From positions 1,798,001 through 1,862,000 of the forward strand of contig OZ251229.1 in assembly GCA_965240325.2 (NCBI GenBank): a stretch of DNA of 64,000 bases. The letters are read 5' to 3'. This DNA comes from Rebecca billardiae RCC1528. Its lineage: Eukaryota; Protista; Haptophyta. Each line of letters begins with the position of its first letter. Within the stretch, counting starts at the first letter, position 1. Under the pieces are notes generated by a model, which saw only the letters and a program-made list of their open reading frames with translations, searched no databases and was not told the origin of the DNA. Both the position numbers and the translations under genes were made by a program. This document shows positions 1 through 64,000 of this stretch, piece after piece.

Positions 1-3000
1 GCGGCGCAGGCGGTGGTGCACTCGGCGGCGGGCGCGACGGCGGCGACGGCGGCGGTGACGGCCCGGCACGCACGATCGCGAACTCGCCCTCCAGGTTGTC
101 GTAGTGCGAGCCGTCGCGCGCCGACGCGCACGCGCCGTCGACGCGGTCGGTCGAGCTCGCGCGGTCCTCGAGCGACACGCGCACCGCCGCGCGCTCGGCG
201 CACGCGCTCGGCGGCATCGCGTACACCCACGCGTCTGTGTTCAGCGCGTCGAGCTCGAGCTCGGCCGGCGCGTACTCGCGGCGCAGCACGGGCGCGAAGT
301 CGGCGCCGCCGAGCGCCACGGCGAGCTGCACGCTCACGCCGTGCGCCTCGGTGAACGTGCCGCTGCGCACGGGCACGAAGCGCCACTCGATGCGCAGCTC
401 GCCCGCGACGTCGGTCGCAGCGAGCGAGAAGGACTCAAGCCGGTCGTCGGCGCGCGCTCCGCGGCGGCACGCCGAGCCTGGCAGCAGGCCGTCGAACGCG
501 CCGCCGACGACGGCCACGCCGGAGCAGAGCGGCGGCGCGGGCGGCGCGGGCGGCTGCGCGGGCGGCACGGGCGGGCCGGGCGGCGGCTGCGCGGGCGGCG
601 GCGGCGTGGGCCCGCTCGGACAGCCTGTGACTGTGAGCGCGTACGATCCCTCGAGCGTCGAGAAGCCCTCGACGAGCGCGTAGTACGTCACGCCGGCGGG
701 CACGGCGACGCTCAGCAACGAGGCCAGGCCGCAGCCACCATCATCGTCCGCCGCCACCTCCGTCGCGCCCTCGCCGTCAGGGCAGCCGTCGTACACACGC
801 AGGTACGTGTCGAATGACGAGCCGCACGTGTCGAGCGTCGCCTCCCAGCCAGCCGACCCGCCCTCGAGGGCGTACACGTGCTCGCCTGACGGGTTGCCCA
901 CGAGGCTCGGCGCGCCGATCGTGCTGCCGCCCGCAGGCGCGGCGCACGACAGCAGCCCGCGCGACATGGCGCACGCAACTGGCAGCGGCGTGGGCGGTGC
1001 CGGCGGCGCCGGCGGCGCGGGCGGCGGCGCGGGCGGCGTCGGCGGGCTCGGCGGCGGCGCGGGCGTGAGCGGGACGATTGCAAATGTGCCCTCCAAGTTG
1101 TCGTAGTGCGAATCATCCGCGTCGGTGCCGCACTCGCCCTCGAGCTCGTCCGACGGCCCCGCGCGGTCCTCGAGCGACACGCGCACGACCGCCTCGCCGC
1201 CGCACGCGCCGGGCGGGATCGTGAGCGTGTACGCGCCCGCGTTGCTGCCGTCGAGCGAAAGCTCAGCCGGCGCGTACACAGCAGCGTGCACCGTGCTATA
1301 CGGCCCGTCGCCGTACGCGACGAGCAGCTTGAGGCTGATGCCGTGCTCCTCCGTGTAAGAGCCGCTGCTCGAGGCGACAAACGACCACTCGACGAGCAGC
1401 TCGCCCGGCGTGCCCGTGCTGCCGAGCCGCAGCCACTCGAAGCGGTCGGCCGACGGCTCGCGCGTACACGCCGAGCCGGGCAGCAGGTCGTAGTACGTGC
1501 GCGGATCGTCGGGCGCCAGCGAGACGTCGCCACACCGCGGCGGCGCGGGCGGCGAGGGCGGCGCAGGCGGTGGCGACGGCGATGCGGGCGGCGGCACGGG
1601 CGGTGCGATGTGGGATGCGGCGCCGAGGCCGACGATTGCAAATGTGCCCTCCAGGTTGTCGTAGTGCGAGCCCGCGTCGGCCGTGCCGCACTCGCCCTCG
1701 AGCTCGTCCGACGGCCCCGCGCGGTCCTCGAGCGACACGCGCACGACCGCCTCGCCGCCGCACGCGCCGGGTGAAATCGTGAACGTGTGCGCGCCCGCGT
1801 TGCTGCCGTCGAGCGAAAGCTCAGCCGGCGCGTACACAGCAGCGTGCACCGTGCTGTACGGCCCGTCGCCGTACGCGACGAGCAGCTTGAGGCTGATGCC
1901 GTGCTCCTCCGTGTAAGATCCGCTGCTCGAGGCGACAAACGACCACTCGACGAGCAGCTCGCCCGGCGTGCCCGTGCTGCCAAGCCGCAGCCACTCAAAG
2001 CGGTCGGCCGACGGCTCGCGCGTACACGCCGAGCCGGGTAGCAGGTCGTAGAACGTGCGCGGATCGTCGGGCGCCAGCGAGACGTCGCCGCACAGCGGCG
2101 GCGCGGGCGGCGCGGGCGGCGCGGGCGGCGGCGCGGGCCACGTCGGGCAGCCGGTTGCGGTGAGCACATACGATCCCTCGTTTGATGCGAACCCCTCGAC
2201 GAGCGCGTAGTACGTCGCGCCGGCGGGCACGGCGACGCTCAGCAACGAGGCCAGGCCGCAGCTGCCATCGTCGTCCGCCGCCACCTCCGTCGCGCCCTCG
2301 CCGTCAGGGCAGCCGTCGTACACGCGCAGGTACGTGTCGAATGACGAGCCGCACGTGTCGAGCGTCGCCTCCCAGCCAGCCGACCCGCCCTCGAGGGCGT
2401 ACACGTGCTCGCCAGACGGGTTGCCCACGAGGCTCGGCGCGCCGATCGTGCTGCCGCTCGCGGGCGCGGCGCACGACAGCGGGCCGCGCGACGTGGCGCA
2501 CGCGGGCGGCGGTGGCGCGGGTGGCGGCAGCTGCGGCGACGACGGGTGCGGCGGGCGCGGCGGCGGCACGGGTGGCGCGGGCGGCGGCGGGCGTGCCGGT
2601 GGCGCAGGCGGCGGCGCGGGCGGTGCCGGCGGCTCTACCGGGAGCGGCGGCGGCGCGGGCGGCGCGCAGCCCACGAGGGCGAGCACGTACACGCCCTCGC
2701 TCGACGCGTACCCTTCGACGAGCGCGTAGTACGTCGCGCCGGCGGGCACGGCGACGCTCAGCAACGAGGCCAGGCCGCAGCTGCCATCGTCGTCCGCCGC
2801 CACCTCCGTCGCGCCCTCGCCGTCAGGGCAGCCGTCGTACACGCGCAGGTACGTGTCGAATGACGAGCCGCACGTGTCGAGCGTCGCCTCCCAGCCAGCC
2901 GACCCGCCCTCGAGGGCGTACACGTGCTCGCCAGACGGGTTGCCCACGACGCTCGGCGCGCCGACGGTGCTGCCGCCCGCGGGCGCGGCGCACGACAGCA

Positions 3001-5458
3001 GCCCGCGCGACGTGGCACACGCCGGCGGCGTTGGGTGCGGCGGGCGCGGTGACGGGCTCGGGGGCGGCGGCGGCAGCGATGGCGGCACTGGCGGAGCGGG
3101 CGGCGCGGGCGGCGACGGCGGCGGAGCGGGCGGCGCGGGCGGCGGCGCGGGCGGCGCGGGCACGCGCGACACCACGCCCTCCACGTTGTCGTAGTGCGAA
3201 TCATCCGCGTCGGTGCCGCACTCGCCCTCGAGCTCGTCCGAGGGCCCCGCGCGGTCCTCGAGCGACACGCGCACGACCGCCTCGCCGCCGCACGCGCCGG
3301 GCGGGATCGTGAGCGTGTGCGCGTCGTGCACGGGCACGCTCGGGCGCAGCCGCGAGGGCGGGTACGCGCGGCTGAGCACGCGCGTCCACGGGCCGCCGGC
3401 CCCGTCGGCGCCGAGCAGCAGCTGCACGTGCACGCCGTGCTCGGCGGTGAAGCCGCCATCACTCGGCACAAAGCGCCACTCGACACGCAGCTCGTCCGCG
3501 CCCGCCGCGCTCAGCCGCAGCCAATCGAAGCGGTCGTCCCAGAGGCTGCGCGCGCAGGGCGAGCCGGGGAGCAGGCCGTCGAACGTGCGCGCGCCGCCGC
3601 CGACGGCCACGCCGGAGCACAGCGGCGGCGACGGCGGCACGGGCGGCGCGGGCGGCGGGGTCGGCGCGCCCGGCGGCGGCGACGGATCACTCGGGCAGCC
3701 CGTGACTGTGAGCGCGTACGATCCCTCGAGCGTCGAGAAGCCCTCGACGAGCGCGTAGTACGTCACGCCGGCGGGCACGGCGACGCTCAACAACGAGGCC
3801 AGGCCGCAGCCACCGTCGTCGTCGGCCGCCACCTCCGTCGCGCCCTCGCCGTCAGGGCAGCCGTCGTACACACGCAGGTACGTGTCGAATGACGAGCCGC
3901 ACGTGTCGAGCGTCGCCTCCCAGCCAGCCGACCCGCCCTCGAGGGCGTACACGTGCTCGCCTGACGGGTTGCCCACGAGGCTCGGCGCGCCGATCGTGCT
4001 GCCGCTCGCGGGCGCCGCGCACGACAGCGGGCCGCGCGACACGTCGCACGGCGTCGGCGGCGGCGCGGGTGGCGGCGGCGCGCTCGGCGGCCTCGGCGGC
4101 GCGCTCGGCGGCGTCGGCGGGCTCGGCGGGCTGGGCGGCACGGCCGGCGGCGTGGGCGGCGCGGCCGGCGGCGCGGGCGGCGGCGAGGGCACGCCGCGGT
4201 AGGCCTGCAGCAGCCGGTCCGCATCCGTGATGATCGTGCCCTCCGCGCGCAGCCGGCCGGGCACCGCGGTGGCGAGCAGCAGCGCGCGCACCGCGCCGAC
4301 GCTCGCGCCGTCGCCGAGCGCGGCGACGAGCTGCGCAGCGACTCCGCTCACGTGCGGGCATGCCATCGACGTGCCCGACATGGTGGCCGTCGCGGCGGGC
4401 GCGCCGAGCCCCGCGCTGAGCACGTCCGAGCCGGGCGCGTACAGGTCGACGCACGGGCCGTGGTTCGAGAACCACGAGCGCGCGTCGAGCCGCGTCGTCG
4501 AGCCGACCGTGATCGCGCCGGGCGCGCCCGCGGGCGAGTAATTGCACGCGTCGTCGTTCTCGTTGCCGGCCGCGACGACCACCGTGACGCCCTCGGCGAA
4601 GAGCTCGGCGACCGCGGCGTCGATCGCGGCGGAGCGCCCGCCGCCGAGAGACATGCTCACCACCTTGCGCGCCGCCGGGTGCTCCGACACCCAGTCCAGC
4701 CCGGCCACCACAGAGTCGACGCTGCCGCTGCCGCCATCCGAGAGCACCTTCACCCCGTGGAGCGTCGCGCCGCGCGACACGCCGTAGTGCGCGCCGAGCG
4801 CCGTGCCCGCGCAGTGCGTGCCGTGGCCGTGGCCGTCGCTCGGGTCGGCGCCGCCGGTGAACGCGTCGTACCCGTCGCCCACCCGGTTGGCGAACTCGTC
4901 GTGCGCCGCGTACACGCCCGTGTCCACGACGAACACGTGCACGCCCGCGCCGTCGTGCTGCGGCGCAAACGCGCCGTCGAGCGGCAGGTCGGGCTGGTCG
5001 ATCCGGTCGAGGCCCCACGGCGTGGCGGGCGGCGCGGTCTCGGCGGATCTGGCGTCGAGCGCGCCGCCGCCGCCGTCGGCGCGGGGCTGCGCGCCGCCGC
5101 GCTGCCGCCGCCGCTTGGCCTCCAGCGCAGCCTTTGTCGCCTTTGCGTCGGGCGCGGCCGCCACGCGCCGCCGCGCGCCGATGGCGTACATCGCGATGTC
5201 GGGCTCGACCTGTGCGCCGAGCGCCTCGAGTGCAAACCGCGCCTCCGCGCCGAGCACCGCCGTGAAGCCGCGCAGCACCTTGCGGAACGTGCGCGACACG
5301 TTCAGCGCCGCGCGGGGGTGCGCCTCAGCCACGCGCCGCAGCGCGAGCAGCGGCGCGTCGGCTGCGGCCTGGCGGTCGAAGGTGACGACATACTTGGCAT
5401 CAGGCGCGTTGAGCGCGCCGCCGCTGAGCCCGAGCGCGGCCAGCGCCAGCGCGAGCAT
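1..5458 (-). CDS. Secreted subtilisin-like (S8, proteinase K-like) serine protease with I9-type prodomain and a tandem array of two alternating C-terminal domain types; 3' end lies outside the window
   Basis: ATG at 5458 gives [18 protein letters not shown] (signal peptide), then prodomain KYVVTF...[12 protein letters not shown]. Protease motifs: [14 protein letters not shown] (Asp), HGTHCAGT (His), [16 protein letters not shown] (Ser). The frame stays consistent to base 1; it is missing from the ORF track because no stop falls in the window. Confidence 0.93.
70..4050 (-). repeat. Intragenic domain repeats: four type-A (PPC-like) and four type-B units separated by Pro-rich linkers
   Basis: A units ([19 protein letters not shown]...YYALVEG) near 3700-4050, 2670-3020, 2140-2500 and 620-980 are almost identical in DNA. 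B units ([10 protein letters not shown]...SHYDN) lie near 3170-3620, 1630-2095, 1075-1540 and 70-530. Confidence 0.9.
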
Positions 5459-6282
5459 CTTCAGAGCCGCGGCGCCGGCCGAGCGCGCGCGCGCGGGCTA
5501 GGCGGGTGCTGTGGATCGCACGCGATGATCGAAGTCCGCGCTCTGAATCTCTTCGTCATTCGTCAATCGTCACCGCCCTCATTCGAATATGCATGATACG
5601 ACTATTTTTACTACTGGAAACGACGTTCTCGTTCTGTATAATATTCGCGTTGCCGAATGCCGAATGCCGATTCGCCGCATTACCGTATTGGATGCATCGC
5701 GCAGGTGCCGACGTTACTTACTTACGTCCGCATACCGTACGCGCAGCCGTGCGTGGCTCGCTGACAGCCCCCTCCGTCCCCTCCCCCGCGCAGGGATCGG
5801 CTAGTGGCTGGCCCTCTGCCCACACTGGGGCGCCCTAGGGGGTGCCCAGTCTGCCGACTCGGCTCAAACTCGATGATCTCGAATTGCAAGGCAGTGCACT
5901 GCTGGTACCTGGGACCACCCCACAGTGTTGGGCTTGTATGCTGTCGGCAATGGCATACCCCCGCCCCCTCTGGAGGCGGGCTGTCCACAGCGGAGTGGTG
6001 TCAAGGCACTCGGTGTATCGGTCAGTGGTTTGAGGTTGGGTGAGGGTGGTGGTTGGTTGGGGGCTGGCCAGGGTAGGGCTGGAGGCTTCGGCCGCCAGTC
6101 TGATCACCCGGAGCCCGTTATAAAGGGGAATTTAAAAAAAAACTGTGCTTCGGTAACGGCGGGATACTCACCATCACGCACCGTGCGTCCCTGCCCGGCC
6201 CGGGCTTGCCAGACGACGGTCGCGGCGGGGCGGCCCTTTGACAAATCCGCGCGGGCGGCTGGAGGAGGGCGACCCGGAAACC

Positions 6283-6631
6283 ATGTCGATCGTGCTCAAC
6301 GCCCTCGAGAAGGTTGGGGAAGGCGTGGAGCGCGTGGGCAAGCACATCCCCGGTACGACGCGCGTCGCGTCGTGTTCTGCCCCGCTCGCCTGAGCTCGCC
6401 GGTGGGCCCTGCAATCAGCGCAGCACGCGCGGATGCTGACGCGTGCATCCACACGCCTGATCCTGCCGCGCGCCAGGCTACGAGAAGTTCGACAAGGCCA
6501 TGCAGGTCGTGGCTGACAAGGTGAACGAGAAGCTCGGCCTCTCGGACGAATCACAGGACTCGGCCGTTGTGGCCGAGAGCGGCCTCATCAGCGGTTCCAC
6601 GGCGCGCTCGGACAGTGTAACGATGCTCTAG
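6283..6631 (+). CDS. Small two-exon hypothetical protein, 74 aa (exons 6283-6352, 6477-6631)
   Basis: ccATG context, GT donor at 6353, GCTGAC branch-like site, CAG acceptor at 6476. The spliced frame reads MSIVLNALEKVGEGVERVGKHIPGYEKFDKAMQVVADKVNEKLGL...TML* with GC3-rich codons. Confidence 0.7.
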
Positions 6632-6999
6632 TTAGTTGGGCACCTGTACGGAGTTGACGCTCGGCACGTGATCGCCAGTTGGGGGAATGTTGGCGGCCGA
6701 CAGGGTGAGCCCGTGGCGTGGGACCTCTGGACCGGCGGGCTTTTCGCAACGCACGCGGCAACTCTCAACTCGCCACTCCGCAGCCACCCGGCTCTGAGTC
6801 GACTGGGCGCTGCCAGGCGACAGTCCGACCAGGCACTTCAGTGCGTCGCTCAGCCTGTCAATGGCAGCAAGCTCTCGACGGCACCCGCGTCCCGCAGGCC
6901 CGCAGGCCGCGCGTGCTCTTCGAAGCGGTAACTTGACTTTCGGAGGAGGTACAGCCTGTGTTACGACGCCACTTACGTCCGGTCACGTCGTACGGTACT

Positions 7000-7100
7000 A
7001 TTAAGATTTAAGTATTATTAATAAATATTGTATTAATAAATTATTATTATTATTATTGTTGTTGTTGTTGTTGTTATTATTGTTATTATTATTATTAATC
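7000..7100. repeat. AT-rich (TTA)n/(TTG)n microsatellite
   Basis: ttattattat...gttgttgttg...ttattatt. Confidence 0.9.
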
Positions 7101-7434
7101 ATCTGAGACACAGAACTTACTGTACTCCACACGCAACTCATCACTCTCGGAGTGGCACGCGGGGAGCTCAGCGACAGCCACTAGCCGTGGCTGTGCCACC
7201 GTGGCGAATCATGTCCGGTACGGTTCCTCGTTACGCCGTGGCGCCCCCGGGGCCGGCCCCCGGGCTGGCATCATCAGCAGCCTCGAGGCGCCAAGCCTGC
7301 GTCGCTGCGGCCGCTGCCGTCGTCGCCCGCGCCGGAGTAGCCGCCACGCGGGCTGACGCTCGGCCCGCCTCGGATCAGCGCGTGGCCGCTCGTCGCGCGC
7401 ACGGCGGGCCCGGCGGCCGCGCAGCGCGCGCCGC

Positions 7435-8935
7435 TCACTCCTCCTTCCCCTTGGCGGGGGTGTTGAGCGCGTACACCTCGCCCGACGCGAGCTTGCGCTC
7501 GTACTCGTCGTAGCTCATCTCCTTGCGCTTCGCGCGCACCTCGAGCATCTTGGCGATCTCCTCCTTGGTCATGCTGCCCGTGTAGTCGACGTAGTGCTCG
7601 GCGAGCTTCTTAAAGTCGCCCGCGAGGAGGAAGATCGAGAGCTCGAGGATCGAGAGCTTCTGGAAGACGGAGGCCTTATGCCGCTTGAACTCCTCGAGCC
7701 GCGCCTTGTGCTCCTCTGGCAGGTCGCGGTGGTACACCGTCGTCGCGTAGTGGTGGATGTAGTGGTCGTCCTCGCCTGCACGCGCGCGCGGACGGCGGCG
7801 GACGGGGCGGAGGGAGGCGTTGAGCGCGCGCGGCGCGGCGGGCGCGGCGGGCGCGGCGGGCGGCGCGGCGGGCGGCGCGGCGCGGCGGGTGGCGCGCACC
7901 GAACGAGTCGTCGTCTCCGTTCACGATGCACGTCGAGTTGACCACCTCGATGGACTTGCCGTCCGCGTCGAACTCGATGAAGCCGTGGAAGCCAAAGTTG
8001 AGCAGCGCGAGGAAGAAGGTCATGCAGATCAGCGGCTGCAGGTAGATGAAGAAGACGAAGCTGAACGACTTGGTCAGCAGCAGCATCGCCGCCGGCACAT
8101 AGAGCCAGTACTGCATGCACCCGGTGCGCAGCTTGTCGTACATGCCTCGCCTGGGCGAGGCGCGGGCGGCGGCGGCGGCGGCGGCGCGCGGGTGAGCGGC
8201 GAGCGTGCGCAGCGCGGCGCGCGCGGGGCCCGGCGGCCCGGCCGGCCCGGCGCGCCGCGCGCGGCGCGCGCACCGGCCCGTCTTGTCAAAGTAGACGAGT
8301 GAGCTGTAGCCGACCATGTGCAGCATGATGCGGTAGACGTACAGCATGAAGTCGGAGAGCGAGGAGCGGTCGAGGTCCCACTGGTAGAACGTGTCGCCCA
8401 CGCCGCCGTCCAGCTTGTGGTGGATGTGCACGTGCGACGTCTGGAAGTTGTACGGAACGTTCCCGTACAGCACGCCCAGCCGGTTCTCAAACAGGTTGCC
8501 GACGAGCCGGCGGAACCACTTCTGGTAGAGCATGACGTTGTGGCCCTCCTTGTGCGCCATCGTGTACGCCGTCCCCATGCTCCGCCCGCCGAGGCCCACC
8601 CACAGGCAGTAGTACCCGAAGATGAGCCGCCACGTGAGCGCGCCGCGCGTCACCTGGTAGTACGCCATGTACGCAAACGAGAGGCTGATCGAGAGCGCGG
8701 TGAAGACGGACATGACGAAGAAGTCGTTGTACTTCTCCTTCTCGTACACGTACTTCGACGCGAACGCGCGCAGCGCCGGCCGGCGGTCGACGAACTCGAA
8801 GATCGGCTTGCCGATCGGCGAGAGGATGTACTTGTACAGCGTGCCCATCCCCGCGACCGGCACGGCCCAGTACGCGACGAAGTTGAGCGAGAGCACGACG
8901 CCCACGAGGTAGCGGAGGCCACGAGAGATCGCCAT
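7435..8935 (-). CDS. Membrane fatty-acid desaturase/hydroxylase superfamily protein (exons 8935-8274, 8150-7900, 7775-7435)
   Basis: His boxes HKEGH, HVHIHH and HYIHH (plus GFHGF) and hydrophobic segments. GTGCGC...CAG introns at 8273-8151 and 7899-7776 join two track ORFs in frame. Confidence 0.85.
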
Positions 8936-9458
8936 CCCGAGCGCGCGCTGTGTTCAGCCCCGCGCGAGTGCCCGGCTACCCTGTGCTGTGCCGCTGCGTC
9001 GGCGCACCGGTCCTCGGCCGAGAGCGCTGCGTAGCTCCACCAACCACAAGCGAGGCTTCTGGTGAAAGATGCACCGCCGATCCCGCTTTCTCGAGAGCAT
9101 CCGGGTCAAAATCGGAACCGGCCGCGATCACTTGTCCGGGCGGGAGGAGGGAGGGAGGCGGCCAGGCGGGCGGGCGCCGGGCGGCGGGCGCGTCCTGGCG
9201 CCGGTACCCACGCGGGTACCGGCGCCTATTCCCGCCAGGCTGATGTGAAATGTGAACAAGGACGGGGTTCAGATGTCAGAAGATTGAGTAGGATTTGAGG
9301 GCGGGTTAGATATCTAAGTAGATGGCCGACTATCTAATCAGTGTCGTCATCACAATGCGTCATCACAATCGTCATAAGCGGGGGGAGCGCTCACTTCCAC
9401 CAAAACCACACCGCGCCGCCGCGACGCGCGGGCGTGGTCCGCAGCTCGCGGCGCCGCG

Positions 9459-12400
9459 ATGGAGGCCGACGATCGGCGGCGCGCCCACGGGCCGTCGCCT
9501 CGGCCCGCGCTCGTCCCGCCGCCCGCGCCGCCGCCAGACCGCACGCGCCGCGGCGCAGCCGCGCGCGCTGCCCCTACGCCGCCGCCGCCGCCGCTCCTCT
9601 TCCTGAGCGAGGGCCACCAGATCCGGCTGGGCGCCGGGCTGCTCAGCGTGGTGTGGTTCGCCTTCTTCGTCGTCGCCGAGCGCCGCTGGGCCCGCGCGGC
9701 GGAGGGCCAGCGCGCGGAGGTCGCCTTCCTCGTCGCGGCCGCGTCGCTCGGGCTGGCATGGACGGGCCCGCTCACAATCCTCGCGGGCACGCGGCTGTAC
9801 CCGCGCGCGTACGCGCCGTGGCAGCCGTTCTGCGGCGGCTTCGTCTTCGAGATCCTGCAGGCCTTCGGCTGGCTCCTGTACAGCACCTCGCTGATGGTGT
9901 GCATGCTCTCGCTCGCCAATCTTAACTCTGCGCACTGGCGGCGCGCGCACGTCGACGGCGGCTTTGTCGCGCTCGGCGCGCTCGGCTTCGCGGGCGGCGC
10001 GCTGCTCAACCTCTCGCTCGACCACTTCGACGCGCGGCACTCGGCGCGCGCCGCCGCCGCCGCGCGCGCCGCGCCGCCCGCCGCCCGCCGCGCACACCAC
10101 TTTGAGCTCAGCTCGTCGCCGACGTCCCTGGTGTCCGCGCTGCTCGCCCTGACCGGGTTTGGCCTCTTCCTGTGCTGCGAGCTGTGCCGCGAGACGCTGC
10201 CGCCCGCGGCGCTGCCCATCTCGGCGCTGCCGTTCGCGCTCGCGGCCGCGCTCACGCAGTGCGTCAACGGCCCGGCCCACCTGCCCGCCTACCGCCCGTT
10301 CCAGCCGTTTGTGGGCGGCTCGTCGTTCGTGCTGTTGCAGGCGTTCGGGTGGTTGCTGCTGGGCGGCGTGGCGCAGGTGGTGGTGCTGCTGCCCGCCGGG
10401 CGGATCTCGGAGGTGGAGGGCGTGGTGCCCGCGTGCGGCGTGACCGGCCTCGCCTCGCAGCTCGTGCTGCTCGCCTCGCTCAAGTACTACGAGCCGCCGG
10501 CGCGCGCGCCGCCCGCCGGCGCGGCGCGCGCGGGCGGCGCCGGCGGCGCCGGCGCGGCGCGCGCCGGGCTGGGCGGCCGCGTGCTCGCGTGCGCCGAGGT
10601 GGTGCTCTCGCTGTGCTTCTGGGGCTGGGCGGCGTGCGCCTTCGTGCTCGGCTGCGCGCTCGAGCGCTGGCCCCGCGCCTCGCCGCTCGACGCCGCCGCG
10701 CTCCCGCCGCTCGCGCTGCTGTTGCTCGCGATCGCGCCGCCGTGCGCGCACCTCGCGGGCGTCAGGCTGCACGGCGGCGCCGGCTACCGCGCGTGGCAGC
10801 CCTTCTGCGGCGGCACGATGTTCTGCGTGGCGCAGGGCTTCGGCTGGATGCTGTACGGCTTCTTCGGCGTGCTGCTCCTCATGCGCGCGCGCGGCGCGCG
10901 GCGCGCGCCGCCGGGCGCGCCCGACGGCGGCGTCGGCGGCGGCGCGCCGGCCGGCGGCGGCGGCTCGCCGGCTGACAGCATCGCCTTCGCCATCGGCTCG
11001 CTCGCGTACGGGCTGCTCGTGCTGTCGCTCGAGCAGTGGGACCCGAAGTGCGCGGCGGGGCCGGGCGCGCGCGCGCGCGCCGCGCCGCCGGCGCGCGGCG
11101 CGCGCGCGCGCGCGCGCGGCGGCGCGTGGACAGGGGAGATGTGCGCCTCGGCAACGATGGCGGGCGCGGCGATGGCGCTGTGCGTGGCGCTCGACGCTTT
11201 GCGCGGGGCCGACCTGCTCCGCGCGGTGACGCCGCGCCTCGGCGCGGCGCGCGCGGAGGAGGCGGAGGAGCCGGGCGCGATGGCGGCCATGCTGCTCGCG
11301 AGCGCGACGGCGCTTTTCGGCATCGCCGCGGCGGTCGCGCACGTCGGCGCGGCGTGCCGGGTGCGCGGGTACGCGCTGTGGATGCCATTCGGCGGCGGCG
11401 ACGCGTTCGTCGCGCGGCAGGCGCTCGGCTGGACGGTGTGCGCGATGGCGCAGGCGCTGCTGTGGGTCCTCGTGCTCACGCGCATCGAGACGCTGCCGTG
11501 TGGCGGGATGATCTCCGCGGCGGGCGCGCTCGCGGGATGCGCGCAGGCGCTCTTGCTCGCCTCGCTCGGCCACTTCGAGTCCGGCGACGGCGACGGCGGC
11601 GCGCGGCGCGCGAGCGCGGCGGAGCGCGCCGCCGCCGCCGCCGCCGCGCGCGCGGACGAGCAGCAGCACGCCGCCGCGGCGCTCGGCGGCGCGCGCGGCG
11701 GGGCGCTCGCGCCGCCGCGCGGCGCGCGCTGCCTCGCGCCGCGCTCGCCGCGCGCGGTGCAGCTCGTCAACAGCTGCCTCGTCCTCGTGAGCACCGGCTG
11801 CGTGCTCGCCGCCGACGCGCTCCGCGGCCCGCAGCCGCAGGTCGCGCAGGTCGCGCTGGCGACCGGCGCGATCCTCGGCTGCCACACGCTCGCGTGCTCG
11901 CACGCGTGCCTGGGGCCGACGCTGCACAGCGGCAGTTACAGGCTCGTGCAGCCGCTCGCCGGTGGCCGTTACTTTGTGGCGCTGCAGGCCGCGGGCTGGG
12001 CGTGCTGCGGCGTCGCGCTGGTCGGCGCGCTGACCGCGCTGTACGCGCGCGTGGGCTCGGTGCCCATGGACGGGGTCGTCTCGACCATCGGCGTGCTTCT
12101 CTTGATCGCGCAGTTGCTGGTGGGGTTAAGTGTGCATGTGTTCAGGCCGCCGCAGCCGCCGCCGCCGCCGCGGCCGCAGCCGCCGCAGCCGCGGCCGCAG
12201 CCGCAGCCGCAGCCGCAGCCGCAGCCGTGGCGCGCGGCGCGACCGGGCCGCGCGCCGCCGCTGCACGCGACTTCGGCGCAGCTCGTCGCCCTGGCGATGG
12301 CCGCGTCTTCGCTCGGCCTGTTCACAGCCGCCGACCTCGCGCCCCGCGCGCAGCTCGGCGCGGACGGCGCGCTGCGCGGCGTCCCCACCGAGCCCATCAT

Positions 12401-15047
12401 CGCGTGTGCGCTCGTCGCCCTCTGCGCCTCCGTGGCCGCCACCCACCTCGTCGCCTGCGCCCGGCTGCCGCCTCGGCTCGCGCCCGGCGGCGGCCAAGGC
12501 GGGTGCGGCCGCCGTGGGTGCGCAGGCGGCAGCGAGGGCGAGGGCGAGGGCGAGGGCGAGGGCGGCGCTGCAGGGGCGCGCGTGCCGCCGACGCCGCCGC
12601 CCACCACCGCCGCCGGCGGCGGCGGCGGCGGCAAGGCAGCCAGCTTGGACGCAGGCGCCTGCGCCGCCGCGCCGCCCAGCACGCGCACGTGCACGGCGGA
12701 GCGCAGCGCCCTCGCGCGCGCCGCGTGCGCGGCCGAGCCCCTGCGGTCGGCCGCGCCCGATGCCGGCCCCAAGCTGCTGCCCCAGATCTCGGGGTGCGCT
12801 CTACTCTCGTTCACCGCCGTGCGCGCCGCGGTGGCGCAGGCGCACACCACCGAGCTGCAGCGCGGAGGCGGCTGGCCCAACACGGCGACCGGCTGCGCCG
12901 GCGTGGCGTCGGTTGTACTACTGCTGCACTCGCAGCGGCAGGCACGCGGCGGCGCGCGGCGGCGTGCCGAGCGCGCGCCGACGCGAGCGCCGGGCGGCGC
13001 CGCCCTCTCCGCCCGCCTCGGCGCGCGCTGCGCAGCGCTCCTGCGCGCCGTGCGCGCGGCGGGCTCGGCGGAGGCGCGCGCGCGCGCGCGCGCGCTCGGC
13101 GGCGCGCTCGCGCGCGCGGCGCGCCCGCTGCTCTGCGCGGCGCTCGCGGCGTGGTGCGCGCGCGCGTGGCACGCCGCGTCGCCGCGCGCGCCCGCGCCCG
13201 CGTCCGCTCACGGCTGGGCAATGCCCGCGGCCGCCGCGGGCGCGGCCGCCGCCGCCGGCGGCGCGCTCGCGCTCGCGCCGTGCGCGTGGGCGGCGGCGTT
13301 GGCGGCGGGCGCGGCCGCGCTCTCCGCCGCAGCCGTCGGCACGCGCTTGGCACCGGGCGCGCCGAGGGCGGCGGCGCCGCGCGCCGCGCCGAGCGCGCGC
13401 GCGCTGCGCGAGAGTGCCGATGCTTCGCTGCGCGCCGCGGCGGCGCTTGCGCGCGCGGCGGTGCGCTCGGCGCGCGCGGCCGCGGCCGCGGCCGAGGCGG
13501 CGGCGGCGGGCGCGCGGCCGGCCGCGCCGGCGGCGGCGTCGACGTGGCACGCGGCGCGCGGTGAGCCCGCGCCGTCGCCGCTCGAGCGCCTCTCCGCCGC
13601 CGAGCTTGCAGACACCCTCGGAGCCGCGCTCGGCGCGCCTCAGCTGCTTGCGCTGCGCGCGTGCTCGCGCGCGCTCGCCGCGCGCCTCGGGCCAACCTTT
13701 TGGCGCGGGCGGCTTGCGGCGCGGCACGGCGCGGCACTTGGCCTCGCGTGGCGGGCGCGGCCGGTGCGCCCGGTGCTCTCGTCGCGCGGCGGGCCGCACG
13801 AGCGCGCCGCGCCGAGCGCGCGCGCCGCTGCCGCTGCCGCCGCCGCCGCGCGAGTGCTGAGCCGCTGGGCGCGCGGCGCGGCCGGCGGCGCGGCCGGCGG
13901 CGCGGCCGGCGGCGAGGGCGGCGGCGCGGCCGGCGGCGAGGGCGGCGGCGCTGGCTGGATGCGCGCGTGCGCGCTCGCGGACGCGGGCGTGCAGCTCCGC
14001 TACTGCTGGGAATGCGGCGAGATCGGCGTCGACCACGGCGAGCGCGGTGCGGGCGGCAGCGCGCGCGCGCGAGCGCGCCGCGCGCCCGCCGCCACCGGCC
14101 GCGAGCCGGCCGCGCCGGCGGGCGGCGGCGGCGCCGCCGTCATGGCCTTTGCCTCCGTGCGATCGGCGTGGGTGGTGCTCGGGGCATGCTCCGAGCACAG
14201 GCGCGCTGCCGGCGCGGCGTGCGCGGCCGGCGCGTGCGAGCCACGCGGCGCCGCCGGCGCCGGCGCGGCCCAAGCCGTCACCGCCCACCGCTCGTGCCTG
14301 GAGCGCAGCGCCGCGCGGCGCGGCGCCGGCCGGTTCGCATGCCCGCGCTGCGCCGCGCCGCTGGGCGCGACGACGCGGCCTGTGCGCGGCGCGGTTGAGC
14401 TGCTTGGGGTGGCGGCGCGCTCGGCCGCGCTGCGCTGGCAGGCGGCGCGCACGCTCGCGCTCGCGCTCGCCGCGCGCGCCGCGCTCGCCGCGACGGAGTG
14501 CGCGTGCGCCCTCGCGCAGCGCGGCGCGCGCGGCGGCGCGCCCGGCGGTGGCGGCGGTGCGATTCTCTCGTGCGTTGCGCGGTGCGGCGCGCACGCGCTG
14601 CACCGCGTCGCGCCGCCGCGGCCGCGCGACGTGCCGCTGCTCGCGTTCGCGCTGCTGCTCGTCAGCCTGCTGCGCACCCTGAGCAGCCGCGCGGGCTGGC
14701 GCGCGCTCTCGCGAGCGCGCACCGCGCCGGAGCAGCTCGCGCATGTGCTGCGCGCCGCGGCGCTGTGCGTGTCGGCTGTGGGCGTCCTGTGGTCACACAC
14801 GACGCTGCCGCTGCGCGCGCTGCACCCGCTCTTCGCGATGCAGCTGCCCGCGCCGATGGGCCGCGCGCTCGCCGCGGCGAACACGGCGGGCTTCGCGCTC
14901 GGCGCGGCGGCGGCGCTGCTGCGCGCGTGGTGCGCGCTCGTGCGCGTGCCCACGGCGCGCGCCGCGCCGAGCGCGCGCTGCGGCTGCTGCCCCGGCGGCC
15001 GCGGCGCGCCGTCGCCGCCGTCCCCGCCGACGCCGGCCGCCGCGTGA
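9459..15047 (+). CDS. Large polytopic membrane protein with five Y-x-x-W/F-QPF-x-GG-x2-F-x3-Q-x2-GW units, an F-box-like segment and a RINGv-like Cys/His domain followed by TM helices
   Basis: 1862-aa ORF. Motif copies near 9810, 10290, 10785, 11370 and 11936. LERLSAAEL...LLALRACSRAL...FWR near 13580-13720. CWEC...AHRSC...CPRC near 14003-14350. Unrecognised in-frame introns are possible. Confidence 0.75.
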   Translation: MEADDRRRAHGPSPRPALVPPPAPPPDRTRRGAAARAAPTPPPPPLLFLSEGHQIRLGAGLLSVVWFAFFVVAERRWARAAEGQRAEVAFLVAAASLGLAWTGPLTILAGTRLYPRAYAPWQPFCGGFVFEILQAFGWLLYSTSLMVCMLSLANLNSAHWRRAHVDGGFVALGALGFAGGALLNLSLDHFDARHSARAAAAARAAPPAARRAHHFELSSSPTSLVSALLALTGFGLFLCCELCRETLPPAALPISALPFALAAALTQCVNGPAHLPAYRPFQPFVGGSSFVLLQAFGWLLLGGVAQVVVLLPAGRISEVEGVVPACGVTGLASQLVLLASLKYYEPPARAPPAGAARAGGAGGAGAARAGLGGRVLACAEVVLSLCFWGWAACAFVLGCALERWPRASPLDAAALPPLALLLLAIAPPCAHLAGVRLHGGAGYRAWQPFCGGTMFCVAQGFGWMLYGFFGVLLLMRARGARRAPPGAPDGGVGGGAPAGGGGSPADSIAFAIGSLAYGLLVLSLEQWDPKCAAGPGARARAAPPARGARARARGGAWTGEMCASATMAGAAMALCVALDALRGADLLRAVTPRLGAARAEEAEEPGAMAAMLLASATALFGIAAAVAHVGAACRVRGYALWMPFGGGDAFVARQALGWTVCAMAQALLWVLVLTRIETLPCGGMISAAGALAGCAQALLLASLGHFESGDGDGGARRASAAERAAAAAAARADEQQHAAAALGGARGGALAPPRGARCLAPRSPRAVQLVNSCLVLVSTGCVLAADALRGPQPQVAQVALATGAILGCHTLACSHACLGPTLHSGSYRLVQPLAGGRYFVALQAAGWACCGVALVGALTALYARVGSVPMDGVVSTIGVLLLIAQLLVGLSVHVFRPPQPPPPPRPQPPQPRPQPQPQPQPQPWRAARPGRAPPLHATSAQLVALAMAASSLGLFTAADLAPRAQLGADGALRGVPTEPIIACALVALCASVAATHLVACARLPPRLAPGGGQGGCGRRGCAGGSEGEGEGEGEGGAAGARVPPTPPPTTAAGGGGGGKAASLDAGACAAAPPSTRTCTAERSALARAACAAEPLRSAAPDAGPKLLPQISGCALLSFTAVRAAVAQAHTTELQRGGGWPNTATGCAGVASVVLLLHSQRQARGGARRRAERAPTRAPGGAALSARLGARCAALLRAVRAAGSAEARARARALGGALARAARPLLCAALAAWCARAWHAASPRAPAPASAHGWAMPAAAAGAAAAAGGALALAPCAWAAALAAGAAALSAAAVGTRLAPGAPRAAAPRAAPSARALRESADASLRAAAALARAAVRSARAAAAAAEAAAAGARPAAPAAASTWHAARGEPAPSPLERLSAAELADTLGAALGAPQLLALRACSRALAARLGPTFWRGRLAARHGAALGLAWRARPVRPVLSSRGGPHERAAPSARAAAAAAAAARVLSRWARGAAGGAAGGAAGGEGGGAAGGEGGGAGWMRACALADAGVQLRYCWECGEIGVDHGERGAGGSARARARRAPAATGREPAAPAGGGGAAVMAFASVRSAWVVLGACSEHRRAAGAACAAGACEPRGAAGAGAAQAVTAHRSCLERSAARRGAGRFACPRCAAPLGATTRPVRGAVELLGVAARSAALRWQAARTLALALAARAALAATECACALAQRGARGGAPGGGGGAILSCVARCGAHALHRVAPPRPRDVPLLAFALLLVSLLRTLSSRAGWRALSRARTAPEQLAHVLRAAALCVSAVGVLWSHTTLPLRALHPLFAMQLPAPMGRALAAANTAGFALGAAAALLRAWCALVRVPTARAAPSARCGCCPGGRGAPSPPSPPTPAAA

Positions 15048-15493
15048 TTGCTGCCAGTTGTGACGAGCGGGGGGCGTGGCGAGGGCCGCGCCGAGCGGCC
15101 GGCCCCGCGCCCTCCGACACCCCGCGAGCCTCAGCCCAGGCTGGCTGCAACGGCGCAACGCCGGCAGCGAGCGCGCGCAGCCTGCGGCACGGCCCTCGAG
15201 TGCAGCACGCGGGCTGCGCGTCGGCGGCACGGCTCGGTCCGCCGGGCGGCAGCCTGCGCGCAGTGTCCGTGTGGTCAGGCGGCACCATTGATCCACTGGC
15301 GGCAATCATTGGGCAAGGAAGGCCCTATATTCTCGCGTGCCAACGGTTGTTGTGAGGGATGTGACGCGCGGCTAGACTAAGGTACATACGCCGTGTAGCT
15401 AGCATTCGTCATGAACTTGTAGTAGTAGTAGTACTTATCGCGCGCGCGCTCGTTTTTCGTCTCCCCGCTTTCACTTCAGACCTTTGGTCGCGT

Positions 15494-18400
15494 TCCCCCC
15501 CCCAAGACGGGCCCGGCCCGTGATGTGCGCAGCGGAGGCGCGCGGTCGAAGTCGCGCTTTCGCCGCGTCTGAAAAAGCGCCGTGGTACCTTTGCGCGCGC
15601 TGCGCGCCACTGGGCGCACGGTGGCGGCTGCGCGCCGCCGCGCGGGCCGCATCATCGCGGCCACTGGCGCCACCGCGAGGCCGCGCGCTCGGGCTGGGCG
15701 GGCTGCCAGCCGCGCGTAGGAGCCCGCCGCGCGCGCTCGGCCCGGCTCGCGGCCTACTCGCCGCCCGTGCGCTCGGCACGCGGCCGGCGCGACCCGGGCG
15801 GCGCGGCGCGCGAGGTTCGCGCGCCCGCTCGCCGGGCGCGTGAGCGAGTCGGGCGCGTTCGGTCGGCGGCGCCTGAGGGAGCGTGTCCCTCACGAGCTGT
15901 AGCGAGCCGGGCTCCCTCGCCTCGACGCCCGAGGCGGTGCGCCGCGCGCGTTCTGTGCCGGTCTGCGGCGGCGCAGTGGCTGCGCTCGCGCACGGACGGC
16001 CGCTGGGCTTGGATGGGCGCTCTCGAGCGCGTTTGGCGGCGGATCCCGCGCGGAGCGCTGGGGCAGGCACGGCGATCCGCCCTGTCCGCGCCCAGCCCGC
16101 CTCGTGACGGAGGCCTTGCCCATCGACCGCTCGCGCGCCTCACCGCCGGCGCTAGACCGGAGTCGGGCGTGGGCCGCACGCGCCGCGCGGGCCGCGCGCG
16201 CGCCCGGTCGGCCCACGAAGGCGATGCGATGTGCTCTTCACTGCGCCTGACTCTCGCATGCGCTGACTGGCCGCACGCCTTCTTGGCCGTCGCCTTTGGC
16301 GCGCCTGGCTCCAGCATGCGCGCGTGTGTCGCTGTGCACGAAGTGGGCACAAGTCAGAAGTGTAGCAATCGTGAGCGGCGCTTAGCCTGCGGGCTACGTA
16401 TGCAGCTTGCCCCGTGCCTGATATATCGCTGGGCACGCGAGAGGCTATGCCACACATATCCAGATATGCGCCAGTAGATAGCACGTGGCTACGTCCAACA
16501 CGTCTAGGCGGAAGGTCGGGTGAGTCTAACAACTGAGGCGGCGACCCGAATACCTAAGTCCTAACAACATCGACGGCCAGGCCCGTCGTGGTGTCACGTC
16601 AGCTGAGACTCTCTGGCTGACAGGTCAGAGCCGCCATCACCGATGCCGTGCCCGCGCCGATGCGGCTAGGCACACGACCGAGCGAGCATGCGCCATCACG
16701 GTATGCCCGAGGCAGGCCCGAGGCAGCCCACCATGCTGGCCGACATCATCTCGGGCTCGGCATCCAGGACGGCAGTTGCTGGCCGAGCAGGCTAACGCGC
16801 CGGCCCATAGTGTGCTCGCAAGTTTGCTCGGCCCATAAGGCGCTTCCTCCCGAGGTCGAGATCGTGGTGGGCCACCAGCTGTGCGCGCCGGCCAACCTTG
16901 CCTCAAACGCCAAGCGCAAGCAGCTCGCCATCTGCTGCCGCGGCAGAGGCGAGCTGAGTGCGCCAGCCAGCCTGTGTCACCGCCTGACAGACCAAGGCAT
17001 CATTGGTGACTGCTCGTGTAGCCGTGCCATCCAGAGTGCAATTCAGTGGGGCGAGCTGCTGCTGGTCAGGCGACAGAGGCTGTGCCCCGTGTCACACGCG
17101 GACGTCGCAGTGCGAGAGAGCACGCCGAGGCGGCGCTGCAGGTAGCGAGAGCGGTTGAGAATCATGCCCGACTGACACTGCTGCCCGCATTGTCAGCATT
17201 GCTTGCTGGAAGGGCTGGCTGCAGGTGCCACCCAGCCCGCCGGCCAGCCAACCGTCGTCGCCACCACCATCGCAACTGGCATACCCGCCGCCACCACTGC
17301 CAACATCTCCGCCGCTACGCCCGCCGCGTAGAACGCTGCCGTCGCCGCCGCCAGGCCTGCCACCGAGCTCGCAGCCAAGCCCGCAGCCATCACCGCCACA
17401 GTTGCCCCCTCCTCCCAGTCCGCCGCCGAGCCCACCGCGGATCCCACCACCATCGCTACCACCATCACCGCCAGCGTCGTCACCACCTAGTCCACAGCCG
17501 TCATCACCGTCATCATCACCGCCCAGTCCGCCGCCGATCCCAGAGCGTCGTCGCCGCCATCGTCTCTGCCGCCATCGCCGCTGCCCAGCCAGTCCAGTCT
17601 CGCGCGGTCATCGCACAGTATTCAAGCTCAACGGTCGACACTACATCAGCAGGCCGGGTGGTGGTCCCAGGTGCGCATGGCAACGGGTGTCAAGCAGCGT
17701 CGTCCGCTCAACAGGTGTACGTTCCCTACATCCGTGCTGCTGCTCGGGCTCTGGCGAGTCTGGCAGAGCTGTCGGCACTGCACACGCGCGGGCTCGCGCA
17801 CACTGCAGCGTCTATGTGCAGCACTGCTGAGTGAACAGCGCGCACACAGCCATGGGCACGGCATGCCTAGCACGGCCGTGAGACGGGCGTGCGCGGCTGC
17901 GCTCGGGCGGCCCAGGCTGCATCAACTGCGCATGTCGCTCGCCAACACTCTAGCTGGGCCTGCTAGCTCAGCTTGTGCGCATGCGCAGCCGGTGCTCAGT
18001 CGGCTCGGCACAGTCACTGCTATGGGCGATAGCAGCGCTTTGTGCCCTGCTGTGCCAAGGTCTGCGCAGCTGTGGGCTCATTGGGCGCGGACAGCAGCAT
18101 GCGCCGCGCGCCGCATGTCTGTGAACGCTGCCAGCTAGCGCACTCAAAGGGCAGCAGCCAGTGGTCATGACTGCAGCAGGAGGGCACTCCTCCAGCACCG
18201 CAGGCATGAAGACGCATGAGCGCTGAGCATGGCGAGAAACGAGTGCGACCGGCTAAGCAGAGATGCCAGCTGAAAGGTAGGCTGCTGCAACTGCATTGCC
18301 CTCGCGTGCCGCCAGATGCCGCGCCACCTTCGTGGGCTGACCGGGCGCGCGCGCGGCCCGCGCGGCGCGTGCGGCCCACGCCCGACTCCGGTCTAGCGCC

Positions 18401-19055
18401 GGCGGTGAGGCGCGCGAGCGGTCGATGGGCAAGGCCTCCGTTACGAGGCGGGCTGGGCGCGAACAGGGCGGATCGCCGTGCCTGCCCCAGCGCTCCGCGC
18501 GGGATCCGCCGCCAAACGCGCTCGAGAGCGCCCATCCAAGCCCAGCGGCCGTCCGTGCGCGAGCGCAGCCACTGCGCCGCCGCAGACCGGCACAGAACGC
18601 GCGCGGCGCACCGCCTCGGGCGTCGAGGCGAGGGAGCCCGGCTCGCTACAGCTCGTGAGGGACACGCTCCCTCAGGCGCCGCCGACCGAACGCGCCCGAC
18701 TCGCTCACGCGCCCGGCGAGCGGGCGCGCGAACCTCGCGCGCCGCGCCGCCCGGGTCGCGCCGGCCGCGTGCCGAGCGCACGGGCGGCGAGTAGGCCGCG
18801 AGCCGGGCCGAGCGCGCGCGGCGGGCTCCTACGCGCGGCTGGCAGCCCGCCCAGCCCGAGCGCGCGGCCTCGCGGTGGCGCCAGTGGCCGCGATGATGCG
18901 GCCCGCGCGGCGGCGCGCAGCCGCCACCGTGCGCCCAGTGGCGCGCAGCGCGCGCAAAGGCACCACGGCGCTTTTTCAGACGCGGCGAAAGCGCGACTTC
19001 GACCGCGCGCCTCCGCTGCGCACATCACGGGCCGGGGCCCGTCTTGGGGGGGGGA
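15494..19055. mobile_element. Foldback-type element with ~730-bp inverted arms (15494-16221 / 18327-19055) and a ~2.1-kb decayed cargo
   Basis: The arms are near-perfect reverse complements (mirror ORFs appear in the track). Termini are C9-AAGACGGG...CCCGTCTT-G9. No transposase and no clear TSD seen. Confidence 0.85.
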
Positions 19056-19125
19056 GCGTCGTCCCGGGCGCTGGCTCCGCACAGGCGTTTCGACTTTCGC
19101 GCGGCGGCGGCGGACGGCTTCCAGC

Positions 19126-19848
19126 ATGGCGGATGATGTGCCGCCGGCACGCGGCGACGCCGCCGGAGACGCGGCGGCGGCGCCCGACGACGAGATGGTG
19201 CTGCACGCGCGCGCGGGCACGCTCGACTTTGTGCGCGAGGTGGCAGGCTGGCTGCAGCAGCTCACGCGCCGGCCCGTGCGCCTCGACTCGTACTCGTTCG
19301 CGCCGACCGGCCGCACGGCCGCCGACGCGCGGTGCGACGCGCTCCTCCGCTGCACGCCGTTCGTGCGCGAGGAGGCGTACGCGCACACGTTCCACGCGCT
19401 GGCGGAGTACATCACGGCGATGCTGCGCGAACCGCAGCCCGAGGTCGCGCTGCGCGAGCTGCACTGGACGCAGGAGCTCGGCTGGGAGCCGGTCGAGCGA
19501 CAGCTCGCGTGGCTCGCCGCGAGGCGCGCCAACGAGACCGACGGCGGCGGCGCCGACCTCGCGGCCGAGGCGAAGGGCGGCGGCGGCAGCGGCGCGGGGT
19601 TTCAGGTGCTCTGCGGCGACCGTGTCATCGTCGATGCCGGCGGCGGTGGCGGCGGCGGCTTTGGCATGCCGTCCTCGTCCTCCCAGCAGCGCAGGCCTCC
19701 TGGCTTCCGGCTCGGCGGCGCGCCGCCGCGGAGCCGCGCGCCGCTTCGCTCGGACGGGGAGCTGCCCGGGTCGCGCGCCGACCGGCGTCGGCGGCGACGC
19801 CTGGAGGCGCAGCGCAGGAGGCTCGGCGGAGGCGGCGGCGGAGGCGGA

Positions 19849-19889
<41 letters not shown>

Positions 19890-21336
19890 AGGCGGAGGCG
19901 GCGGCGGCGGCGGCGGCGGAGGCGGCGGCGGCGGCGGGGGCGGAGGAGGCGGTGGCGGCGGCGGTGGCGGTGGCGGCGGTGGCGGTGGCGGCGGAGGCGG
20001 CGGCGGTGGAGGCGGCGGTGGCGGCGGAGGTGGCGGAGGCGGTGGTGGCGGCGGCGGAGGCGGCGGCGGCGGTGACGACGACGACGACGACGACAACGCC
20101 GATGCCGCTGCTGGCAGTGCCAGCGCTCCTGAGGGCGACACCGCAGGCACTCCAGCATCGCGCGGCGGCAGCAGCAGCGCGACCGGTGGCGCGGACGGCG
20201 AGCGGCCGCATCCCGGCGGCGCGGTCAACAGCTCCTCCGTCGCGCCGCCCGCCTCTGCGGACCCCGCCCCCCCCGCCGCGCCGCGCGCCGACGCGCGCGC
20301 CGAGCCGGAGGGCGAGCGCACCGCCGCCGGCGCTGCAGCGGCCGGCGGCGCACCGCCGCAGCCTCGGGAGGCGGAGGGCGCGGGCGGCGCGGGCGCAGGT
20401 GTGCAGCTCTACCTGCGGCTGCCGAGCGGCGACCCGTGCTTCGTCGACGTGGGCGGCGGCTCCGGCTGCGCGCACGCCGCCGGCGCGAGCGCGGACGAGT
20501 GCCGCACACACCTGGACACGCCGGTCGCGGAGGAGGGCGCGGCGCGGCGCCGTCCCCGGGCCGAGCGCGGCGGCGCGCCCGCCGGCTGCGACGGCGCTCG
20601 CTTGAACCGCACGCTGCAGCTGTGCGCGCGCACGCCCGGTCAGGAGCTGCGCGTGCTCGGCGGCGGCGGCGCGGAGGCAAGCGTCTCTCGCTGCTGCGTG
20701 GGCAAGGACTCGATCGCGTTCACCTTCAAGTTCGGACTGGCCGTCGGCGCCGCGCCCGCGGGGCGGCGGGAGGCGGCCGCGCCTACGCGCGCCAAGGGCA
20801 GCGGTGCACCGGACGCGCCGGCGCGCGAGGCGAGCGGCGCGGCGGCGCGGCGGGCGGGTGCGGGCGAGCAGGCCGCGCCGTGGACGCCGCCCGTGCTGCT
20901 GGCGATGAGCGCGGACGCGCACGGCACGGGCGCCTCGACGCGCGTGCCGATGCCCGCGGCGTCCGCCGCCGCTCCCGCGCTCCCATGGCTGCTGCTTGCC
21001 GCCGCGGCCGCGCTGCTTGCACGGCGCGCTCTCGGCAGTGCGCGGCGCGCGCGCACAGGCCGCGCGCCGACCGAGGCGGCGAACGCGGCCGATGCGCTAG
21101 CGCTGGTGCCGGAAGACGGCGTCGCTTCGGCCGTCGTGGGCTGCTGCGCCGCAGCACCCGCCTCCCAGCCCGGCTGCGCACCGCCCGGCGCGCCGACGCT
21201 CGCGCGGTGGCTTTGGGCGGACGCTGCAGCTGCGCGCCCAGCCCGTCTGTGCGCGCCCCGCGCGTCATCCGCGGAGGCGGCTGTCTCCGGCCGCGCGGAC
21301 GGGCTGCGCTCGCCCCTGCTGGCGCAAATCGTCTAG
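19126..21336 (+). CDS. Hypothetical protein (~736 aa) with an ~83-residue poly-Gly tract and a C-terminal hydrophobic helix
   Basis: cagcATGG start. A globular-looking N-terminus (TLDFVREVAGWLQQL...HTFHALAEYI) with strong codon bias. The upstream part of track ORF 18478 lies in the foldback arm. Confidence 0.7.
19825..20073 (+). repeat. (GGN)n coding trinucleotide repeat, followed by (GAC)7
   Basis: Uninterrupted GGC/GGA/GGT/GGG codons. Confidence 0.95.
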
Positions 21337-21759
21337 CAGGGCTCACCACGCGCAGCCAGCGACACGGGAACACTCAATTGGTGTCAGACTGCACTAGTAC
21401 TCGCTAGTGAGCCCTAGTCGCTGGCGCTGATTCCGACGGGCCGTGGCTTACTAACTGATGAGTTACTGACTAGCGACCGTGGCGCAGTGAGTTGGCGATC
21501 GAGACTCGAATTCGAGAGTGACTCTCTTTTATTCCTTTGGACTAGGCCTAGCTCAGTCTCAGTGACTCACCGCGGACCGCCGCGGTGCTTACAAATGATC
21601 GCGTTCCGCGGTCCTTCCGTAGAACCAACGCAGTTAGGGGCCCGCGGTGCACCCTCCGTCGGCTGCTCGGCTGCTCAATGTCGTAGCTGCTCAATGTCGT
21701 ATGAAGATTTATAATGGGCCAGGCCCAGTGGCAGTGGCAGTCTGCGAGACGCGTCGCAA

Positions 21760-22382
21760 GTTGGCAGTCCAGCTTGCCCGCCGCGTGCGCCGCGGCCGCG
21801 ATCTCGTCGCCGTCCATGTCCTCGAACAGCTTGGCGGCGTTGGCGATGCGTCGGGACTTGGCGCGCTCGTCCGATTTGTTCATCGCACCCGCCGCCGCGG
21901 CGCCGCCATCGTCCCGCTGCTTGCGCTTGCCGAGGCGGTTGGAGTTGCCGCGCATCGACCGCGAGCGCGCCGCGCATCGACCGCCAGCTGGCCCCTCGTG
22001 CACCAGCTTGGCCAGGCGCGGCGAGCGACCACCTCCAGCGGCCAGGCGGAGTTGACCGCCTTGGCGACAGGGTCCACGCGCCACGTACCGTCTTGGTGCG
22101 CGAGTCCCACGCGCCCGGAAGCGACGCCTGCGTGGTCTGCGCGTCGGGCAGGTCGAGAAGATGCGCCTCACCATGATCAGGCTCAGCGCCTCGATCACCA
22201 CCTGCTTCGCCGTGTCGATCATCTTGGCACGCCTTGCTCGCACACGGTCGCGTAGTGTCTTGCGCACGCAACTTGCCCACCACCTTGGTTAGCACGTGGC
22301 AGCGGCGGTCCTGGATGCGCTGATGCACCTGGCCCGAGAGCAGCGGGTTGTTGCAGCTCGGGCAGAACGCCCGCACCGCCAT
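21760..22382 (-). pseudogene. Frameshifted gene remnant, probably transposon-derived
   Basis: Coding-like pieces lie in different frames: MAVRAFCPSCNNPLLSG...VLTKVVGKL, then RKTLRDRVRARRAKMIDTAKQVV, then SRRIANAAKLFEDMDG. Confidence 0.45.
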
Positions 22383-22849
22383 CTGCGGCGCCAGCACCTG
22401 CTCCTTCGCGTCGCGCAGTGTCGCAGTCGTCACGCCGCGGCCTGCGGTCCGCCGGTCCGCGCGTGCACGCGGTAGAGTTTCGCCCGGTGTCTGTTTCAGA
22501 ACGGCCCGACGATGTCGTGCGTCCCCAAGCGCATCAACGCGTTCCGCATGCCGAGCCGGTTCGCGTGCGCGTCCAGGAATCAGGATTTCTGATCTGTCTT
22601 GCGCGCCCGCGCCGCGTCGCCGGCGTTTGACTCGCGGGGTCGAGAGGTCCACTGGTCATCGACTCATCGCGGGAGCGATCGCCGGACCGCCCAGTCCGGA
22701 GTGGATCACTGTTGTCTGGTGCTGGGCGGAGTCCGGCCCCGGGCATTACCACAATGGCGCAGATTCGTTTACTGACAATGTGACGGCCGTCCAACGACAT
22801 ACGCGAAATGACCCGGGCGCGGCCTTTAAAGCTTGGGATGGACAGCATT

Positions 22850-22952
22850 GTACCGTACCCCTCAAAAAATCGAAAACTCACCCTCCAACAACCCTAAAAA
22901 TCGTCCCCCGTCCCCTTTTCTTTGATCAAAAGATCTTTTTGACAACGTAGTG
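22850..22952 (-). mobile_element. Solo CACTA-like terminus
   Basis: The minus strand reads CACTACGTTGTCAAAAAGATC from 22952 with an A/T-run-rich subterminal region. No partner end found in the window. Confidence 0.35.
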
Positions 22953-23572
22953 AGGGCCCCCGGTGGGGCTCCACGCTACGCGCTCCGCCCTGCACCGCGG
23001 GCCATAATATATATATGTGTCCTCCTGCATGAAGAGCGACGCGACGCCATTGAGTATGGACGAACATCACCCACAGTCTGCGTGATGTGCATGCGAGGGC
23101 AGGTATTGCAGCATATATGCGAGCATGCAGCAAATGCCGATACACACCATGCCGAAATGGTGATGTATAAATATATACTTGCGCGTGGTGGGGATTTGTC
23201 CCTGGCTGAACGGGAAGAGCGACTGAGCCGACGGTGCCAAAGCTGCGCGCAGACTGCGCCAGCGTGTGGCAGCAAGGTCCCGTTTGTGAGCAGGAGAAGT
23301 TGCCACGCCGACTTAAGATGACCTTGTATATGATCTCGAGCGCCGGATAGTGGAGAGGAGCGGGTACTTACAGAGGAGCCAGTGTGGTTGGCCGATATGA
23401 AAGGACCAGCGCCCGCCATGATGATGATAAAGGATAGCTCCGTGGCCGATGAGCTCCGGAAATCGACTGCAACTACCTGCAGGACCTAGAAGACGATGGC
23501 GGCCCTTGTCCACCAGCTGCGCGTTGCCTTTCCAGCCTCCCGACACACTCGGTTATAACTCCGTTATAACGC

Positions 23573-23575
<3 letters not shown>

Positions 23576-23614
<39 letters not shown>
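23576..23614. repeat. (TA)n microsatellite
   Basis: Direct observation. Confidence 0.97.
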
Positions 23615-23615
<1 letters not shown>

Positions 23616-24120
23616 TGCTGCAATTCAGATATAGTTATACTCTGAGACTGATGATACGCGCCGCTAGCTCAGACTCCGACGGTCGATCCGTAGAGTAGCG
23701 CTAGTCGACAATCAGACGAATCAGATGCTGACATCCGATGACTGCTGATAATTAATGAACAGCGCGTCAGCACTCATCAGTAGTGATCAGAGGCAGCATA
23801 GCGCGCAGCTGCGCGCATAGCCATAGGCTGGCCATGCTCGAGCTGCGCGCCCGCGGGCGGCAGGCTGCGCCGCTGACCCGCTCGGCCACGTGACGTCGAC
23901 GATAGGCATAGCTGGCGCGCATGCTGCTCTTCATTCAGTCAGTCAGTCCGAGACCATTGACAGGCTGACATCACTGCGGTCCGACTGCTACTATGACGAA
24001 GCCACTCACGGCCTCACGCCCGACTCAGGCACAGACTGAGACAGTGTCAGACAGCGCCACCGAGTCCGAGTGTCACTGACACCGTGTCAGTGTAGAATTC
24101 GGGATACCGTCGTAGTCGTA

Positions 24121-24674
24121 CAGGCAATCGCGGGCAATAAGGAGCTGTCACGTTAAGAAACTGGGGCTTGCTATCTGCGGATCTGGCCTAGAAACTGAGA
24201 CTAGCGATTGGCTGGTTCGCTATACGCATAGTCGTAACACTAAGAGTAAGAAACCGGGACTACGTCGTCGCGGCTTACAAGTGTCAAGTGCGGTCCGCCG
24301 AGGCGCAGTCGGCCCGTGGGACGCGGCGCGCGGCCCGACTACGAGTACAGGCCAAGTCCCGACTTCTCCTGATGACTGACTCCTGGCCAGTGCACCGCAG
24401 CATCCATGCAACATCATGCCAGATTTACTCCGAAATGATGGCTTATTTTTTCCTTATTCGGCCTCGGCGCCGGCCAGGCCTACTGAAGACTCAGCGGGGG
24501 GCTCTGCCGGCACCGGCGGCACCCGTGGCGCCCCCCGCGCCTGCGCGGCGGGCGGACCTAGCTAAGATCGAAACTGAGACTCCGTAGGCGCTCGGGCTAC
24601 TACGAACGGCTAAGAAACCGAGACTAGGGCCGTGAGATCTCTGACTTCTTATTAATGATGCCCGCGATTGCCTG
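24121..24674. mobile_element. MITE, Tc1/mariner-type (TA target duplication)
   Basis: TA|CAGGCAATCGCGGGCA ... TGCCCGCGATTGCCTG|TA, a 16-bp perfect TIR that extends with an indel. An internal motif GAAAC(C/T)G(A/G)G(A/G)CT occurs about five times. Confidence 0.85.
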
Positions 24675-25118
24675 TATGAATAAATCTGACGGCGACGGTG
24701 TCGTGCCTGAGCGCAGATGCGCCGAGTCCCTCGCGTGGAAGAGACCGTCTCCAGAGTCGCCGGGCCAGCGGCAGCGGACAGGGCCGAGTCACCCAGCAGA
24801 CAGTGAGCAGACCCATGCTGCCAGGCCAAGGGTGATGAGGTCCGATGTCCGCGCGAATATGTCCGGTGCGCGCACATGCGCCCTCGGTGGTGGGGATCAC
24901 TGGGGGTCACACGGCGCGGCAGCCACGAGACACGCGTGCCAGCATCACCAGTCACGGCGGCGTTGCGCTGCCGCGCCGAGCGCCGGTGCTTCGACAGCCT
25001 GTAGAAGGAGCGGTTGTGCAAAGGCGTGCGGCAGTGCGGCGACCCGGCGGGGGGGCCGCCGACTGCACGCGCGCAATAGATAGGAGCTCTGTGGGCTTGG
25101 GCCCGCGAGCGCGGCCGC

Positions 25119-25730
25119 TCACGCGTCGGTGGCCCAGCTGAGCTGCGAGCGCTGCGCGGCCGAGTCGGCGGATGCCTGCGGCCGCGAGCGCAGGTTGTCT
25201 GACGGCGCCTGCACGTTGTTGCCGGTCGACGGCGGCCGTCCGTCAGCGGACGCGGCATCCGAGCCGCCGCCCGACTGCACCACGGTCGGGGCGGGTCCTT
25301 GCGACAAGCTGGGCAGTGATGCCGGCTCTGGCCGCGTGTCTCCGCTCGATCTCAACCGCGCTTTGATGGTCGGGGGCGTGCCCGCTTCGCTCGCCGCAGC
25401 GGGCCACGAGTATGCCGGCGTGCTCGGCCGCCGAGGGCTTGTCATTGGCGACTTGTTGGGCGGGTCGAGGTTGCGCGCGGGCGGGGAATTGGAGCGGGGC
25501 TGCCTCTGCGGCCGACGCGCCTCCGCCTTGCTCCGCGTAGCCGGCCCGGCGGGCGGCTGCATCGTCGAGGCCGATGGCGAGCTCGAAGCGCGCGGTGAAT
25601 CGGTGATCCTTTGCTCACCCTCCCTTTGCTGCTCGATGGCCACGATGGGCCGCCCTTTCAGCAAGGCTTCTTCAGGCCAATCGGAATCCTTGGTCCTCGC
25701 TGTCGTCGCCGCGTGGCTGCGCCCAGAATC
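25119..25730 (-). CDS. Possible exon of a low-complexity Ser/Pro-rich hypothetical protein
   Basis: An open frame of about 200 aa ends at a GTGAGC donor-like site with a TGCAG acceptor near 25062. The start is unresolved. Confidence 0.3.
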   Translation of the reverse strand, partial: DSGRSHAATTARTKDSDWPEEALLKGRPIVAIEQQREGEQRITDSPRASSSPSASTMQPPAGPATRSKAEARRPQRQPRSNSPPARNLDPPNKSPMTSPRRPSTPAYSWPAAASEAGTPPTIKARLRSSGDTRPEPASLPSLSQGPAPTVVQSGGGSDAASADGRPPSTGNNVQAPSDNLRSRPQASADSAAQRSQLSWATDA

Positions 25731-26048
25731 GTTGCGAGATAGACTGATTTGAGTGATTTATTCCAGCATTTCTCGTAGTCGGCATGCAAGATTCGTGAGC
25801 GCGCAATCGGGATTCGGATCGTCCCTCGTCGGGCCGATGAATACCATACTGTGTTGCCCCCTAGATATTTGACGACCGTGGCGTCCCGTTCGTCCGGTTG
25901 CCCAACGGTAAAAATGGGCCGAAAGTCCGTCCGGGAGTTGCTTGCTGAAAACCAGGACCCGCCTCGGCCTGCACTGTCGCGCCGAGTCTCGGCCCGGCCA
26001 CCGGCGACCGGCCCGAGGCACACGTCGCCCGCCCCCACCCGCTTCGCC

Positions 26049-26870
26049 ATGAGGCAGGACGTGCTCGTCGTGCCCCACGGCGGCGGCCCCATGCCGCTCT
26101 TGGACGAGCCGTCCCATGCCGGGATGGTCGAGTGGCTCCAGACCACGCGCGCGCGCCTGCCCCGTCCACCGACTGCGATCCTCGTCATCTCCGCGCACTG
26201 GGAGGCCCCCGTGGCTACCGTCCAGTCGGGCAGCGCCCCGAGCCTGCTCTATGACTACCACGGCTTTCCAAGGCAGACGTATCAGCTGGACTACCGGCCG
26301 AAGGGCGCGCCCGAGCTCGCGGCGCGCGTGCAGGGCCTGCTCGCGCAGTCGGGCATCAAGAGCAGCGCGGACGGCGCGCGCGGCTTCGACCACGGCGTGT
26401 TCGTGCCGCTCATGTTCATGTGCCCGGACGCGGACGTGCCCGTGATGCAGCTCTCCCTTCTCGCCTCGCTCGACGCGCGCGAGCACGTGCGCCTCGGCGC
26501 CGCCCTCGCGCCCCTCCGTGACGAGGGCGTGCTCCTCGTCGGCAGCGGCATGCACAGCTTCCACAACATGCGGGGCTTCGCGCCGCCCGGCGCCCCGCTC
26601 AGCGAGCTGGGGCAGCGCGCGTCGGCCGCGTTCGACGCGTGGCTTGCTGAGACAGTGCTCCTCCCCGCCGACGCGCGCAACGAGCGCCTCGCCAGCTGGG
26701 ACTCGCTCGCGCCGCGCGCGCGCGAGGCGCACCCGCGCGAAGAGCACCTGCTTCCGCTGATGGTGGCGGCAGGCGCGGCCGGCAGCAGCCGCGCGGTCGT
26801 CGAGCTGCAGACGGAGATCATGGGCACCAAGGCGTCCGGCTACGTCTTCACGGACGCGGCGCAATCCTAG
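26049..26870 (+). CDS. Extradiol ring-cleavage dioxygenase, LigB/DODA (YgiD-like) family
   Basis: PHGGGPMP, ILVISAHWE, YDYHGFP, RGFDHGVFVPL, GSGMHSFHN and AHPREEHLLPL motifs; intronless. Confidence 0.93.
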   Translation: MRQDVLVVPHGGGPMPLLDEPSHAGMVEWLQTTRARLPRPPTAILVISAHWEAPVATVQSGSAPSLLYDYHGFPRQTYQLDYRPKGAPELAARVQGLLAQSGIKSSADGARGFDHGVFVPLMFMCPDADVPVMQLSLLASLDAREHVRLGAALAPLRDEGVLLVGSGMHSFHNMRGFAPPGAPLSELGQRASAAFDAWLAETVLLPADARNERLASWDSLAPRAREAHPREEHLLPLMVAAGAAGSSRAVVELQTEIMGTKASGYVFTDAAQS

Positions 26871-26984
26871 GAGTCGGCTCGCGACCCGAGCTGCTGCTGC
26901 AGGCTGTAGTCCTCCTCTCCTCAGTCTCTGCAAGTTACGTCGTAAGCAAACGTCGTCCCGCACGCGCCGTCACACCGCCCGCTC

Positions 26985-27550
26985 AAGAAGGCAAAGAGGG
27001 AGGAGCGAGCTGCAGCGAAGCTGCACGCGGCGGTGGAGCAGCAACTCGAATGCTTGTTCACGACGGTGCTCGAGACTCAGCCTCTTTGCGAGCAGCTGCG
27101 ACCGTCGTGGTCTGCGGACATCGCGCACACCTTCACCGTTCCCGCGGGCGCGCGCAGCCAAGTGGTTCGGCCGCGAGCTGGCTGAGGAGGAGTGGTAGCG
27201 GCTGTAAGCGGACGCCGAGCCACTGCTGCTCGATTTCCTCATCCGCGCCATGCCCTTGGTAGAGTTCAAGGCGGCGCGGCGGAGATGCAGCCCGATGGAG
27301 GCGTTCAACCTGCAGCTCTACCCAATGCTCGACGTGCGAGGGAAGGCCGTCGCGGAGCGCGCACATATCGGCGAGATCGACGTCCGCTGAGACTTCGTGC
27401 TGGGCAATTGGGGCGACTCGGTCCAGCACAACCTAGAGCTGCTCGATGTGTGGCGCAACGAGGCAGAGGCCACGCGCACCGACTTGTGACACTGCCTGGC
27501 GTCGGCTGACGAGCTCGAGAAGGACGGGTCAGTGGCGGCGCGGTGCGCCA
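26985..27550 (+). pseudogene. Decayed gene copy with several in-frame stops
   Basis: The frame AKWFGRELAEEEW*RL*ADAEPLLLDFLIRAMP...FNLQLYPMLDVRG...DVR*DFVLGNWGD...TDL*HCL keeps its codon bias across TAG, TAA, TGA and TGA stops. Confidence 0.65.
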
Positions 27551-27803
27551 CAGGTGCGGGCCCCGAGCACTCGCGTGATTGGCGCAATCAGCTCCGCGGT
27601 CAGGCATCTGTCATGCCTCATAACATTTTGGCCCGTGGCCCGCGGGCGCGCGGGCTCGCGCGGGCCCCGCGGCACACCCGCTAATATATCCACGACCACT
27701 GCTGATGTCACGTATACTGGAATCAGGCTCTATAGTCGTCCGGTCATCATGGACATGCCTCATGAGTCATGGCACCCGGGCAACGCCCTACTGTACAACC
27801 CTA

Positions 27804-27858
27804 CAGTTATTTACTAAGAATAAGAGACGCACACAGCTCAGGCAGGCGAGATTGACGC
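27804..27858 (+). repeat. Isolated TIR-like sequence, inverted copy of 55222-55275
   Basis: 27815-27858 is the exact 44-bp reverse complement of 55222-55265; it is preceded by TA|CAGTT. Confidence 0.85.
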
Positions 27859-28469
27859 ACAGTACGTCAGCCGTACTGTGATGACTACGAATTATAGCAG
27901 CATCATTATTCATCTTATTAAATTATTACGATGTGATCCTGTCCACTACTCAATGATGACGACTCAATATCAGTTACGATCAGTGATCTGTTACGATGTC
28001 GGACAGTGAGTGACGCGAAAGCGTTGGCAGCAGCGCCCCGAGCGGCCGCCGGACTCGCGCCGGCGCGCCGACCGAGCCGGGTCCAGCGGATCCGATTCGG
28101 AGCCTCGCCCTCAGCCCGTCGCCTCCGTCGGCCAACATCATCACATCACATGCAATATTCTTCAACTACACCAATCATTATATCGTCATGAGTCGTCCGA
28201 CTACGTCGTCCGTCGCCGGGGGTCCGGAGACCGGACGCGCGGCGACGAGCAGCCCTTCGCCGGCCGCCGGCCCGGGGCCGGGGCCCCGCGGCCGCGGGGC
28301 CCCCGGGGCGCGCCGCCCGCGAGAGTTCGGTACCTAGCTTACTACTTCCGGCGGGATCGGGCCGCGGGCGCATCCGGGGTGGCATCCGCGCATCATGTCA
28401 TGATGAACTCCGCCAAGGGCAAGTAGTCATAATCAATAAATATATATCCGCTCAGCCTTATATATATAT

Positions 28470-29320
28470 GATCGGCTACGCCGATCTTCGGGTAGTAAAC
28501 AACGAAGTTGAGGGCGCACGGCCCTGGGCATCGCGCGCAGGTGCTTGACGAGCTGGTTCGGCACCGTGTTGATGCCGAGCTTGGTGGCTGCCCTGACGGG
28601 CTCGGGCTCGTGAGGTGAGCGAGCGCGCGCTTCAGCTGCGCGCGCCTGCGCGCGGCGTCGGTGCTCGATGCTTGGCCACGCGCTTGTGGATGCGGGGGCC
28701 CGCCTTGCTGATCGTGGGCGAAACGGCGATGCGCCGCCGTATCTCCGCCGCCCGGCTCACCGACACCGGCAGCACGCGGCTCACGAAGGCGTCGCACGGC
28801 ATGTGGAAGTCGGCCGCGTGCACGCCCATGAAGTCGGTCACCGCGACGTCCTGCGCGGTCAGCGTCCTCGCGGCCGCGGCCGCGTCGGCTGCGCCCGTCA
28901 CCTTGATCTGCGCCACATGGCGCGCATAGCGGAAGCGGCAGCACTTCAAACGTCGCCAGCGCGCCCGCGTCCAGTTCGACGCGCCGCGTGCCGAGATGCC
29001 ACGCCGATCGCAGCTCGAGCTCGTCGACAAGCGCCTGCTGGCCGGCGCCGCCCCACCAGTAGGCGTGCTTGGAAAGCCGCAGCAGCTTGAGCTTCGCGGT
29101 GACGCACAACTGTTGCGTCTCGGACACGAGCGGCGCGACCGCCGCGAACCACACCCTCCGCCGCGTCGCCGGCTTCGTGAAGGACGGGTCGTCGTACTCC
29201 ATCGGCACGCGCGCGTGCGCGCGCGCGCTCCCGCCCTCGTCTGTGCGCAGGTGCAGCTTCTTGTCGCCGCTCGTGCGCGCCCGTTCGGCATAGCGTACAG
29301 TCCATGATGTACAGTCCATG
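28470..29320 (-). pseudogene. Frameshifted hypothetical gene
   Basis: Coding-like segments switch frame near 28930 and 28600: MEYDDPSFTKP...FEVLPLP, then ARHVAQIKVTG...RIHKRV, then ATKLGINTVPNQLVKHL. Confidence 0.5.
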
Positions 29321-30837
29321 ATCAAATTCGAATGTCGCGGGTAAGACCAGACCGCGCACCACACATGCGCGGGCGGCTGCCGATTGCCCGAGGCTGGCTC
29401 TGGAGGCGGCGCACGCGTGCGCGCTGGCCTGAGGCGCGGCGAAAGCGGCGGCGAGCAAGGCGCGCGGCGTGGGAGGGCGACATGCACTCCCTAGCACCTG
29501 CCCAGCCGCGCGCGCCGCCTCCGCGCGCGCGTGCACGGCCGCAGGAGCTCGCGCCGTGCGCGCCCCACTCGCCCCCCGGGGCGGGCGCCCACGAGAGTGA
29601 GCCCGCGCAGCAGCGAAGCGGGAACCAACCTCTGGCGCTGCCGCCACTGGGAGTTGACAGCCCTTACCGCCCTTGGTACACCCATTTTCAGAGAAGTAGA
29701 GAACTCTTATGACTTATTAGTCAATAGAGGAGAATCCAGAAGGGTCGTACGTGAAGCGGTAGAAATTCTCAGCTCATGAGGTTTTCGCAGGCCCGGCCAT
29801 CATCATTGTTGATGAGCGAATTCAGGCCTCATCAACAAATAATCATATGGGTCGAGAGCGAGAATGTTCGCCTTCAGGCTGTGTCGTTCATATGAAATAC
29901 AAGAATTGGATTGCCACCGAACCAAATGTTTGGTTCGCTTTATGCAGAATCTCGTTTCAGTTGAATGGCGGGCGATCGTCTTTCGTTGAAACGGTGTTTT
30001 TGAAGCGCAGTTCTCTTAAGAGAAGAGGGATGCGTCTAATCTAAAACGCTGTTTTTCAGAAGCGCGTGAATCAAAGCTGACGACCCAACCTATCGTTTCT
30101 ATGGTTGGCGAGCTGTTTCAGGCTCTTACAATTCAGGCATCTTACTATGACGGAATGTTCTAACACACGGCTGGTGTTATGTGCTATTCCACCCTGCATT
30201 CCCCTAAGTGTTACTATCGTTAAAATTAGCATCTACTACAAACGCAATCATTGCGGCAGCGATATCCACTCATACGCGGTGGCCACCTAGCGAAAAATCC
30301 CCAAAATCCTGCGCGCATCCTCTTTTTGATTTTGCGGAGCACGTGCGCCGCCCCCCCCCCCCGGCTTTCGCTCACGCTCAGACCTTTCGGGGGGGGCGTG
30401 CGCCATTATAGTCGTTTTAAAATATTATTTTTAAATAACCATATCACTACTATCAGCAACTATAAATATGAACTATACGGTCCGCGTAGCCGCGCGGATG
30501 CGTGAGGCAATCAGTCGTCATCAGACGATTACTTGCGGATAGCTAGTGATGACAGCAGTAGTGAACTGACAATCTGACGCTCCGGCGATGAGATCGGGCC
30601 ACCGTGACCGTCGCCGTGCCGCCATTCCCATTGCCATTGGAGCGCATCGGGCGCCGGCATGGTGCGCCTGGTGGCAACATGGGCGCCGATGATGGTGCTC
30701 CACCGCACCGAGAAGGCCGAGCGTCGTAGGGCCCGGCGCGATGCCCCCGACCCGTCAGAGGCGCGAGCAGCCGCGGGGGAGGGCAGATCCGCTGCCAGGG
30801 CCGGCGGCGCCCTCCCTCCGACCTCAGTCGTCCGACC

Positions 30838-30887
30838 TCAGTCGTCCTCGAAGGCGACCTCCTCCATGTCGTCGTCGGCAGCGGCAG

Positions 30888-30918
<31 letters not shown>

Positions 30919-32371
30919 GTCCTCCTCGTCCTCGTCGTCCTCCTCGTCGAAGATGTTCTGCCCCTCCGCCTCCATCTGCTCGCGCCGCTTCCGCTCCCAC
31001 TCGAGCCGCTTCTGCTTGAGCGCCTCCTCGCGCGCGGCGCGCTCCTCTGGTGTGAGTGTCTTCATCACCTCCTCCTCCGCCTTGCGGATGGCCTCCTCCG
31101 CCGCGGCGCGGTCGGCCTTGCGCTGCTTTCGTCGCTCCGCGCGGCCCGCCTTGCCCTCCTCGTCCTCCGCCTCGCGCCGCCGCCGACGGCCGGCGGAGGG
31201 CTTCTTGTTGAGCATGGTGAGCTCCCGCTCGCCTGACTGCATGTCGCCAATCCAACCGTTCAGCGCGTCCTCGCCGAGCGCGCCGCGGAAGGCGAGCGCC
31301 TGCGCGCTGTTGTCGGGGAAGACGCGCGTCGCGACGACGCGGATCTGCTCCGGCGCGGCCGCCTGCTCCTCGTCCAGCTTGGGCAGCAGCTTCTCGATCG
31401 ACAGCTCGACGGTGGCCGTGTTGATCACCGCAAACTGCAGCGTGCGGTGCTTGCTCGCGACCGCGCGGATTGTCTCGTTGTGCGCGGCGGAGAGCGGCGT
31501 GTACGGGATCACGATGATGCACAGCTTGTTGTGCCGATTCAAGCACGCCTGCTCGGCCAGCCCGCCCGAGCCACCGCCCGGCGAGCGCGCGGGGTGGGGG
31601 CGGGCAGTGCGCGTGAGCGCACGGTGGCCGGCCGGACGGCGCCGCCGCGCGCGCCCGAGCGACCGGCGGCGGGCGCGCGCACCCGGCCAAACGAGCTGGG
31701 CGTGGAGACCTCGGAGACCTTGAGCTTCGCCGCCTCGGACACGCGCTGCACCAGAGTCGCCGGCATGTCGAGCGCATCCTTGGACACCACCTGCAGCCGC
31801 CGCGCCGCGCGCGGCGCGGGCGCGTGAGGGTGGACTGCACGAGCTGGGGCATGCGGCGCGGCGCGCGCGGCGCGGTCGCGTGGCCGCCGCGCACCTGCGG
31901 CTTGTTGCCGTTGACGAAGAGCGCGACGAGCGGGTTGGTCGCTGGGTTGAGCTTGAAGCGCTGGTACACCGTCTTGCCCGAGGGCAGCTTGTCGCCGCAC
32001 GGCAGCGCCGCCGTCTGGACGGGCGTGTAGGGCTCGCGCACGCTCGCGAGGTGCGGCGCGGCGGCGGAGAAGGACGAGTCGATGCTAATCCCCGGCCCGA
32101 CGCACTGGATCAGCCACGGCTGGCCGCTGAAGAAGATGTCCTTGAGCACCTCCGTCTCGTTCAGCCCGATCGTCGCGACGCCCGTGGTCATGCCGCGCTG
32201 CGCCTGAAACATGAACGCAATGCCGATGAAGAGCGCGCCGCCGATGCCCGCGAGCTTCATGTACGCCGCCTGCTTGCGGCGCTGCGCCTCGAGGCTGGCG
32301 TTCGCCGCCTTGCGCCCGCTACCCTTGCCATCGCCGCCGCCCTTCGGCCCGCGTCTCCGCTCGACCGCCAT
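30838..32371 (-). CDS. Membrane-anchored protein with probable thioredoxin-like folds (no CxxC) and a coiled-coil/acidic C-terminus (exons 32371-31895, 31790-31683, 31548-30838)
   Basis: N-terminal TM LAGIGGALFIGIAFMF; LKDIFFSGQPWLIQC; two GTGCGC...CAG introns restore a single frame; Asp/Glu tail. Confidence 0.8.
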
Positions 32372-32481
32372 CGGAGCGCGCTCGCTGATTGATGCGAAGA
32401 CCGCCACTGCACACACGTGGCCCGCGGCCTCAGCCTCGCGCGACGTCGTCAGTCCTCCACAAGTCGGGGTTCGTCCACAGG

Positions 32482-33465
32482 ATGGCTGCCGCCAACAGCA
32501 CATTGCCAGTCATGACTGACGAGATCATCTCGCAGCAGCTGGCGCCGGTGCTCGTCGCGGCCGCGGCGGTGGTGATCACCGCGGGGGTGGTGCACCTGCG
32601 GCGCACGCGCCATCCGCTCCGGACGATCCTCACGGGCCCGCACGCGCCCGAGATGACGCTGAAGCTGTCGCGCCACCTCGCGCGCGTGCTCGCTTCCGGC
32701 ACGCTCGACGAGCCGACGCTCACCGCGCACATCACGGTGGCAAAATGCGGGCGGCTCGTGCGGCTCGACCTGGCGCACGTCGATGAGTGCAGCGCCGCAC
32801 TCGCCACGTACGCCCTGAACGGTCGCGTGGACGGCCCCGCCGTCAGCGCCATGGCCGCAAACGCGCGGGCGGCGCTCGCTCAGATCGGCGCACTCGCCAA
32901 GCTGCGCGCAGAGGTCGAGGCCCTGCGGCAGGCGCGGCTCGACGACGCGAAGCGCGAGCACATGGACGCGCTCGAGCGGCTGTGGAGCGTGCTGCAGCCC
33001 GGGCGCGCGCGCGAGGGCGGCCGCATCTCCAAGGACTGGACCGACATCGGCTTCCAGGGCCACGACCCCGCGACCGACCTGCGCGGCATGGGGTACCTCT
33101 CGCTACTCAACCTGCTGCACGTGGCCGAGGCGCACACCGCCTTCGCCGCGGCGCACGTGAAGCTGTACATGACGCCGGGGATGGAGCTCGTGCACTTCCC
33201 GCTCGCGATCACCTCGATCAACGTGACGGGCTGGCTGCTCGAGCTCCTCGAGGGCGGCGAGCTCGACGTGTACCTGCACCGGCACGGCTCGACGCTCAGC
33301 ACGCTGCACGAGCTGCACTACGCGCTCTTCCACCGCTTTGCCGCGCTGTGGAGGCGCGAGGCGCCCGCGTCGGTGATGGAGTTCGGCCGCGTGCAGAAGC
33401 GCTTCCTCGACGGCATCCGGGAGGTCTGCGCCATGGATGATCTGCTGAGGCTGAGCGACGGCTGA
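32482..33465 (+). CDS. ELMOD: ELMO/CED-12 domain protein (ELMOD-like Arf GAP)
   Basis: WTDIGFQGHDPATDLRGMG and FPLAITSINVT motifs; N-terminal hydrophobic helix. Confidence 0.92.
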   Translation: MAAANSTLPVMTDEIISQQLAPVLVAAAAVVITAGVVHLRRTRHPLRTILTGPHAPEMTLKLSRHLARVLASGTLDEPTLTAHITVAKCGRLVRLDLAHVDECSAALATYALNGRVDGPAVSAMAANARAALAQIGALAKLRAEVEALRQARLDDAKREHMDALERLWSVLQPGRAREGGRISKDWTDIGFQGHDPATDLRGMGYLSLLNLLHVAEAHTAFAAAHVKLYMTPGMELVHFPLAITSINVTGWLLELLEGGELDVYLHRHGSTLSTLHELHYALFHRFAALWRREAPASVMEFGRVQKRFLDGIREVCAMDDLLRLSDG

Positions 33466-34776
33466 CGGTCGCCGACCTGCGCCGGGCCGCTCAGATGATG
33501 AGCGATTTTGAACTTGCGACTAGGACTGCATCATTGGGCGGCGTCCTTTGGCTATTGGGATCGCCTTTGGGCGACGGCACTCACTTGTTGAACTCAGGCT
33601 CAGCATCATGCGGATCAGTCCACCGGCCGATGCTGCTCGCGAATCACACAGCAATCGGTTATCGGCCGAGCCTCCGCGGCACTGATTCCGCCGATGCTGC
33701 TCGTCATCGACGCCATCGGCATCGGCCCGAGGGCGAGGCCAAGCCTGTCGGAGTGTAACTGTACGTCGGACGGTGACGGTGTCGCCCGGTGTTACTGTTG
33801 ACCGTTACGAACCGACAGTGAGGCCTGAGGCGCCAGCCTACTCGTCCGTCATCACCGTGATTTTGAATCGGCCAATCGGCACTCTGGCTACGGCCGTCTG
33901 GGCTGACTCTGATGGCGGTCCTCGACCAGGGTGGCCGTGACCTGTGTCCGTGTGTCGTGTGAAGCTAACCGTTAGACGTAAGTCCGCCGTAATAATAACT
34001 GCTGCTAAGTGACTGAACAAACCGTGACTCCCAGGATGAGTGTGAGTGAGATGAGCGGTGTCATACACTGCTACGGCTATACTCATACTCATAGTACTCC
34101 GATGATTCGGCCCCCGGGTCCGCCCGGACTACCGGACTGGCACGGCCGCTGCCAGGGGCATTGTGAAGGTCACTGAAGGTCGCACGTCAGCCCGTCGAGT
34201 GGCGTGGCGTGCCGTGTGACACGGGCACTATGACTAAGTACCGTAAGGCGTAACGGCAGCGGATCGGCGGCATTCGCTTCGGCCCGACGGGCACGGGACG
34301 GCTCGGAGATGAGTAACTAACTATACTCATGCCGCAAATCGGATCAGAAATCGCAATGCTGCGCCTGCAATGCAACCGTAAGTAACGGTAAGTAACCGGC
34401 GTAATAGCTAGCTTATAATACTGCTGTCAGACGGTAAATAAATCAATACATATGCGCTGATATTAAATTAGTTTTCCGAAGACCGAATTAGTACTCCGAC
34501 TAGTTCAGTGTAAGTGAGTACTGTGAGTAGTTTGAACATTATAATTCAGTATGATAATACTACTACTATGCAGGTTCCGAAATAAAGGTCGTCGTACTGA
34601 TGGTATTCTTGGTCCCAGGGTCCGACAACATGTTTGATCAGGGCGGACACTCACAGTCACAACTCACAAGACACAACAGACGTACAAGCTCAGTCTGCTC
34701 AGTAGCTCACTCGCCGAGCTGGAACTAGTGGAAGTCGCCGAGCGGCAGTGATGAAGAGAGTGGGCGCGGCCGTGCA

Positions 34777-35256
34777 TCACAGCTGATCGTGCCATCGCTT
34801 GAAGGCAGGGTTGTAGCCAAATTCACGGATGAGGGTGTCGATGCTCTCCTTGTACTTGCCCATCGCGTACTCATAGCTCGTGCGCACGCCCTCCTGCGAG
34901 TCATGATACTGCTTCTCAAACGGACCGATCGCCGCGTCGAAGAACTCGCACCACTCCTCGCACTCCTTGATGATACGCTTGCACTCCTCTTGGCGCTGCT
35001 GGTGTGCGATGATTGTCTTCGGCCCGTACTCCTCGAGGCCGACCTTGTCCGCCGCGATCTCTGCGTTCAGCTGCACGATCCGTTGCTTCTTGAGCTCGAT
35101 CACACTCGTCAGCCCCGAGACGGCGTTCCGCGTCTCCTCCTTTTTGCGGTGCAACTCCCCACTTTTCTTCACGAACTCCGCCATCGTGTCCACCCGCTTG
35201 TACTTGAGCTCCTCGGGCGGAGCGGGGCCCCGCCCCTTCCCGCGCGCGCCGCTCAT
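34777..35256 (-). CDS. Small coiled-coil hypothetical protein, 159 aa
   Basis: MSGARGKG...KYKRVDTMAEFVKK...EFGYNPAFKRWHDQL with strong codon bias. The upstream part of the track ORF is antisense to the next gene. Confidence 0.85.
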   Translation of the reverse strand: MSGARGKGRGPAPPEELKYKRVDTMAEFVKKSGELHRKKEETRNAVSGLTSVIELKKQRIVQLNAEIAADKVGLEEYGPKTIIAHQQRQEECKRIIKECEEWCEFFDAAIGPFEKQYHDSQEGVRTSYEYAMGKYKESIDTLIREFGYNPAFKRWHDQL

Positions 35257-35458
35257 GCTGAGCGGCGTGTTGACTCTTGATCGCCCTGCCGCGTGATGGC
35301 CGGGCGGCTCTGAAACCGCTCCTCGAGACGGCGCGGCCGCGCGGGTAAAATCCAGGGAGATATCATAGCCGTGTAAAAATCGCCGCCAAGCTGACCAACC
35401 GACGATCGCGCGCTCGCGGCGCACACGGCTGCGCACGCGCAGGCCCGCGGCCGCGGCG

Positions 35459-38400
35459 ATGCCTGGCGTCAAGCGGAGGCAAGACGCGCCGGCGGGCGGG
35501 CACGACGGCGCGCTCGTGGCGTCGACGGATGAGGGCGAGCTCCTCGTGTGCACCCCAGCGCGCACAGCCGCCGCGTCAGCCGGCGGCACGGCGTTCGAGG
35601 TGGTGGTCGCGCGCGTCGATGAGCAGAGTGGCCGAATGGTCGTCCAGGATCGCTTCGAGATCGCAGGTGGGCTGGGCACCGTCGCGCGCGCCGCGTGCGC
35701 GTGGGGCAGGCGTGCGCGCGCGCGTCCCACGCCGTGCGCCCACCGCCCCGCCGCGATCCGCCCCACTGACGTTCCCTGCGCGCGACATGCGCGCGCGCGC
35801 GCGTGCGTGTGGCGCAGCCTTTGCCACGTCGCCAGCGGCCACCGGCGCGCGCGCCGCCGAGCTCGTGGCCTTCGAGCGCGTCTACTCGGTCCCGCACGCC
35901 GAGCATCGCCCATGCGCGCTCTTCAAGCTCCCGCGCGCCGGCCTCGCCGATGACGCCGACCTCTTCGAGCTCGGGACGATCAGCCCTCGCGCGCGCGCGT
36001 ACGCCGCTCTCGGCGTGTTCGGTGCTGCGTGTGCCGCGCCCACGCCGGTGCGCGCCGACGACGGCGAGAGCGCGGGCCGGCCGCGGGCCGAGCTGTCCGA
36101 GTCGGCCGCGTGCGAGCTGCTGCAGCTGCGCGCGCTGCAGCCGCACTCCCTCATGCACGGGCCAGCCGCGTGCGTGCGCGGCGCAGGTGGCGCGCCGAGC
36201 GCAGCCGCGCGCGGAGCCGGGCACGCGCCAACCGCCTCGGCCCAGACCGTTACTCCGGCCGTTACGCAGGCCGTGACGATCGCGTCTCTCGAGCCCGCGG
36301 TCGACGCGGCGCGGGCCGCGCTCGGCGTGCCCACGAGCTGGTGGGACGCGGCCGCGCTCGGCGGCACCGCCGCCGGCCCCGAGCCGGTCGCGCCGCCGCT
36401 TGAGTTCGAGCTGGTCGCGCGCCGCTTTGAGCTGAGCGGTGCGCACTGCGCGCTCGGCTGCCACGCGCTGCTGTGCGTGGGGACGGTGCTCGACGCGGAC
36501 GCGCGGGCGGGCGGCACGACGCCGGGCGCGACCCTCGGCGCGTCGGCAGGGCAGCACGAGGCCGACGCGCCGGCGGGGCGCTGCCAGCTCGCCGCCGCCC
36601 GGTCGCTGCCACTCGCCAGCGTGGTGTGCACTCCGCCTATGCTGCTGGTTGCGCGGCGCGCGACGGCGCGCGCGGCGCGCGACGAGGCGGACGGCGGCGC
36701 GCGCGAGCGGGCGGGCGGCTCGGTGGCGTGGGAGGTGGTGTGCTCGGAGCCGAGCGGCGACGCGGACGAGCCGGCGCTCGCGCTCGCCCCCGCCGCCGCG
36801 GCGGCGCGAGCGCTCTGGGCTCAGCTGGTGACAAGCCTACCCGCCACCCTCGCGCCGTTGACCGTGAGTGCTTGCGCGCTGGCCGGGGTGGCCGTGCCCA
36901 CTGACGGCGGCGGGAGCGCGCTGCCCGCGGCGGCGGCGATGCTGCCCGGTGGCGCCGCGCCGCAGAGCGCGCCTTCGCTGCTGCTCGGCACGCACGACTG
37001 CGCCGTCTGGCACTTTGGCCCGCCCGCACGCGCCGCGCGCTCGGCGGCGGAGCTCAGTGCGAGCGGCGACGGAGGCGGCGCCAGCGATCCCGGCCGCAGC
37101 GTGCCTCTCTGCGTGTACCGCGCGCTGGCGGGCGTGCCCGTGTGTCTGGGCTGGGCGCACTGGGCGGCGTGCCGCGTGCCGGACGCGCTGCCGGCTGCCG
37201 AACACTCCCTTGTGCCGCTCGCGCTCGCGCTGTGCGCGCCGCGCGCGGACGCCGCCGCGCACGCGCGAAGCTCGGCCGCGGCCGACGGCGGCTGCTCGCA
37301 CCGCGCGCCGCCACTGCGGCCCAGCCCTGCGGCGGAGGCGGCGGCGGAGCGGGGTGGCGCCGAGCCCTCGGCGCGCGAGTGCACGCTCGTCACGCTCGAG
37401 CTCGTCCCGACCGGCTCGGCCGCGCCGCCCGAGCACGACTCACCACGGCCCCCGCAGCCGCTTGCCGGCCGCGCCTTTGCATTGGCCACCGTCCCGCTGC
37501 CGCAGCCGGAACGCGCTCCGAGCGCGCCGTCCGCGCGCGGACGCGCGCCCTGGCACGCGCCGACGCAGCGGGTGCTGGCCGCCGAGTGGCGGCGCGATGA
37601 CGGCACGCTGCTGCTCGTGCGCGCCGACGCCGCCGACGACGCCGACGACGCCGCCGAGGGCGCATGGCGCTTGTACGACCCGCTCGAAGCCTTGGGCACG
37701 CCGCGCCCGGGCGCGGCGCGCGACGTGGACGGCGCGCCCCGACTGGAAGCAGCAGCCGCCGCCGAGGCCGGCGCGGCCGCCGAGGCGACGCAGCGAGCGC
37801 GGCTGGGCGCGGTGCACGCCGCGCTCGCCGAGCGCGTGCGTGCGGGCGCGCTCGCGCTGCGCGCGGTGGAGAACGAGCGCCGCGCGCTCGAGCTGCTCGC
37901 TGCGCACGTCGGCAAACTGCTAGCAGGCACGCAAGCGGAGCGGGCGAGGGGCGGCGGCGCGCACGCGCTGCAAGCGGCCGCGGCGGCCGAGGCTTCGGAG
38001 TGCTGGGCGCGCGCGGCTCGGCTGCGGCCGCTCCGGCTGCCTCGGCCGGCGCGGCGCGGCGCGCTCGAGCTGGTCGACTCGGCCGGCGCCTCCGCGCCCG
38101 TCGCGCCGCCGGCGCCCGCGGCGGCGCGCACCGCGGCAGCCTCCGAGCCTCGCGCGCCGGCCGCGCGGCGCGCGCGCGCGCGCGTGCTCGTGGCCGCGCA
38201 CGGCGCGGGCGTGCGCTGGTCGTACGCGTGTGGGCTGCTGCTGGTGGACGCAGTGCTGAGCTGCTACGCGCTCGAGGCGGAGGAGCCGCGCTCGGCCGAG
38301 CCCGGCCCGCCCGTCCGCGTGCGCCAGCTCGCTCTTGCGGCCCTCGGCGCACCGGAGCAGCATCGGCGCGCGCCCGCGGCTGGCGAGCCGCGCGCCGCCG

Positions 38401-39629
38401 CTGCGGCTGCGGCGGCCGCGGCCGCCGCCGCTGGCGCCGCGGGCACTGCGGCTGAGGCGTGCGCCGGCGTCGAGTCGGCGTGCGACGCCGCCCCCGACCT
38501 GTGGCTGCGCCCGTGCGCCGCCGAGGACGCCGCGCCCCTCGAGCGGCTGACCACGAGTCCGCTCGCAGATGGCAGCGCGCCGCCGCGCGGCGGCACGCAG
38601 CACGCAGTGCGCGTCGCGGTGCGCCTCCCGCCGCGGGTGTGGACGTCCGCGCGGCCGCTCACGCTCACGCTGGTCGCGAGCTGGCACGCGGCGGCGCCGG
38701 CTGCCGCGCCCGAGGGCGGCGGTGAGGAGGCGAGCGCGGCGTCCGCCTTGCTCGACGGCGCGGCGGCGCGCGCGCTCGCGCGCAACGCACTGTGTGCGCG
38801 CGCTGGCGCAGGCGCCGACGCGGACGAGGGCGAGCTGTGCGCTCAGCACGTGTACACGCTCACCATCCAGCCCGCGGCGCTGGCGGAGGCGCGCCGGCGC
38901 GCGTCGCGCGCGCACTCGGCGCCCACCGCCGTGCCGCGCGCCTTCTGCGCGCGCGTCGAGCTGCTGGTTGTGCCACGCGACGGCGTCGGAGTGGCGCGCG
39001 CGGGCTCGGGTCTGGCGGACGCGGCGCGCGCGGCGCTGCAACGCCTGCCCGCCGCGTTGGCCGCCAGCCTCGGCCTCGCCGCGCTCACGCCGAGTGCGCC
39101 CGACCCCGCCGCCGCGTCGTCCGAGCCGCACGCGCCGGGCGCCGCCGTGCTGTGCGGCTGCGTCGCCGCGCTCGAGTGCGAGCTCGTCGTGAGCGTCCGG
39201 TCGCTGAGCGGCGCGGCCGCGTGCGCGCTCGAGGCGCGCGGCGCGCGCTGCGCGGACGCGCTGCACTCGGCACTCGCGCAGCTCGTGGGCCCGGGCGGCC
39301 CACTGCCCGACGCGGTGTGCGCGTGCGCCGACCCGATGGGCGAAGCCTCGTGGGCCGCGCTCACGCGCGCGCGCCGCGCGCTCGCTGCGGAGGTGGACCG
39401 CGCCGTCTCGGCTTTCGACGGGATCGATGGCCGGCTGTCCTCGGCGGCGCACGGCGGCGCGCTCCCCGCGGTCGACGAGCAGCTCCAGCGGCTGGCCGCC
39501 GCCCTGCAGGCCGCGTACAAGCAGCGCGCGGCGGCGGCGGCTGAGCGCACGGACGCGGAGCTCGCCGCGCTCGCGATGCTGCACGACGCGTGGCACGCGG
39601 AGCACGCCGCTGCCGCGTCCTTTGCGTGA
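35459..39629 (+). CDS. Large Ala-rich hypothetical protein (exons 35459-35666, 35818-39629); architecture loosely FANCB/FAAP100-like
   Basis: A GT...CAG intron with a CACTGAC branch site joins two ORFs. Beta-rich N-half, central coiled coil (LAERVRAGALALRAVENERRALE) and helical C-terminus. The family guess is weak. Confidence 0.7.
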
Positions 39630-40431
39630 CACCTGCATGACGAACCGTCACGCATGATATAGTGCTGCCATGCTCTGAGTCTGACGACTGCTGACTACTG
39701 TCTGACACTGTCATCTCATGAGCTGACATATGACTCTGCCGCTCATGTCTGACGACTCAGTAGCCACGCGCTGCTGCTATATATACGCCGTATACTATAT
39801 GTGACAGCAGTGTTATTATTGATGGTATATGTATATATACAATAACTGAGTGTGACTATGACTGTGTGATGTACGAGCTGCGTGACGGCGGGGCCGGGGC
39901 TCGCCGTGTGGCCTCTCACTCTGTTGCACCCAGCTCACAGAATTCGTCATGAACCTTCTACGGGTACACGGCTGGCTGCTGCATCACCTGGAGTGAGATG
40001 GCTTCTCGGGCACTTCCGAGCCATTCCACTTCTTTGCAAGGCGAGCTGCTCTGAGGCTCTTGAGTCTTGTCGCCTCGGAGCCCCAAAGGGCATTCGGCAG
40101 GCATCATCGGCGCGCACCTCGCTCCTCGATCCGCGCGAGGTAGGACTCGGCAGCGCACAACAGCTGCGCGCCAGACACCTCTCGCCTCGACCTCCAGCAG
40201 AGGATGCCCAACTCGTCTCAGCAAGCCGCTCGGCTGCGCACCTACCGCCGCACGCCCGAGCCGCGCATTGCCACGACCAGCAGCTGCTTTCGGTTTGGCC
40301 CGCCCTTCCCGCCCCTGTCTGTCTGTCTGTCTGGCTTGCCGGTCCTGCCAGCCAGAGGCCTGTTCATCAGTGTCGCGCGGACAGCGGCCATGCGGGTCCA
40401 GGACCACAGTGAGTGCATATAAAATATATAC

Positions 40432-40434
<3 letters not shown>

Positions 40435-40505
<71 letters not shown>
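40435..40505. repeat. (TA)n microsatellite
   Basis: Direct observation. Confidence 0.97.
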
Positions 40506-40506
<1 letters not shown>

Positions 40507-41362
40507 GCGATAGATGACTAACTGTCATCAGTAGTCGGTAATAGTGGGTAATGCGACGACCGCTGTAGTAACGTTTGTACTAGCTGACCGGGCGGCCGGA
40601 GTGAATAGCAGACTACGAGTCAGACGAGTACGTCCGTCGTATAAACGCTTATAATATATATATATATATATACGCTACGCGACGTCTTCCGGACGAGTTC
40701 GGCCTCGGGCAGTGGCGGCCGACCGCACTCATAGTCATAGCTTGAATCAGGCCCTGAGTGAGTCACTAGTCAGGCTCAGCTGTCGGCGTCCTGCGCTCAG
40801 CAGTCAGCTCAGTGACAGTCCGCCCGGCGGGCCCTCAGTGTGAGCGTTATGCACGTGTGTGTGTCTGCGCTGAGTTATGAGTATGATGATGACGAGTCGT
40901 CGTCGTCGTTATCGTTCGTCGTCCGATCCGCCGCGTCAGCATCTATATCGGTGATTATTCGCCGTGACTCCGTAGCAGCAGACGCAGTGTGACAGTGTCG
41001 GTGACGATGACCGGGTGCGGCGGGCCAAGGCCCGGCGGCGCCTGTCAATGACTCAATCAGTGTTACCACATCAAGCAGGCACAATTCACGGCCATCGTCA
41101 CTCTCCGCACTCCGCAGCGCAGCCGCTCGCCGCTCGCGCGCATAAATATATGTTGGTTGAGCAGGCGTTTGCGTCTCATTCAAGCTTACTGGCGACTCGG
41201 TCACGACGTGCGATACGCACTGTAGAGTGTAGTCTATGCACTCGCGAATCTCGATAGTCCGGGCCGCGATAGATCATAGGCCGGTCGATCGATACTCAGA
41301 GCCCAAGTCTCGGATGACGCCACTGTCAACCCAGGCCGCTGGGGCGGGGAGGGGTTGCCTCG

Positions 41363-42016
41363 TCATGGGCAGAAGAGCGACTCGCGTGTGTCGGCGCCCG
41401 TCTTCGGGTTGGTCCCTTTTGCGCTCTCCAGCCCGCAGAGGTACATGCGCTGGTCCTTGCGCAGGTCGGTGTCCGTCCAGTCTGAGTTCTCGATCGTCTG
41501 CACGCCCTCGAAGAGGGTGTTGCCCACGACGTACACCTGGCGCAGGACGGTGTCCTTGAGGATCGCGCGGTTCAGCTGCGCGAGCTCGAGGTTCACCTGC
41601 GTCATGTCGGCCCCCGTGAAGTCACTGCCGTCCAGGGTGGCGTCGAAGAACGTCGCGCCGACCAGGTTGGTGCCGCGGAAGTTGGCGTCGCGGACGATGG
41701 ACTGCTGGAAGGCGACGCCGCGCAGGTTCTTGCCGGAGAAGTCGGATCTGTCCAGGTTCACGCCGCGCGTGATCGTTTTGTACGCGCCGGAGCTGTACCC
41801 CTCAGTCGAGCTCGACGCCCCGCCGCGCTCAATCTTGAACGACGACGCATCCTGCGCGACCGTCGGCCCGGCCGCCAGGGCGAGTGCGACGGCGCCACCG
41901 GCGAACGCCCGGGCGAGCACCTGCGACCCACGCAGCGGTGCGCGCGGCCGCTGCGGTGCCGCGCTGGCGGTGGCCGTGAGGATCACCAGCGCGACGGCAG
42001 CGAGGGAGAGCTTCAT
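41363..42016 (-). CDS. Pentapeptide-repeat thylakoid lumen protein (TL17-like) with a multipartite plastid targeting presequence
   Basis: ANFRG-TNLVG-ATFFD-ATLDG-SDFTG-ADMTQ repeats; C-terminal LC...AKGTNPKTGADTRESLFCP; signal peptide, basic transit segment and a second hydrophobic domain. Confidence 0.92.
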   Translation of the reverse strand: MKLSLAAVALVILTATASAAPQRPRAPLRGSQVLARAFAGGAVALALAAGPTVAQDASSFKIERGGASSSTEGYSSGAYKTITRGVNLDRSDFSGKNLRGVAFQQSIVRDANFRGTNLVGATFFDATLDGSDFTGADMTQVNLELAQLNRAILKDTVLRQVYVVGNTLFEGVQTIENSDWTDTDLRKDQRMYLCGLESAKGTNPKTGADTRESLFCP

Positions 42017-42162
42017 CGCGGCGGCGGCGGTGATGACGGGCGCGGTGAAGTATTGCAAGGACGGGCCGCGAAGACGCGAGATCGTGTGGCTCGAGATCTG
42101 CAATCTGACATCTCACCGCGGGCGCAAGCAAGCGTGATGAATGCATCGCGCGTCACAAAACG

Positions 42163-43212
42163 ATGGCGGCGTCGCACGCGTGTCGGCGTGCCACGCTGAG
42201 AGCCTCGCCCGCGGTGGCGCTTGCGGCGCTTCTCTCATGGCTGCCAGGCATGACGCGGTGTGCGGAGGAGCGCGACGGGCACGGCCCGTGCACGCTGCCC
42301 CGTGAGCCGGGCGACCGCTCTCTCGACCGGCCGTGGGTGATGCGCACCCACGCCGGCGGCACCGACTTTGTGGCGCGCACGGAGCCGAACCGCCTGCGAC
42401 GCGACTGGGGCAGCGTGCGCGTCACCCTGTCCTCGGCCAATACCTTCTCGTACGGCCGCGTCGAGAGCACGCTCGGCGCGTACCTCGACTCCCTCACCGC
42501 GGACGGCGTCGCCGCCAACTGGACCTCGGCGGACACGGCGAGTGCCGGCATGTTCTACTGGTTTGGCGAGCACTCGGCTGAGTGGGAGCCGCTCCTGCGC
42601 GAGTACGACTACGCGCCGCTGCTCGGCGCGCTCAAGGGGCTGCCAGGGGACGCGGAGCCGCCCGAGCGCGAGCCGGCGCTCTCCTTCGGCATCGGCGCGC
42701 ACATGTCCGGCGTGCCCTTCCATCAGCACGGTGCGGGCTTCTCAGAGTCCCTGCACGGGCACAAGCGGTGGCTCTTCGTGCGGGACGGGCACGAGCCGCC
42801 GCGCTGGCTGCCGAACGCGACCTCGGCGTACTGGCTGGCGCACGAGCTGCCCGCGCTCACGCCGGCGGAGCGAGCGCTCGTGCTGGACTGCACGATCGGC
42901 CCGGGCGAGGCTGTGTACTTCCCCGCAGGCTGGTGCGTGCGCGCGGCGCTGCGGCTCCGCGTCGGCGCCGGCCGCGGGGTGCCGGCGTGCGCCGTGCGGG
43001 TGCGCCTGCGGTGTTTGCACGCATCGTCAGGCGGGAGGCGCTGGGCGCATGGGGTGGCGCTGGCAGGCATGCTGCGCGGTCGCGCGCGCGATGCATCGCC
43101 GACGCACCCCATGGCGACCCCCCTGCGCGCCTTGCGCTTCCCCAGGTTCCACGCCACAATCAACGCGCCTGGGCCGGGGAGGTCCGCAGTCTTCGTCAGC
43201 ACCTTCTTGTGA
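42163..43212 (+). CDS. JMJD8: JmjC-domain protein, JMJD8-like (exons 42163-42932, 43146-43212)
   Basis: VTLSSANTFSY, SFGIG...SGVPFHQHG, GHKRW and PGEAVYFP; removing the 213-nt GT-AG intron gives GWFHATIN. Confidence 0.85.
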   Translation: MAASHACRRATLRASPAVALAALLSWLPGMTRCAEERDGHGPCTLPREPGDRSLDRPWVMRTHAGGTDFVARTEPNRLRRDWGSVRVTLSSANTFSYGRVESTLGAYLDSLTADGVAANWTSADTASAGMFYWFGEHSAEWEPLLREYDYAPLLGALKGLPGDAEPPEREPALSFGIGAHMSGVPFHQHGAGFSESLHGHKRWLFVRDGHEPPRWLPNATSAYWLAHELPALTPAERALVLDCTIGPGEAVYFPAGWCVRAALRLRVGAGRGVPACAVRVRLRCLHASSGGRRWAHGVALAGMLRGRARDASPTHPMATPLRALRFPRFHATINAPGPGRSAVFVSTFL

Positions 43213-43572
43213 TTTCATCTCTTCTGCCGGTTACACCTGCCTGAGCTGTGTTGCACTGTCGTCAAGTCGTCGTCAGTGTACTGGTACTGATGTGCTGGAA
43301 AATGGCGGAAACCTCCCCGAACTCATATGTGCAGCTGCAACGACAGGTACGGGTCCGACGTTATCGTAGGAACCAAAGTTGTCTCCTGCTAGTTTTTGTG
43401 ATGAACCGTATATTGAAGAACTTCCCGACATTTCTTACCCAGGGCGGCCGCGGTGCGCTTGTGATTGGTCCGCGGCGAACAACTGCCCAAGGGAAGGAAG
43501 CCGACCGACGAACGGTACCAGTATCCCGCCCAAACCAGCCAGATCCAATCATTGTCAGCCTCGCCGATCAGA

Positions 43573-44679
43573 ATGTTGGCGCGACTGTGCCGCGTTGACG
43601 GGCATAGGCTGGGCATCGTCGCCGCGCTCGCGGGGGTGTTGCTCATCTCGAGCGATGGGCTGCTGGTCAAGCTCGCCGGCATTTCGGGCGCATCGGCGGC
43701 GTCGATTGTCATCTTCAAGGGCCTCTTCGGCGCCAGCATGATGCTGGGAGGGATTGTGTGCAGGCGCGTGGCCGAATGGCGCGCCGCGACGCCCGCCGCG
43801 CCGTTGGAGTGGGCGCCGAGCCGCGAGGGCCTTCGACATATCGTGATCGGCGCGTTCCTCGCGGCGTTCCTTTTCATCGGCTTTACGCTGAGCTTCCATT
43901 TCACCACCTCGGCGAACGTGCTCGCGTTCACCGCGCTCTCGCCCATCTGGGCGTCGCTGCTCACCAAGCCCGTGCTCGGCGAGCCGCTACTATGGCGCAC
44001 GATCATCGCGAACGCGGGCGCGCTCGTCGGGACGGCCATCGTCGTCACAGGCGTCGCGCTACGGGCGGGCGACGCCGTCGCCACGAGCACGTCCGTGCTC
44101 GGCACAGGCCTCGCCATCCTGACTGGGATCGCGAGTGGCTTCTACTATACGACGATCCGCTCGGCGCACACGCGCGCGCCGGGGACGAGCATGATCTACG
44201 CGCCCGCGCTGGGGCTGGTTCTCGCCACGGGGTTCGGCCTGGCGCTGATACCCGTGCTGCACGACCCGGCCAAGCCGCTCGTGCCCAGCGGCATGGCCAT
44301 GGTGTGGATCTTTGTGAACGGCGCGTTTTGCGTCGCGACCGCGATCGGGTTTGTCACCCTCGCGGCGACCCTGGCGCCGCCGGCGGAGGTGTCGCTGGTC
44401 ATGCAGCTGGAGGGGCTGCTCGGCCCGCTGTCGACATTCATCGTGCTCAACGAGGTGCCCACCGTCTTCACGCTCTGCGGCGGCTTGGTCGTGCTCACGT
44501 GCGTGATTGGGCACGAGGCCCTCATGTTCGTCTCGCTGACGCGCCAAGCCCGCGAAGCCAAAGCGGCCGGCGCCGACTTCACCGCCAACGGCAACGGCGT
44601 CTCTCACGAGGAGGTATTGTCGAATGGGAACGGAAAGCGCGCTCCCGCGGACGAGGCGCTCGTCGTCGCGAAGGTCTAG
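43573..44679 (+). CDS. Drug/metabolite transporter (DMT/EamA family)
   Basis: About 10 hydrophobic helices; SSDGLLVKL, ALSPIWASLL...VLGEP and PAEVSLVMQLE...LGPL...NEVP. Confidence 0.9.
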   Translation: MLARLCRVDGHRLGIVAALAGVLLISSDGLLVKLAGISGASAASIVIFKGLFGASMMLGGIVCRRVAEWRAATPAAPLEWAPSREGLRHIVIGAFLAAFLFIGFTLSFHFTTSANVLAFTALSPIWASLLTKPVLGEPLLWRTIIANAGALVGTAIVVTGVALRAGDAVATSTSVLGTGLAILTGIASGFYYTTIRSAHTRAPGTSMIYAPALGLVLATGFGLALIPVLHDPAKPLVPSGMAMVWIFVNGAFCVATAIGFVTLAATLAPPAEVSLVMQLEGLLGPLSTFIVLNEVPTVFTLCGGLVVLTCVIGHEALMFVSLTRQAREAKAAGADFTANGNGVSHEEVLSNGNGKRAPADEALVVAKV

Positions 44680-44785
44680 CGCCGGGCGCCGTAGCCACCC
44701 GTCTCAGACTTAAGTGGGAGGGCGACCGGACCGTTAAATCGGCCCGGCTGAGTCTGAGCACTCAATAATATATATATATATATAT

Positions 44786-45389
44786 CCATCTGGCCCTTGG
44801 CGCTGGCCTCCTCCGTGCCCTTCGCTCCACCCTAGGTGGGGCAGGGGGTGCGGGGTGTGACGCGCCCAGGGCGGCCAGGTTCCCCAGCATCAAGCACTGC
44901 ATCTGCAGCAGCCCGCCGGCGGGCTGGGCTGCGACATCGACTACCACCTCATCTGCTTCATCGCCCAGAGCGCGCTAGGCGGCGCGCTCACTCTCCAAGC
45001 CCCTCTTCTGCAGCTGCGCGCCGCTTGGCCGGCGCGCGGCGACGCGTACTACGACCTCATCCTCATCCAGGCGCCCACGCCGCACGCGGGCGCACGGGGG
45101 CGACAGCCGCGGCTGCCGCTTGCCGGAGCTGCTCGCCGCTAGGTCGGCGGGCGGCGACATCGACTACGACCTCACCCTCATCCAAGTGCTCCGGAAGGCG
45201 CTCGGCCGCGGCGGCATCTGCCGTCGCCGCCGCGTGCCCCAGGCCGAGGCGGTGCTCCATCCCGGCCCCGCTCCCGTAGGGGGGCAGGGCTGCGGGTGGC
45301 GCACTGTCTGACCTGGACGGAAGGCGCGGACGCATTCTATGTGTCTGTTGCACTCTGAGCCTGACGCTTGTCCGATGCTGCCACGTCGT

Positions 45390-45392
<3 letters not shown>
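44786..45392 (+). mobile_element. Putative non-autonomous retroelement bounded by (TA)n, sharing the 3' end of the adjacent LINE
   Basis: Flanked by (TA)n at 44768-44785 and 45393-45483. It ends CTGACGCTTGTCCGATGCTGCCACGTCGTTAA versus the LINE end CTGACGCCTGCCCGTTGCATACCACGTCGTTAA. Confidence 0.65.

Positions 45393-45483
<91 letters not shown>
45393..45483. repeat. (TA)n tract between two tail-to-tail elements
   Basis: Direct observation. Confidence 0.97.
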
Positions 45484-45487
<4 letters not shown>

Positions 45488-47360
45488 CGACGTGGTATGC
45501 AACGGGCAGGCGTCAGAGTCAGCAAGCTGTAGCAGCAGATCGAGCAGCAGAGACAAACACCAGGATCAGCGCTCCTCGCCGTCGTCCCCCCCCTCATAGT
45601 CGCCCATCACTCCATCGCCGAGCGGAAGCTCGACGCACCGTCTGGCGTCGACGCGCACGCGCCACCGCGGTGGTCGCGGTGCCACGCGTCGTCAGCAGTC
45701 GTCTCGAAGTAGTCGTCGTATGCAGCGCCCCCGCGGGCGCGTGCCCCCGGGCGCACGTGCGCCATGCGCGCGCGGGCGATGAGCATCTTGGCCTGGCCAC
45801 GCAGGCAGCGCATGCCCAGCTCGCGCCGCATGGTGCCGAGCAGCGCGCGCTCGGCGGCGGGGCGCGAGGGCGCGCTGAGGCGCGCGCGCCACGTGTCCCG
45901 CCCCATCTTGGCGATCTTCTTGAGGGTGAGGTCCACCTCCGCGCTCCACTCGCCGAACGCCCCCACGACAATCGGGACGATCGCGGGGAAGGTGTCGAGC
46001 CGCGCCTCGTATGGGCCCACCTGGCCCTCAAGCGTGCCGTAGACCTCGCGGTCGAGGAGCTGCAGCTGCTTGCGCCGCTCGCGCGGGACGAGTTCCGCGC
46101 GGTGGCGCACCGCACCGTTGCGGCCGTCGCTCACCCTGTAGCGCGACTGGCTCAGCGAGATGGTCTTGACCTCGAACAGGGTACAGTTGCCGTGCACCTC
46201 GGCACTCAGGTCCACCACCGGCACGCGCTTGCGGTCCGTGCCGAGCACCGCCTGCGCCTGGGCGGTGGACTGGGCGTGCACCGAGCCGAAGATCCAGGTG
46301 TCCTCCGGCACGGCGTACACACCGGCGTACGTGCGGAAGAACCCCGCCAGCACGCGGATCACCGGGTCGTGCCGGTAGCGTGCGACGTGGTCGCCGGGGA
46401 GCGCGTTGCGGCCGGACGCGCTGAGGAGCGCGTCGCCGTACGCGTCCACCCGGACGCCAGGACCCGAGCGCGTGGGCACGTACGCCCCGGCCTGGGCCAG
46501 CGGCGCGCAGACCGGGCTGGGGATCCCGAGCGCGCGCGCCGCGATCTCGAGCCACTCACCCTGGTGGTGGACCGCCGCGCTGCCGATCGGGAGCGCGCCC
46601 ACGAACGCGAGTGAGGCACGGTCCACGTTCTGGATGAGGTGCACACGGCGGTCGTCCCGCGAGAGAGAGCTGAGCTGCCGCCGCAGGAGCCAGCCGTGGG
46701 TGTTCTCGACGTCCTCCGTGATGTCCTTGGCGAGGCTGTAGTAGATGGTGCCGTCCACAGCCCGGCGTGCAGTGGGTGCCACCTGACCCGCCGGGAGGTG
46801 GAGCACGCAGTAAGGCTGCCGGTTGGGCACAGCTGGCGCCTCCTGCTCGGCGAGCTGGAGGCGCTCCCAGATGGTCGCGAGCGTCCGCCCGAGCGCCGAG
46901 CCCGACTGCAGAAACTGGCGCCATCCGGCGGCGCGCATGTCCACGAACGCGTCGCGGCCCACGCGCGCGACGATGGAGTCGCGCTCGAGGACGCCGTGCA
47001 CGGCGACGCCGCCCTGCATGGGGGCGTGGCGGTCGAGGAACGCGGGAACAGCGGCGTGGGCCCCCGCCCAGAAGGCGGCGGGTGCCCGCTGCGCCGCCGA
47101 GCGCAGGGCGAGCCCCCCGAGGCGGACGGGCAGGCGGAGCCGCTGCAGCATGATGTCGTCGAGCTGGTCGTCGGTGGGGAAGCCTAGCGCGACGCCGGCC
47201 TGCCGGAGGATGATAGCGTCAAACCGCTCACACGCCTCGGCGGTGGCGTCGGGCTCGATGTGGCGGAGGAAGTAGTCGAGCTTCGTCGAGGTCGAGTAGT
47301 GCGTGAGCACCCACAGCCCCTGCTTGTGCGCCGAGCCGAGCCTGTTGATCAGCTTGTTCG
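45484..47360 (-). mobile_element. 5'-truncated non-LTR retrotransposon, CRE-like clade with restriction-like endonuclease (ORF remnant 47360-45607)
   Basis: RT C-terminal/thumb motifs KLDYFLR...FD and LPVRLGGLAL; VDAYGDALL, RHD, the D...EVK endonuclease motif and PIVVGAFGE. The ORF begins abruptly at (TA)n 47361-47384. Confidence 0.88.
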
Positions 47361-47559
47361 TATATATATATATATATATATATATTACAGTCACTGTACT
47401 AGTGTTAGCAGTGACGATGACTGAGCGGTCGTCTATGAATGCCTACAACCCCTTGATGATGTTGGGCCCGATCCCCTCGGAGATCGGTCGTCTTGGCAGG
47501 CTCAGCTGCGCCTGGCAGTAGTGGCACTTGCGTCGCATGGGCGCGCACTGCCCGCGGCC

Positions 47560-48180
47560 GCGGAGACGTGCTGAACGTGCCTATGAGCGAGGCGCTTGAC
47601 ATGGAAGGGCGCTGCGCGCTCTCTCGCGGCTGCTCAGCTATACACTTTGTCTGCGCGGGCGCCTCCACGGCCGAGCGCGCCCCCCAAGCACCTCCAGGGC
47701 TGCCGCGCGGGAAACTTGGCTGCTGCGCCGAGGCCAGCGCACAGTAAGGTGATCCGCCAACCTGCATCGCCCACGCCGGTCAGCGGCGTGGGCGCAGACT
47801 GCTCGGCGCGCCCGGCAATCTGCTCGGGTCAGCTGCTCGCACACCTTTCGGGCAAGGCGCGCGACGCGCACGGGCTGGTCGTCTGCGGCAGGAGATGGTG
47901 CGCGCGAAGTGTGAGTGAGCGCGCCATGTTGCGCTGCGGCGCTCAGAACGTGCGCGCGCGTACTTGTCACAGCCACGCGCGAGAGAGGGCTCGGGGGCGG
48001 GGAGAAAGAGTGTGGCATGTGGCTCCTCTCGCGAGCCATGAGCCACCACGCTCGTCAGCATCAAGTCAGACCTCTCGCGTGCGAGCATGCACAGGTGCGT
48101 TCGAACACTCGCGTTCGCGCGAGCGCGCGAGCGCGTGGCACCACAAGTTGGAGCGCGTGAGTCGCTGCACAGCGTAGCTG
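47560..48180. repeat. Diverged fragments related to the 56.6-58.7 kb foldback arms
   Basis: catggaagggcgctgcgcgctctctcgcggctgctcag (~47600) resembles catgggagggcgccgcgcgccttctcgcggctgcccag (~57965); gccacgcgcgagagagggctc is also shared. Confidence 0.55.
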
Positions 48181-48355
48181 CTGCGTAGCGCATCCACGGC
48201 GCGCAGTACTGTACGCGGTCTCGTGTGCCAGCGCCGTTCCAGGGCGGGGCCGCGCGCCAGTGGCGCCACCGAGAAAACGGTCTCCAGCAGAGACCGTCTT
48301 TGGCGGCTGGCGGCCAGAGACCGTCTCTGCAGCTGGGCCGGGCTCCCCAGAGCTA

Positions 48356-49509
48356 CAGGCTGGTCTCACCAAGAACTTCCCGAGGCTTTGAATTTTTTTT
48401 TTCAGTCCCACTGCGTCTGCGGAAAATTCTCGATGGCGCCATTAAATCGGCCGCATCGAGAGCTCTCCGACGAGGGGTCGCACGCCTCTGTCCGCCCCGC
48501 CGTTGTCGAGATTCAAACCCCCACCCCCCTGCAAAAAATGAACGGCGCGCGATCTCGGTCCGTGCGACCCCTAGTGGTGTTGTTCACACGGTTGCCCGTA
48601 CCCCAAGCCCCTCTCCTCATCCCCACCCTCGCTGTAGCACTGAAACATTGCGTCGTTGTTCTCGCCCGCAGAAGCCGCCGAGCGTTGCGGGTCAACGTGG
48701 GACCTGGCATGAGTGACAGGTGTCTTCATGTCCCACAGCGCGTCTCTTCCATGCTGTCGAGGTTGTGGGCCTCATCGCGCTCGTTGCAACGTCCTTCCTG
48801 CGCCTCCCCACCTGTATCAGTGCCTGACGATGTTGCTTGGAGCACACTCAACCCGCCTTGCCGCCGCACTGTTCAGGGCGGAACTCCTTCGCAATGTTGA
48901 AGCGTGCGGCTGCCCTTGACAGACGTACGTAGGCTCTCGCACCCCCCGCTTCCACTGCGACAGATTCGAATACCTGCTGCGAGTGAGCCAACTGCGACGA
49001 AGTGCAATGTGCTCGTCGTGTTCGTTCGGACTCGGAGCCGTTCGAGCGGCGCGCAAGTGACAAGTGCATCTGGCGAGGTCCCACCAACAGAGGCAGGGGC
49101 TTTGGCTGTAACCACAGCGATCATGGAACGGCTCTCGCGGGCGCAGTCATCAAGCAGTGCGCCATGCTCCGCCTCCGCGCGGGCCAGGTCCGCGCGTGGC
49201 CGACCTCGTGGTGATGGATGCCGCCTGGGCGTCCGAAGCGGCAGAAGCCTGCCGGACTGCGGAAACCCCGACGAAACCTCAGTTCAGCGCCACTTCAGAC
49301 TGCTCGGCCCACTGTGAAAACCACTGTGACGGCGCCTCCGCGGCGGAGCGCCGGGCACGAGGTGAGCGACGCGCGCGGCTCCGCGGACAATTTTGTCGGG
49401 GACTAGACCCACGATGCGAGCGATCGTACTCAGCCGATTCCCCGTGCTCGCCCGCCGCGAGCGCGGACACGTCGGCAGCGCTCGGGAAGTTCTTGGTGAG
49501 ACCAGCCTG
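48356..49509. mobile_element. Non-autonomous Tc1/mariner-type DNA transposon, 29-bp perfect TIRs, TA TSD
   Basis: TA|CAGGCTGGTCTCACCAAGAACTTCCCGAG ... CTCGGGAAGTTCTTGGTGAGACCAGCCTG|TA. Confidence 0.92.
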
Positions 49510-49651
49510 TATCTATTCGGTCTCCAGTGGCAGAGACCGACCCGACCGTCTGTAAAAACTGTGCCCTGGCGGGCGGGGGGGTCGGCGGGGCCGCCGTGCC
49601 AGTGCTATCGCAATATTTCCCCAGCGGGTTGGCGGCGTCTTTTTATATATA

Positions 49652-50245
49652 CAGGTGGATACGGGTCAACTGGACACCGGGGCTAACTGGACACTCAGCG
49701 GGCGGCGGGCCTCGTGGCGAGGGCTCGTGGGCGAACGAGCACGAGCGCCCACTGGCGGGTCGCCACGACGGCGCACGATGTTTGCTGAACTCACCTGGTC
49801 GTGGAACGTCGTCTGCGCACGCGCCAGGTCGCGCTTCTCGCCGCCTTCGCCTTGTTTCATGAGTCCCGCGCACAAGGCCGAACGCCAGCGTTTCAAGCCG
49901 CAAGGCGCGTGCGCGGACTCAGGAAGGGCGGACTCCGAGGCAAGGCGCGGTTGCGCTGGCGTGGGTAGGTCCCAGAGCAACCGTCCGAGCCGATGCACAC
50001 GCTTTTCCTCCGCGCGCGCGTCTCTGAGCTCGATTCCCATGCCTCAGCCAGTGCCAGGGGCTAATTGGACAGTGCCATTGCGGCCGCCACGCGCGGAGAC
50101 GGGCCCGCAGCGCAGAAAGCGCGCTGCGGCGGAACTCCAGGGACCCCCTGAAGTCCGTCCCTGGCGCCCCTTCGACCCCAATGCTCCGAGAGAGGCCTCC
50201 GCGTGAGTTGGGTCGGCCACTGTCCAGTTGACCCGTATCCACCTG
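49652..50245. mobile_element. MITE, Tc1/mariner/pogo-type, 25-bp perfect TIRs, TA TSD
   Basis: TA|CAGGTGGATACGGGTCAACTGGACA ... TGTCCAGTTGACCCGTATCCACCTG|TA; internal GGGGCTAA(C/T)TGGACA copies at 49678 and 50057. Confidence 0.92.
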
Positions 50246-50248
50246 TAT

Positions 50249-53676
<3,428 letters not shown>

Positions 53677-53729
53677 CGGTTTGACGGGCAGGATGACGAA
53701 TAACAATGCGACATACAGATGATGGTGAG

Positions 53730-54323
53730 CTACCTCACTGACGAATAATATAACGCGACAGATGACTCTGGTGAGAGCTCAGTGACAGTGTGATTGCGCG
53801 TATATTCGTGCACGTCCGCTCCGGGCACGATGGGCTCGGCGAAGGTCGCGTTGGCGTCGTTCACGGCCGCCACGCTGCGCAACAGCGCGTCCAGGTCCAA
53901 GCGCTCGTCGGCGCTCGCCGCTCCGCGCGACAGGTCCGGCACGCGCACGTTCGGCGGTATCAGGAGCTGTCGGTGGTGCGCGCGCGTGCAGTGCGAGAGC
54001 GTGTGCCACTCGCGATCGAGGGTGGGCACGCGCTGCTCGAGCAGGCACAGGAAGCGCAGCGCATGTGCCACTGGCTTCACGACGTCGGCCTCGTCTCGCA
54101 GCGCTCGTGCCATGGTGGAGGATGGGGCGACGATGTTGCACGCTCGGCGTTTCATCTCGTGGCGGATGCGCCTCTGGGATTGGTCATAGCGCGCTGCGAC
54201 GAGGGCCGCCGACTCGCCAAGACACGGTTCCTTCCACGGCTGCAAACCCGGGAGGTGCGTGCGGTGCGCGTCGTACGCCGCTTTGCGCTGCTCCTCCGTC
54301 GCATTGGCCACCGTCGACGCCAT
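53730..54323 (-). pseudogene. 3'-truncated ORF (MASTVANATEEQRK...), probably the gene of the element whose TIR ends at 55275
   Basis: Coding-like for about 175 aa, then runs into low-complexity DNA; it starts about 0.9 kb inside a TIR. Confidence 0.45.
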
Positions 54324-55221
54324 GCAGGCCGGACGTGGGCCCTCGAGCGCCGAGCGATCTTTGGCCGCGAGCTCGCGAGCGCGAAAGATGATCGCTCGCT
54401 CTGGAACACCACCGACCGTAGCAAACGGATTTGCATGCGCCCGACCTTGCCAACCGGGGCACGCGACAGTCTGGAAGTCCGGTGTGTGGATCCGGTTACG
54501 TATGGTGTTCAGAAGGCCGCGCCAAATCTTGGGTCGCGTGCGATGGCGCTTCCCGCCCGCGAGACGCCTCGTGAGGAGGGCCTTTCCGCACCGAACTCGA
54601 CGCGCGGCGGTGGATCGCGCGAGGTGGTTGTCGAGCGCAGCGCTTGATGCTATGGCCCGTGCGAGCGCTCGACGTGCAAGTCGGGCGAGGACCGCCCCAG
54701 GTCGCACGATCGTGTCGACGCGCCGAGCGTACCTCCAAACGCGTCGACTTTGGCCCCCGTTCGACCTGCACGCGAGACGACCAGGGCAGCAATCGCGAAT
54801 CGGGCGAAAAATCCCCTCGGGAGTCCTCTCACAATGTCCGCGCCGGCGTTGGATTTGGCGCGTGCCGCCCACGCGCTCCGCGCCATGGCCGGCACCTTTT
54901 TCGGCCGAGCGTCCGCAGTGGGAGCTGCGAGGGCGCCCGGTAGTGAGCGAAGCGATTTTCTTTTCTTGGCGAGGCGAGTTTATTTTCTTTTCCTTTTTCT
55001 TATCTTTTTCCCGGGCACTGTCGGCGCGCTGTCGCATCGGCGCCCAGTCGGCGAGTTCGGACGAGAACGTTTTGTGGACGACGGTGGGGCGAGGACGACG
55101 GGCGCTGGCGCGCCGCGAGGCGGCCGCAGCCCTCATCCAGGCCTCGCAGGCGGACGGCTGAACGAATTTTTCCGGCGGCGCTACCATCGGCGACGGCTTC
55201 ATGGGCGGTGACAGTTGGCGG

Positions 55222-55368
55222 GCGTCAATCTCGCCTGCCTGAGCTGTGTGCGTCTCTTATTCTTATAGTAAACTGTACAAGGGGCGGACCTACGGCCCGC
55301 CATACGTACAGTTCACTAAGAAATAAGAGACGCACACAGCTCAGGCAGGCGAGATACAGTTTACTATA
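55222..55368. repeat. Cluster of TIR copies forming a hairpin (55222-55275 inverted to 55309-55355, plus a stub at 55357-55368)
   Basis: ATCTCGCCTGCCTGAGCTGTGTGCGTCTCTTATT pairs with AATAAGAGACGCACACAGCTCAGGCAGGCGAGAT; ends read CTG|TA and TA|CAG. Confidence 0.85.
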
Positions 55369-55385
55369 TGATTTAACGTGCACAC

Positions 55386-56576
55386 TTATTGGTTAAGGCG
55401 TGAGTAACGCCATCCAACACTGCACAAAGACACCGCCACAAAACAGACCGGCGCAGGCAGGTGAGGGGCGCGTTGCCGCACCTCATCGAGGCGGCCATTG
55501 CAGCAAGCGGCCGCCCCGCGCTCGGAGGCACGCGCTCGAGAGCGCGCTCTGACACCACACGGGGAGGGTGCTGCACCTGGATGTTGTATCCCAGCCACCT
55601 CGAGAGTGCAGCCACGCCAAACACCTGCCTGCGCTGTGAGCGACGCCGCGTCGACTGATCGAGCCCCAGCCGAAGGGAAGAACTGGAAGATGAAGGGTGG
55701 GCAGGTCCACATGCCCGGCGTAAACTGCGCGCTGCTCGCCCGCGGAGGCAAGCAGCGCACCCCCGCCGCCTTCGCAAGCAGCGGGGGCGGGGGAAAGCGG
55801 CCCCTCTCGGTTGCCGCCAGCCCCTGGCTGCCCACCTACCCCGGTTGTGGCACAGAGCCTTTGCCTGCCTCGAACACATACACCTTGTGAGCAGGGCCAG
55901 GCGCGGCCCCACGCCCCATCGGGGCGAGTGGGCCCGCGAAGAGCGCGCCCACGACCTCGTCGGTCGTCGCCGACGCCGCGCCCGCATGCCCAGACGCCGC
56001 AGCCGGGGCGCCATCACCCTGAGGGCGATGGCCGCCCTCGGCCTCTTGGCTGTCCGAAGACATGCGGGACGGCCGCGACGACGGCTCCGACGATGCCGAA
56101 GGCGCAAGCTCGCGGAAGGGGCCAGAGTTGGGAAGCTGCGGCGTCGGGCCCGCACGCGCCTTGTCAGCACGATTGACCCGTCGCGTACCCGCAGCCGGCC
56201 TCAGCGAGCCGTCCGCGCGGTGCTTCTTCTTCCAACTCTTGGACCTCTTCGGAGCACCAGGCACACCAGAGACTGGCGTGGCTGCCCCCCCCTTGCGAGG
56301 CGGGACCGGCCCGCGGGCCGGTGCGCTGGGGGCGGGGCCGCGGCTCCTGTTCGGACGCCCAGCCCCGCCCTGTGGGGTCGCCGCACCGTCCACGTCCCCA
56401 GGGGAGTTGCCCGACACGAACACCTTGAGGCGCAGGTCACCGTTGCCAGTGACCCACGCATCCACGGTGAAGCTGCAGGCCGGGTCGATGCAGGCGCGCA
56501 CGTCGCGGACGAGTCGCGCCGTCTCGTCCACCACCGCGCGCGCCCGCGTCGACCCCTCCCCCGCCGGCCCGCGCAT
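55386..56576 (-). pseudogene. Interrupted ORF of unknown, probably mobile-element, origin
   Basis: Track ORFs 55836-56576 and 55386-55835 are in the same frame, separated by a single TAG. Confidence 0.4.
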
Positions 56577-56649
56577 CGCCTGGTCAGCGGCGGGGCGGCC
56601 ACACTTAACTCCATTGCGGAGGTGGTCACGAGGTGTGCTGATCTAAGGG

Positions 56650-58691
56650 GCCCTGACCGCTCGTCTCGGCAGGCTGCCCGTGGGCTCCGACGGGCGACGG
56701 CTCCGCTACTCGCGTGCGACGCTTTCCGCCAAGCGCGAGACCGGCCCGCCCACCCCGCGATGAAGCGCGCTGGTGCACGAGCTCGCGTGTTGAGCGCCAT
56801 GGACGCTCTACGTTGGGCAGCGCCTCGCTCGCTCGCGCCTGTGGTGCCGCGCAAGCACCCGCACGCGCATGCTCAAGAGCTGCCGCCCGACAGGGCACAT
56901 GCACGCACGCGAGAGCACTGCCCTGCTGCTGACGAGCGCAGTGGCTCGCATCTCGCAAGATGAGACGAATCCGATGTTTGCTTTCACCGCCTTGGAGCCC
57001 TCTCGCGCGTGGCCACCACAAGCACGCGCGTGCGCACGCACTGAGCAGCGCAGCGCAACACGGCGCGTGTGCTCTTCTCGCGCTGCCATCCATCTCCCGA
57101 CGCAGAGGGCTCGAGCCTGTGCGCGCGCCTTGCCCTGCGGATGTGCGTATGCTCGCTGAACAGATCCGTGGGGGCGTCGAGCAGTCGTCGGCGTGCAGGT
57201 TGGGGGAGCAGCTTGAGAGTTGGCCTTGCGCCGCTGCTGCAGAGCCTAATAAGTCTCCTGGGACGCAGCCCTGGCGGCGCTGGGGGCGCGCACAGCGCGC
57301 GCTCGTACGGCCGTGGATGCGGCCATGCAAGCCGAAGCCGCCTCTGGGCAGCCGCGAGAGAGCGCGCGGCGCCCTCCCATGCCGCGCGCCTCGCTCGCGC
57401 CACGTTCGCCTCGTCTCAGGCCAGCGCGTACGCGCACGCGTGCACGAGCGCCAGCTGTGCGCGCAGCCACCTGTCATCAGCTCGCGCGGGCGCGGGCCGC
57501 TGTGCGGTCGGCGGAGTCAGGCGAGCCGCCGGGTGAGGTTGAGATCTCGTTGGTGCTAAGCAGCTAAGCAAATGACCTCGTCTAGCATGAGCTCGCTCAC
57601 GCCCCGTGCGGAAGCTACGCCGTTCTCCTTTCGACGTGCATATCTGAGGTGTTCCAAGACTTGTGTGCGCTGGGCCGCCACACTGCAAGTAGCACAAGCT
57701 GCGTACGCATCGTCACATGACAGCACGGGCGCGGGGGCACGGGCGCGCGAGCGCGACGATGCGAGAAGCAGTTTACACGTCAAAGACATCTCAAACTCAT
57801 GCAATGGCTCACCCGGCGGCTCGCCTGACTCACGCCGACCGCACAGCGGCCCGCACCGGCGCGAGCTGATGACAGTTGGCTGCGCGCACGGCTGGCGCTC
57901 GCGCTTGCGTGCGCGTACGCACTGGCCTGAGACGAGGCGAACGTGGCGCGAGCGAGGCGCGCGGCATGGGAGGGCGCCGCGCGCCTTCTCGCGGCTGCCC
58001 AGAGGCGGCTTCGGCCTGCACGGCCGCATCCACGGCCGTACGAGCGCGCGCTGTGCGCGCCCCCAGCGCCGCCAGGGCTGCGTCCCAGGAGACTTAGGCT
58101 CTGCAGCAGCGGCGCAAGGCTAACTCTCAAGCTGCTCCCCCAACCTGCACGCCGACGACTGCTCGGCGCCCCCACGGATCTGTTCAGCGAGCATACGCAC
58201 ATCTGCAGGGCAAGGCGCGCGCACAGGCTCGAGCCCTCTGCGTCGGGAGATGGATGGCAGCGCGCGAAGAGCACACGCGTCGTGTTGCGCTGCGCTGCTC
58301 AGTGCGTGCGCACGCGCGTGCTTGTGGTGGCCACGCGCGAGAGGGCTCCAAGGCGGTGAAAGCAAACATCGGATTCGTCTCATCTTGCGAGATGCGAGCC
58401 ACCGCACTGGTCAGCATCAAGGCAGTGCTCTCGCGTGCGTACATCAGCTCTGCCGGGCGGCGGCTCTTGAGCATGCGCGCACGCGCGCGCGCGGCTCCAC
58501 AGGCGCGAGCGAGCGAGGCGCTGCCCAACGCAGAGCGTCCATGGCGCTCAACACGCGAGCTCGTGCACCAGCGCGCTTCAACGCGGGGTGGGCGGGCCGG
58601 TATCGTGCTTGGCGGAAAGCGTCGCACGCGAGTAGCGGAGCCGTCGCCCGTCGGAGCCCACGGGCAGCCTGCCGAGACGAGCGGTCAGGGC
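56650..58691. mobile_element. Long foldback / inverted duplication, ~900-bp arms (56650-57555 / 57781-58691), ~225-bp spacer
   Basis: The arms are reverse complements with scattered substitutions and small indels; mirror ORFs appear in the track. Confidence 0.88.
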
Positions 58692-59190
58692 AGCCGCCTT
58701 GGCCTGCCCTGGCCGCGCGCCGACCGCGGGCTAAATACGTAAGGGGGTCGCCAATGAGAGGGTAAAGTGTTGGTGTCGGCGGCAGTCCGAGTCATCCATG
58801 TTATCATATAATTAACGACGTGGTTACGAATAGATGACGCGATTAATTAAATAACGGACCCGAAACGTATCGAAACGTATCAAACACTATCCGGACACTA
58901 TATCCGGACGACCTGTAACACTATTTTAGGCCATCATTTTACTCAGTTAAGTATGATAGGTGCTTTGACCATATATATGGCTCCAGGTGATCAGGGTCCA
59001 CACCAAGGGGACTTCGAATATTGATCAAGGGCCGTTACGACCCTTGTTATCCATATCAAAACGCCGATCAGACCGGCGCCCGACGACGGAGCGGCCGAGG
59101 AGCCTCTAGCTCCTGGCCCCGAAAACTTGGTCACCCCAATAGCACACGCCGCATCTCTCGGCGCCGCGAGCACCGCGAGCAGCAGGCATC

Positions 59191-62100
59191 ATGCCTCTGG
59201 GTGCGGCCTCCGCAGTCGTCGCATGTTGGGCCATCGTCGGCGTGCTGAACGCCGCGCCGGGTGGTCACGCGTCCGGTTCGCATCGCAGGGTCCTCGCGGG
59301 CCCCACCGACGCCCCAACCGCATCCAAGACCAGCAGGTGCGCCGATGCGCGCGTGCGCAAAGCCCGTGCCGCGTGGTGCGTCGTCGCGATGCGCGCCCAC
59401 TGTCGTTACACGCGCCCCGCCCTTCCGCCGCCGGCGCGCAGCCTCCTCCATTCCGAGTGGGACGATGAGCCGCGGCACCGCCGTTACGCTCGCGGTTCTC
59501 ACCCGGCTGCCCCCATGGACGACCGCGTGGCCCGCGGGCGCGCGCTCAACACCAACTTCCCCGGCACGCCGGGCGACGACACGTACACCGGCGATGATGG
59601 GGGCGCAGGCAGCGGCACCGGCTCCACCGGCTCCTCCGCAATCAACATCATTGCCGGCCAAGCGGGCGACGACAACCTCTACGGGGGCAAGGCCGGCAAA
59701 GGCTCGAGCGGAGGCGTTGGCGGCTCGGTGGAAAACACGATCACAGGTGCGCGCCATGCTGCATGCGCGCCAAGCCCTTCTCCCCACCCGGGCGACGAGC
59801 GGCAGGCGCGCCGCTGACGCGCGCGCGCACGCCGCGCTCTGCCTGCGTTGCCGGCCTCCTGCGCAGGCGGCGCGGGCGCCGACTACATCTATGGTGGCAG
59901 AGCTAGCACTGGAACCATCGCTGGCGGGGTTGGCGGGTCGCTGACTGCGAGGCTCTACGGCGGCGATGATGGCGACGAGATCACTCTTGGGAGAGCTGGT
60001 GACGCCTCTAAGGGCGGGCAGGGCGGCTCGATCGACGCGTACATCTACGGCGAGAATGGCGACGACATCATCAACGTCATGGGCGCTGGCTATGCTTTCA
60101 ATCCGGGCTCAAGAAGCGGCTCTGTGACGGTGCTCGTCGACGGCGGCAACGGCGCCGACACGATCACGTTTGGACGCGATGCACCCTATACCCAGGGCTG
60201 GGCCGTATCGGGGGCGCAGGCGGGGACGTTGAACGCGCGCGCGTACGGCGGTGGTGGTGACGACACGATCACTTTTTTCGAGGCCGGATATTCTAATGGT
60301 GCTGGCGGAGCTGGCAGCAGCATCGAAGCTGTCGTCGACGGCGGTGCGGGTAACGACGTCATCACCGTCGGCTCTGCTGGCGAAGCAGAAGAGTACGCGA
60401 CTGGCGGCTCGGTGACAGTGTCCATCAACGGCGGTGACGGCGACGACACGATCTACCTGGGCAACGCCGGCGAATCCAACGCCGAGTTCGGGACGGGTGG
60501 AAACCTCACTGCCTACGTGTACGGCGGGCTGGGCAACGACATCTTGTTCGGTGGCAGCGGGGGCCGTGCTTACAGTCGCTCGTCTGGCAATGCCTACGCC
60601 GGCGCGGCGACCAACACGCTCCTGGGCGGTGCCGGCTCTGACAGCATCCAAGGGGGGGATGGCGGCATTGCCTACGATGACACGAGCGGAGTGCGCTCGG
60701 CGATCGCCCCACTGACATACAACCTCATGAAAGGTGCGCGCCTTGCACCCCTGCTCGCTGCTCCATGCCCTCCTCACTACTACTACACGGCCGTGCGCGC
60801 TGGTGCCAGCTGCCTGCGGCGTGCAGCCAGCCAGGGTTTGCCTCGGCTGGTGATTGTGCCTACTCCGCCGCGGTGCGCTGACTGGCGCCGGCGACCACGT
60901 GGCGTCGTCGTCACTGCCCCGCAGGTGGCGACGACAGCGACGTCATCTACGGTGGCGACGGCGGCAAGAAGTACAACCAAAGAGCATACGGCGGGGATGT
61001 AGTCAACAAGATCTACGGTGACGACGGTAACGACGTCATTCTTGGCGGTGATGATGTCGACAGTGATTCGTTGAACTACCTCTACGGTGCGCGCGCGCAT
61101 CCTCATGGAGGGTCGTCGGCGGTGGCGCGCGCGCAGCATGCGTGCCGAGCGCGCCTGACACTGACTGCGAGCCACCACCGTCCCATAATCATGTTGTGCT
61201 TCTAGGCGGACGCGGCGACGATCTCATCGAGGCTGGGAAGTCCAACAGCATCATCAAGGGCGGCCTGGGGGCCGACGACATCAGGGCTCAGCAGGGCTTC
61301 TACGACATCATCTACTACGACGACGACGACACTGTCTCTCACGATGTCGGCCTCGACAAGCTCATCAAGGTGTCCTCCAACTTCGCAGGCACGCCCAACG
61401 CAGACACGATCCTGGGCACCAGTGCGTACGACGGCGACGGCGTCACCGGCTCCTCCGCAACCAACAGCATCGCCGGACTGGGCGACGACGACATGCTCAC
61501 CGGCGGAAACGCAGGCGACGGCGAGAACGCCGGAGGCGTCGGCGGCTCGGTCACCAACGTGCTCTCAGGTGTGCGCCATGCGCGCCAAGCCCCGCTGCCC
61601 GCGCGGCGGGCGCGCAACTGACGCGCGCGCGCGAGTCACACTCGCTCGGGCCCTGCCGCCCTGCGCCGGCTGTCTGCGCAGGCGGCGCGGGCATCGACAC
61701 AATCTATGGCGGCAGCGCCGGCAGCGGAGCGAGCTCTGGGGTTGGCGGCGCGCTAACTGCGACGATCTCCGGCGGTGACGATGGTGACGTGATCACTGTC
61801 GGAGAGGCCGGAACTGGCAGTGACTCTGGAACGGGCGGCTCGGTGCAGGCGAGCGTCGCGGGCGATGCCGGCGCCGACACGATCACTGTCGGCGATGCCG
61901 GAACTGGCAGTGGCTCCGGAACTGGCGGCTCGGTGCAGGCGAGCGTTACGGGCGATGCCGGCGCCGACACGATCACTGTCGGCGATGCCGGATCCGGCAC
62001 GGATTCCGGAGCTGGTGGCAGCGTTAACGCGACCATCCACGGCGGTGAGGGTGACGACAACATCATCGTCGGCTCTGCTGGCCTCGGCGACCTTGACGGG

Positions 62101-63635
62101 ACTGGCGGTTCGGTGAGCACGAACGTCGACGGCGGTGACGGCAGTGACTGGATCACAGTTGGCAACGCCGGCAACGCCTTGGTCGACCAACTCTCTGACG
62201 GGACCGGTGGAGACCTCACTGCATACCTGTACGGCGGGCTCGGCAACGACGTGTTGCGCGGTGGCAGCGGAGGCTATGCTGACGGTCGCAACTCAAACCG
62301 TGCTGCCAACGCCGGCTCGGCGACCAACACGCTCTTGGGCGGTGCTGGCGACGACAGCATCTACGGGGGGCACGGCGGCGACGCCATCGATAACTCAGGC
62401 GGGGCAAACGTGGCGACCGGCGGGGAGACATACAACCTCATCATCGGTGCGCGCCCCGCCTCCCTGCTCGCGGCGGCATGCCCTCGCACTACTGTGCTCG
62501 CTGGCGCCTGCTGCCTGCCACGCTTAGCCAGCCAGGCTACACAGGCAGCAGGCGGTGATGCATGCACCAGTCGTGGTCGGCCCCGAATGACTGGCGCCCG
62601 CACGTGACACGTGGCGTCGCCGTCACTCGCTCGCACGCAGGTGGCGACGGCAACGACGCCATGTACGGTGGCGACGGCGGCAGAGGCAAGAACGAAGGAG
62701 TCGGCGGGGATGTCGTCAACAAGATTCACGGCGGCGAAGGTGACGACTACATCATCGGCGGTGATGACGTGGACGGTGACTCCTTGAACTACCTCTACGG
62801 TGCGCGCGCGCATCCTCATCGCGGGCTGGCGGGCGGCGGCATGTGCGCACGACGCGTGCGCTGAGTAAAGCTCACACTCATTGCGAGCCACCGTCTCAAA
62901 CGACCCCCCCGCCGCTTGCAGGTGGAAGCGGCGACGACGTCATTGCGGCAGGGAAGTCCAACAACATCATCAAGGCCGGTCTCGGGTCTGACAAGGTCTA
63001 CGCTCGCAACGGCTACTATGACATCATCTACTACGACGCCTTTGACCAGGTCAGACACGACGAGATTGACAAGCTCGTCAGGGTGGCAGATGAGCCCATC
63101 GGCTGCCAGAGCATCCAGTGCGTCCTCTGGGTGAGTGATGCGCGCGCGCCGAGGACAGTGGCGCGAGGCCTGCCAACCCCCGACCTCGCGCGCTGCCCTT
63201 GCGCTCACTTCCGCCGGTGCCATCGATGCGCGCTCCGTGGCGGCCGCGCAGCGCATCTCGGCCAAGCTCGTGTCGGTACGCGAAGTGCTGCGCTTCACCT
63301 GCTGGGCCCGTGGGAGCTGTGAGTCGCGCTTCACTGGCAAGACTCGCGGCACTGGCAAGGGCGTCGTGCACGGCAAGGGCAAGGGCGTGGTGCACGGCAA
63401 GGGCAAGGGCGTGGCATACGGCCCTATGGCAGCTGGGCACCGCAAGCTTCTCCTCACTGGCGAGGCAGGAGTGTCCGCCATCACTGCTCTGGGTGCTGGT
63501 GTCGTCGCCCTTGCTGCAGTGGTGGTGGCTGCTACCACCGTCGTCTCCAAGAAGCATCGCGCCCCGGAGCATGCGCAGCCAGGTCAGCCAGCCGCTGCCA
63601 AAGACGTCGCAAAGCAGCTCGATCCTCTTGTCTGA
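59191..63635 (+). CDS. RTX-like (hemolysin-type Ca-binding GGxGxDxI repeat) type-I membrane/surface protein; exons 59191-59336, 59442-59746, 59867-60733, 60925-61086, 61206-61568, 61682-62446, 62641-62799, 62922-63130, 63252-63635
   Basis: Signal peptide; more than 20 GGxGxD-x-I/L units (GGAGNDVIT, GGDGDDTIY, GGLGNDILF); eight GT-AG introns give one continuous frame; C-terminal TM ALGAGVVALAAVVVAATTVV-SKKHR. Confidence 0.88.
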
Positions 63636-63969
63636 TCGCGACTACTGCTACATGCACGACTTCAAAGTGCAAGCGCACACCACGTCTACGTTTATCGTTC
63701 ATCGGCGCGCAACACCGTCGAACGCCATGCCTTCATGGATGACCAGCATGCAACGCGCGTCGCGCGCAAGACGGACGGATCGAGCTTGAGCTGCGCACGC
63801 GCCGCACGTCTGCACACACGACACCAACTGTCACCAACTGACCAAGTCCAAGACGCTGTCCGATATGACCACGCCCACAGCATGCGCCGCCTCTGCAAGA
63901 AGAGCACAAGGCCGCGCCACGCACACGCGGCGCGGGAAAAATGACCAGCGCGACCCATGATCAGTATAG

Positions 63970-63971
<2 letters not shown>

Positions 63972-64000
<29 letters not shown>
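63972..64000. repeat. (TA)n microsatellite at the window edge
   Basis: Direct observation. Confidence 0.95.

Follow-up and report, generated by a model that had tools for sequence, protein, structure and literature searches.

The window, the whole 64,000-bp stretch of DNA that we analysed, contains a (TA)n tract about 90 bp past the stop codon of an EamA-type transporter gene, and this tract is occupied by two non-LTR retrotransposon copies. A first-pass annotation of the same DNA had described a segment of 607 bp flanked by two (TA)n tracts, and this layout was borne out at positions 44768-45484, the segment being GC-rich. The segment is a copy of the element family that we name NA-A and refer to as the passenger; the copy that follows it on the opposite strand belongs to a LINE family that we name LINE-A. 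The features of the locus are as follows.

44768-44785, no strand: (TA)9, left over from the target microsatellite and abutting the 5' end of the passenger
44786-45392, plus strand: NA-A copy, 5'-truncated, 607 bp
44883-45213, plus strand: three tandem 108-nt units, 48-69% alike, with approximate boundaries
45355-45392, plus strand: 3' tail of the passenger, common to the LINE, ending in CCACGTCGTTA(A)
45393-45484, no strand: (TA)46 between the two 3' ends, which lie tail-to-tail
45485-45522, minus strand: 3' tail of the LINE, the C-variant typical of LINE-A
45485-47360, minus strand: LINE-A copy, 5'-truncated, in which the 3'-terminal ~1,876 bp remain from the 4,692 bp of a LINE predicted to be of the R2-like, restriction-like endonuclease (RLE) type
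45610-47358, minus strand: LINE ORF remnant covering the region after the reverse transcriptase (RT), the linker and the predicted restriction-like endonuclease (RHD ... VVD ... EVK motifs), 5' limit approximate
47361-47385, no strand: (TA)12, left over from the target microsatellite and abutting the 5' end of the LINE copy

The reverse complement of the terminal motif of the passenger occupies positions 45484-45495, right after (TA)46. This arrangement is best accounted for by two non-LTR retrotransposons that inserted independently, and in opposite directions, into one (TA)n microsatellite: since the reverse complement of (TA)n is again (TA)n, the two orientations amount to the same, and two 3' ends can therefore face each other across the remaining (TA)46. 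Tail-to-tail pairs less than 100 bp apart were found at 3/30 NA-A loci. The 12-mer CCACGTCGTTAA occurs three times in the window, compared with 0.06 occurrences expected. Its third occurrence (58812-58823, minus strand) was considered as a sign of a third family and rejected, the body upstream of it being single-copy, and it is either a tiny relic or a chance match.

Comparison between natural copies, made without a consensus sequence, revealed that the 607-bp segment is not a complete element but a 5'-truncated copy of a non-autonomous non-LTR retroposon of 1,359 bp. It corresponds to approximately the last 600 bp of our reference copy (L011:740-2098, 1,359 bp), beginning at about nucleotide 760 of the latter, and carries two private indels, of +2 bp and +7 bp, that break the long open frame of the family. 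The first-pass annotation had pointed to three GCGAC...ACTAC(C/G)ACCTCA motifs in the body; those at 44931 and 45154 are present as described, and the middle one is at 45039, not ~45040. The motifs (GCGAC...ACTACSACCTCA) sit inside the three tandem 108-nt units, and their spacing of 108/115 in the window, versus 108/108 in L011, is due to the private 7-bp insertion.

When the genome was searched with the 607-bp segment as query, at least 510 first-look candidates were obtained, and all 40 of the 40 that were scored, which are spread over many contigs, proved to be 96-100% identical over the whole 607 bp. Exact NA-A tails number at least about 245, so that the reading of the segment as single-copy, which had been named beforehand as an outcome that would speak against a passenger, is refuted. 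A pattern combining the tail with adjacent TA gave at least 225 exact matches in the genome and the control pattern gave none; all of these counts of NA-A copies and tails are lower bounds. At 30 loci the 3' end of NA-A (...CCACGTCGTTA) is constant and adjoins (TA)n, and the 5' ends are scattered, which is the variable 5' truncation that had been anticipated. Directly 3' of the tail, 28/30 copies have six or more bases consisting of A/T only. We found neither split direct repeats nor terminal repeats in NA-A.

NA-A might instead represent the 3' portion of a sister LINE that is autonomous and has its coding region further upstream in longer copies, the other outcome named beforehand as speaking against a passenger, and some properties of NA-A are in keeping with this. 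The reference copy contains an open frame of 410 codons with its stop codon 81 nt from the 3' end, an arrangement similar to that of a LINE, and GC content by codon position over the last ~525 nt of the frame is gene-like, at about 0.73/0.53/0.91 versus 0.73/0.52/0.90 in the LINE ORF. However, the longest copies stop at 1,359 bp, and none exceeding this length was present among the 30 loci and the 42 matches to the 5' half. All 42 matches obtained with the 5'-half query run to its 3' end, and 20/42 begin within nt 1-52; the start falls at nt 35-46 in 15 of these 20 near-full-length copies, and only two reach nt 1. Two independent copies begin at the identical base in unrelated flanks, which argues against a longer element. 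Moreover, NA-A encodes no RT or nuclease: its ORFs contain no Pfam domain and resemble neither the LINE protein nor any of its 11 relatives. A test by codon position within NA-A has ~20 variable sites, too few for the purpose, and the comparison between NA-A and a second passenger subfamily, NA-B, was used instead. Differences between the two subfamilies are distributed 7/12/6 over the codon positions and are accompanied by frame-breaking indels, and we therefore conclude that the NA-A frame is not under coding constraint. Altogether, we regard a sister LINE as extremely improbable.

The open frame also bears on the idea that the passenger is semi-autonomous and that a protein of its own, containing three 36-residue repeats, aids its spread. 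Random sequence of 71% GC would rarely contain a frame of 410 codons (we estimate about 0.018 stops per codon), the frame is open in most young NA-A copies, its 3' third has the gene-like GC periodicity described above, and the three 108-nt repeats are in phase with it. On the other hand, it begins with TTG and has its first in-frame ATG at codon 60, and beyond the lack of a Pfam match a word search with the 176-aa repeat region among proteins of 97-308 aa retrieved no relative. The same region had no usable match in the ESM Atlas, where the language-model 'recognition' score was 909, as opposed to the 2300 typical of real families. Neither the differences between the repeat units nor those between the subfamilies are enriched at third positions, and the indels that separate the subfamilies disrupt the frame. 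We thus consider it most unlikely that a protein encoded by NA-A contributes to its spread.

As the first-pass annotation had stated, the body of NA-A does not resemble the LINE ORF: it shows no meaningful resemblance to the LINE in DNA or in protein, and the two are unrelated over about 1.27 kb. SINEs in the strict sense have a head derived from tRNA, 7SL, 5S or snRNA with an internal Pol III promoter and are usually shorter than 600 bp. ARAGORN detected no tRNA in NA-A, and an Rfam search at E-values up to 1 returned no family, only chance miRNA-like rows, and neither a 5S nor a 7SL head; an Rfam ribozyme or small-RNA head was found at the 5' end of neither NA-A nor the LINE. With its length of 1,359 bp and no small-RNA head, NA-A is not a SINE in the strict sense.

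What NA-A and the LINE have in common is the tail. The match of ~33 nt to the LINE 3' end that had been noted from the window was confirmed: the last 40 nt align with one gap and about 31/38 identities, and the similarity between passenger and LINE covers about 58 nt if gaps are allowed. The score of the tail for the last 40, 60 or 100 nt was attained by 0/2000 shuffles. There is also a weaker match at the 5' termini of NA-A and LINE, which covers the first ~16-27 nt, reaches a score attained by 4/2000 shuffles and is absent in NA-B. We considered NA-A as a short internally deleted element (SIDE) derived from the LINE and rejected this, given the shortness of the 5' match, its absence in NA-B and the unrelated body.

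A degenerate tail pattern had at least 522 matches in the genome and none with the control; among the first 100 matches listed, 47 were of the NA-A type, 43 of the LINE-A type and 10 of an older 'T' variant. A scan of metagenomes with the tail pattern gave no match. The passengers are mosaics, in which a common 3' module of ~490 nt is joined to unrelated 5' modules (NA-A, NA-B and others). In older passenger subfamilies, which share 93% identity with NA-A over the 488 nt at the 3' end, the tail agrees at every one of 32 nt with that of three older fragments that have a LINE body and are themselves 88-92% identical to LINE-A, and we count this identity in support of a probable common ancestry of the passenger and LINE tails. 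The tail of NA-A differs from that of the only intact LINE at 6-7/38 positions. The LINE protein would thus have to tolerate these differences, or another partner exists. Folding the tail as RNA, as had been proposed, yielded no conserved fold, with z-scores from -0.6 to +1.7 that are not better than those of shuffles, and a consensus fold of nine tails was weak and had no supporting covariation.

Full-length LINE-A, which we obtained by walking upstream via the loci found in the genome search, measures 4,692 bp and has a 13-nt leader and a single intact ORF of 1,518 aa. Over the ~3.3 kb at the 5' end that were compared, six full-length copies share 99-100% identity, and TA-rich sequence adjoins the 5' end in 6/6 of them. 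Judged by these sequences, LINE-A appears to be a young and autonomous element. Pfam found nothing in the LINE fragment of the window; the LINE itself gives a weak match to RVT_1 (E=0.0085), which is present in 9/12 members of the family. As a single sequence, the LINE protein had no match in the PDB; a profile built from it together with its relatives matched R2 proteins (E=8.5e-18) and LINE-1 ORF2p (2e-7), and among solved structures the RT of the LINE is closest to R2. The structural model of the C-terminal part (pLDDT 73) aligns over the C-terminal 200-220 residues with the linker and RLE region of R2 at Z 11.2-13.9, the next best structural match having Z 6.5, and the RHD and D...ExK motifs are kept in the relatives. 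Based on the model, LINE-A is predicted to carry an R2-like PD-(D/E)xK restriction-like endonuclease at the C-terminus, after the RT. Inspection by eye revealed no CCHC pattern in LINE-A, such as would form a zinc knuckle before the nuclease; its relatives keep only two conserved Cys in the corresponding stretch.

Taking these data together, we consider it highly likely that NA-A is an enzyme-less passenger that was spread into (TA)n tracts by the R2-like LINE via the shared tail. The protein of the LINE would nick (TA)n and bind RNA by its 3'-terminal ~32-40 nt, the core of which is CTGACGC-TG-CCG-TGC-(2-3 nt)-CCACGTCGTTA, target-primed reverse transcription would begin at the 3' end of the bound RNA, and incomplete copying would result in the variable 5' truncations. 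NA-A RNA, having the same 3' end, would be copied in trans. We infer that the shared tail serves as the recognition signal of the RT and that NA-A is mobilised in trans by the LINE protein. The original proposal of a SINE-like passenger is thereby supported, NA-A having multiple copies, a fixed 3' end, a tail and a (TA)n target in common with the LINE, and no enzymes; it does not have the head and length of a strict SINE.

Alternatively, NA-A might have been moved by other machinery, belonging to an unseen LINE lineage or another class of TA-targeting element, in which case the tail would have been left behind by recombination or template switching instead of being a working signal. The 6-7 positions at which the NA-A tail deviates from that of LINE-A speak for this, as does the finding that the NA-A version of the tail is present in no LINE-bodied copy. 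Against it, a fixed 3' end together with graded loss of the 5' part typifies target-primed reverse transcription and not recombinase elements, and NA-A lacks split direct and terminal repeats. In addition, several passenger subfamilies with different bodies have the tail precisely at their 3' terminus, and the tail census gave only LINE-type and passenger-type bodies, with three tails of another type in one screened class (A before the motif, TA-phased flank). We hence judge other machinery to be very unlikely and favour spread by the LINE.

The proposed partnership can be set beside several known systems. Kajikawa and Okada (cited in PMC4494074) reportedly described UnaL2/UnaSINE1 in 2002 as a LINE/SINE pair of the stringent type. 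As in such pairs, the 3' tail, taken to be recognised by the RT, is all that the passenger here has in common with its LINE; unlike here, their passengers are classic SINEs of less than about 600 bp with a Pol III head derived from a tRNA, 7SL or 5S gene, no such head being present in NA-A, and their LINEs use an APE-type nuclease, whereas LINE-A has a predicted RLE. EhSINE1 has no tRNA-type head, has a 3' end in common with its LINE and is about 0.55 kb long; the passenger described here, at 1.36 kb, is longer. PMC3118788 presents EhSINE as the non-autonomous partner of EhLINE in Entamoeba histolytica. Like EhLINE1/EhSINE1 (Mandal et al., in the reference list of PMC3118788), our system combines an RLE-type LINE with an enzyme-less partner at the same target sites, but the sites are (TA)n microsatellites instead of T-rich sites, the host is a GC-rich haptophyte-type alga and the passengers are mosaic.

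The SIDEs of R2 are short, internally deleted elements that keep the 5' ribozyme and 3' UTR of the parent (PMC3414825). They resemble NA-A in being non-autonomous riders of a target-specific RLE-type LINE of the R2 group and in depending on the LINE 3' end; they differ in that they arise by internal deletion of the parent, whereas NA-A has an unrelated body and no detected ribozyme at its 5' end. Most RLE-encoding LINEs are target-specific, and microsatellites are among their targets (PMC4640811). Microsatellite-specific LINEs include the RLE-type Dong, Togen, which inserts into (TG)n, and some HERO elements, as well as the APE-type Kibi, specific for (TC)n, and Koshi, specific for (TTC)n (PMC4640811, PMC4494074). 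LINE-A likewise inserts into simple repeats but differs from all of these in its target, (TA)n; a limited search of the literature found no (TA)n-specific LINE.

One further idea, which we put forward as speculative and rather doubtful, is that the (TA)n target may also act as a promoter, being in effect a run of TATA boxes, for insertions downstream of it. The clustering of NA-A starts at nt 35-46 points in this direction, because such starts would be expected if a full-length source were transcribed from tens of bases past the TA tract. If true, this would explain the transcription and amplification both of head-less passengers with unrelated 5' modules and of a LINE with a leader of 13 nt. 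On this reading, the natural tail variants would further delimit a minimal recognition core of the RT, of about 25 invariant bases.

NA-A is a new family of an already known kind of genomic parasite, and the finding leaves concepts unchanged because passengers that borrow the 3' end of a LINE are textbook knowledge. The locus nevertheless provides a clean, young and internally controlled LINE/passenger system, built around an R2-like, microsatellite-specific retrotransposon in an alga. For annotation, the two families account for over 500 insertions into (TA)n tracts, and genes lie right beside some of these. The three natural versions of the tail on different bodies (LINE-A, older 'T' and NA-A) indicate where the last ~40 bases tolerate change as copies continue to accumulate, and this information is useful because R2-type proteins are under development for targeted DNA insertion (PMC13580325, PMC13586686).

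The first-pass annotation had described a 607-bp segment between two (TA)n tracts whose 3' end resembles that of a neighbouring LINE, and we found this segment as stated, within a GC-rich window (58-84% GC in 2-kb windows) that holds several pure (TA)n tracts. The 12-mer CCACGTCGTTAA occurs three times in the window (0.06 expected), and two of its occurrences terminate the elements of the following locus:

43465-44679, + strand: open reading frame encoding an EamA-type transporter domain (E=2.8e-13), ending ~90 bp upstream of the doubly inserted TA tract
44768-44785: (TA)9, 5' of the 607-bp segment
44786-45392, + strand: 607-bp segment with CCACGTCGTTAA at its 3' end
45393-45484: (TA)46, directly after the segment and followed by the reverse complement of CCACGTCGTTAA
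45485-47360, - strand: 5'-truncated copy of the partner LINE, LINE-A

The third, isolated occurrence at 58812-58823 (- strand) lies in an AT-rich stretch, is followed by TTAT and has an upstream body that is single-copy in the genome; it is a relic of a very short insertion or has arisen by chance.

Used as query against the whole genome (72 Mb, 41 contigs), the 607-bp segment returned at least 510 first-look candidates, and all 40 that were scored matched at 96-100% identity across the full query and were spread over many contigs, confirming a multi-copy family; copy and tail counts in the genome are lower bounds throughout. All 30 loci retrieved have an invariant 3' end, which in 28 is directly followed by A/T-only sequence, and their 5' ends are scattered, the majority reaching farther upstream than the window copy, as expected of the variable 5' truncation that had been proposed. 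The two longest copies (L011 and L015) begin at an identical base and have unrelated flanks, which sets the full length of this family, NA-A, at 1,359 bp (reference copy L011:740-2098). Because other copies continue upstream to this common limit, the window segment is a 5'-truncated copy that retains the final ~600 bp of a 1.36-kb element. All 42 matches to a 5'-half query extend to its 3' end; 20 start within nt 1-52 (L011:740-791) and the others are truncated at varied points. Among the 20 near-full-length copies, 15 start at nt 35-46 and only two reach nt 1, a cluster suggesting either that transcription prefers to start there or that reverse transcriptase meets a strong stop. Since just ~20 variable sites were seen in ~520 bp across 30 copies, NA-A copies are very young.

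The partner was traced upstream through other genomic copies to a natural full-length copy, which comprises 4,692 bp with a 13-nt leader and a single ORF of 1,518 aa. Over the 5' ~3.3 kb compared, six full-length copies show 99-100% identity, and all six have the same start base with TA-rich sequence adjoining. In Pfam searches RVT_1 is weak in the LINE's own protein and is matched by 9 of 12 family members; its relatives are unnamed, for the most part metagenomic, proteins, the closest five being ~40% identical. The family profile matched R2 proteins (E=8.5e-18) and LINE-1 ORF2p (2e-7) in PDB. An AlphaFold model of the last 330 residues of the window LINE copy (pLDDT 73) aligned over ~200 residues with the C-terminal linker and restriction-like endonuclease (RLE) of R2 proteins (Z 11.2-13.9), the runner-up matches being other PD-(D/E)xK nucleases (Z 6.5 or below), and the RHD and D...ExK motifs are kept across the family. 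Together, these results identify the partner as an autonomous, R2-like LINE of the RLE type that inserts in (TA)n. No ribozyme or other Rfam family was found at its 5' end.

Over their last 40 nt, segment and LINE align with one gap and ~31/38 identities, a score reached by none of 2000 shuffles, in agreement with the resemblance first noticed; gapped similarity of the 3' ends reaches ~58 nt. In sensitive blastn of natural full-length NA-A against the LINE, the 38-nt 3' terminus was the sole colinear match, and the remaining matches are noise in GC-rich low-complexity sequence. The body is indeed unlike the LINE ORF, as neither blastn nor comparison with the LINE protein and its relatives gave similarity. 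NA-A and LINE also resemble each other over their first ~16-27 nt, where they follow the pattern ATGRCCRASTAGGMTG, with a score that 4 of 2000 shuffles reach; we consider this likeness no more than suggestive because it is absent from an older passenger subfamily.

The motifs DIDYHL, DAYYDL and DIDYDL are present at 44931, 45039 and 45154 as parts of three tandem 108-nt units. In the reference copy these repeats are in frame with a 410-codon open frame, the last ~525 nt of which have gene-like GC by codon position. A coding role is disfavoured, because third positions are not enriched among differences between NA-A and the older subfamily NA-B (7/12/6 by codon position) or between repeat units, passenger subfamilies carry frame-breaking indels, and no protein relatives of the frame were found. 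We read the body as probably non-coding now and possibly derived from old coding sequence. A Pfam scan of NA-A gave no domain, no tRNA was found in it, and its 5' end is without Rfam head or ribozyme.

The ~110 bp immediately upstream of NA-A in L015 belong to a 114-bp repeat with at least 343 first-look candidates, mostly 97-100% identical; it ends in the tRNA T-arm-like ...GGGGGTTTGAACCCATGACC, no tRNA was predicted in this locus by ARAGORN, and the repeat may represent a genuine short SINE or a MITE. Three independent insertions, two of NA-A (L009, L016) and one of the LINE (L068), have a near-identical 5' flank, ...GGATGGCGGTCAAGGGA(T/A)TT(T/-)GCTGGTGCGCTATCCTCAGAAAAGTTTA..., which is the end of another repeat family, a repeatedly used insertion point that has no long TA tract. 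Elsewhere, on other contigs, L075 holds LINE 3' fragments of 256, 137 and 54 bp in succession and then a passenger fragment, and L077 an extra ~17-nt tail fragment in opposite orientation; in these stacked insertions the same TA tracts have been hit repeatedly. The window contains further repeats, of which the 342-nt inverted repeat probably represents one more mobile element next to a TA tract:

15495-16228 and 18320-19053: 734-nt inverted repeat, 98% complementary, 2.1 kb between arms
50257-50348 and 53405-53497: 47-bp tandem repeats beside the 342-nt arms
50367-50708 and 53040-53381: 342-nt inverted repeat arms, 97% complementary, 2.3 kb apart
53506-53675: (TA)85, 170 bp, adjoining the 342-nt inverted repeat
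56650-58691: nested inverted repeats (arms of 217, 400 and 264 nt, 95% complementary) forming a ~2-kb palindrome

A degenerate tail pattern matched the genome exactly at least 522 times, and a control pattern not once. Among the first 100 matches listed, 47 were NA-A tails, 43 LINE-A tails and 10 an older version, the 'T' variant, which has at least 62 exact matches in the genome. This variant is found both on older passenger subfamilies and on three old LINE-bodied fragments (88-92% identity to LINE-A), so that old passengers and old LINE copies share a tail identical across 32 nt. Later changes amount to one base in LINE-A and about six in NA-A, and the NA-A version was not found on a LINE body. 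Within the single tail class examined for further kinds of body (A before the motif, TA-phased flank), just three tails were of neither type; this scarcity, together with the old tails common to both, speaks for a tail that descends from that of the LINE or evolved together with it. NA-B, one of these older passenger subfamilies (L072, L074 and L079, on other contigs), is ~1.2 kb long and has only the 3' 488 nt in common with NA-A (93% identity), while an internal 180-bp tandem repeat lies in a 5' module that has no relation to that of NA-A. Passengers are built as mosaics of exchangeable modules.

Copy structure, partner LINE, shared tail and tail history form the pattern predicted by target-primed reverse transcription in trans, which explains them best. 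The LINE protein would recognise NA-A RNA through the 3' end common to the LINE and reverse-transcribe it at nicked (TA)n, and we infer that NA-A is mobilised in this way. The tail-to-tail layout, which recurs in 3 of 30 loci, is accounted for by the palindromic (TA)n target. The feature is real and its initial interpretation as a SINE-like passenger is supported, in that NA-A is an enzyme-less, multi-copy passenger with a tail closely resembling that of the LINE, but not a strict SINE, which is ruled out by the lack of a Pol III head. The majority of LINEs that encode an RLE insert at specific targets, some of which are microsatellites (PMC4640811), and the system would work like the RLE LINE/passenger pairs known from Entamoeba (PMC3118788) and like R2 with its internally deleted riders, the SIDEs (PMC3414825); NA-A itself is ruled out as a SIDE by its unrelated body. 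In limited literature searches, no (TA)n-specific LINE with a passenger came up. Folding of the tail gave no conserved RNA structure, so its recognition may rest on sequence, and the tail variants constitute a natural map of the positions able to vary.

What the first reader, a model, noticed from the sequence alone, without database searches (positions are those of the whole stretch)
45393..47384. CRE-like RLE retrotransposon that appears to target (TA)n microsatellites
Seen: both the 5' truncation point (47360) and the 3' end (45484) abut pure (TA)n tracts, which are rare in such a GC-rich genome. The 1.75-kb ORF remnant has no stops, suggesting recent insertion. Known: RLE non-LTR elements (CRE/SLACS, R2, R4/Dong) are often sequence-specific for repeated targets. 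Inference: this is a (TA)n-specific family. The zinc knuckle before RHD looks non-canonical (VCAPL...VDAYGDALLS instead of C..C...H...C), and the nuclease motif reads VVD...FEVK.
Basis: partly seen in the sequence, partly recalled or inferred. Interest (0 to 1): 0.8.

Follow-up and report, generated by a model that had tools for sequence, protein, structure and literature searches.

The report
Retrotransposon that inserts into TA repeats
This is a dead, recently inserted fragment of a still-active jumping gene (a non-LTR retrotransposon with a restriction-enzyme-like nuclease) that lands almost only in (TA)n microsatellites of a GC-rich algal-type genome, a target I found reported for no element of this class.

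Summary
Window 45484-47360 (minus strand) is the 3' 1,877 bp of a 4.69-kb element. It sits between (TA)46 and (TA)13 and has a stop-free 584-codon remnant 99.9% identical to full-length copies.

The genome holds at least 417 exact 3' ends but only 6 full-length 5' ends. Five full-length copies each carry an intact 1,518-aa ORF and differ by 0-0.11%, so the family is young and probably active.

Of the 3' ends, 79% are followed by eight A/T bases. 17 of 19 truncated copies and 5 of 5 full-length copies also have TA runs at the 5' junction. TA is therefore the target, not just a tail.

"RLE, TA-specific" is supported. "CRE-like" is untested.

A 606-bp non-coding family in the same TA tract shares only the last ~33 nt and is the likely passenger.

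The scan had already noted this family on other DNA of this genome (s1-357922 and others). I rate it a new variant of a known kind.

The parts
44767..44786 (.). (TA)10 remnant of the original microsatellite, at the 5' flank of the 606-bp element
44787..45392 (+). 606-bp non-coding repeat, the candidate non-autonomous passenger. It ends in the same CCACGTCGTTAA terminus and lies tail-to-tail with the LINE fragment.
   Evidence: 40 scored copies (509 candidates), 96-99% identical, uniform length; 208 exact 3' ends followed by 8 A/T; only the last ~33 nt resemble the LINE (29/33); a 90-bp 5'-truncated copy sits between TA tracts in L027.
45393..45483 (.). (TA)46 tract shared by the two 3' ends
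45484..45606 (-). 3' UTR of the LINE (123 nt). The terminal 12-nt motif CCACGTCGTTAA lies at 45484-45495.
   Evidence: The 21-mer 3' end occurs 417 times in the genome, control 0.
45607..47360 (-). ORF remnant: residues 935-1518 of the 1,518-aa protein plus the stop codon (45607-45609). It covers the post-palm/thumb region, the linker and the RLE. No RT motifs are left.
45757..46749 (-). Region modelled (residues 1139-1469): R2-type linker plus PD-(D/E)xK endonuclease
46165..46212 (-). Catalytic residues: D1318 (46210-46212), E1331 (46171-46173), K1333 (46165-46167)
   Evidence: D1318 and K1333 are invariant in A4; E1331 and K1333 are invariant in A1. Codons read. Strand positions follow the canonical PD-ExK arrangement in the model.
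47361..47386 (.). (TA)13 at the 5' truncation junction

Best explanation
Window 45484-47360 is a dead-on-arrival, 5'-truncated copy of a young, probably still active family. The family is a 4.69-kb non-LTR retrotransposon with one 1,518-aa ORF.

The ORF has four parts: a lineage-specific N-terminus with an RGG box, a divergent RT, an R2-type linker, and a C-terminal PD-(D/E)xK restriction-like endonuclease (RLE).

The family integrates by target-primed reverse transcription into (TA)n microsatellites.

Shown:
- the element class;
- the copy structure;
- TA at both junctions genome-wide;
- conserved catalytic residues;
- intact, near-identical master copies;
- a 606-bp non-coding family that shares only the 3' terminus.

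Inferred:
- The endonuclease nicks inside (TA)n.
- The transcript reads through into downstream TA, so its (UA)n tail anneals to the nicked target and primes cDNA synthesis. Each family's constant junction phase fits this: TTAA+TATAT for the LINE and TTAA+ATATA for the 606-bp family.
- Because the target is palindromic, one specificity can serve both first- and second-strand cleavage.
- The RT recognises the terminal 12-33 nt plus the tail, which lets the 606-bp element be mobilised in trans.
- Each insertion leaves TA on both sides, so tracts are hit repeatedly, as in this window.
For: Copy structure:
- The best 40 of 497 candidate regions were scored. All but two short fragments start at or within 6 nt of the element's 3' end and stop at variable 5' points; most are 95-100% identical.
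- There are 417 exact 3' 21-mers against 6 full-length 5' 24-mers.
- Five full-length copies are each 4,692 bp with an intact 1,518-aa ORF and 0-0.11% divergence.

Target:
- 328 of 417 3' ends (79%) are followed by 8 A/T bases, and 246 by TAATATAT.
- 17 of 19 truncated copies abut a TA run of 4 nt or more at the 5' junction, several of them over 100 bp long.
- 5 of 5 full-length copies have TA within 1-9 nt of the 5' end.
- The left flank of the tract is single-copy apart from two weak partial matches. The first ~140 bp of the right flank are single-copy.

Class:
- RVT_1 gives weak hits in 7 of 7 family members.
- A family profile hits R2 proteins at E 1.8e-8 and LINE-1 ORF2p at 1e-6.
- The AF2 model of residues 1139-1469 has pLDDT 89.7.
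- Its top six Foldseek hits are all R2.
- D1318 and K1333 are invariant among 27 relatives and H1265/D1266 nearly so. E1331 is invariant in the 7-sequence alignment.

Passenger:
-.
- CCACGTCGTTAA plus four A/T occurs 710 times, control 0.
Against: - No biochemical evidence exists that the nuclease itself reads TA.
- No empty allele was available to show the pre-insertion tract.
- The 5'-junction table rests on the 25 longest copies only. The planned 100-copy survey was blocked by a fetch quota.
- 21% of 3' ends are not followed by 8 A/T bases, and 2 of 19 5' junctions lack TA.
- More distant relatives show no TA tracts, so the target is a recent trait of a small sublineage.
- Earlier notes of this scan report that tyrosine-recombinase elements in this genome also sit in TA tracts. 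That leaves room for a property of the tracts, rather than of the nuclease, to drive the pattern.
- No significant RNA structure was found in the 3' UTR.
Confidence: 0.85

Rival explanations
1. The tracts, not the nuclease, set the target. (TA)n DNA in this very GC-rich genome is easily melted, cruciform-prone or nucleosome-free. Any nick-and-prime or recombinase machinery therefore gains access there, and the element's endonuclease has little sequence specificity of its own.
For: Ends of other, unrelated repeat families abut the same TA tracts in the fetched loci and the window. Earlier scan notes (s1-353006, s1-357914) report tyrosine-recombinase retroelements in TA tracts of this genome. 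The protein lacks the zinc-finger and Myb DNA-binding modules that R2 uses for site recognition.
Against: Junctions fall inside or at the edge of pure TA runs with near-nucleotide precision, which is tighter than a regional preference. Convergent targeting of a harmless repeat by several families is equally expected. This was not tested further.
Confidence: 0.1
2. TA is only the element's own tail, a poly(A)-like (TA)n, and insertion sites are otherwise random. The 5' TA would come from landing in the tails of older copies.
For: Tails of earlier copies are indeed reused: L028, L011, L021 and the window's tail-to-tail pair. Each family's constant junction phase suggests that part of the tail is templated.
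Against: Most 5' junctions join single-copy-looking flank, then a short or long TA run, then the element, with no older copy upstream. The window tract has an essentially single-copy left flank and a single-copy first ~140 bp on the right. Even reuse of tails is TA targeting.
Confidence: 0.03
3. Survivorship: insertion is random, but in a gene-dense genome only copies that landed in harmless TA tracts persist.
For: Targeting multicopy or non-functional repeats is viewed as a survival strategy for such elements (PMC4640811).
Against: Copies are 99.9-100% identical, which is too young for selection to have removed nearly all non-TA insertions. The precision of the junctions is not explained either.
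Confidence: 0.02

Closest known systems
R2 (28S rDNA-specific RLE non-LTR retrotransposon; solved structures 8gh6, 9nl2, 9nl3, 9dou)
   Different: The target is (TA)n, not 28S rDNA. There is no CCHC knuckle and no N-terminal zinc finger or Myb. The lysine sits in the canonical ExK position on strand 3, whereas the R2 catalytic lysine lies in helix 2 (PMC4838377). No 5' ribozyme was detected. Sequence identity in the matched region is only 10-14%.
Dong (R4 clade, (TAA)n), Togen (NeSL group, (TG)n) and some HERO families: microsatellite-specific RLE elements
   Same: They share the strategy of an RLE-type LINE that inserts into a simple repeat, with the repeat continuing from the element's 3' end (PMC3812793, PMC4640811).
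   Different: The repeat here is the palindromic dinucleotide TA, which I found reported only for DNA transposons (rice Micron MITEs, PMC3812793). Clade relationship was not tested. The zinc motifs that PMC4640811 describes for Utopia are absent here.
Utopia from oomycetes (NeSL group)
   Same: Several relatives of this protein (P0003, P0005, P0014, P0016, P0017) carry RNase H upstream of the RT. PMC4640811 calls that position unique to oomycete Utopia.
   Different: This element itself has no RNase H and sits in a different subclade from the RNase H bearers. Its target is not U2 snRNA genes, and it has no N- or C-terminal zinc fingers.
CRE/SLACS/CZAR
   Same: They are RLE-type, site-specific and early-branching non-LTR elements.
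   Different: They target spliced-leader genes. Nothing tested here links this protein to CRE rather than to other RLE clades.
LINE/SINE partnerships that share a 3' end
   Same: A non-coding family (606 bp) carries the LINE's 3' terminus and the same target, and shows 5' truncation.
   Different: The shared module is only about 33 nt (12 nt exact) plus the TA tail. The body has no recognisable small-RNA head, although that was not examined in depth.

Membership tests
Non-LTR (LINE) retrotransposons | Reverse transcriptase of the non-LTR type | tested here: met
   A family profile hits R2 RT (E 1.8e-8) and LINE-1 ORF2p (E 1e-6) over fingers and palm. RVT_1 is sub-threshold in the element (15.5 bits) but matched in 7 of 7 relatives. 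The motif A Asp (D737) and the motif C Asp pair (D837, D838) are invariant.
Non-LTR (LINE) retrotransposons | Copies share the 3' end, are variably 5'-truncated and have no terminal repeats | tested here: met
   417 3' ends against 6 full-length 5' ends.
RLE-bearing non-LTR elements (CRE, NeSL, R2, R4, HERO) | PD-(D/E)xK restriction-like endonuclease C-terminal to the RT | tested here: met
RLE-bearing non-LTR elements (CRE, NeSL, R2, R4, HERO) | Cys-His (CCHC) motif between RT and RLE | tested here: not met
   The region has one Cys (C1219) and no CCHC pattern anywhere in the protein. The same holds across the 27 aligned relatives. The fold of the region still matches R2.
RLE-bearing non-LTR elements (CRE, NeSL, R2, R4, HERO) | No AP-type endonuclease at the N-terminus | tested here: met
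   No Pfam hit other than RVT_1 on the whole protein or on the N-terminal pieces.
R2 clade | N-terminal zinc finger(s) plus Myb; target 28S rDNA | tested here: not met
   There are two Cys in the first 600 residues and no C2H2 pattern. No Pfam domain is found. The target is (TA)n.
CRE clade | RT groups with CRE1/SLACS/CZAR in phylogeny | not testable with these tools
   No named reference sequences could be obtained by reference. All relatives found are unnamed metagenome proteins.
CRE clade | Insertion into spliced-leader RNA genes | tested here: not met
   Junctions are (TA)n.
NeSL/Utopia group | N-terminal zinc fingers and a C-terminal zinc finger plus RLE; oomycete members have RNase H upstream of RT (PMC4640811) | tested here: inconclusive
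   Zinc fingers are absent. RNase H upstream of RT is present in five relatives but not in this element or its subclade.
Microsatellite-specific LINEs (functional class) | Both junctions of most copies lie in one simple repeat | tested here: met
   3' junctions: 79% followed by 8 A/T. 5' junctions: 17 of 19 truncated and 5 of 5 full-length copies.

The most novel reading that the evidence does not exclude
This may be the first (TA)n-specific non-LTR retrotransposon, from a zinc-free branch of the RLE LINEs. Because the target is a palindromic dinucleotide repeat, one nuclease specificity could make both strand cuts. Template choice would rest on only 12-33 terminal nucleotides plus a (UA)n tail, which explains a natural 606-bp passenger with over 200 copies. 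Together with the tyrosine-recombinase elements reported in the same tracts, (TA)n would be a shared safe haven for several transposon classes in this alga.
Probability: 0.35. Interest if true: 0.7.

Novelty: new variant of a known kind. Interest (0 to 1): 0.55.

Why it matters
Site-specific RLE LINEs, above all R2, are being developed as tools for inserting genes at safe genomic sites. How they choose target and template is the central question.

This family offers a natural contrast. It has the same linker-endonuclease fold but no zinc knuckle and no zinc-finger or Myb module. Its target is a palindromic two-base repeat. Its catalytic lysine is in the canonical position. It has five intact, nearly identical master copies. 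It also has a natural passenger that narrows the template signal to about 12-33 nt.

That makes target and template recognition directly testable with short substrates. It also adds (TA)n to the list of microsatellites used by LINEs. Finally, it helps explain why TA tracts in this GC-rich genome are long, interrupted and crowded with mobile elements.

Tried and rejected
- **100-copy junction survey.** I used pattern counts without letters instead.
- **N-terminal fold.** The N-terminal 240 residues folded alone gave pLDDT 34.7, so no conclusion is possible. Pfam finds nothing in residues 1-600, and there is no similarity to the RNase H of relatives.
- **5' ribozyme.** An Rfam scan of a full-length copy found only spurious AT-rich hits, so no R2-style 5' ribozyme was detected.
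- **3' UTR folding.** Folding of the 3' UTRs gave z-scores of +1.5 and -0.8, so there is no supported structure.
- **Is the target shared by relatives?** The closest usable contig (L038, 41% identity) reads TTTAATATATAAT about 110 nt after the stop, which is only suggestive. Three more distant contigs have no TA tracts. Three close ones end before the 3' terminus.
- **Metagenome scan.** A scan for the 3' motif plus TA found 0 matches.
- **Naming the clade.** All looked-up clusters are unnamed. The Atlas feature search was uninformative, and the Atlas fold library was unavailable.
- **The 159-bp stretch at 58812-58970.** I first took it for a third family, but it is single-copy.
- **Literature.** '(TA)n' cannot be searched as written. 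Word searches for TA microsatellites or dinucleotide repeats together with retrotransposon terms returned only the review PMC3812793, which lists TA targeting for rice Micron MITEs only. Repbase Reports are not in the library, so a prior description cannot be excluded.

Full report
**What is in the window**

Window 45393-45483 is a pure (TA)46 tract and 47361-47386 is (TA)13. Between them, on the minus strand, lies 1,877 bp that ends, in sense orientation, in CCACGTCGTTAA at 45484-45495.

This stretch carries a stop-free frame of 584 codons (45610-47360; stop codon 45607-45609). The window is 60-83% G+C. TA tracts of three or more units make up 0.88% of it.

**It is one copy of a large, young family**

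The genome has 72 Mb in 41 contigs. A search with the fragment scored the best 40 of 497 candidate regions. Apart from two short fragments, every match starts at or within 6 nt of the 3' end of the element and stops at a variable 5' point; most are 95-100% identical.

The 3'-terminal 21-mer occurs exactly 417 times (reversed control 0). The 5'-terminal 24-mer occurs only 6 times. That is the classic 5'-truncation profile of a non-LTR retrotransposon.

Five full-length copies (L031-L034, L036) are each 4,692 bp from the first base to ...CGTCGT. Each carries an intact ORF of 1,518 residues that begins 15 nt from the 5' end, and they differ from one another by 0-5 substitutions (0-0.11%). The family is therefore very recent and probably still active.

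The window copy is 99.89% identical to L031 over 1,877 bp. It begins at residue 935, after the RT palm, so it was dead on arrival.

**TA is the target, not only a tail**

At the 3' end, 328 of 417 copies (79%) are followed by eight consecutive A/T bases, and 246 by TAATATAT. At roughly 32% A+T, such a run would follow a given site by chance about once in 10,000 times.

At the 5' end, 17 of the 19 truncated copies among the loci fetched abut a TA run of at least 4 nt. 15 of these have 6 nt or more, and several exceed 100 bp. All five full-length copies have TA runs within 1-9 nt of their first base, separated by a few variable extra bases.

The caveat is that the table covers only the longest copies, because a planned 100-copy survey was stopped by a fetch quota.

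In the window, the DNA left of the tract is single-copy apart from two weak partial matches. The first ~140 bp to the right are single-copy. The original locus was therefore unique DNA, then (TA)n, then unique DNA.

Tracts are hit repeatedly. Examples are head-to-tail and tail-to-tail pairs and tiny 3' fragments in L011, L021 and L028, and the pair in this window.

**What the protein is**

Pfam sees only a sub-threshold RVT_1 match (E 0.014, residues 668-876). The word-indexed search found ten relatives, the closest at 45% and 41% identity, all from metagenomes.

A profile of the family finds 879 clusters at E 1e-30 or better in the 1.8-billion-protein library. None of the ten clusters looked up carries a name.

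Against solved structures, the profile's best hits are R2 proteins (E 1.8e-8), then LINE-1 ORF2p (E 1e-6), aligned over the RT fingers and palm. The conserved motif A Asp (D737) and motif C Asp pair (D837, D838) are invariant in the family alignment.

The C-terminal 331 residues (1139-1469), modelled with 27 relatives, gave pLDDT 89.7 and pTM 0.87. The six best Foldseek hits in the PDB are all R2 proteins.

D1318 and K1333 are invariant, and H1265 and D1266 (the RHD motif) nearly so, among the 27 aligned relatives. E1331 is invariant in the 7-sequence alignment. In the model, D1318 opens strand 2 and E1331-x-K1333 lie on strand 3, which is the canonical PD-ExK arrangement. In R2, by contrast, the catalytic lysine sits in helix 2 (PMC4838377). 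The RLE assignment is thus tested and met.

**How it differs from described RLE elements**

The protein has 14 cysteines in 1,518 residues, with two in the first 600. It has no C2H2- or CCHC-like pattern.

The Cys-His motif that R2 carries between RT and endonuclease (PMC4838377), and the C-terminal zinc finger of Utopia (PMC4640811), is reduced to a single Cys (SPVCAPL). That is true of all 27 relatives aligned.

The N-terminal 400 residues have no Pfam match and no relative. They contain an RGG-rich stretch at 278-340. Folding residues 1-240 alone failed, with pLDDT 34.7. What binds the target DNA is therefore unknown.

**Clade**

In a quick tree of 62 core sequences, the element groups with three GC-rich metagenome proteins (P0001, P0011, P0002; support 100). 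It lies apart from the five relatives that carry RNase H upstream of the RT.

PMC4640811 calls RNase H upstream of RT unique to oomycete Utopia, in the NeSL group. This is a lead away from CRE, not a placement. No named CRE, NeSL, R4 or HERO sequence could be brought in by reference, so 'CRE-like' remains untested.

More distant relatives show no TA tracts, and two of them end in A runs. The closest usable contig reads TTTAATATATAAT about 110 nt after its stop codon. The TA habit therefore looks like a recent trait of a small sublineage.

**A likely passenger**

Immediately left of the (TA)46 tract, on the plus strand, lies a 606-bp non-coding repeat (44787-45392). It is itself preceded by (TA)10.

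It has 40 scored copies (509 candidates), 96-99% identical and of uniform length. 208 exact 3' ends are followed by eight A/T bases. A 90-bp 5'-truncated copy sits between TA tracts in L027.

It resembles the LINE only in its last ~33 nt (29 of 33 identical), which end in the same CCACGTCGTTAA. That 12-mer followed by four A/T bases occurs 710 times in the genome (control 0).

The junction phase is constant within each family: mostly TTAA+TATAT for the LINE and TTAA+ATATA for the short family. This suggests that the first repeats of the tail are copied from the RNA. Neither 3' region folds better than shuffled controls.

**Most likely mechanism**

- *Shown:* the class, the copy structure, the junctions, the intact catalytic residues and the shared terminus.
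- *Inferred:* the endonuclease nicks within (TA)n.
- *Inferred:* read-through transcripts end in (UA)n, which anneals to the nicked strand and primes reverse transcription.
- *Inferred:* the RT picks its template through the terminal 12-33 nt plus the tail, which lets the 606-bp element ride along.
- *Inferred:* because TA is palindromic, the same specificity can serve the second-strand cut.
- *Inferred:* every insertion leaves TA on both sides and so renews the target.

The main rival is that the tracts themselves invite insertion, through easily melted or nucleosome-free DNA. This is suggested by other repeat families whose ends abut the same tracts and by earlier scan notes on tyrosine-recombinase elements. 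I give it about 0.1. A pure-tail reading and pure survivorship are unlikely, given the 5' junctions and the youth of the copies.

**Novelty**

Microsatellite-specific LINEs are known:

- Dong on (TAA)n, Togen on (TG)n and some HERO families, all among the RLE-type clades;
- Waldo, Mino, Kibi and Koshi among the AP-endonuclease clades (PMC3812793, PMC4640811).

In the papers I could search, TA microsatellites appear only as a target of rice Micron MITEs (PMC3812793). '(TA)n' cannot be searched as written, and Repbase Reports are not held, so a prior description cannot be excluded.

The same family was already noted by this scan on other DNA of this genome (s1-357922, s1-363406, s1-355162), and the 606-bp partner on this window (s1-338799). 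My results agree with those notes and were obtained independently.

I rate it a new variant of a known kind, with interest 0.55.

Noticed in passing
window 58812-58970 (minus strand): A 159-bp, AT-richer stretch lies between ATATATAT and TTATATGATAA and ends in the same 13-nt ACCACGTCGTTAA terminus. It is single-copy in the genome, so it is not a family. It could be an orphan insertion made by the same machinery, or chance.
   Followed up: partly
window 22950-23016; also L012, L014, L025, L029 flanks: Another repeat family has a terminus (...GCACCGCGGGCCATA) that abuts TA tracts. Its first 8 nt in the other orientation (TAATGGCC or TATGGCC) resemble the 5' end of the LINE (TAATGGCC).
   Followed up: no
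L022, L023, L027, L035 flanks: A further repeat ending ...CCTCAGAAAAGTTTAATCATA lies directly against TA tracts or against 5' junctions of the LINE at four loci.
   Followed up: no
L005, L013, L018, 3' flanks: After the TA tract that follows the LINE, the sequence GTCTAGCC... begins at three loci. This looks like the start of yet another TA-associated element, and scan note s1-372044 mentions the same motif.
   Followed up: no
window about 47530-47800: A different repeat starts ~140 bp right of the TA tract. Its ~265-bp matches occur as inverted pairs ~700 bp apart elsewhere in the genome, as for a ~1-kb element with long terminal inverted repeats.
   Followed up: no
P0003, P0005, P0014, P0016, P0017 (metagenome relatives): RNase H (RVT_3/RNase_H) sits at the N-terminus, ~400 residues upstream of the RT, in RLE-type LINE proteins. 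PMC4640811 describes that position as unique to oomycete Utopia.
   Followed up: partly
L041 (marine metagenome contig), 3' flank: A distant relative ends in an A run followed by a tandem 12-mer array (GGGACCGAAGCT)n, possibly a different repeat target.
   Followed up: no
window 53506-53675, 40435-40505, 23576-23614, 63972-64000: Four further long pure TA tracts (85, 35, 19 and at least 14 units) lie in one 64-kb window of a 60-83% G+C genome. No LINE 3' terminus lies next to them.
   Followed up: partly
window 44926-45189: The 606-bp element contains three imperfect direct repeats spaced 108-115 bp apart.
   Followed up: no
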